Shown piece after piece: positions 1 to 32,000 of a DNA stretch of 32,000 nucleotides (positions are counted from its first letter, which is position 1; each line of letters starts with the position of its first letter). Position numbers and translations under genes: made by a program. Source of the DNA: Ignicoccus pacificus DSM 13166 (GTDB lineage Archaea > Thermoproteota > Thermoprotei_A > Sulfolobales > Ignicoccaceae); contig CP006868.1 of the NCBI GenBank assembly GCA_025340205.1, forward strand, positions 540,001 to 572,000. The letters are read 5' to 3'. A model generated the notes under the pieces. It was not told the origin of the DNA, searched no databases, and saw only the letters and a program-made list of their open reading frames with translations.

Positions 1-22
1 AAGTGAGGTAGGGGGCCGCCCG

Positions 23-661
23 GTGAACGTCGCAGAGGCTAGAGCGAGAGAGTTCCTCGAAAGGTATGGCGAGAAGGGGGAGCTCGTCCTCCGGGCGGCC
101 CTCGAGACCGCTGAGGAATATAGGAAGACCGGAAAGGACGTCCTTGGGGATTTCGATTACAAGGGTGTTGTGAGGAAGCTCAAGCTCTACGGTCTCGAAT
201 ACAATCCCTCCCCTCTCCTTTCCAAGCTTGAGAAGGAGTACTCCCTAATTGAGACAACCTACAAGAGCTCGGGTCAGCACTGGTGGAGGTTCGTAGATGA
301 GGAGTCCATAAGGCTGGCCCTCGAGGGAGATGACGAGGAGGAGCTGGAGGACCCAGAGGTAGCCGTACTGAAGGTCCAAATAGCAGCACTAGAGCTCGAT
401 GAAGTAAAGGAAAGACTGCTAAAGATTTTGAACAAGAAGAAGATGAGCGTAGCTGACAAGAAGTGGTTCAAGAACTTCGCCTTCGAGACTTTACCTCTAA
501 TAGCCCAAGTTGCTCAAAAGGTCCTCGAAGAGGGATATGAGGACGATCCAGAGCTCCTGGAGCCGGTGAGAGTTCTTCAGCTGGCGATGAAAGTTGCGAA
601 GGTTGCGAAGGTAAAGGCAGTGAGAAAGTTAGAGCTACCGGCTTTGAAGGTCGAAGAGTGA
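23..661 (+). CDS. conserved hypothetical protein (acidic, helical)
   Basis: 212-aa ORF with a GTG start at 23. E/K/L-rich composition with an acidic stretch (DDEEELEDPE). The antisense ORFs 180-389 and 274-471 are S/P/R-rich shadows. No catalytic motif recognised. Confidence 0.55.
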   Translation: MNVAEARAREFLERYGEKGELVLRAALETAEEYRKTGKDVLGDFDYKGVVRKLKLYGLEYNPSPLLSKLEKEYSLIETTYKSSGQHWWRFVDEESIRLALEGDDEEELEDPEVAVLKVQIAALELDEVKERLLKILNKKKMSVADKKWFKNFAFETLPLIAQVAQKVLEEGYEDDPELLEPVRVLQLAMKVAKVAKVKAVRKLELPALKVEE

Positions 662-663
662 AG

Positions 664-873
664 CTAAGGGGATGAGAGGGTTCCTTGAGTAGCTTGCTGG
701 GCGAGTAAGAGCCTCTGCTGCTCGACGGTCCACCATATGTTCATAAACCAAGCCATAACAGCTATTGTCATGAGGAATGTAATGAAGAGGAACAAGTTGA
801 GGGGCGTTAGGTACTCGGCGATCAAGTCGGTGATCAAACCCTTCCGAAGCTTTCTCATCAGTTTCCCCACCAC
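664..873 (-). CDS. small putative membrane protein
   Basis: 69-aa ORF with a basic N-terminus and one clear hydrophobic span (LNLFLFITFLMTIAVMAWFMNIWW). It competes with the overlapping ORF 635-919, which looks random. Confidence 0.3.
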   Translation of the reverse strand: MVGKLMRKLRKGLITDLIAEYLTPLNLFLFITFLMTIAVMAWFMNIWWTVEQQRLLLAQQATQGTLSSP

Positions 874-930
874 GCTCTAGCGCTGAATTACTTATTTTTT
901 CAACAGCTCCCTTAAGCACCGGTAGAGGCT

Positions 931-1542
931 ATGGCTCTTCTGACTTTCAAAAACGTTGCTAAGAGGTACCTCTACGACTACGTAATTAAAGACTTCAACT
1001 TGGAGGTGGGGTATAGCGAAGTGGTGAGGCTCGAGGGACCTAACGGCTCCGGAAAGACTACCCTGCTGAAGCTCGCTGCTGGAATAGAAAGGCCGAGCGA
1101 GGGAGAGGTTCTGATCGAGGAACTCCCTCCGTGGCATCTAGAGAGCAAGAGGAAGATGGGAGTTGTAATGCACAATAACATGACTTATGCAGAGCTTACG
1201 GTAAGGGAGAACTTAGAATTCTTCGCTTCCCTTTATGGTGTTAATCTAGACGAAGCGATGAGGTTGAGCAAAGAAGTAGGTCTCGATAAAAGGATGGAAC
1301 AAAGGGCAGGGGAGCTGAGCTTCGGGTGGAGGAAGAGGTTAGAGCTGGTCAGAGCCCTAATGCACAATCCCAAGCTGATACTCCTCGACGAGCCCTTCGT
1401 AGGCCTCGATACTCCGGGTAAGGAAGCATTGCTCAAGCTACTAAGGGAAGCCTTGAGGAAGGGATCCACTGTGGTTTACACGGCTCCGGTTGGATCCGAG
1501 GGGAGGGTAAGCGAGGAAGAAAAAGTAGTTAGGTTAGTATAG
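931..1542 (+). CDS. ABC transporter ATP-binding protein
   Basis: Walker A GPNGSGKTT, a degenerate ABC signature LSFGWRKRL, and Walker B LILLDEP followed by the D-loop GLD. Confidence 0.9.
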   Translation: MALLTFKNVAKRYLYDYVIKDFNLEVGYSEVVRLEGPNGSGKTTLLKLAAGIERPSEGEVLIEELPPWHLESKRKMGVVMHNNMTYAELTVRENLEFFASLYGVNLDEAMRLSKEVGLDKRMEQRAGELSFGWRKRLELVRALMHNPKLILLDEPFVGLDTPGKEALLKLLREALRKGSTVVYTAPVGSEGRVSEEEKVVRLV

Positions 1543-1543
1543 C

Positions 1544-1732
1544 TCACTCTCCTGAATTATCAGCCATGGCTTCGGCTATGGTATCAAAGAGCTCCCTCAA
1601 AAGAGTCCTAATCAATTGCTTACAACGCTCGTCCTTAGGATTCTCACAACCCACTTTGTCCCAGTCGATAGTCACCTCTATCCCAACCCTCACGCCTTCC
1701 CACTCGTCTTGGAGACGGTGGACCTCTCTCAC
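1544..1732 (-). CDS. small hypothetical protein
   Basis: 62-aa ORF with an ATG start and charged, protein-like composition. A TATA-like element sits about 39 nt upstream (1766-1776). Confidence 0.4.
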   Translation of the reverse strand: MREVHRLQDEWEGVRVGIEVTIDWDKVGCENPKDERCKQLIRTLLRELFDTIAEAMADNSGE

Positions 1733-1765
1733 TTCTCTCCGCCACTACTTGCTCTGCATTTGAGA

Positions 1766-1776
1766 ATTTTTATATT
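1766..1776 (-). promoter_or_regulatory. TATA-box-like element upstream of ORF 1544-1732
   Basis: The minus strand reads aatataaaaat, centred about 39 nt upstream of the ATG at 1732. This spacing fits an archaeal TATA about 26 nt before the transcription start, plus a short leader. Confidence 0.3.
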
Positions 1777-1816
1777 CAGTCTCTCTATCCATATAGGAGA
1801 ATGGAGAGAAAGATAT

Positions 1817-2950
1817 TTAATGTTGTTGACCCTCCTTTTTCAATTCCCTTACCGCCTCAGCTATCGCCTCAAGACCGTAACTGAGCTCATTTAGTGGTGC
1901 GGAGTAGCTTATCCTCAAGGAATCCCATCCGTATTTCTCGGAGAACACCTTACCCGGTATCGTTATCACGCCCTTCTCGGCGAGCTTTAGGGCCAACTTC
2001 TCCGAGTCTATTCCGAAGGAGGGGAAGGCATAGAAGGCTCCACCTCCTATTCCTAAGAATTCGGCTACGTCTGAGAGCATTTCCTTCACGATGTGTCTCC
2101 TCTTGGCATATTCCTCTACCATCTCCCTCACGTGGTTCTCTACTACGTCGTCCATTTGCAAGACCTCGGCCAAGGCTATCTGCTCCCACTTGCAGGGACA
2201 GCCGTAGACGTTAGATGCGGCTGCGGAGAGCTTCTTGACGACTTCCTCCTTAGCTACTATGGCGCCAAGCCTCCACCCGGGAACACAGAGCACCTTGCTG
2301 AAGCTGTATACGAAGGCACCGACCTCCCTCCACTTCTCGAAGTTTAAGAGACTTACGTGCTTCCCCTCGTACACGAAGACGTCGTAGGGCTCGTCGCTTA
2401 CTATAGAGCTTCCCCTCTCCAGAGCCCTCTCCGCCAGATCGAACATGAGGTCTCCTATTAGAGAGCCCGTAGGGTTGGAGGGGCTGTTGATCACCATTAT
2501 TCCCCTTTCAGGGACCTCCTCCGGTAAATTCTCGGGGAAATCGTAGCCTTCCCTTCCCCTCTTCATGGGGACTTTCTTGACCTCAACCCCTATTGACTTC
2601 AGCACGGGTTCGTAACTATAGTAGGTAGGGTCTAGGAGTACTCCTTCTCCTTTTCCAAAATATAGCAGAGCCAAGTAAAGTGCGGCCTTTCCAGAGGGGG
2701 TGATAAGGACCTCCTCCGGAGCTATTTCAACGTCATACCTCTTGGAGAGCCATTCCGCTACGGCCTTCCGGGTTTCCGGGAGGCCCGCGGAAGGGGTATA
2801 GGTGGGTTTTACTTTGGTGGCCTCGATGAGTGCTTGAACCAGCTCCTTTGGAGGGTTCTTGTCAGGTTCTCCGAGCCCCAAGTTGGCTTCGATGCTGGGA
2901 GCGAGCTTCTTCGCCTTCGCCACGAAGCCTAGAGTTGAGGAAGACGCCAA
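1817..2950 (-). CDS. class I/II PLP-dependent aminotransferase (aspartate/aromatic type)
   Basis: NSPSNPTG motif and the PLP-lysine motif YSFSKVLCVPGWRLG. 377 aa. TTG start at 2950, with an alternative GTG nine codons downstream. Confidence 0.9.
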   Translation of the reverse strand: MASSSTLGFVAKAKKLAPSIEANLGLGEPDKNPPKELVQALIEATKVKPTYTPSAGLPETRKAVAEWLSKRYDVEIAPEEVLITPSGKAALYLALLYFGKGEGVLLDPTYYSYEPVLKSIGVEVKKVPMKRGREGYDFPENLPEEVPERGIMVINSPSNPTGSLIGDLMFDLAERALERGSSIVSDEPYDVFVYEGKHVSLLNFEKWREVGAFVYSFSKVLCVPGWRLGAIVAKEEVVKKLSAAASNVYGCPCKWEQIALAEVLQMDDVVENHVREMVEEYAKRRHIVKEMLSDVAEFLGIGGGAFYAFPSFGIDSEKLALKLAEKGVITIPGKVFSEKYGWDSLRISYSAPLNELSYGLEAIAEAVRELKKEGQQH

Positions 2951-3054
2951 CTCGTCTATCAGTCCGAAGCACCTATCCTTTCAGCGGCTCGGAGGGGGTA
3001 AACGGGTTACGGAATCCAAAAACCTCCGCTTCTACGTGATAAGGGGACGAAGGC

Positions 3055-3843
3055 TTGAAGGTGAAGGTTGGTCACAGTCCCGATCCGGACGACGCCTTCA
3101 TGTTCTATCCTATTAAAAAGAAGTTGATTGACTTGAGAGGCTACGAAGTGGAGGAAGTGGTGGAGGACATCGAAACCCTCAACAAGCTTGCCTTAAGCGG
3201 AGAGCTGGACGTGAGCGCCGTTTCAGCCCACGCCTACGCCTACTTGGCGGATAACTACGACGTCTTAGCTTCTGGGGCAAGCATGGGAAAGGGTTACGGA
3301 CCGGTAGTGGTCAGCAAGGAGCCCTTGAAGATAGAGGAGGTAGAGGGGAAGAGGATAGCGGTGCCAGGTGAGCTGACAACAGCTACCCTGCTCACTAAGA
3401 TATACTTGCCCCCTGGGGAGTACGTGGTAATAAGGTTCGACAAGATACCAGAAGCTGTTCTTAAGGGAGAGGTCGACGTGGGCGTGCTCATCCACGAAGG
3501 TCAGATTACCTATAAGGAAATGGGTCTTCACAAGGTGGCAGACCTAGGAGAGCTTTGGTACGAGGAGACCGGCCTCCCTACCCCCCTCGGCTTAGACGTG
3601 ACAAGGAAGGAGATAGCCGACGATTGGGCCAAGATATGGAGGGAAGCGGTAGAGTATTCCCTAAGCCATCCCAAGGAGGCGTTGGAGTATGCTATGCCCT
3701 TCGCCAGAGGACTTAGCGAGGAGCTTGTAGACAAGTTCGTCCATATGTACGTCAACGAGTATACCGTAGACATGGGGGGAGGAGGGGGAAGAGGCGCTCA
3801 AGACTCTCTACAAGAAGGCTTACCAGAAGGGATTGATACCTAA
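3055..3843 (+). CDS. MqnA/MqnD-family (futalosine-pathway) protein, MqnD-like; C-terminus apparently frameshifted
   Basis: The N-terminus GHSPDPDDAFMFY...DIETLN...GELDVSAVS resembles 1,4-dihydroxy-6-naphthoate synthase and periplasmic-binding-fold MqnA/D proteins as I remember them. After the G6 run at 3774-3779 the annotated frame gives an odd GGGGGRGAQDS tail. The +1 frame is open from 3770 to 3871 and reads GEEGEEALKTLYKKAYQKGLIPKIPNFRVAR. Confidence 0.8.
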   Translation: MKVKVGHSPDPDDAFMFYPIKKKLIDLRGYEVEEVVEDIETLNKLALSGELDVSAVSAHAYAYLADNYDVLASGASMGKGYGPVVVSKEPLKIEEVEGKRIAVPGELTTATLLTKIYLPPGEYVVIRFDKIPEAVLKGEVDVGVLIHEGQITYKEMGLHKVADLGELWYEETGLPTPLGLDVTRKEIADDWAKIWREAVEYSLSHPKEALEYAMPFARGLSEELVDKFVHMYVNEYTVDMGGGGGRGAQDSLQEGLPEGIDT

Positions 3844-3871
3844 GATCCCCAACTTCAGGGTAGCTAGGTAG

Positions 3872-4837
3872 CTAGCAGCTCCTCAAAGTTATTTTCTCAG
3901 CCTCATCTATTGTAGGTACTTTAGCTCCCACCTCCTCTGCCAGCTCACAAGCTCTACAGATTCTCCTTCCTGGAGACGTCGGGAAGCCGCACCTCTCGCA
4001 AGTTCCTCTCTCCTCGCTCTCTCTCCTTAACTCCTTCATCTTCATTGACCACTTATAGAGTTTTGAGGGGTTTTCCTCAACCAAGTCGAAAAGCTTTACT
4101 CTAACTCTAGATCTTAGAGAGGGGTTCAGATCCAGGTAAGGACACTCCTTCTTCTGGAGCGGAAACTTCCTTATGTAAGCATAAACAGCTACCTCCTTCT
4201 CGAAGACTCTCCTCAGCGGTTTCAACCTTCCATGAGCAAGCTTGGCTATTCCGTCCCAGTCCCCTCTGAGGAGATTGAGGAAGGAGGTGTGGACCTCGTC
4301 ATCCAAGGTGTGACCGGTAGCGACGTTCCTTATTCCGAGCTTGAGGGCCACCATCTCGACAGCCCTCCTTCTAAACACCCCGCAGTAAGTACAAGGCCTC
4401 TGTTTTCCCACCTTGACCATCTCAGATAACTTTTTACCATATAGATCCTTAAAGGTAACGTAGTTGTACTCAATTCCAAGCTTCTTGGCTAGAAGACAGG
4501 CGTTCCTCCTTTCCTCCTCCCTCTCATACCCCTCCGCCCCTTCTACCACAGTGAGGGCGACCAGCTCAGAAGGATCGTAGATGTTGCTCATAACATCCAT
4601 TAACACCAGAGAATCTTTTCCGCCCGAAACGGAGAGGAGAATGGGTCCCTTGATTCCCTTTATCTCCTCCGAGGCCCTCTTCCATATGCTCTTGAGGAAG
4701 TGCTTCTCACAGAGAGGTCTTCCCGTGGGAAGCTCCTTGCTTATAGAAGGCCTCCCACAAAGGTCACATTTAAGAGTCCTGATGCATGCTCTCGAAGTCC
4801 CTTCCCTGCTTCCCGTACTCCCCGTCCATGACGTCAT
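3872..4837 (-). CDS. PP-loop ATPase, tRNA 2-thiolation protein (TtuA/NcsA/Ctu1 family)
   Basis: PP-loop SGGKDS, a GHTLDDE motif, an N-terminal CDLCG...CEKH pair and a C-terminal CERCG...CRAC zinc-finger pair. The start is uncertain: about 24 residues precede the first Cys pair. Confidence 0.85.
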   Translation of the reverse strand: MTSWTGSTGSREGTSRACIRTLKCDLCGRPSISKELPTGRPLCEKHFLKSIWKRASEEIKGIKGPILLSVSGGKDSLVLMDVMSNIYDPSELVALTVVEGAEGYEREEERRNACLLAKKLGIEYNYVTFKDLYGKKLSEMVKVGKQRPCTYCGVFRRRAVEMVALKLGIRNVATGHTLDDEVHTSFLNLLRGDWDGIAKLAHGRLKPLRRVFEKEVAVYAYIRKFPLQKKECPYLDLNPSLRSRVRVKLFDLVEENPSKLYKWSMKMKELRRESEERGTCERCGFPTSPGRRICRACELAEEVGAKVPTIDEAEKITLRSC

Positions 4838-5002
4838 ACATGCTCACGCTCCGGGTGCCCTCCAGAGAGGGCCTGGAGCCGCTCTTGCTAAAATCCCTAG
4901 ACTTGTTAGGCCTCTGAAACATTGATTTTAAATAGAGTAAGATTTTACTTATCAAATTTAGCACCGAATATTGTTAACGGTGTTAAGGATAAAAAGTGGA
5001 TA

Positions 5003-5311
5003 TCAACTGTACTCGTTGTGGTACAACTTGAAGTGATCCTTATCTTCCTTCTTACCAAACACCTCCTCCATTACCTTATGGGTTGAGTTTTCTCCGGAGA
5101 AAGCCCTTAAGCTCTTCTTCTTTTCCATGTTGTTAAAGTAGCTCGTCTCGTCGAACTCATCTTCACAAGACTTCTTGAAGGGATTACGGAACAATCCCAC
5201 TCCTCTCGCCGTTAGGCTACGTACGGAAGAGGAAAATAAATTTGGTTCAAAAGTATACGTTGCCTTATTTGAACTCGGCCAGACACGTTTCAATGTTCTC
5301 GAAGAGGTCAT
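5003..5311 (-). CDS. hypothetical protein (AT-rich block), possibly the 3' part of a split gene
   Basis: 102-aa ORF overlapping the end of ORF 5265-5678 by 47 nt in another frame. The C-terminal half is charged and protein-like; the N-terminal half is S/R-rich. Confidence 0.3.
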   Translation of the reverse strand: MTSSRTLKRVWPSSNKATYTFEPNLFSSSVRSLTARGVGLFRNPFKKSCEDEFDETSYFNNMEKKKSLRAFSGENSTHKVMEEVFGKKEDKDHFKLYHNEYS

Positions 5312-5678
5312 GATAGTCTTTAAGGCTCATCTCATCAGAACTTAAGCACAACACCATGTTAGAGTTCTTTAGCTTATCCTCTCTACAGAACACCTTCTTA
5401 CCGTTTACCTCATAGAATCTGTTACAGATAGGATCTTTCTCAAAGTCTATACCACACTCACTCAAGTGGAGTTCGTAGTTCAATATCTTAGACAAGGCAT
5501 CAATATCTTCGTTCATCACAGCTTTCGCCAACTTCTTTCCTATTTCATTCTTGGGAGCGGCAAAAACCAATATCGCGTTGTCCTTCTGACCTATCGCTGC
5601 TACTTCTTCGTATACATCCCCTAAAATGAATACTCTACCTACACATGATGCACTTTCACAATGGGTTACCATTTCCAC
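5265..5678 (-). CDS. hypothetical protein (AT-rich block)
   Basis: 137-aa ORF with an ATG start and balanced, globular-looking composition. No motif recognised. Confidence 0.5.
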   Translation of the reverse strand: MEMVTHCESASCVGRVFILGDVYEEVAAIGQKDNAILVFAAPKNEIGKKLAKAVMNEDIDALSKILNYELHLSECGIDFEKDPICNRFYEVNGKKVFCREDKLKNSNMVLCLSSDEMSLKDYHDLFENIETCLAEFK

Positions 5679-5723
5679 TCACTCCAGCAAGCCGCTAGCC
5701 TAGGGTTAAAGAGTCAACCCTTT

Positions 5724-5984
5724 TCATTCCCTCTCGGCTATTACCTCATCAATTGAATGGATAACTACTCCCCTCTCCTCCAAGGCTTCCTTAAGAGTCT
5801 CAAAGTCTATGTCAGAGCCTTCAACTATTATGGTCATAGTTATTGTCTCCACATCCATTTCTTCCACCCTTATGGTAACCTTGCTTATTCCTTCGAGGTC
5901 AGCTATCTCTTTTGCAATGTCTATTATGGTTAGACCCTTGATGGGTTTTATTGTATCGAGGAGGACCCTCTTCACTTTACCCAT
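5724..5984 (-). CDS. DUF211-like small protein
   Basis: The sequence KRVLLDTIKP...IIDIAKEIADLEGISKVTIRVEEMDVETITMTIIVEG.DIDFETLKEALEERGVVIHSIDEV matches my memory of the archaeal DUF211 family. I prefer the internal ATG at 5984, because the ORF's maximal start at 6044 would overlap the upstream gene. Confidence 0.65.
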   Translation of the reverse strand: MGKVKRVLLDTIKPIKGLTIIDIAKEIADLEGISKVTIRVEEMDVETITMTIIVEGSDIDFETLKEALEERGVVIHSIDEVIAERE

Positions 5985-6030
5985 GTCGCATCCGGATAAT
6001 GAAAGGACTCGCGGTTCTAAAGTGACTCCT

Positions 6031-6558
6031 TCAGTAGTATTCACTGCAATTCTCCTTAATCCATTGGACGACCCCCTCAGAGCTGAAGGTCTTGAACCCT
6101 CTTGATGACAGAACCTTGTTTATCAGCTCTATCGCTTTTGGTGCCAGTTTCATTGCCTCATCCCTCATCGAACAAGGCCAGCACACCTTCTCAGCTCTAA
6201 GAGCTACCAAGAAAGCCTCTCCATCGAATATCCCTGACTTCTTGGCAAGGGCCGCCAGCTGGACCGGGCCCACCTTGTGGGCGTCCGTCACCAGCTCGCT
6301 CACCTCTTCCACCGTAGCCTTTGATGGATCTATCTTGAGGAGCTCTATCTCATTCTTAACCGTTTCCGGGTTTGCAGCATCGATGAAAATCACCAGATCG
6401 TAGCCTTCCAACCATCCCAGAAGACCCAATCCCATGTAGTCTCCATCCTTCACGTCTACGTTTTCTATTTTCTGTTTAGAGAGGAACTCGGCCAGACAGC
6501 TACCAAAGCCGTCGTCGCCGTACATCCTATTTCCCAATCCGAGAACTAGGGCCTTCAA
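6031..6558 (-). CDS. hydrogenase maturation endopeptidase (HycI/HyaD family)
   Basis: The N-terminal LVLGLGNRMYGDDGFG is the family signature GxGNxxxxDDGxG. 175 aa, TTG start. Confidence 0.85.
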   Translation of the reverse strand: MKALVLGLGNRMYGDDGFGSCLAEFLSKQKIENVDVKDGDYMGLGLLGWLEGYDLVIFIDAANPETVKNEIELLKIDPSKATVEEVSELVTDAHKVGPVQLAALAKKSGIFDGEAFLVALRAEKVCWPCSMRDEAMKLAPKAIELINKVLSSRGFKTFSSEGVVQWIKENCSEYY

Positions 6559-6627
6559 GGAACCCTATCCCAAGGGGAATGGAGATAGGGATTAATGAGG
6601 TGAGCAGAGGGCTAGAGGGGGCAGAAA

Positions 6628-7113
6628 TTGGATAACATGGTCAAGGCCGTGGCAGTTGGCTCCTTCCTATTATCAATAGCGATAGGCTTAATTGACTACA
6701 AGGCCTTTGAAGGAACCGTTTCTCCCTTGACTTCAGCTGCCGCCATCGCTTCCGTCGCCGCCTTCGTGGCCCTAGTCCTCTTGGGAGAGGACTCCCCGTC
6801 TTGGCACTTGAAGCTCGTGGAGGGATTGATATGGAGCGCTCTGGCCTTGGACATACTCCACGTAATTGCCCTAGCTTTGGGCGTACCCGTTCACAAGTAC
6901 GCTACCAATATCTTGTACTTCTTCTTTGGTTACGCTGAAACAAAGGAAATCAAGCTATTTGGTCTAAAGCCGTTCGAAATAGGTCCAAAGCCCTTCACCG
7001 CTAAGAGCTTAGCCATAGATCCAGCATCTATAATGTTCGTCGCCTATTACTTAACTTGGGGTAGGAGGAAGCTCAACGAAGTCATCAAAAAGAAGAAGAG
7101 CAAGAAGAAATAA
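6628..7113 (+). CDS. integral membrane protein, Lys-rich C-terminal tail
   Basis: 161 aa with at least four hydrophobic spans (for example AVAVGSFLLSIAIGLI and AAAIASVAAFVALVLL). It ends KKKKSKKK. Confidence 0.65.
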   Translation: MDNMVKAVAVGSFLLSIAIGLIDYKAFEGTVSPLTSAAAIASVAAFVALVLLGEDSPSWHLKLVEGLIWSALALDILHVIALALGVPVHKYATNILYFFFGYAETKEIKLFGLKPFEIGPKPFTAKSLAIDPASIMFVAYYLTWGRRKLNEVIKKKKSKKK

Positions 7114-7544
7114 GGTCTTTTCGTCCTTTTCCTTCAATGGTGTTCTGTGCAGTCTTTACTATGAGATGTTGAGAACTATCATCTCCTTTGAACCTTAACT
7201 CTTTATTCCCCTTATTTTGGATTTCCTACTTTACCTCTCTATCCGCTTACTCATAATTTGTCCTTGAGGTTTCTTCCAACATTTGTCTTGGTTAAGCTTA
7301 AGGTACTTATAGCTTCGTACAAGGATTTTTATGGAAGTATGAGCATCATTACTTTGTTCGTCTCTACAGTCTTATTCAATAACGTAATACATACTAGAAA
7401 AGTTCAAGAGTCTCTCTAAAGCTTGGTTTTGAAGAAAAATGAAAAGAATGAAAATAAAGATTTACGTCTATGGGAAAGGTGACTATAAATTCGTGAGACA
7501 TAGAGTGGGAGAAAAAGAAAAAAGTGATGGAATCCATCAATTCA

Positions 7545-7790
7545 TCATTCTTCATCGCTCTCATCTTCTTTGATCGTCTTTACTACGATCCCGATTAGAG
7601 ACTCTATCATAGCGGCAACGATGGAAGCTACTTTATCTTCTATGAGATCGTCAGTAGGAGCTCCCTTGAGTTCTGGATAGTCTTCGAGTAGTTCCTTTAT
7701 TGATTCTTCTGCTCTTCTATGACATCATTAGTAATATCTATCCTTAGTGAAACGTTTTCGGACCTAATTTCTATGCGTTTGGGAATACAC
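7545..7790 (-). pseudogene. possible decayed gene remnant inside the ORF-free AT-rich region
   Basis: By hand translation of the minus strand, one frame reads IGRCIPKRIEIRSENVSLRIDITNDVIEEQKNQ then stops. A second frame continues RRAEESIKELLEDYPELKGAPTDDLIEDKVASIVAAMIESLIGIVVKTIKEDESDEE and stops at 7545-7547. Both look like protein sequence, but neither has a start codon and they are out of frame with each other. Confidence 0.25.
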
Positions 7791-7923
7791 CTCCCTATCT
7801 TTTACCACCAGGAGTATATTACTCTCCGGATCCTATATATTCTATAATTTGAAATTGTAGAGAATGTAAACCAAAATTTTACCTTTCTCGATGCACAAGA
7901 TATTAACAACATCTCGAAAAATA

Positions 7924-8604
7924 CTACCCGTATACTCCCGAGATCTCTTCATAGGCAGCTATTATTCTATCCGCAACCAGCCAAGAATCCAAGATGGTCG
8001 GAAATATGTACGCCTTTTCCTTAGCTATTTTATATGCTTCCAACCCGAAGTCCCCTCTCGGAAAGCCTTGCACGACTATTGGATATTCCCTTCCCATTTC
8101 AGCTATCCTCTTCGGAGGAACCAACCTCCCTCCGTGTTCGAGCAAAACTATCCCTTCTGTACCTATCACCTTCTTCACCAAGTACTCCAGACCCATATTC
8201 CTGATTTCCATCAATGGCTCGCCCTCCTCTGGTACCCTTCCTTCTTCGAACAACTTCTCCATTATTCCCAAGAACCTCTCATAGCTCCTTATTGGCTTCA
8301 TCTTCGGATTAACGAAGATAACGTAATCATCCCTAGTATGCACGTAGACCTCCAACAGACCCCTTTGATTGAGAGGAGAAGCGAGAGCAGCTAACAAGAA
8401 GGCGAAGACCATATCTGGCCTTCCTCTCATCTCCTTATCCTTCAAAGACTTCATAGCATGGAAATGGTAGCTCTTATCCAAGATCACTTTGGTCGGAGGT
8501 TTCCTCCTTCTCTCAGCATAAGCTCTAATTTGAGGATGGGAAGCGATCTCTCTGGGAACGGTCTCCAAGGCAGAATATGCCATTATGATCCTCAGCTTTC
8601 TCAC
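7924..8604 (-). CDS. nep1: rRNA small-subunit pseudouridine methyltransferase Nep1 (SPOUT/EMG1 family)
   Basis: N-terminal LRIIMAYSALETVPREI, the RGRPDMVF motif (family RGRPDIVH) and a C-terminal FPRGDF...LDSWLV segment. 226 aa, GTG start. Confidence 0.85.
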   Translation of the reverse strand: MRKLRIIMAYSALETVPREIASHPQIRAYAERRRKPPTKVILDKSYHFHAMKSLKDKEMRGRPDMVFAFLLAALASPLNQRGLLEVYVHTRDDYVIFVNPKMKPIRSYERFLGIMEKLFEEGRVPEEGEPLMEIRNMGLEYLVKKVIGTEGIVLLEHGGRLVPPKRIAEMGREYPIVVQGFPRGDFGLEAYKIAKEKAYIFPTILDSWLVADRIIAAYEEISGVYG

Positions 8605-8652
8605 TTGTAGATCCCATATTTACTCCCCCGTCAGAGGTCTAATTGAAGAGGT

Positions 8653-9018
8653 ATGGCCTGTCCGTATCTGCAAGAGACGGAGAAGGGGTTCCGGTGTCGG
8701 CTCACGGGGAAGAAGGTATCCGTAATGCTGAGGCCCTGCTTAGGGAACTATGAAGAATGTCCAATCTATTCCACCTACCATCCGAGAATGAGAGCCCTAT
8801 TTAAATGCTTAGTCAACTCCTTAAGCTTTAAGGATTATGAAACAGAGGACTTGATCTCCAGGATACAGTCGAAGAAAATGCCATGGGAAGCGGAGAGGTG
8901 CGAGGAGTGTGCTTGCTACTCCGAAAGGTACAAGATATGCCTCTTCGACATAACCAGTCATCGTAATGGGAGATGTCCTGTCAAGAGGTTTCTGGAGGAG
9001 GCTCAACGCAAGGAGTAA
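8653..9018 (+). CDS. Cys-rich hypothetical protein
   Basis: 121-aa ORF with an ATG start and clustered cysteines (CPYL...C.L...PC...ECP and CEECAC...C...C). No family recognised. Confidence 0.5.
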   Translation: MACPYLQETEKGFRCRLTGKKVSVMLRPCLGNYEECPIYSTYHPRMRALFKCLVNSLSFKDYETEDLISRIQSKKMPWEAERCEECACYSERYKICLFDITSHRNGRCPVKRFLEEAQRKE

Positions 9019-9890
9019 GCTATCACCTTGCCCAGCTGCGTTCCCACATAGAGATACTTCCCCCAGTAAACTGAGTAAGGCATCCTGGGCTCTAGGACCA
9101 AGATTTGATCTCCTCTGATATCGTATATCCTCACCTTCCCACCCATGGTATCCGCCACCGCTATGTATCTACAATCCGGAGAGAAGGTAACGCTCCAAGC
9201 CCTTCCTCCTATCTCCCTCTCCCACAAGAGCCTTAGCTTAGTTCCATTTGCTTTAAACAGCATTACAGAGGTGCTGGTACCTACCGCTAGGAGGCCTTTA
9301 CAATAAGATGTGCTCATGGCCTCCCTTCCTCCTAAGGGGTAAGTTTTGAGAATAGTTCCATTGAGTGAGAGCATCGTTATCCTCTCCTCTGTAAGTTCGG
9401 GAACATAAATTATCTTCCCATCGGTGCTCGGTTTCCCCACGAAGACCGTATCGTACTCCCAGAGCTTCTTGCCGTCGTAGGTGAAGGCAGCGCAGCCCAC
9501 GTAGCAAGCGACGAAGAACTTCTTGAAGGCGACTAGTTTTCCCTTAAAGCTGTACACCTTGAAGGACCTTATGGTGCCGTTCGGTAGGTATACGTAAGCG
9601 TTTCCGTTGTAATTAGTAAAGACGAACAGCTTTCCGTTTGTCCCGACCCCTGACATCGCCGGAGCAGCGCAAACCCCGCTCACGTTGGCACAGAACTTGT
9701 AGAACAATGATGTTCCATTGAGCAAGTAGGCGCAGGTGTCGTCAGAGGCCACCCCTAACAAGGCGCCATTGGAGGTCATGTCCTCTACCTTTCCCCACGT
9801 TTGAAATACGAAGACCTTAGATACGTTCAATGCCATTAAAGGTAGCAGAAGGATTAATAACAGTAGCGAGTTCCTCATGCTTTTTACCAA
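9003..9890 (-). CDS. secreted beta-propeller-like protein
   Basis: N-terminal signal-like LLLLILLLPLMALN. Repeated beta-strand blocks include a WD40/PQQ-like segment VTFSPDCRYIAVADTMGGKVRIYD. Its start overlaps the stop of the upstream gene 9884-11182 by 7 nt. Confidence 0.7.
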   Translation of the reverse strand: MVKSMRNSLLLLILLLPLMALNVSKVFVFQTWGKVEDMTSNGALLGVASDDTCAYLLNGTSLFYKFCANVSGVCAAPAMSGVGTNGKLFVFTNYNGNAYVYLPNGTIRSFKVYSFKGKLVAFKKFFVACYVGCAAFTYDGKKLWEYDTVFVGKPSTDGKIIYVPELTEERITMLSLNGTILKTYPLGGREAMSTSYCKGLLAVGTSTSVMLFKANGTKLRLLWEREIGGRAWSVTFSPDCRYIAVADTMGGKVRIYDIRGDQILVLEPRMPYSVYWGKYLYVGTQLGKVIAYSLR

Positions 9891-11182
9891 GGTATCTTCT
9901 TGCCGGGATTAAGTATCATGTTCGGATCCATAGCCAACTTCACCTTCCTCCATAGTTCCAAGGTCTCTTCGGGAACCTCGCACTTCACCAAGGGTAGCTT
10001 GAGGAGACCTATTCCGTGCTCGCCGCTGACCGAAGCCCTAAACCTCTTACTCATCTCACAAGCCATTTCAGTTGCCTTCCTTATCGCGTCCTCAAGCCAG
10101 TCCTCCTTCTTAGGAGGTAGCAAGTTCACGTGAAGGTTTCCGTCCCCCACGTGGCCGAATACCGCCACGTTCCACTCACCAGCGCTTTCGTACACGAATT
10201 TTATTGCTTGAGAGAGTTGGCTTATGGGAACGGCTATGTCCCAATCAGATCTGGACCCGTACTTGTAGGTCAGCGCTTGTCCTCCCAGCTTGCGGTACTT
10301 CCATATCTCCTCATAATCCCTCTCCATTACCTCAAGCCTTTCCTTTACAATGTCTATCTTCTTGTCAGCATCCTCATCATCAAATTCCACCAATAAGGCG
10401 TCCCTTTCAGGGAGCTTGAAGGGCGCGGAGGGGTGCACATTGACCGCCATTACAGTATTCGAATCCATGAATTCGAGGGCCGAAGGATTCAGGTCCAGGA
10501 GCTCAGCAACCAAGTCCCCGAGTTCATCTACCTCGACGAAAGCAATCACGGCCTTCCTTTCCTTAGGTACTTTCTCCAACTTCAGCAACGCCTTGGTTAT
10601 CACTCCTAATGTGCCCTCTGAACCGATGAGGAGCTGCTGGATCCTCATCCAAGTGCTGCTTTTTCTAGTCCATGAACCGCTCCACACTACCTCTCCCGTC
10701 GGAGTTACGAACTCCAGTCCTTGCACTCTGTCGGCCGTTACTCCGTACTTAACGGCCCTTATCCCTCCAGCGTTGGTCGCTACCATCCCACCTATGGTAG
10801 CTATGTCGTAACTTCCAGGATCTACTGGAAACCAGAGGGAGTACTCCTTCAAGACTTCGTTGAGCTCCGAGGGCTTCCAAGAGGCCCCCACTAGGGCAAG
10901 TTTGTCCTTGGGAGAAACCTCAAGGTAATCTAACAAGGAGGTGTCGAGTATTGCCCCTCCGTTTGGGAGGGGCGAACCTACGAGGCTGGTACCGCCACCA
11001 AAGGGGTATATTGATACCTTCTCTCCATTGGCCCACCTAATAACCTTTGCCACCTCTTGGGCATCTTTTGGAAAGAACGCCAGCTCGGGATAATCTCCCT
11101 TGAGAGGGGAGGCGTCGTGGAGATAAGCTTTGAATAACTCTTCATCTTGAAGGCAAAGAACTCCTATGTCGGGGCACTTCAC
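9884..11182 (-). CDS. FAD-linked oxidase (GlcD / D-lactate dehydrogenase family)
   Basis: FAD-binding PCMH-type motifs: YPFGGGTSLVG, GGMVATNAGGIRAVKYG, GSEGTLGVITK and a C-terminal SGEHGIG. Confidence 0.9.
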   Translation of the reverse strand: MKCPDIGVLCLQDEELFKAYLHDASPLKGDYPELAFFPKDAQEVAKVIRWANGEKVSIYPFGGGTSLVGSPLPNGGAILDTSLLDYLEVSPKDKLALVGASWKPSELNEVLKEYSLWFPVDPGSYDIATIGGMVATNAGGIRAVKYGVTADRVQGLEFVTPTGEVVWSGSWTRKSSTWMRIQQLLIGSEGTLGVITKALLKLEKVPKERKAVIAFVEVDELGDLVAELLDLNPSALEFMDSNTVMAVNVHPSAPFKLPERDALLVEFDDEDADKKIDIVKERLEVMERDYEEIWKYRKLGGQALTYKYGSRSDWDIAVPISQLSQAIKFVYESAGEWNVAVFGHVGDGNLHVNLLPPKKEDWLEDAIRKATEMACEMSKRFRASVSGEHGIGLLKLPLVKCEVPEETLELWRKVKLAMDPNMILNPGKKIPW

Positions 11183-11233
11183 TTTTGGTTCCCCAGAACG
11201 GTAAAGATGACCCCTTAACTCCTTTGGATGTCC

Positions 11234-11734
11234 TCACTTCTCCTTCTCCACCTTTATCCCCGCCATGTAAAGCAACATTTGTCCCATCATCTTCTTCAGC
11301 TCTTTCATATCATCAACTAAGAGGTCAACCTTGTTGTCCAGCCTAGCAACCGCCACTTTGAGTTCCTCCACATCTTTCTCGAGCTCGTAAACTCTATGCT
11401 CCAAGGAGTCGAGCCTTTTGTTGGTATCGTCTATTCTTTTATTCAGCTCGTCCCTAACTAGCTCTATCTTCTTGTCCAGCCTTTCCTCAGTTGCTTTGAT
11501 ATCATTCCTTAGTCTTTCCTCAGTCTCCTTTATCATCTCTCTGTTCAATTGAATCTGCCTTGAAAGCTCGTCATATCTCAATCTGACCTCGTTTAGAACC
11601 ATGAAGAGCAATAGGAAGTTCGCTTCTTCACTCGTTAAAGGCTTTCCGCTTTGAATTTTATTTATCAGCTCTCCGAACTTCTCTCTTGCAAAATCATAGG
11701 CAATCTCTAAGGTCTTGTCGACCAAGAAGGCCAA
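11234..11734 (-). CDS. coiled-coil protein
   Basis: 166 aa dominated by heptad-like E/K/L/R repeats (EERLRNDIKATEERLDKKIELVRDELNKRIDDTNKRLDSLEHRVYELEKDVEELK) with a short hydrophobic C-terminus. A TATA-like ataaatac (minus strand) lies about 30 nt upstream. Confidence 0.65.
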   Translation of the reverse strand: MAFLVDKTLEIAYDFAREKFGELINKIQSGKPLTSEEANFLLLFMVLNEVRLRYDELSRQIQLNREMIKETEERLRNDIKATEERLDKKIELVRDELNKRIDDTNKRLDSLEHRVYELEKDVEELKVAVARLDNKVDLLVDDMKELKKMMGQMLLYMAGIKVEKEK

Positions 11735-11887
11735 CTTTATCCCTCCAATAAGATGGGGAGATTGTATTTATGCGAGAGAGTTGGGCGGAAGTTTTTGACT
11801 CATAGGACGAAAGGGTCCATCTCAAAGCGCTCTTAGGAAGCTCGCTCAGGGAAAGGCTATTCAGAAGCCCCGCTTAAGGAGGGATCG

Positions 11888-12820
11888 GTGGAGACCGTGT
11901 ACAACGTCCCCCTCAAGACCTTCAACTGGTTCGTTGAGATACAGACTCCGTGTTCTGCTCACATGCACGGAATAGTAAAAATGTTGTACTCTGGAAGGAG
12001 CAAGTACCAAGAGATAGTGGTGGCCGAGCTCTGTAACGTAGGAAAGGCACTCGTACTTGACGGCAAGATCCAGTCCTCCCTGTACGACGAGTGGATCTAC
12101 CACGAGAGCTTAGTTCACCCGGTAATGTTAGCTCATCCAAACCCCAAGAGGGTGGCCGTGATAGGTGGCGGGGAGGGTGCTACCATAAGGGAAGTCTTGA
12201 AGCACGACGTAGAGGAAGTAGTAATGGTTGACCTAGATGAGGAGGTAATTAAGGTAGCTAAGGAATACCTTCCCGAGTGGCACCAAGGAGCCTTCGACGA
12301 TCCTAGGACGAAGCTGGTAATTCAAGACGGGAGGAAGTTCTTGGAAGAGCTCGAGCCCGGAAGCTTCGACGTAATAATCCTAGACCTAGTCGATCCCACT
12401 GAAGGGGCTCCCGCCGCAAAGCTCTACACCAAGGAGTTCTATCAGCTCGTCAAGAGGGCGCTAAAGGACAACGGAATAATGGTTACCCAAGCTACCTCTA
12501 CTTCCTACACCTTAAAGATGTTCACAGTAATATACAGGACCGTAAAGGAGGTCTTCGAGAACGCCGGAGGTTATCATTCCTTCGTCCAAGCCTTCGACGC
12601 CACTTGGGGCTTCGTGTGGGGCTCTGACAAGCTGGATCCGTCGAAACTGAGCTCCGAGGAAATCGACAAGCTCATAAAGGAGAGGATAAAGGGAGAGCTG
12701 AAGTACTACGACGGAACCACTCACTTGGGCATGTTCGCCCTCCCCAAGCACGTCAGAAAGGCTATGGAAGAAGAAACCGTGGTCAGCACCGACGAGAAGC
12801 CCTTCCTCCTCGAGATATGA
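11888..12820 (+). CDS. speE: spermidine synthase / polyamine aminopropyltransferase
   Basis: SKYQEIVV, the AdoMet-site motif VIGGGEGATIREVLKH, MVDLDEEVI, and IILDLVDPTEGAPAAKLYT. Confidence 0.9.
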   Translation: METVYNVPLKTFNWFVEIQTPCSAHMHGIVKMLYSGRSKYQEIVVAELCNVGKALVLDGKIQSSLYDEWIYHESLVHPVMLAHPNPKRVAVIGGGEGATIREVLKHDVEEVVMVDLDEEVIKVAKEYLPEWHQGAFDDPRTKLVIQDGRKFLEELEPGSFDVIILDLVDPTEGAPAAKLYTKEFYQLVKRALKDNGIMVTQATSTSYTLKMFTVIYRTVKEVFENAGGYHSFVQAFDATWGFVWGSDKLDPSKLSSEEIDKLIKERIKGELKYYDGTTHLGMFALPKHVRKAMEEETVVSTDEKPFLLEI

Positions 12821-12850
12821 TTTTCTTCCCCTCCCGTCTCCCAACCGGAG

Positions 12851-13546
12851 TTGAGGTTGGAGGAGAGGGAGGTCGAGAGACTCCTTTACGTAGTCCCTTC
12901 AATCGTCTTGTTCTTAGCTCTGACAAATACTTCAATGGCCTCCCTCTCCTTTATTGGTCTCTTATCCTCCGCCGTGCTCTACTTCCTAGGTTATCCGGGA
13001 CCTGCCACCGCTACCTTGTTCTCCACAGCAGTTTCCGTCGGCTTGAAAGCCTTAGATTCCTACATCTCACAGCCTAGAATAATAAAGATCTACACAAATA
13101 CAACCGTGACTAAGGTTCTCGTCGTTACAGCTAAAAGCGTAGAGATAAGGACTTCTATGATCACAGTAACCGAGACTCTAACGGAAACTTACTTTAAAAC
13201 CAGAAACATAACTTTGACCAACACAAAAACTATAACTTTAACAAAGACCTTCTGTGGGAAAATAATCAAGCTAGTCAGCTACACTATACTCCCACCGGCC
13301 AGATGCGACGAGGTGTTCGCTTGTACCGCCCCTCCAGACGTCAACCTCTTCATTGGTGAGAACTTAACTGTAGGAACGATGCCTCTCCCCGGCACTCCCC
13401 CTACCTTGATCTACACACCCATAGGAAGGTGGGAAAACGTCGAATGTAATTCGACGTTTACGTTGAAAGAAGGTGAAAGAATTCTCATCGCAAGGCCTTA
13501 CTTTGGTCAGCCGCCGGAGAACGTGACGATATCTTGCGTGCGTTAG
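12851..13546 (+). CDS. membrane-anchored Thr-rich surface protein
   Basis: TTG start and two N-terminal hydrophobic spans. A Thr-rich beta-like stretch follows (TNTTVTKVLVVTAKSVEIRTSMITVTETLTETYFKTRNITLTNTKTITLTKT). It has six N-x-S/T sequons. Confidence 0.55.
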   Translation: MRLEEREVERLLYVVPSIVLFLALTNTSMASLSFIGLLSSAVLYFLGYPGPATATLFSTAVSVGLKALDSYISQPRIIKIYTNTTVTKVLVVTAKSVEIRTSMITVTETLTETYFKTRNITLTNTKTITLTKTFCGKIIKLVSYTILPPARCDEVFACTAPPDVNLFIGENLTVGTMPLPGTPPTLIYTPIGRWENVECNSTFTLKEGERILIARPYFGQPPENVTISCVR

Positions 13547-14718
13547 AGCTTCTTTACGGCTCTCACATATATCTCCTTAGCCTTGTAGAGATGGTCTATA
13601 GGTACCCACTCGTTTGGAGTATGGGCTACCTCCAGATGACCTGGACCTATTACTACTGCATCGCTTCCAGCGGTTCCGTAGAACCTCTGATCGGTTCCGC
13701 CGGAGAGCACGACCTTCTTGACGGGTAGCTCCATTTCCTTTAATGTTTCTTCTAATACCTTAACTATCTTTGAGTCTTCGCTAACCACGTATCCATCCAT
13801 AGCCATGGCTTCCACGTACTCACCTCCGGCCTTCTCGACCGCTCTCCTCAGCACTTCCCTCGCTTGCTCGGCCTCTACCTCCGGGATCAACCTTAGATCT
13901 ATTGAGAACTCGGCTTCTCCGGGGACGCTGTTGAAGTTGGAGGTTCCCACCCTAACTATTCCTCCGAAGTTGACCGTTATCGTTTTAGCCAAGGGATGAC
14001 CCATCGCATATTCATACTTGCTATACACCATCGAAAAGGCGTTCTTCAACTCCTCCTCTATTAGGGGTAAGGCCTTAGCTGCCTTCACGAAGGCGTTCTC
14101 TCCTAGCCACGGAGCTGAGGCGTGAGCTTGCTTGCCCCTGAACCTTGCCCATGCCCACACCGCTCCCTTGTGACCTATGTCTATTTCCAAGTTGGAGGGC
14201 TCTCCTATTATTACGTACTTAGGTATGGGGAAATCCTTGCTTAGAACGTTAACTCTATATTCAGTGCCACATGCCCCTCCTATCTCTTCATCTGGAACAG
14301 CGACGAGTTGCACATCGTCCAGCTCGCAGAAGGCTGAGGTCATTGAGGCGAGTCCTCCCTTCATGTCAACAGCTCCTCTTCCGTAGAGCTTGTTTCCTTC
14401 GATCCAAGGATCGAAGGGATCCCTCTTCCAGCCCGTTCCGGGAGGGACGACGTCGTAATGACCGTTGAACTCGAGCTTAGGATCTCCCTTTCTCGCTATT
14501 ATGATATACCTGTCATAATCCGCGCGACATCTCTCCTTTCTATATTCATCGTCGACCTTGTAGACCTTCACTTCATCCGCGCATTTCTCCAAAATTCCCT
14601 TCATGAACTCGGCGAACCTCTTGAACTCAGGAGCGTATTCCTTCACTTCCTCTGTATTCTCCTTTAGGGATACAGTTTTGAACTTGATCATTTCCTTGAG
14701 AAGCTCCACGGGATCCAA
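13543..14718 (-). CDS. M20-family metallopeptidase (ArgE/DapE/CPG2 type)
   Basis: FNGHYDVVPPG, GRGAVDMKGG, VPDEEIGG and GEPS motifs. 391 aa. Confidence 0.9.
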   Translation of the reverse strand: MDPVELLKEMIKFKTVSLKENTEEVKEYAPEFKRFAEFMKGILEKCADEVKVYKVDDEYRKERCRADYDRYIIIARKGDPKLEFNGHYDVVPPGTGWKRDPFDPWIEGNKLYGRGAVDMKGGLASMTSAFCELDDVQLVAVPDEEIGGACGTEYRVNVLSKDFPIPKYVIIGEPSNLEIDIGHKGAVWAWARFRGKQAHASAPWLGENAFVKAAKALPLIEEELKNAFSMVYSKYEYAMGHPLAKTITVNFGGIVRVGTSNFNSVPGEAEFSIDLRLIPEVEAEQAREVLRRAVEKAGGEYVEAMAMDGYVVSEDSKIVKVLEETLKEMELPVKKVVLSGGTDQRFYGTAGSDAVVIGPGHLEVAHTPNEWVPIDHLYKAKEIYVRAVKKL

Positions 14719-14754
14719 AGGAAGGCGCCCACAATACCTTCGAGAGACTGGTAT

Positions 14755-15408
14755 TTAGTAAACGGTAACTATCCTCTCACCCCTCTCCTCCCTGGCTATC
14801 CTCAAGCCCTCAGCTGCCTTGGCGACTGCTTCCCTAGGCCTTTTACCTATTCCAATTCCTATCTTGACCTCCTTGAAGAGGTTGAGGACCGATGATGCAA
14901 ATGAGAATGCTTCCTCCTTTCCCAAGAAGGCTATTACGTTGTCTCCTCCGAGGTAGGAGACCACCCCTCCCAAGGGGAGGGCCATCTTCACAAGGGTATC
15001 AAACATTCCTACCGCTTCCACGTAGCCCAAGTAGTGAGGCCTTACACTAATGTGGTCTATGTCTACGTGAACCGCCGTAACTGGACCTTCTTCCCCTTCT
15101 TCGAGAGGGTTCCAAAGGGCTTCGAGGGGAGTTCTACCATAGCCTACTATCACCTTGAGGGGCACAGGGGAGGCCTTCTCTATTTCCTTTACCACATTTT
15201 CGAAGCAATTGATATCAACGTTGTTTAAGATAAAGGTCAAGACGTCTCTTCGTGTGGGTAAGTAGAAGGCCTCGCACTCGGAAGCCTTCAGGGAGGAGAT
15301 CTTATCTAATTCCCCCTGAACGGCTTGTATCTTCCATTCCCTATCGCTTCCCAGACTTTCCGTCCACTCTCTGTATCCCTCGAGAACCACCCTTGCTGCC
15401 TTGTACAT
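14755..15408 (-). CDS. arfA: GTP cyclohydrolase III (GGDN family)
   Basis: The N-terminal VVLEGYREWTESLG resembles the family's ...IDNYGPWT... segment. The YLGGDNVIAF (GGDN) motif is present. An SD-like ggagaagggg lies directly upstream of the ATG. Confidence 0.7.
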   Translation of the reverse strand: MYKAARVVLEGYREWTESLGSDREWKIQAVQGELDKISSLKASECEAFYLPTRRDVLTFILNNVDINCFENVVKEIEKASPVPLKVIVGYGRTPLEALWNPLEEGEEGPVTAVHVDIDHISVRPHYLGYVEAVGMFDTLVKMALPLGGVVSYLGGDNVIAFLGKEEAFSFASSVLNLFKEVKIGIGIGKRPREAVAKAAEGLRIAREERGERIVTVY

Positions 15409-16507
15409 CCCCTTCTCCGCTCTCCCCGCTATCCCTCCCTTTACTCTTCTTCCTTAGAAGCCAGAGCCTCCTCTTGTACTCGCTCAGCGGATGATTCTTT
15501 TTACACTCCTCCTTCCCGGGACATAGGTTCCACGAGAATAAGGTTCTGCACGATGGAGGGCTATATTTCGTCCTGGAACCCCTCAGACCCGCCAAGTGCT
15601 CTACTTGGTACCTCGCTATCCTTTCATTGAAGTCTGGAGCTCTGGAGAATACCTCTAGGACTTCGTCGACATCTAATCCTACGTTGAGTAAGAAGGTAGC
15701 TAGAGTGAATCTTTCCTGATGTGAAAGGTTCTCGCCGTCCAAAGCTCTGCGGTAAATTAGGGAAATGCAAGGAGGCAGTGCCTCCGGAACGAGACCTTGA
15801 ACCTCCACGCTTATCTTTCTCTTTTTCTGTATGCCCCTTCTAACCTCCTTTGCCAACTCCTCAACTATTTCCCTTATCTTGTCCGGCAACGCCTCTACAT
15901 CTATCCTACCTATTTCGTTTATGTCATTAACGACCTTTTTGTAAACGGCTTCTTGAGCGAGTCTCACCACCTCCTCAGGCTTCAAGTAGACGAACCCCCC
16001 AACCAAGGCCTTGTTTACTACTTTCCAATGGGCATCGCTCAAGAACCTAGTAGCGAGGGAGACGTAGGTGGGAAGGCTCATTCTAGCTGGGTAAACCTCG
16101 CTGAGCGTGCTGCCCTTGTACACCCTTACAGGGACGGAGAGAGGTTTACTCAAGGTCTCTACGTCATACCCCATTATTCTCAAGACGTTGACCACTACCC
16201 CGAGATCGTCCTTGGAGAAGTTGTCGTAGGCCTCCGTGGCTATTTCGTTAGCCAGCTTGTTCTTGAGCCACTTGTCATCTAAGGCCGCTGCAATGATTAT
16301 TGCCAGCTTGTAGCCTAGAACGGTGCAAAGCTCGTCACATTTGTATTTCTCCTTGGTCTTTCCAATAGCCCTTTCCAGCAAGTTTTTTGCTTTTTCTATG
16401 CCTTCTGGCACCATATCCAAGAGCTCCGTTGCGTCGAGCTCCTCGCCAAAGATTATTCTGCTTACCTTCGAGAGGTCGGCAATGAAGGGGTACTTCGAAT
16501 AGATCAA
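15341..16507 (-). CDS. priL: DNA primase large subunit PriL
   Basis: The C-terminal Fe-S domain pattern is present: PPCISLIYRRA...LSHQERFTLATFLLNVGL...ARYQVEHLAG...YSPPSCRTLFSWNLCPG...C. A basic Gly/Ser tail overlaps the arfA start by 68 nt. Confidence 0.85.
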   Translation of the reverse strand: MIYSKYPFIADLSKVSRIIFGEELDATELLDMVPEGIEKAKNLLERAIGKTKEKYKCDELCTVLGYKLAIIIAAALDDKWLKNKLANEIATEAYDNFSKDDLGVVVNVLRIMGYDVETLSKPLSVPVRVYKGSTLSEVYPARMSLPTYVSLATRFLSDAHWKVVNKALVGGFVYLKPEEVVRLAQEAVYKKVVNDINEIGRIDVEALPDKIREIVEELAKEVRRGIQKKRKISVEVQGLVPEALPPCISLIYRRALDGENLSHQERFTLATFLLNVGLDVDEVLEVFSRAPDFNERIARYQVEHLAGLRGSRTKYSPPSCRTLFSWNLCPGKEECKKNHPLSEYKRRLWLLRKKSKGRDSGESGEGDVQGSKGGSRGIQRVDGKSGKR

Positions 16508-16543
16508 CCTTCATCGAGTTCCCTAGCTCGAAAGAGCTTATTA

Positions 16544-16567
16544 GAGGGTTACCGCAAGATAACCCTC
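16544..16567. promoter_or_regulatory. 8-bp perfect inverted repeat in the priL / S9-peptidase divergent promoter
   Basis: gagggtta (16544-16551), an 8-nt spacer, then taaccctc (16560-16567). It is flanked by TATA-like cttatta and gctaata elements that face the two divergent genes. Confidence 0.35.
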
Positions 16568-16597
16568 ATGCTAATACCTCCCCCATAGCACAACTAG

Positions 16598-18316
16598 ATG
16601 GGCGAGAAAATCATGAGAATTAGGAGAATTGCTGAGATCATGGAAGCCCTTGCTCAGATTCCACACACCTCAGTCCTAGGAGTGATAGAGGGAGGTAAGC
16701 TCCTCTCCCTCTCCTTGGTCCAAAGGGACAAAGCCCTTTACTCCTTGGATCCCGAGAGCGGGAAGATGGAGAGGCTCACGAAGGGATTCGTGAGCCTTCC
16801 CTCGATACCTCCCTACTTCTCCTCTGAGATCTACTTCGCTAGAGATGTCTCCTCGGGGAAGGAGCTTCACAAGCTCTACAAGTTGGATGTTAACAAGAAG
16901 GAGGAAGAAGAAATAGAAATGGAGCCTATGAGAATAACGAGCATTGTTCACAGCGACAAAGTATTCTTCGTGGGATCTAAGGAGAAGAACACGATATACT
17001 TAGTGGAGGGCGGAAAGGTAGAGGAAGTAGCGAGCTTTCACGAGGTGTTCAGCATAACCGATTACTCCCAAGGTCTCCTAGTGGGTTCAGGCTTCTTCAA
17101 GAGTCCTAGGAGCTCGGAGCTCTTGTTGATAAAGGATGGGAGTGTCGAGATCTTTACTCCAAAGGAAGGAAGCGTCAACGAGAATCCGATCATAGTCGGA
17201 GACAAGATAGTGTTCTCGAGCAACTTTGAGGGATCTCCGAAGCTCTACGTCCTAGATCCAGAAACTAAGGATGTGGAGAGATTGGAGTACGAGGAAATAG
17301 ATAGGTTCTCCCCTTACGAGTTCTCCTTCCTCTGGAAGGGCAAAGATCAAGAGCTAATAGCAATAGCGAAGAAGGACGGAAGAAGCAGGGTATTCGTAGA
17401 CGGAAAAGAAATCAAGGGTCCCCTAGGAAACTATTCAACGGCGTTCGTCGTCGAGGGCAAGGTCTATGCTACATTCACTAACTCCTTTACTCCTTCAAGC
17501 GTCATAGAACTTAAGGAAAATAGGTTCATATTCAAGCCCGAAGTTCCTGAAGTGTTAAAAGGAGTTGTAAAGGAGGTCATATTCAGGAAGATAAGGTCGT
17601 TCGACGGAACGGAGGTTCCTACCTTCATCGTGCTTAGCTCCCTCTCTGAGGTACCAGGAAAGGCCGTCATGCTCGTTCACGGAGGACCTTGGGCTGAGGA
17701 CGACGATCGCTTCGATGTGATGACCTATTCTTTGGCAAGCATGGGATATCACGTGATAAGGTCGAATTACAGAGGGAGCACCGGCTACGGTCCGGAACAC
17801 ACGTTGAAGATTATGGGAGATCCTTGTGGAGGGGAGCTCAAGGACTTGATAGAAGTGGCTAGAAGCTTGAAGGGAGAGATAGCGAAGGAGATGTGCATAG
17901 CTGGCTATAGCTACGGAGGTTACATGACGCTATGTGCCTTAACTAAGTACCCGGATGAGTTCAAGTGCGGGGTAGCTGGGGCCTCCGTCGCCGACTGGGA
18001 GGAGATGTACGAGCTCTCGGATGCTATATTCAAGGGCTTCATAGAGCTGCTGTTCGCTGGAAGGAATGACTTGTTCAAAGAGAGAAGTCCAATAACCTAT
18101 GCTGAAAACTTGAAGGCTCCCCTATGCCTAATACAACCTCAAAACGACTCCAGAACTCCCTTAAAACCCGTGCTGAAGTTCATGGAAAAGCTAAACGAGC
18201 TCGGCAAGACCTTCGAGGCCCACATAATACCTAACATGGGCCATGCCCTAAGGACCGTAGATGATATGGTGAACGTGCTAATGCCAATGTTAGTGTTCCT
18301 TGAAAAGGAGATGTAG
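16598..18316 (+). CDS. S9-family serine peptidase (acylaminoacyl-/prolyl-oligopeptidase type)
   Basis: N-terminal beta-propeller-like half. The C-terminal alpha/beta-hydrolase half carries VHGGPW, the nucleophile elbow GYSYGGYM, the Asp region QPQNDSRTP and the His region MGHAL. Confidence 0.9.
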   Translation: MGEKIMRIRRIAEIMEALAQIPHTSVLGVIEGGKLLSLSLVQRDKALYSLDPESGKMERLTKGFVSLPSIPPYFSSEIYFARDVSSGKELHKLYKLDVNKKEEEEIEMEPMRITSIVHSDKVFFVGSKEKNTIYLVEGGKVEEVASFHEVFSITDYSQGLLVGSGFFKSPRSSELLLIKDGSVEIFTPKEGSVNENPIIVGDKIVFSSNFEGSPKLYVLDPETKDVERLEYEEIDRFSPYEFSFLWKGKDQELIAIAKKDGRSRVFVDGKEIKGPLGNYSTAFVVEGKVYATFTNSFTPSSVIELKENRFIFKPEVPEVLKGVVKEVIFRKIRSFDGTEVPTFIVLSSLSEVPGKAVMLVHGGPWAEDDDRFDVMTYSLASMGYHVIRSNYRGSTGYGPEHTLKIMGDPCGGELKDLIEVARSLKGEIAKEMCIAGYSYGGYMTLCALTKYPDEFKCGVAGASVADWEEMYELSDAIFKGFIELLFAGRNDLFKERSPITYAENLKAPLCLIQPQNDSRTPLKPVLKFMEKLNELGKTFEAHIIPNMGHALRTVDDMVNVLMPMLVFLEKEM

Positions 18317-18357
18317 CCTCGGTCAGCGAAGATCTCCTCATCGCTCAGCTCCGCCGG

Positions 18358-18387
18358 AACGCCTCATCGGCGTTTTCCTTTTCTTTG
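18358..18387 (+). terminator. hairpin plus oligo-T tract downstream of the S9 peptidase gene
   Basis: aacgcc-tcatc-ggcgtt stem-loop (18358-18374) followed by ttccttttcttt. Oligo-T tracts act as archaeal termination signals. Confidence 0.4.
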
Positions 18388-18405
18388 TACTACCTAATGA
18401 GGTAA

Positions 18406-19374
18406 TTGTCCGAGCCGTCAAGGGCCCGTTTCTTAGGGAGGGTGAGCACAGCGAAGCGTATGATTTTAACGACTGATGTCCCATTTACTCCCGAGGGAAC
18501 GCTCATGTTGTACGGTACGTTCTTTCCGATCGGTATCGTAGCTATGCTCCTAGGCATGGCCAACAACGGCTTCTTGGCCATAAATGCCAACACCGCCTTC
18601 CTCCTAAACGCCACCACCGGGGCTTACACTCAGCTAGCCCTGCCCGGCAACGCCCTCTGCGCCGTGCCTTACGAGGGCATGGCACTAGTGGGCGTTCAGA
18701 ACGGCCAGCAGACTACCTTCCTGCTGGTCAGCGCCGACGGCAAGACTGCCCCGGTGAAGGGCGCAGTTGAGGGGAAGGTCCTAAGCTGTAGCGCCTATGG
18801 AGACTTGCTAGCCGTAAGCTACAAGGTAGGCAACGAGGTCAAGGTAGCGATTTACGCCATCGGTAAGGGAGGTACCAGCTTGGAGAAGACCATAGACCTA
18901 CCTGCCGTCAAGGGTGCCGATATGGTCCTCCTAGGACCCACCTACACCGCCGTCTACGGAGACTCCGGAATGTACGTCTACAAGGCCGGCAAGCCCGTAC
19001 AAGTGTGCAGCAAGCCCGTCGCCAAGGCTAGGGCCTATGGCGACATGGCTCTACTAGTGCTCAAGGGCGCCAACACTGTGATACTAATGGACGTACCCAA
19101 GGACGAGAAGGTCATAGTGTTAACTCCCAAGGAGGGAACCGTCACCGATGCTCTACTAATAGAGAACGCTGGCCCCAACAGCGCCATCCTAGTAGGTCTC
19201 AAGAACTCCGCCAAGGGACTAGTCCTATATAGAGGAAACTCCGAGGTCATGTCTGTAGGCGTCCAGAACGTCTGCTCCCTAGCTGCTAACGCTAACTTCG
19301 TGGGTGCCACCACCAAGGATCCCAACCTAGGAAACGGCGTGGCCGTAGTGCCTCTAGCTTGGTTCATGAAGTAA
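18406..19374 (+). CDS. hypothetical beta-rich protein with N-terminal hydrophobic anchor; GC-rich codon usage
   Basis: 322-aa ORF from a TTG at 18406. The ATG at 18460 is a more likely start, because gggagggtga precedes it. Hydrophobic segment FFPIGIVAMLLGMA, then repeated short beta-strand/Gly-turn blocks. No motif recognised. Confidence 0.7.
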   Translation: MSEPSRARFLGRVSTAKRMILTTDVPFTPEGTLMLYGTFFPIGIVAMLLGMANNGFLAINANTAFLLNATTGAYTQLALPGNALCAVPYEGMALVGVQNGQQTTFLLVSADGKTAPVKGAVEGKVLSCSAYGDLLAVSYKVGNEVKVAIYAIGKGGTSLEKTIDLPAVKGADMVLLGPTYTAVYGDSGMYVYKAGKPVQVCSKPVAKARAYGDMALLVLKGANTVILMDVPKDEKVIVLTPKEGTVTDALLIENAGPNSAILVGLKNSAKGLVLYRGNSEVMSVGVQNVCSLAANANFVGATTKDPNLGNGVAVVPLAWFMK

Positions 19375-19381
19375 TGATTTT

Positions 19382-20281
19382 TTGAAATCCCCTCCTAGAT
19401 CCATAAAAACTTCTTTCCTGTCCCCCCAAAGGGTCTTGATCGTGTTCTCGGAACCTCTAGCCTTTGGAGGAGAGAAAAGGGAAGATTCTCCATTCGCAGT
19501 ACTCGGCTTTCCCTTTGAAGGGACAGCATCTTTTCGAGGAGGTACCTCAGAGGGGCCCAACGCCATAAGGCATGCCTCCAAGTACATTGAATTCTTAGCG
19601 AACTACGTCCATTTCAACATGGATTACGTGCTTTACGATGACCTAGGTGACGTTCCGACCTCCCCGGGAATGGTAAGGGAAAGCTTGAACAACTTGGAGG
19701 TGGCCCTTCAAGGAATAGAGAAGATACCGATAATCTTAGGCGGAGAACATACCTTAAGCTACTCCGCGGTGAAGGTGCTCGAGCCCGATTGCTTGCTCGT
19801 CTTCGACGCTCACTTGGACTTGAGAGATGAGTACTTGGGTAACGCTTGGAGCCACGCGTGCTGGCTAAGGAGGCTGTTGGAGGAAAGGAAGGTCAAAACT
19901 ATGGTTTACGGAGCTAGAGGATTCGCCGACGAGGAGGTAGAGTTCGCCAAGGGGAGAGTTGCGTTAGGAAAAAGGATAGGGGACGTGAGCAGGTGGATTA
20001 AGGGTTGCAAAGACGTTTACATAAGCGTGGACGTGGACGTCTTCGATCCCTCCCTGACTCCCGGAGTGGGCAACCCGGAACCCTTGGGGATAAGCTTTGA
20101 TGAGTTCCTAAAAGCAGTGGCCGAAGCGCTCTTCAAGGTTCCGCTAAAGGGAATGGATGTTGTGGAGGTCAGCCCTCCCTATGATCCCTCCGGGATTACA
20201 GCTGTACTAGCGACAAAGGTAGTGGTGGAAACTACAGCCATGCATTACGTGACTTGGGAAAAAAGAAAGCTTACTTCTTAG
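19382..20281 (+). CDS. speB: agmatinase (arginase/ureohydrolase family)
   Basis: Mn-binding motifs [16 protein letters not shown] and [22 protein letters not shown]. The start is uncertain (TTG at 19382 or GTG at 19442). Confidence 0.9.
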
Positions 20282-21260
20282 CCTCCTTCTTGTTTTGATC
20301 AAGCTCCAAAAGCTTTACCAGCTCCTTGTATCTGTTCCTGACGGTCACCTCAGTTACTCCAGCCACTTGAGCTATCTCCTTCTGAGTTCTCCTCTCTCCC
20401 TTCTGCATAACAGCGATGTAAATGGCTGCGGCAGCTATTCCCGCAGGATCCTTTCCGGCTGTTATCGTTGTACCCTTAACCTTCTTCATTATATTAATGG
20501 CCTCAGCTATGATATCTCCTCTCAGACCGAGGGCTTGTCCTATTCTGGGAATATGATCTATAGGATCGGCTATGGGGATGTTTAGCTTGAGTTCCTTCAA
20601 CAAGAGCCTATAGCACCTAGCCATATCCTTTCTATTGACGTGGAGCTTCTTGGATATCTCATCCAAGGTTCTAGGCTGGTGATGTATTCTGCAAGCGGCG
20701 TAGATCACCGCCGCCACCACAGATTCAATGCTCCTACCTCTTACCAAGCCCTTCTCTACTGCCTTTCTATATATTACAGCTGCCTCCTCCTTTACTTGCT
20801 TGGGCAAGTTCAATATGTTTGCCATCTTATCCAATTCGTTCATAGCTATGGTGAGGTTCCTGTCCATTCCAGTCTGCATCCTAGTCCTCATCTGCCACTT
20901 ACGCCACCTGAGGACCTCCATCCTCCTCCTCATGTCCAGCCTTCTTCCGAGAGCGTCCCTGTCACGGTGATCTATTATTGTGGAAATTCCTTGGTCGTGG
21001 AGGGTTGGGGACAGAGGAGCTCCCGTCCTACCCCTTCTCTCCCTCTCCTCAGGAGTGAACGCTCTCCACTCAGGGCCTTGATCTATGTATTTATCCATTA
21101 CAACTGCTCCACAGTTAGCACAAACGTACTCGCCGGTGTCTTCTTTAAATACTATCTCCGTGCTACCACACACGGGGCACCGGAGGGGCTTGCCGGACTC
21201 GCCGGAGGGCTGGGAGTCCAGCCTGAAGTCGGATCCGCTCTCCCCGCTCATGCCGCACAC
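20271..21260 (-). CDS. tfb: transcription initiation factor IIB (TFB)
   Basis: Zn-ribbon CPVCGS...CANCG, B-reader/linker, two cyclin-fold repeats and a C-terminal HTH-like [25 protein letters not shown] start at 21260, with an in-frame ATG at 21252. Confidence 0.95.
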
Positions 21261-21309
21261 ACCTCTAAAGTCTTGCAGAGTCTACCGTAAACTTTAGAAG
21301 GGGGTAAGG

Positions 21310-21320
21310 TTTATATATTT
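21310..21320 (-). promoter_or_regulatory. TATA-box-like element upstream of tfb
   Basis: The minus strand reads aaatatataaa, centred about 55 nt upstream of the GTG at 21260. This implies a leader of roughly 30 nt. Confidence 0.4.
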
Positions 21321-21503
21321 AACAGTTCCGTTTCTCCTTCTCTATAGGAATCCATGAGAGAGCTTCGAGGATAGTACCGTTCTCCGAATCGTATGATTAC
21401 TAGAGGGGATAAAAGCTTACCACGAGTCTCCTCTTGCTCATCTGAGGGAGAGCTCACTACAACACTTTTACGACATTAATGATCCTTCCCAGCGGAGATA
21501 GCC

Positions 21504-22139
21504 ATGAAGAGGACTTACCTAGTGTTACTTCTAGCTCTCTTGCCACTAATGGCGCAGATGTGTGACTGCGGAGGCTACAAGCTCATGCAAGCGCAGCTCA
21601 AGCTCTACGAGCTCAGCGACGTAAGCGTTCCTCCGGGAACCTACACTCTCTTCGTAAACGCGACCGTCTACAGGACGATAAACGGCGCCACGAGCACTGC
21701 CTCCGTCACCGTCTACCACTATTACACCGCTACTGTCTACATATCTTCAACCACCTTTAGCATAATCAACAGCACCGACTCTGCTACCGCTGACGGGAAG
21801 GCCATGATTGGAAAGTTAGGCTTCCCTGTAACCATAACCATGACAAACATCATAGACGGTCAGCTCGTTAGCAACAACACCACCTACAACGCCACTCTGT
21901 CCACCGTACACACTAGAACTATCCCGGCCGCCATGATGCTACCGACCACCACAGTCACCAACGCCACCAGCACCGAGGAGTTGGAGCTCACCTTCACCTC
22001 CGGAGCCTTTACCGCTGCGGAAGCATACTTCCTGGAGACCTTCAGCGACTCCATAACCTTCAGCGGGCTAGGAATACCCGGCGTCGCGCTGTTAGCGATA
22101 ATAGGAGGAGCTCTGGTCAGCTTATTCCGCAGGAAGTAA
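21504..22139 (+). CDS. secreted Thr-rich glycoprotein-like protein with C-terminal membrane anchor
   Basis: Signal-like MKRTYLVLLLALLPLMAQ. The body is rich in Thr, Ser and Asn and has at least six N-x-S/T sequons. The C-terminus is GIPGVALLAIIGGALVSLFRRK (hydrophobic helix plus basic tail). Confidence 0.7.
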   Translation: MKRTYLVLLLALLPLMAQMCDCGGYKLMQAQLKLYELSDVSVPPGTYTLFVNATVYRTINGATSTASVTVYHYYTATVYISSTTFSIINSTDSATADGKAMIGKLGFPVTITMTNIIDGQLVSNNTTYNATLSTVHTRTIPAAMMLPTTTVTNATSTEELELTFTSGAFTAAEAYFLETFSDSITFSGLGIPGVALLAIIGGALVSLFRRK

Positions 22140-22170
22140 GTTTACGAATGACGTAAAGTTTCAGCTCAAA

Positions 22171-22521
22171 ATGTTTTTATTAAAGGATCTATGGGTCTTA
22201 TCCTTGTTCATAATAGCTGACATCAACATGATAGGTTTTGGTAGGTGGTTGAGGAAGAGGCTCCGCTACATCGCTCCCTCAATGAATGTAATTGAATGTT
22301 ACAATCTCATTAAAGAATGTAATGATGAGGACTTGATCTACTTGGCCTACTCTGAAGGGGCGCTAGTGCTTACTTGGGATCGCGACTTCCCGGATGAGGT
22401 AGCCCTGAGGCCTCCTGAGAGGTTCAGAGGAAGGAAGTACTATTACAAGCACTTGTGGGGATGGTTCTGGAAAGAGTTAAAAAGGAGGAAGGTAAAGGTT
22501 CCTATATACAACATGGTATGA
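22171..22521 (+). CDS. PIN-like (Mut7-C / DUF5615-like) domain protein
   Basis: FIIADINMIGFGRWLRKRL...DEDLIYLAYSEGALVLTWDRDF resembles the F.vD.mLG.LaRWLR...D.eil..A..e.ril.T.D.dF pattern as I remember it. No family HMM was run. Confidence 0.45.
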   Translation: MFLLKDLWVLSLFIIADINMIGFGRWLRKRLRYIAPSMNVIECYNLIKECNDEDLIYLAYSEGALVLTWDRDFPDEVALRPPERFRGRKYYYKHLWGWFWKELKRRKVKVPIYNMV

Positions 22522-22579
22522 GTTTTCTTACCGGTAAGACAAAGCCTATTGAACTACTGGGTCTCTGAGGAGCTGGAGA

Positions 22580-23761
22580 GTGTTAGGAATGCTGAACGAG
22601 CTATTCGCAGCGACCCTAGCGAGAGCGACCGTTCCTTATGTGAGGAAGAGGGTTCTCGGTTGGTTGAGGGAACTCGAGTCGTCCGAGCCCTCCCCTCCCT
22701 CGTTGCCTAACAGGCCTCTCTCCTTATACCTTCACGTTCCCTTTTGTACCAATCTCTGTAAGTTCTGTCACTTCGTGAGATATCCATTCGAAGAAGAAAA
22801 GGCTAGGAAATACTTCAGAAAGCTGATAAACGACGTCTACAGTGCCTATGGAAATGACGTGGAGGTAAAGGAGGTCTACATAGGAGGTGGTTCTCCCTCG
22901 TGCCTTCCAGACATGCTAGGTGAGCTCGTAGACGTCCTTTGGGATCTCTGGAAGCCTGAGATCTCTCTGGAGGTGAACCCTAAGGACGTTGTCCATAGAG
23001 ACGCCTTGGATTACCTCGACAGCAACAAGGTGAGGAGGATTAGCATGGGAGTACAGAGCTTCTTCGAGGAGAGACTGAGGGAGCTTGGAAGGCCTGTGAG
23101 CGAGGAGGAGAACTGGGAAGCCATACAGCTCATTAAGGAGAAGAACTTCCACACCTTTAACATAGACTTGATCTGGGGAGTTAATGATATGAAGGAAGAA
23201 CTGGAGAAGGCCTTCGCTTGTGGAGCTAACCAAATAACCTTCTATCCACTAATGCCCTTTCCAGCTAAGGGAATTACTGGAGAGCTCAAGGGATTCAAGG
23301 TGTACCAACAAATAGTGAGGGAGGCGGAGAAAAACGGATTCTGCAGGGCCAACGCTTGGACCTTTTCCAAGGGTAAATCGATGGTAGATGAATACATAAG
23401 CGAGTGCAGCGACTTCCTAGGCTTGGGGGTCAGCTCGTTCAGCTTGATCAATGGAGTTAGTCACGTGAACACGTTCAGCATAGATAAGTACTTAGAGAGC
23501 AAAGACTGGTTCCCTAATGAACACTCCCTCAAGCTCTCCAGAAAGGACTTGGACGGCTTTAGAAAGGCATTCGCCTTGCATTCCAACCCCAAGTATCTGG
23601 GCTTGAGAGGGGAATCCTTCTGGTATCTAGGAGTAATTGTTCTAAGAGAAATGTACACGATCTTGGGAGAGTACAGGAAGATGAAGATGGCTGCTGCAAC
23701 TTCCGAGAACAGAAATGATAGGACAGTGGCAGAGACACTAAAGAAATTACAGCAACCTTAG
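22580..23761 (+). CDS. radical SAM protein, HemN/HemW-like
   Basis: Cluster motif YLHVPFCTNLCKFCHF (CxxxCxxC), then YIGGGSPS and RISMGVQSF blocks typical of coproporphyrinogen-III-oxidase-like radical SAM enzymes. Confidence 0.85.
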   Translation: MLGMLNELFAATLARATVPYVRKRVLGWLRELESSEPSPPSLPNRPLSLYLHVPFCTNLCKFCHFVRYPFEEEKARKYFRKLINDVYSAYGNDVEVKEVYIGGGSPSCLPDMLGELVDVLWDLWKPEISLEVNPKDVVHRDALDYLDSNKVRRISMGVQSFFEERLRELGRPVSEEENWEAIQLIKEKNFHTFNIDLIWGVNDMKEELEKAFACGANQITFYPLMPFPAKGITGELKGFKVYQQIVREAEKNGFCRANAWTFSKGKSMVDEYISECSDFLGLGVSSFSLINGVSHVNTFSIDKYLESKDWFPNEHSLKLSRKDLDGFRKAFALHSNPKYLGLRGESFWYLGVIVLREMYTILGEYRKMKMAAATSENRNDRTVAETLKKLQQP

Positions 23762-23842
23762 ATTTCTTATAAATAACATTATCGAACATATAACGTTTGG
23801 TTTATACTCTTACTAACCTTAGTCCCTAAGGGTACCAAGGAT

Positions 23843-24472
23843 ATGAAAAGCAAGAACAAACAATGTCTTGTATGTGTCTCTGATACATGCTATGTTGGTG
23901 AATCAAAGAACGGATCTTGTATCGTGTTTCTAAAATTACAGCATGCAAGATATCTTAAGTGTCGTTGCTATGGAGAGACCTCTTATTCTAGGAAAATAAA
24001 CCTCTACCTCTACTTACCTCTTACACCTATTTATGAAACGTCTTTAGATGAAGCATTAAGTGTGACCTCATACAACGCTAAGAAAGTAAAGTCGAACGTA
24101 GTGGCATGTCTTAAAGAGATCATTCTTGAAGAACTTAGTGTGGATTGCAATTTTTGTCTTGACTATAACAAAAAGGCAATAGAAGCTCTACTTGTCTCCA
24201 AAGAGTTTGAAGAAGGATGCTTTAACGAAGACATAAGAGATATTGTCTACAAGACTATAGGTCATTATGTGAAGCTATCAATGCCATTTATCATTCACTC
24301 AGAACAATTCTCTCGAGATAAAGAGACAGGGGGTATTATACCATCGATCTTTTTTTCTAATTTATTAAATGTATATCTGAATCTTCCCTCGATGTCGCTT
24401 GGAACATTAGACGGTATAATAATAATTCCATTCACTGAAGCACTGTTACGTTGGATTATTTCTCCTAAATAG
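23843..24472 (+). CDS. hypothetical protein, Cys-rich N-terminus (AT-rich block)
   Basis: 209-aa ORF with an ATG start. N-terminal cysteines: CLVCVSDTC...C...CRC. A TATA-like ttataaata lies at 23767-23775. No family recognised. Confidence 0.5.
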   Translation: MKSKNKQCLVCVSDTCYVGESKNGSCIVFLKLQHARYLKCRCYGETSYSRKINLYLYLPLTPIYETSLDEALSVTSYNAKKVKSNVVACLKEIILEELSVDCNFCLDYNKKAIEALLVSKEFEEGCFNEDIRDIVYKTIGHYVKLSMPFIIHSEQFSRDKETGGIIPSIFFSNLLNVYLNLPSMSLGTLDGIIIIPFTEALLRWIISPK

Positions 24473-24488
24473 TACTTGGGCGATAAAG

Positions 24489-25433
24489 GTGAGAAGTATG
24501 CCCCAAAGAGCTAACAAAATCAAATACTATAGGGAGGTTCTTCTTCTTGGTAGCCATCGAAGATTTATTGGAATTCCAGGACTTTATGATCTTTTTGATA
24601 TAATTCTCAATAGAACTAGAGACATCTTGTTAGAAGATATCGGAACTGGAGGCCTTAGATCTCTAGCTAATGACATCATTCAAGTCAGAGGAAACGTAAA
24701 CGCACGGCTACGTCGACAACGATCTCTATTCAAACTATATTTTGATGTCGATATTAATCAATTGATTGCTGGGCCAGCAGTAGCCTTCGATTATGATACT
24801 GTGGAAAGAAACTTCTATATCCATACTATCTTGGGTTTTAGAACGATAAAGGCGCTCCTCTTAACACAAAATCCGATATTAAATGTTGCCGGGTCGATGT
24901 CTATACTAGCGTGGCTTGGTATTATATTAGACCTGCCCGGCTCTTGTTCTGGTCACTTGATAGAAGCTAAACTAGCTCATGATTTAGAGGTACCACACAT
25001 TTACATTCGTGAAGCAATTCGAAGAGTAAGGAGAGATTACAATACTGAAGAATATTATATTACCTTCTTTGACATGCCCGGCGTATGTTTTATTGCCTCT
25101 CTGCTTAAACATGAAGAAATAGAAGATTTGTGTAGTGGTATAGTCCAAATGAGTAGGGGGCTGATAGAAATAGTCCCCTATCCGCACGAAAGTATAGTGA
25201 TCAGAGGTACCACAGCAATGTTGAATGACCTTAGTGGAGCTAGGTTTATAACATTAGCCTTACCGAGCACACTAAGAGGTTTCATTGACCAAGTAATTCG
25301 TAAACCTACACTCTTAGAAATAGAGAATCAGCAAGGAAACCGAGCTATAGAGAGACTCTCGCTGTGCATGGCTTGTGCCCTAAAGGTACTTGCCGAGCAG
25401 ATAAGACGGATACCATTAGCATCCATAGAGTAG
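24489..25433 (+). CDS. hypothetical protein (AT-rich block)
   Basis: 314-aa ORF starting 16 nt after the previous ORF. Globular-looking composition. No motif recognised. Confidence 0.55.
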   Translation: MRSMPQRANKIKYYREVLLLGSHRRFIGIPGLYDLFDIILNRTRDILLEDIGTGGLRSLANDIIQVRGNVNARLRRQRSLFKLYFDVDINQLIAGPAVAFDYDTVERNFYIHTILGFRTIKALLLTQNPILNVAGSMSILAWLGIILDLPGSCSGHLIEAKLAHDLEVPHIYIREAIRRVRRDYNTEEYYITFFDMPGVCFIASLLKHEEIEDLCSGIVQMSRGLIEIVPYPHESIVIRGTTAMLNDLSGARFITLALPSTLRGFIDQVIRKPTLLEIENQQGNRAIERLSLCMACALKVLAEQIRRIPLASIE

Positions 25434-25518
25434 ATTAGCAAAGCTCTCTTGTTTCTAATACCTAAATCAAACATACATGGTACTTCTCACATTGTAATCA
25501 TTGTAATACCCCACGTGA

Positions 25519-25547
25519 GTGACCTTATTAATAGCCCCTTAGGTCAC
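25519..25547 (+). promoter_or_regulatory. rps27e promoter: TATA-like ttattaata bracketed by a 7-bp inverted repeat
   Basis: gtgacct (25519-25525) and aggtcac (25541-25547) flank ttattaata (25525-25533). The TATA centre lies about 37 nt upstream of the ATG at 25566. Confidence 0.45.
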
Positions 25548-25565
25548 CCTTGACCGGGGAGAAAC

Positions 25566-25775
25566 ATGCCGCGCAAGAGGAAGCTGTACAAGATATTGAC
25601 TCCAGAGCCCAGATCCAGGTTCATTAAGGTAAGGTGTCCCACGTGTGGAAACGAGCAAGTAGTGTTCTCCCATGCCACCTACCCGGCCAGCTGCCTCATG
25701 TGTGGAACCAAGCTGGTGGAGCCTACCGGAGGAAAGGCTAGGATCCTAGGAGAGCTAGTGAAGATCCTAGAGTGA
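25566..25775 (+). CDS. rps27e: 30S ribosomal protein S27e
   Basis: 69 aa with the zinc ribbon [14 protein letters not shown]...CLMCG...L.EPTGGKA, characteristic of eS27. Confidence 0.95.
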
Positions 25776-25790
25776 GTTTTTATTTATGAG
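25776..25790 (+). terminator. oligo-T tract after rps27e
   Basis: gtttttatttatg lies immediately after the TGA stop (25773-25775). Confidence 0.35.
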
Positions 25791-25873
25791 AAATCAAGAG
25801 TTCATCTTAATTACACGGTTCAAGCACAACAAAGCGAAAGTGATCCTGATAAAGGTTCCTTCCCTGTCTACCG

Positions 25874-27121
25874 TTGGGAGTTTTCTTGAGAACACGCTTC
25901 GCTAGATATTGGGGAAAGAAAGATGATGTGGATTTCCTCTTTAATGTAATAAAGGTAAAAGGGAAGAGCGTTATGGATCCCTTCGGTGGATCCGGTTCCT
26001 TGTTGTTCCTCGCCTCCAAGTTCGGTGCTTCCAAGACAATTTATGTAGATATTAACCCTTATGCCCATTATTTGGCAAGGTCCCTCCTCGTTAAATCGAA
26101 AACAAACGGAGTAGTAACGTTCATTGACTCCTTGGGCTCTCTTATACCTTATGTTAAAAATTCCCGTAAAGTAGAAGCAGAAGTCGGGGAGATCTACCCC
26201 TCAGACCCCCTCTACTGGGAGGACGACGAATGCTACCTGGATCGATCTAAGAGGGAGCGATGCTCCCCATTCGAAGGTGAACCGCTCTTCTGGTACCCCA
26301 CTTACCCGCTTCGATATGCCGACGGTACGCCTTTCCAAAAAAGGAGACAAGTGGAGAGAGTGGATCAGTTCTTCAGTAAGAGGGCCTTGATCGTGCTCTC
26401 TTATCTCTTTCATAAGATATCAGAGATAGGAGAAGATGGAAGAGTGCTACTCATATCCGCATTTCTGTCTTCTCTTTATCAGTCAAGCTTAATGGCTCGA
26501 GCGAACGGAGGCAGCTGGCCCGTTCAATGCTACTGGATACCAAGGAAACACATCGAGAGAAATCCTCTTAGGGTGTTCCTAAGGAAGCTTAAGATCGTTA
26601 CAAACGTTAACTCCGAAGCTCCCTTCGAAGAAGCCAAGAGTTTTGATGAATGGGATGAAGGAAAGGCGCTGCTCATCTGGAACGATGCCTTAAACGTACT
26701 GAAGGGTCTCGAGGAAGGAACGGTGGACGTCATAATCACGGATCCCCCGCACTTCGACGAAATCCAGTACTTGGAACTTAGCTTCTTGATGAACTCTTGG
26801 ATATGTTCCAAGGAGTGTTTAGAGAAGTTATTTGAGGAGGAAATAGTGGTGAACTACAAGAGGAAAAGAAGGCTTCATGATTACCTAAGAGCATTAGAGA
26901 ATCTTGGAGGACTAATAAGGGAAAAGGGAATAAGGAAATCCGTCTTTCTTTTACATGAAGAAAAAGAAGAGGTGCTAGAATCTATGATAGATGCTCTCTC
27001 GAGAGATCTAAAGATTGAGAAAGACATCACCATCGTCGCTTCGAAGCAAAGGAAAGTGGGGGCGAGGGTAAAAGGAGTGGAAGGTAGGACCTATAAGGTT
27101 GTAGTTCTCAGCGGGGGTTAA
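25874..27121 (+). CDS. amino (N6-A/N4-C type) DNA methyltransferase, motif order I then IV; resembles DUF1156-type methylases
   Basis: Motif I VMDPFGGSGSLLFLA (D at 25976), post-I YVDINPYAHYLA, and motif IV DVIITDPPHFDEIQYLELSFLMNSW (DPPH at 26741-26752). ARYWGKK and QFFSKRALIVLSYL recall the WWARRP and FT.RQLLAL blocks of DUF1156 methylases; this is from memory and not searched. TTG start. Confidence 0.8.
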   Translation: MGVFLRTRFARYWGKKDDVDFLFNVIKVKGKSVMDPFGGSGSLLFLASKFGASKTIYVDINPYAHYLARSLLVKSKTNGVVTFIDSLGSLIPYVKNSRKVEAEVGEIYPSDPLYWEDDECYLDRSKRERCSPFEGEPLFWYPTYPLRYADGTPFQKRRQVERVDQFFSKRALIVLSYLFHKISEIGEDGRVLLISAFLSSLYQSSLMARANGGSWPVQCYWIPRKHIERNPLRVFLRKLKIVTNVNSEAPFEEAKSFDEWDEGKALLIWNDALNVLKGLEEGTVDVIITDPPHFDEIQYLELSFLMNSWICSKECLEKLFEEEIVVNYKRKRRLHDYLRALENLGGLIREKGIRKSVFLLHEEKEEVLESMIDALSRDLKIEKDITIVASKQRKVGARVKGVEGRTYKVVVLSGG

Positions 27122-27124
27122 AGC

Positions 27125-27697
27125 GTGTCAGATGCTCACAATCTTCCAAAAGGAGTTAAAGCGGCAACAAGATCGTTCATAACCAGTTGTCCTCAATTCA
27201 AACCCCAGAAGAACTTCGCTGGAAAACACAACAAACTAGTAAAGAAACTGAAGGATAAATTAGCATCATGTGGCTTTGTATGTGAAACCGAAAGTTCGAT
27301 TAAAATCGAAGGTAGAGCTGGAAGAATCGACCTAAGTTGTGAAAGAGGTCATAACCTATACGTTATTGAAGTAAAAGGATTCGAACGTAGGGATCCTCAG
27401 CTTTTTCATCTAACTGACATACTTCAGCTAACGTCCTACGCGCTAGCGCTGAATAAGAAAAGAGATGTCATTAAAGCGATATTGCTCTACCGTGACGATG
27501 TGGAACATTTACTAAAATTAGATAACCCAAGTAAATGTTCCGCATTTCTCGAAAAGCGCGCTATAAGGTATGAAGATTATAAGGAACTAGTTGAAGAACT
27601 GCTCAACGCACCTATACCTTGGGGGAGGATAATAGGACCCTATTGTCTCTATTGTGTCAACTACGATCGTTGCTTCAACCTCTCTCAGGGGGGTTAA
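27125..27697 (+). CDS. Cas4/RecB-family PD-(D/E)xK nuclease with 4-Cys Fe-S cluster signature
   Basis: N-terminal Cys (TSCPQF), GRIDL (D69, nt 27329), VIEVKG (E82/K84, nt 27368-27376), QLTSY (the QxxxY motif) and C-terminal CLYCVNYDRC (CX2CX5C, nt 27644-27673). GTG start 3 nt after the methylase stop, with a G-rich SD-like tract upstream. Confidence 0.8.
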   Translation: MSDAHNLPKGVKAATRSFITSCPQFKPQKNFAGKHNKLVKKLKDKLASCGFVCETESSIKIEGRAGRIDLSCERGHNLYVIEVKGFERRDPQLFHLTDILQLTSYALALNKKRDVIKAILLYRDDVEHLLKLDNPSKCSAFLEKRAIRYEDYKELVEELLNAPIPWGRIIGPYCLYCVNYDRCFNLSQGG

Positions 27698-27700
27698 CTC

Positions 27701-30700
27701 ATGAGAACGTGGCTCTTCAAGAAACTCCGAAAAGAAGATAGGAAGGCAAGAATGATTTACCACGCTCTTGTCCAAGACCTAGTGTTAAACGACGTTGCTA
27801 CAATGCGAACGGGATATCCCCTTCACACTTTCCTAGTTACGGGCTTTGTCGAGAACGATGGTCAAAAGGTACCCAAGGCGGCATATTTCGTCTCTCCCTT
27901 ACCAGTCGTAATTCCAAGAACGGATATTAGATTAACCATGCCTCTTGAGTACGTGCTATATTCTTTCCTCTACACCGCTTACAGGTTAGAGGTCGGTCTT
28001 CCTGTATGTTTAAATGATTCCGCAGCACTCGTCAACGTTCCCCAAGAGTTCTTTAAAAATAGATATACGATAAAGAAGACGATAACTGAATGGGCCTTTG
28101 AAGATCCAAATAAGAACTTCGAAGAGGCTCTTATTTCCTTACTCTTAGACTTGGTTGACTCACTTTTACTGAGACCAACGACTCCCGACGTCTCATGGAG
28201 TGTGGATCCTTTACTTAGTAACGTACTAGAATATATTTCTGATCGCTTAGGAAAAATTATAAATATCGAGAAAGTAAAGAGAATGTTAAAGAGAGAGGGG
28301 TTGTCCGGATTACACTTCAAGAGCTTCCATGGTCTGTTAGTAAAACAACAAGCTGGTGCCTCCGCGTTACCAGACTACTCTAACGCGTTCAACGTGCTTC
28401 TCACTCCATCCGTAATTGAACTCCCCTCTGCAAAGGAGCTGTTCGAGTACGATTACAAGGAGGGTTTCTCCTACGACTTCTCTCAATTAAGGAACAAGCT
28501 TGAGGCGAGTATGACGAGCTTCCTAGGAGGAAGTGAGGAAGTCAAGAAGATCGTTGGGGCATTGTTCGAGACGCTTAAGGAACTGGGCTATACGCGAGCT
28601 TCTGCCTTTCAATACAGCTCGCTCTTGAAATTATTAGGGTCGGATAGTTCAAAGGAGAAATTAATCACCGTAGTATCTCCTACGGGAAGTGGGAAGACCC
28701 TTGTATTCTCACTATATTCAATGCTTAAGGTCCTTAAATACAAACTCGAAGGCAAATATAAAAAAGTGATCTTTGTCTATCCTAGAAAAACCTTGGAGGT
28801 TGATCAATTACAAAAGATCGTAGAGTTAATATTAACATTTAATCTCAAACTCCAAGAGAAAAAGATTAACAAAATAATCAAGATCGGTATAAGAGATGGT
28901 GATAGCCCTCAAAGACTTAGAAAGAAGGAAGAAATTAGAGGAATTAAAATAAAATTTAATAATAAAGAATATACTCTTTATCAAGGTATCCACGAAGATA
29001 AAGAAGCGAACTTCTTGGATAATAGGGTTCTTGAATATCTATATGTATGGGATGCTAAGGAAAACTCAAAAGAGAGAGATCCCTTTGAAGATGAAGAAAC
29101 TGATATAGTAATAACTAACCACTCTATGTTATATAAAAAAGCTATGGAGAAGAAAGGAGCTTTAAAGAACGTTGGCTTGATAGTGATCGATGAGGCCCAC
29201 GTCGTCTACAAGAGAGATTATTTAAGTACCATAAATGGGGCGCTAGCTCGCATCTACCAAGCAATAGCCGGATCTATATTAGAGAGAGAAACACTCGATG
29301 AGCTGAGCATTTCAGATGAGTTAGTGAACAAGTTCTTAGACAAGATAACTAATGAGCTTGAGGTCATGCTCTCAAGCGCCACCGCCGGCAGTAACGTACT
29401 TCTAAAGAACTCTTTCTTTACACAGAACATACAAGCGATAGTCGATCTAGGGCCTGTACCATTGAGTTCCTTGGAGGATTTCGCCTCTACTATCCTAGGC
29501 AAGAGAGTGGTTGAGGGGTACAGAAGGAGAAACGCCTTCATGACCCTAACCCCGCAGCCACCATCAAAAACTCTCAAGTCTCCATACAAACTCAAAGTTA
29601 TCTCAGCAGTCTCCACCTTCCATACTAAAAAATACCTCAATACCTTTGGTGAGATTTTAATAGATTTTACTCATGCGACCCTTGCATTGGAGAGATCCCA
29701 TCAGCTTGTATACGGAAAAAAGAAAAAGTACGTTTCACTAGCGTTTATTAACTCTAAAAAAGACATAAAAGATATCATGAAAATGTACGTGGAAAGATAT
29801 CTGGCTGAGGAAAGGGATCTAGCCGATAGGGCTCTCTTAACCGTAGATAAGGAAAGCTGGGTCGAATGGTCCCGATATCCAGAAACCTTCGCGAATACTT
29901 TAGAGGACAAACAAAGAGAGGGCAAATATGCATTCATTCTAAACTCTCAAGATTATCCCTTTTCCATCTCCTTGATCGACTCTAAAATTCGGAGGAGTGC
30001 GATAAAGCGCATAGGCATAGTCTTACAAGAAGCTGCTGAGAAGAGTGGTAACGCCTTTGAGTGGATAAATACAGACCCGCTACGCGACTTTCAAACCTTA
30101 AGCTTGTACTTGAACGTTTATGACATAAAAGCTCTTAGAAGCGGGTTCGAGAATCCTTACTTACTTATTACATCGTCGACGAACAATTACATAGCACAAA
30201 ACGTCTTGAATGCTGAACTTTGGGCCTATGATGTTACTCGAACCCATGATCTCAATTATAACGAAGATAGAAACAAATTAGAAGAAGCTCTTAAAAGAGG
30301 AAGAGCCTCGATATTATATCATCATGCTGACTTGAAGAAAGACATAAGAAGTTACTTAGAATCCGAAATCAAGAAGAAACCACCTCTAGTCCTTCTCGCA
30401 ACCTCTACGCTGGAAGTAGGAGTAGATTTACCGAACATACCCTTTGTAGTACAAGGAGGCATTGATTACGTCGAGACCGCTGACTTCTTGCAAAGAGTAG
30501 GAAGAAGCGGTCGTGCCGGAGAAACTTTCTTCATTTCCTTAGCAACTATCGTACTTAAAAACAGAGGCGTTGACAGTACGATCAGAAATGATGAAGAGTT
30601 AATAGAATATGCCGTAAACTTGAGACTGGGGCTGACCGCTTCCCCGCTAAGCGATCCTATAATAACTACCAAGCAAACGATTAGCCTAATCTACAATTTC

Positions 30701-31492
30701 AATAAGAATAAATATCCAGATATAATGGACATCATAAGGGATCGTGATGTCATAGGCTTTGTTAAAAGCGCCGCTATTGCTTACTCGGAATATCCGAAGG
30801 AATTTATACCCAATGTAACTAGAAACTTAAGAGTGTGGTTAATATACTATGCTACAGTGAAAGATGCTCTAGAAGGAGCTACACATACAAATAAGATTTC
30901 CGAGATAGGGTGTGATGAAGTAAATGAAAAAGAGATAATCAGCTTGCTATTAGCTAAGCTTTACTCGCCCCATATAACCATGGAACTTAAATCGCTCCTT
31001 CGCGAGCTCCTAAACACGCTCGAAATACCCACCAATCATAAGGAAGGTACAAAGTTCCTACTCATGATCAGTTCCTTCTTGGACCTAATTGATAAAAACG
31101 ATAAACTAACTGAACAAGAGCTAGAATTACTCGCTAAGGTGTTACGTTATCTCGCCCCAAGAGCATTACCTATCTTACCCACTTACCTACTAGACTATAT
31201 AATGAATAAGACCCTAAAAATTATAATAAGTAACGTAGATAAGGATAATAGAGAACTAATTAACTTAATGATCTGTATCTTGTATTGTGTTATAAAGAAC
31301 ATAAAGAGGGTGAGTGTTAAAGTAAGCAAAAGCTTTGAAGTGGATAGTTTGATAGATAGAGTGTTAAGAGATAACTTCTTTGGGTTATTCGAAGAATATG
31401 GGGCCCCAACGAATTCCAACAGCTGTGACGGACAGAGCTGCGATCCCAACTCTTTCCTCATGGCAAGTAGACCTCTGAGATATGAGAGGTGA
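27701..31492 (+). CDS. large SF2 DEAH-box helicase (1263 aa) with uncharacterised N- and C-terminal regions
   Basis: Motif I VSPTGSGKT (nt 28676 onward), Ia VYPRKTLEVDQ, II VIDEAH (DEAH at 29189-29200), III LSSAT, a IV-like YVSLAFINSKKD, YHHADL...R, V LLATSTLEVGVDLP and VI QRVGRSGRAG (30491-30520). ATG 3 nt after the nuclease stop. Confidence 0.9.
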   Translation: MRTWLFKKLRKEDRKARMIYHALVQDLVLNDVATMRTGYPLHTFLVTGFVENDGQKVPKAAYFVSPLPVVIPRTDIRLTMPLEYVLYSFLYTAYRLEVGLPVCLNDSAALVNVPQEFFKNRYTIKKTITEWAFEDPNKNFEEALISLLLDLVDSLLLRPTTPDVSWSVDPLLSNVLEYISDRLGKIINIEKVKRMLKREGLSGLHFKSFHGLLVKQQAGASALPDYSNAFNVLLTPSVIELPSAKELFEYDYKEGFSYDFSQLRNKLEASMTSFLGGSEEVKKIVGALFETLKELGYTRASAFQYSSLLKLLGSDSSKEKLITVVSPTGSGKTLVFSLYSMLKVLKYKLEGKYKKVIFVYPRKTLEVDQLQKIVELILTFNLKLQEKKINKIIKIGIRDGDSPQRLRKKEEIRGIKIKFNNKEYTLYQGIHEDKEANFLDNRVLEYLYVWDAKENSKERDPFEDEETDIVITNHSMLYKKAMEKKGALKNVGLIVIDEAHVVYKRDYLSTINGALARIYQAIAGSILERETLDELSISDELVNKFLDKITNELEVMLSSATAGSNVLLKNSFFTQNIQAIVDLGPVPLSSLEDFASTILGKRVVEGYRRRNAFMTLTPQPPSKTLKSPYKLKVISAVSTFHTKKYLNTFGEILIDFTHATLALERSHQLVYGKKKKYVSLAFINSKKDIKDIMKMYVERYLAEERDLADRALLTVDKESWVEWSRYPETFANTLEDKQREGKYAFILNSQDYPFSISLIDSKIRRSAIKRIGIVLQEAAEKSGNAFEWINTDPLRDFQTLSLYLNVYDIKALRSGFENPYLLITSSTNNYIAQNVLNAELWAYDVTRTHDLNYNEDRNKLEEALKRGRASILYHHADLKKDIRSYLESEIKKKPPLVLLATSTLEVGVDLPNIPFVVQGGIDYVETADFLQRVGRSGRAGETFFISLATIVLKNRGVDSTIRNDEELIEYAVNLRLGLTASPLSDPIITTKQTISLIYNFNKNKYPDIMDIIRDRDVIGFVKSAAIAYSEYPKEFIPNVTRNLRVWLIYYATVKDALEGATHTNKISEIGCDEVNEKEIISLLLAKLYSPHITMELKSLLRELLNTLEIPTNHKEGTKFLLMISSFLDLIDKNDKLTEQELELLAKVLRYLAPRALPILPTYLLDYIMNKTLKIIISNVDKDNRELINLMICILYCVIKNIKRVSVKVSKSFEVDSLIDRVLRDNFFGLFEEYGAPTNSNSCDGQSCDPNSFLMASRPLRYER

Positions 31493-32000
31493 ATGGAGAT
31501 GGTAAAGTTTCCCATGTTTTACTTAGTAAGAAATGGTTCTATAAAAGCCTTGACGTACTGTTCGAAGATTTGTGTACACAAAGGTACAATATCCATATTA
31601 TTATATGGAAATCCACTAAGGTATAACGCCAAAAATTGCATATTCGAAGCCATTGAGTACTCATTGCCAGAGGTAAACCACGCGGTTGAAAGCGACAACG
31701 ACTTAGCATCGCTTTGCAAGAACACTACGTGTATGAGCTACACTAATGATGAGAACTGCAAAAAAGCGTTAACTACCATATACTTACTGGATGAGGACTT
31801 CTATCAAGATCATAATAATAGTAATGTAATCGTAGTGTCCAAGTTGTGTGATACATCGAACAAGTTAGCATACGTTTACGCTCAAGCACAAGATGAATTT
31901 GATAAGAGACGTTACTCTCTTACGCTCCTCCTCCACGGATCCCCTTTTGAGAAACCCCAGAAGATCTCGAAGATCTTACTTAAGGGCAGTGTACCCCAAT
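31493..32000 (+). CDS. Cys-rich hypothetical protein, 5' partial (runs off the window)
   Basis: This ORF is not in the supplied track because it has no stop inside the window. By hand translation, the ATG at 31493 follows the helicase TGA directly and 169 codons are open to 31999 (MEMVKFPMFYLVRNGSIKALTYCSKICVHKG...). It has seven Cys. The SD-like gagaggtga lies at 31484-31492. Antisense ORFs 31195-31515 and 31519-31725 are rejected. Confidence 0.6.
   Translation, partial: MEMVKFPMFYLVRNGSIKALTYCSKICVHKGTISILLYGNPLRYNAKNCIFEAIEYSLPEVNHAVESDNDLASLCKNTTCMSYTNDENCKKALTTIYLLDEDFYQDHNNSNVIVVSKLCDTSNKLAYVYAQAQDEFDKRRYSLTLLLHGSPFEKPQKISKILLKGSVPQ

Follow-up and report, generated by a model that had tools for sequence, protein, structure and literature searches.

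Four genes annotated as hypothetical, IPA_03220 to IPA_03235, close the 32,000-nucleotide stretch of Ignicoccus pacificus DSM 13166 DNA analysed here (the window). All lie on the + strand: a 415-amino-acid methyltransferase with a TTG start (ORF1, IPA_03220, UXD22285.1; 25874-27121), a 190-amino-acid nuclease with a GTG start (ORF2, IPA_03225, UXD22286.1; 27125-27697), a 1,263-amino-acid helicase with an ATG start (ORF3, IPA_03230, UXD22287.1; 27701-31492) and an open frame of 169 codons that reaches the window end (ORF4; 31493-32000). An initial annotation had described four tightly packed same-strand ORFs, a Shine-Dalgarno-like tract before each internal start and a last gene running past the window edge. 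On re-reading, the coordinates and the spacers of 3, 3 and 0 nt proved exact, and G-rich tracts were seen 5' of all three internal starts (GCGGGGGTTAAAGCGTG, CAGGGGGGTTAACTCATG and GAGAGGTGAATG). The full product of the last gene, IPA_03235 (UXD22288.1, P0063), has 734 amino acids, and the 169 visible residues match it at 100%. We also read directly the + strand intergenic sequence (25776-25873) that separates the methyltransferase from the gene for ribosomal protein S27e; it has a T-rich tract immediately 3' of the S27e stop. Within it, GATAAAGG, ~23 nt 5' of the TTG start, could be the TATA box of a leaderless transcript.

The predicted amino-DNA methyltransferase IPA_03220 carries both motifs first noted for it, motif I (DPFGGSG) at residue 35 and motif IV (DPPH) at residue 290, and their separation of ~250 residues gives an alpha-like order. 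Its matches are weak N6_N4_Mtase and D12 in Pfam and MTase_II and PglX in PADLOC, and its nearest relatives lie at locus L137 (4e-41), then at L010 and L027 (1e-36). Motif IV at most other loci is SPPY, as against DPPH in I. pacificus; the latter looks N6-adenine-like and the former N4-cytosine-like. The methylase type differs by locus (SPPY, DPPH/DPPF, or a C5 methylase close by), whereas the core stays constant.

IPA_03225 is a stand-alone Cas4-like PD-(D/E)xK nuclease. The full Cas4/RecB signature ascribed to it was recovered, with D69, E82-V-K84 (E82xK84), Q101xxxY105, C174 and C177 invariant among homologues and with Cys22 and C174-x2-C177-x5-C183 forming the Cas4/AddB-type (Fe-S type) 4-Cys pattern. 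PADLOC gave a Cas4 match of 7.6e-8, TIGR00372 scored 2.9e-7 (30.5 bits, below its cutoff of 65), and the matches to Pfam PDDEXK_1 and Cas_Cas4 were likewise under cutoff.

The helicase IPA_03230 is a DEAH protein of superfamily 2 (SF2), with GSGKT and DEAH (497-500) invariant within its family. Pfam matches were DEAD, Helicase_C and ResIII (3.4e-10), and PADLOC gave partial matches to DrmA, SngC and DpdJ. The best PDB match of the family profile was YprA/MrfA (6ZNP, 1.1e-23), with Lhr close behind (2.3e-23). With hhalign, the family aligned to an MZB-carrying YprA-like helicase at E 3.9e-26 (32% identity over RecA1) and more weakly to an Lhr helicase (2.7e-19). The former alignment contains the YprA-type motifs YP(T/R)KsL..DQ ... 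DGD(S/T), and by these sequence comparisons IPA_03230 is homologous to YprA-type helicases, that is, YprA/DrmA-like. Its N-terminal ~300 residues are family-specific and its C-terminal ~320 residues helical; no recognizable motif had been noted in either region, and our PDB comparison likewise found no specific relatives for either.

IPA_03235 belongs to a rare family, with 55 representatives among 1.84 billion proteins. The initial annotation called ORF4 Cys-rich. The visible part does hold 7 Cys, of which only C23 looked conserved, in a small alignment; the family-conserved Cys (P0063 residues 606, 691, 695, 698 and 705) lie beyond the window edge. Invariant in the family are H514 and H518 (LHGxSH), C606, C691, D693, C695, C698 and C705, which give a signature of HxxxH plus a CxDGCxxC cluster (CFDGCxxC...C in I. 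pacificus). The protein matched no Pfam, PADLOC or NCBIfam model, those for DUF1998/MZB and DrmB included. By hhalign, its C-terminal cluster aligned to MZB (formerly DUF1998, the MrfA Zn-binding domain) with E 5e-5 and a probability of 67.5% over ~67 columns around the Cys motif, and an alternative alignment also placed the HxxxH motif; a sister group fused to a phospholipase D-like (PLD) domain reached a probability of only 24% against MZB/DUF1998. The AF2 model, of moderate quality (pLDDT 65), had MrfA as its top Foldseek PDB match, at a non-significant E of 0.36 and TM of ~0.1, and DrmB was absent from its top 50 matches. An hmmsearch comparison of the family with DrmB (7S9V_B) was weak (E 1.4), and profile searches of PDB sequences gave no significant match. 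With moderate support, we regard IPA_03235 as most likely a candidate split-off DUF1998 helicase partner of the DrmB-like, OB-CON-DUF1998 type.

We assessed synteny on hot-spring and Thermoproteota contigs, across 39 lineages of the partner protein (<=90% identity). The helicase lies directly upstream of the partner in all 30 assessable lineages, and the Cas4-like nuclease is present in 29 of 30 (25 directly upstream of the helicase; 4 downstream on the opposite strand). An amino-methyltransferase follows downstream in 28 of 31. Co-occurrence and synteny in other genomes, the check proposed initially, are established. Recurrence of the gene set in dozens of independent contigs is more than chance, which supports a conserved, co-transcribed-looking cassette. 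The family is confined to hyperthermophilic archaea, and its neighbouring genes change from locus to locus: one related locus adjoins pAgo/Piwi and BrxL fragments, another adjoins Csx1, one lies near radA, and others are flanked by ordinary cellular genes, such as those for aminoacyl-tRNA synthetases and thiamine. At sister loci in Sulfolobaceae, Stygiolobus, Thermoprotei and Desulfurococcaceae, the partner homologue forms a fusion with a PLD domain scoring against DrmC (2.2e-17) and PLDc_2 (4e-13 to 4e-19). The IPA_03235 family aligns to these fusions with an hhalign probability of 99.1% (E 1.3e-18), and the fusion gene adjoins a related helicase and methyltransferase. Two sister loci (L011 and L016) also encode a PglX/Eco57I-like methylase and a second helicase, content that appears class-1 DISARM-like.

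Base composition sets the operon apart from much of the window. Earlier hand counts of G+C (16/60 at 28801-28860, 37/60 at 18661-18720 and 26/60 at 12181-12240) were all exact, and operon GC is 41.2% versus 49.2% for positions 1-23800. The operon is low in GC relative to its surroundings, as claimed, but calling it the most AT-rich part is only approximately correct: positions 7000-8000 (37.2%) and 23801-25565 (38.3%) are equal or lower. Low GC flanks the S27e gene on both sides, and uncharacterized low-GC ORFs lie upstream of the cassette. All four cassette proteins form singleton 90% clusters, and the next-best homologue of the helicase is 31% identical. Low GC, singleton clusters, distant homologues, rarity and shifting flanks together give the cassette an accessory, foreign-looking character.

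DISARM, as reportedly described by Ofir et al. in 2018, comprises the DrmA helicase, the DrmB DUF1998 protein, the DrmC PLD nuclease and a DrmMI or DrmMII methylase. DrmC is dispensable in that system. In the cassette as in DISARM, an SF2 YprA-type helicase precedes a partner that has its own gene and bears a Cys cluster at the C-terminus, the operon also encodes a nuclease and a DNA methyltransferase, and the methylase type is interchangeable; the sister loci add the DrmC-like PLD, the PglX-like methylase and the second helicase. Unlike DISARM, its nuclease is a stand-alone Cas4-like Fe-S PD-(D/E)xK protein, near-universal and immediately upstream of the helicase, with no PLD. We found no DrmC, DrmD or DrmE in the window, and the cassette as such lacks the latter two. 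Its methylase is a small (~400 aa) alpha-type amino-methylase rather than PglX-like DrmMI or C5 DrmMII, its partner goes unrecognized by DUF1998/MZB or DrmB models, and DISARM lacks its restriction to hyperthermophilic archaea. DISARM is itself a YprA branch with helicase and OB-CON-DUF1998 in separate genes, a split typical of the defence branch; in related systems, PD-(D/E)xK nucleases sometimes substitute for the PLD type, and there are 'many uncharacterized DISARM-like classes' (PMC12458937). Methylation represses the DrmAB heterodimer, which binds ssDNA overhangs (Bravo et al. 2022; PMC9142583).

Dpd/BRIGADE-type systems combine the YprA-like helicase DpdJ with the PLD protein DpdK, and BRIGADE sometimes has a PD-(D/E)xK nuclease in place of the PLD (PMC12458937). 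The sister-clade helicase scores best on DpdJ (1.5e-37) and the sister PLD on DpdK (3e-9), but the cassette has no 7-deazaguanine (DpdA/Que) genes, leaves modification to an ordinary methylase, and splits helicase from Zn-cluster module. MrfA/YprA-MrfB (6ZNP; PMC7797055) includes the best solved helicase relative and the top, non-significant structural match of the partner, and follows the same helicase-plus-exonuclease logic; MrfA, however, bears OB-CON-DUF1998 within its own polypeptide, MrfB is an exonuclease of the DnaQ type (PMC7797055), and the pair is widespread, repair-associated and without a methylase. Hachiman likewise places a small PD-(D/E)xK-type nuclease (HamA) just 5' of a large SF2 helicase (HamB), yet IPA_03225 has no HamA (DUF1837) match, HamB models match only the generic Helicase_C region of IPA_03230 (1.6e-8), and Hachiman itself lacks a methylase or DUF1998-like partner. 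In the AddAB/Cas4 family, a PD-(D/E)xK nuclease with a 4-Cys Fe-S cluster sits beside a 3'-5' SF helicase at DNA ends. IPA_03225 conserves the RecB motifs and Cys pattern, a functional analogy, but lacks a fused, inactive helicase scaffold, has no cas1/cas2 link and scores below Cas4 cutoffs. The original proposal of a combination distinct from named systems is supported, with a refinement: among the named systems in PADLOC's HMM library, none has a matching architecture, and the window indeed lacks a PLD protein, specificity subunit, cas1/cas2 and CRISPR array. The cassette is nevertheless nearer DISARM than first thought, since a YprA/DrmA-like helicase, a probable DUF1998 partner and a sister DrmC-like PLD point to a variant within the DISARM/YprA-helicase world rather than something categorically new.

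We considered a DNA-repair or end-resection module, in which a helicase of YprA/MrfA type is teamed with its own exonuclease (MrfAB-like or an AddAB/HerA-NurA analogue) and the methylase is unrelated or regulatory. In its favour, the repair helicase MrfA is the best solved relative of the helicase, Cas4-like Fe-S nucleases are similar to the nuclease domain of AddB, and radA lies near one locus. A large YprA 'repair' branch is indeed paired with an exonuclease (PMC12458937). We judge such a module unlikely: the methylase changes type yet stays in the operon in those 28 of 31 lineages, which fits self-marking rather than repair; the family is extremely rare, patchy and low-GC, with varied neighbourhoods, some containing defence genes; the sister loci carry DrmC-like PLD and PglX-like methylases; and the helicase/DUF1998-partner split is typical of the DISARM defence branch (PMC12458937). 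Chances are slim that the cassette is instead carried as cargo by an integrated virus, plasmid or other mobile element, its helicase and nuclease serving the element's replication or recombination and its methylase anti-restriction. The low GC on either side of S27e, the upstream low-GC ORFs and the variable context favour such an origin, but the window has no integrase, transposase, tRNA target, capsid or replication-initiator gene or flanking long direct repeats, and ordinary cellular genes flank other loci. As defence islands are often element cargo, this explanation overlaps with a defence role and does not clearly exclude it.

It is very improbable that the locus encodes a classical ATP-dependent restriction-modification system (a variant of Type I, Type III or Type ISP) whose subunits are split in an unusual way. 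The methylase, nuclease and motor follow that logic and ResIII matches the helicase, but over the generic SF2 core only, and the helicase is nearer the YprA and Lhr families; moreover, an HsdS-like specificity subunit is missing, nuclease and motor are separate proteins, the methylase is not of Mod or HsdM type, and those systems have nothing equivalent to the conserved fourth protein. Hardly credible is a CRISPR-related module, with a Cas4 nuclease and Cas3-like helicase as a remnant of or partner to CRISPR-Cas adaptation or interference: Cas4 HMMs are the nuclease's best named matches, yet far under the curated cutoff, the weak Cas3-like C-terminal matches are confined to the generic Helicase_C region, and cas1, cas2, an HD domain and a repeat array are missing from the window and, as a rule, from related loci.

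We favour, at a probability of about 0.68, a four-gene DISARM-like, restriction-modification-type cassette for defence by a methylation-gated helicase-nuclease in hyperthermophilic Thermoproteota, and infer its antiviral role from context and homology. The methyltransferase would mark host DNA. IPA_03230 and IPA_03235 would form a DrmA:DrmB-like heterodimer, the latter contributing the OB-CON-DUF1998 'canopy' with its Zn cluster, which in other YprA helicases belongs to the same polypeptide. On unmethylated incoming DNA, this motor would load at ssDNA or DNA ends and translocate at the expense of ATP, while the Cas4-like nuclease, translationally coupled directly 5' of the helicase, would stand in for DrmC and degrade the unwound strand, the whole acting as an AddAB-like helicase-nuclease machine. 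Complex formation, methylation gating and nuclease polarity are what we infer for these proteins. The cassette, rare and patchily distributed yet strongly conserved in hot-spring archaea, looks like an undescribed DISARM relative in which the PLD nuclease has given way to a stand-alone Cas4-type PD-(D/E)xK nuclease.

Four same-strand genes (+) form a cassette that we read, with a probability of about 0.68, as a DISARM-like, methylation-gated helicase–nuclease defence system in which a Cas4-type Fe–S nuclease stands in place of the PLD nuclease. They encode a 415-aa methyltransferase (IPA_03220, 25874-27121, TTG start), a 190-aa nuclease (IPA_03225, 27125-27697, GTG start), a 1263-aa helicase (IPA_03230, 27701-31492, ATG start) and a partner protein (IPA_03235) whose ORF begins at 31493 and is still open at the window end, with 169 codons visible. 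All four products (UXD22285 to UXD22288) were deposited as ‘hypothetical protein’. The ORFs that we found coincide exactly with those of the initial annotation, and the junctions read TAA-agc-GTG, TAA-ctc-ATG and TGA-ATG, with a GGGGG or GAGGTGA tract ahead of each.

The cassette operon has a GC content of 41.2%, against 49.2% at window positions 1-23800. Three earlier hand counts of GC proved exact; the accompanying description of the operon as the most AT-rich part of the window holds for its low GC but not for its being the sole minimum, since positions 7000-8000 and the ORFs at 23843-25433 are equal or lower. The latter are two adjacent (+) ORFs of 209 and 314 aa (38% GC, GC3 0.32-0.33) directly before the ribosomal protein S27e gene (25566-25775, 54% GC, GC3 0.67), which lies just upstream of the cassette; they have no Pfam match, and no homologues of them were seen beside the cassette at other loci. 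With this pair on one side and the cassette on the other, the high-GC S27e gene is sandwiched between foreign-looking, low-GC segments. Farther away, ~780 bp at ~7113-7890 are AT-rich (GC ~0.37) and hold no ORF of at least 60 aa; Rfam, tRNA and tandem-repeat scans of this stretch were all negative, as were Rfam, tRNA and tandem-array scans of the whole window. A search for direct repeats flanking the cassette gave none that was convincing.

IPA_03230 carries DEAD and Helicase_C domains (Pfam) and is a YprA-type helicase. The best solved relative of its family profile is the DUF1998 helicase YprA/MrfA (1.1e-23), with Lhr close behind. In hhalign comparisons, a YprA-like helicase bearing the MZB domain (formerly DUF1998, PF09369) aligned at E = 3.9e-26 with 32% identity over RecA1, against 2.7e-19 for an Lhr helicase, and this YprA-like helicase has the motifs ‘YP(T/R)KsLxxDQ’ and ‘DGD(S/T)’ (YprA-type motif Ia/Ib) in common with the IPA_03230 family. 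PADLOC matched the DISARM helicase DrmA partially (4.6e-18); the helicase feature of DISARM is present at the level of the YprA family as a whole. The ~320 residues at either end that had seemed unrecognisable by eye also had no specific relatives when profiles were compared with the PDB: the N-terminal ~300 residues are conserved within the family, and the C-terminal ~320 gave helical-bundle or coiled-coil matches only. A helical C-terminal region fits the C-terminal domain of DrmA, which has been described as helical (PMC12458937). A word-indexed search of 5.8 billion proteins returned 11 homologues of the same length, at 24-31% identity.

The signature of the cassette is the partner protein. 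Over its 169 visible residues it matches the N-terminus of the 734-aa protein P0063 (IPA_03235) at 100% identity, and a word-index protein search with this fragment gave no match. Neither the partner nor its homologues match any model in Pfam, NCBIfam or PADLOC (v2.0.0), so the family would be missed by annotation built on those models. It is also rare, with 55 representatives in 1.84 billion proteins by exhaustive HMMER profile search. Its invariant residues are H514/H518 (LHGxSH), C606, C691, D693, C695, C698 and C705, within ‘...P.CFDGCxxC...C..(N)P’, a pattern that resembles the Zn-binding domain of MrfA as judged from sequence; for comparison, a Nitrososphaeria YprA-like helicase whose domain is recognised by Pfam reads ‘HAVEH ... 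FVYDG.PGGSG ... C.C..DGCPNC....CG’. When a 46-member partner alignment was compared by hhalign with an MZB alignment of that helicase and nine plasmid-borne YprA-like helicases, the Cys cluster aligned at E = 5e-5 (probability 67.5%), and the HxxxH motifs of the two paired in an alternative alignment only (E = 0.07).

Structure prediction for P0063 with AlphaFold2 was unusable from a 5-sequence alignment (pLDDT 44) and improved with 46 sequences (pLDDT 65, pTM 0.74). The latter model comprises a beta-rich region (10-285), a helical middle, a further part of beta strands and helices, and the C-terminal Cys cluster, a predicted fold compatible with an OB-CON-DUF1998 module. Foldseek against 350,542 PDB chains placed MrfA (6ZNP) at the top, at a level that is not significant (E = 0.36, probability 0.6), and against BFVD it returned meaningless matches only. 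Partner sequence profiles, of the full protein and of its C-terminal half, had no significant match in the PDB, and DrmB itself (7S9V_B) matched the partner profile very weakly (E = 1.4). In DISARM, DrmB is a separate gene adjoining the helicase; here the partner has its own gene, which follows immediately after that of the helicase in 30/30 lineages. We consider it probable that the partner is a DUF1998/DrmB-type protein.

Sister loci in Sulfolobaceae, Stygiolobus, Thermoprotei and Desulfurococcaceae support the DrmB-like reading independently. They encode a clear homologue of the partner (hhalign probability 99.1%, E = 1.3e-18, 460 columns) fused to a C-terminal PLD domain (DrmC 2.2e-17; PLDc_2 4e-13 to 4e-19). 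There a shorter, related helicase, with DpdJ as its best PADLOC match (1.5e-37), precedes the PLD-fused partner, and a methylase with a DPPH or DPPF motif accompanies them. Two of these loci (L011:1705-8228 and L016:2343-9009; L-numbers denote loci or lineages from other genomes and metagenomes) also encode an Eco57I/PglX-like methylase of 1170-1210 aa together with a further DEAD helicase (~1000 aa), and their gene content comes very close to class 1 DISARM.

The nuclease has the two features expected of Cas4, RecB-type PD-(D/E)xK motifs and four Cys residues for an Fe–S cluster. The motifs (D69, E82-x-K84 and Q101xxxY105) are invariant in six homologues, and most of the motif and Cys residues (C22 ... 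C174-x2-C177-x5-C183) are kept in the homologues. Against curated cut-offs it scores 30.5 bits for TIGR00372 (which needs 65) and 18.3 bits for PF01930 (which needs 22.7). With scores well under these family thresholds, and with no tandem repeat array or cas genes in the window, we rejected a CRISPR-associated Cas4; the core of the related loci likewise contains no cas genes or repeat array.

The methyltransferase IPA_03220 is an alpha-type amino-methylase, with motif I (DPFGGSG) at residue 35 and motif IV (DPPH) at residue 290. Its matches in Pfam, PADLOC and NCBIfam, to N6_N4/D12 methylases, PglX and DUF1156-type methylases, are weak or partial, the similarity to PglX (9.3e-14) being partial only. 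Cassette methylases fall into two subtypes with identical motif order: SPPY, which looks N4-cytosine-like, in most loci (L100-L149 except L137; L002, L006 and L007), and DPPH/DPPF, which looks N6-adenine-like, in I. pacificus, L137 and the PLD-fused sister clade (L010, L011, L016 and L027). The nearest relatives of IPA_03220 belong to the latter group (L137, 4e-41; L010 and L027, ~1e-36). The core is thus constant while the modification module is exchangeable, which suggests that this module has been swapped. In L009 neither subtype is present, and a C5 methylase lies nearby instead.

The four genes had been proposed to belong together, and this is borne out elsewhere. We collected genomic contexts by exact-protein look-ups, one genome scan and one metagenome scan with the partner protein (50 loci), annotated them with purpose-built HMMs and counted co-occurrence over 39 partner-protein lineages (at most 90% identity). 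The helicase lies directly upstream of the partner in all assessable lineages (30/30); the Cas4-like nuclease is present in 29/30, its gene immediately preceding that of the helicase in 25 and lying downstream on the other strand in 4; and a methyltransferase follows downstream in 28/31. The canonical order is nuclease-helicase-partner-methylase, from which I. pacificus differs in having the methylase first. Neighbouring genes vary by locus, with pAgo/Piwi and BrxL fragments at one, Csx1 at another and ordinary housekeeping genes at others, and all four I. pacificus proteins form singleton clusters. Together, these varying flanks and singletons speak for an accessory cassette that moves horizontally and against a housekeeping module. 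Other Ignicoccus genomes probably lack it, since the protein collections searched hold no close homologue.

Several loci carry further genes. In the sole lineage without the Cas4-like nuclease (L009:2486-5373), the helicase is immediately preceded by an unknown protein of 422 aa and an nSTAND-like NTPase of 540 aa, which may serve instead as a sensor or effector module. A conserved protein of ~460-480 aa with no Pfam match sits between partner and methylase in seven lineages (L128:10270-11655, with equivalents in L103, L126, L129, L131, L133 and L144) and ahead of the cassette in another two (L145:620-2068 and L146:1222-2673); it may be an accessory component. Three divergent lineages have a conserved pair of unknown proteins (~585-635 aa and ~380-410 aa), also with no Pfam match, directly upstream of the nuclease (L006:6391-9353, L007:5256-8194 and L147:214-3364), and in L006 and L007 the partner is split into two ORFs. 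A DUF1156-type methylase of ~940 aa, the marker of a different predicted anti-phage system, is encoded within a few kb of three cassettes (L010:9036-11846, L027:10715-12924 and L104:2226-5060), consistent with a defence-island context.

YprA-family helicases form a core that DISARM, Dpd and Druantia have in common with the new ARMADA, BRIGADE and TALON systems, and PLD nucleases are now and then replaced by PD-(D/E)xK nucleases (Bell et al., bioRxiv 2025, PMC12458937). The text and searched supplements of that paper contain no mention of Ignicoccus, Cas4 or the cassette accessions, and a full-text literature search found no description of the gene set and nothing relevant on DrmB together with Cas4. 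The initial annotation had asked whether a named system shares this architecture; we found none among the systems compared, and the cassette departs from DISARM, Cas4, Hachiman and Type I/III systems alike. Unlike DISARM with its PLD nuclease DrmC, the four I. pacificus proteins, full-length P0063 included, contain no PLD/HKD domain, which occurs only in the sister-clade fusions. Neither DISARM pairing, DrmMI with the SNF2 protein DrmD or DrmMII with DrmE, occurs in the window, where we found no SNF2/DrmD or DrmE gene and the methylase is the 415-aa alpha-type enzyme. In its I. pacificus type the cassette lacks PLD, and it has no DrmD/DrmE or canonical DrmMI/MII; it falls outside DISARM. Hachiman is a two-gene system (HamA DUF1837 and HamB), whereas the cassette has two further conserved genes; there was no HamA match, and HamB models aligned only at residues 848-941, a generic Helicase_C match (1.6e-8). 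Type I/III/ISP restriction–modification was set aside with a generic ResIII core match only and no HsdS, HsdM, Mod or HsdR in Pfam, NCBIfam or PADLOC, as were MADS, linked solely by a generic methylase match to mad2, and Shango, whose SngC match is confined to the helicase core.

The main rival to a defence role is that the cassette is a repair or end-resection module. We consider this improbable, as an obligatory yet exchangeable methylase, a patchy distribution and DISARM-like sister loci all speak against it. We describe the cassette as a DISARM-like YprA-helicase system, neither a member of DISARM nor a categorically new kind.

In DISARM, the DrmA:DrmB heterodimer binds ssDNA overhangs, is auto-inhibited and is repressed by methylation, and DrmC is dispensable, leaving the effector step open (Bravo et al., PMC9142583). 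The helicase, partner and nuclease of the cassette would form a heterotrimer whose action on DNA is gated by methylation, in a putative anti-viral role. Labour could be split as in AddAB, a 3'-5' motor running on one strand and a Cas4-like 5'-3' exonuclease on the other; YprA helicases have 3'-5' and Cas4 enzymes 5'-3' polarity. We put forward only tentatively the stronger proposal of a distinct system specific to hyperthermophilic archaea, in which a split DrmA/DrmB-like YprA helicase would work obligatorily with a Cas4-type Fe–S exonuclease in AddAB-like processive DNA destruction behind an N4C or N6A methylation gate.

For specialists in YprA diversity the finding is not revolutionary, yet the cassette is undescribed, and its nuclease is identifiable and nearly obligatory. 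Here a different nuclease, small, Cas4-like, of Fe–S type and translationally coupled to the helicase, accompanies a relative of the DrmA/DrmB core in nearly every case, and an archaeal, hot-spring-restricted branch is added to the YprA-helicase defence family. As a compact, thermostable four-protein system, it makes helicase–nuclease coupling and methylation gating directly testable. If the proposal is true, the DISARM family would gain a defined, essential effector nuclease, and the cassette would be an evolutionary bridge between the Cas4-like nucleases of CRISPR adaptation and restriction–modification-like innate immunity.
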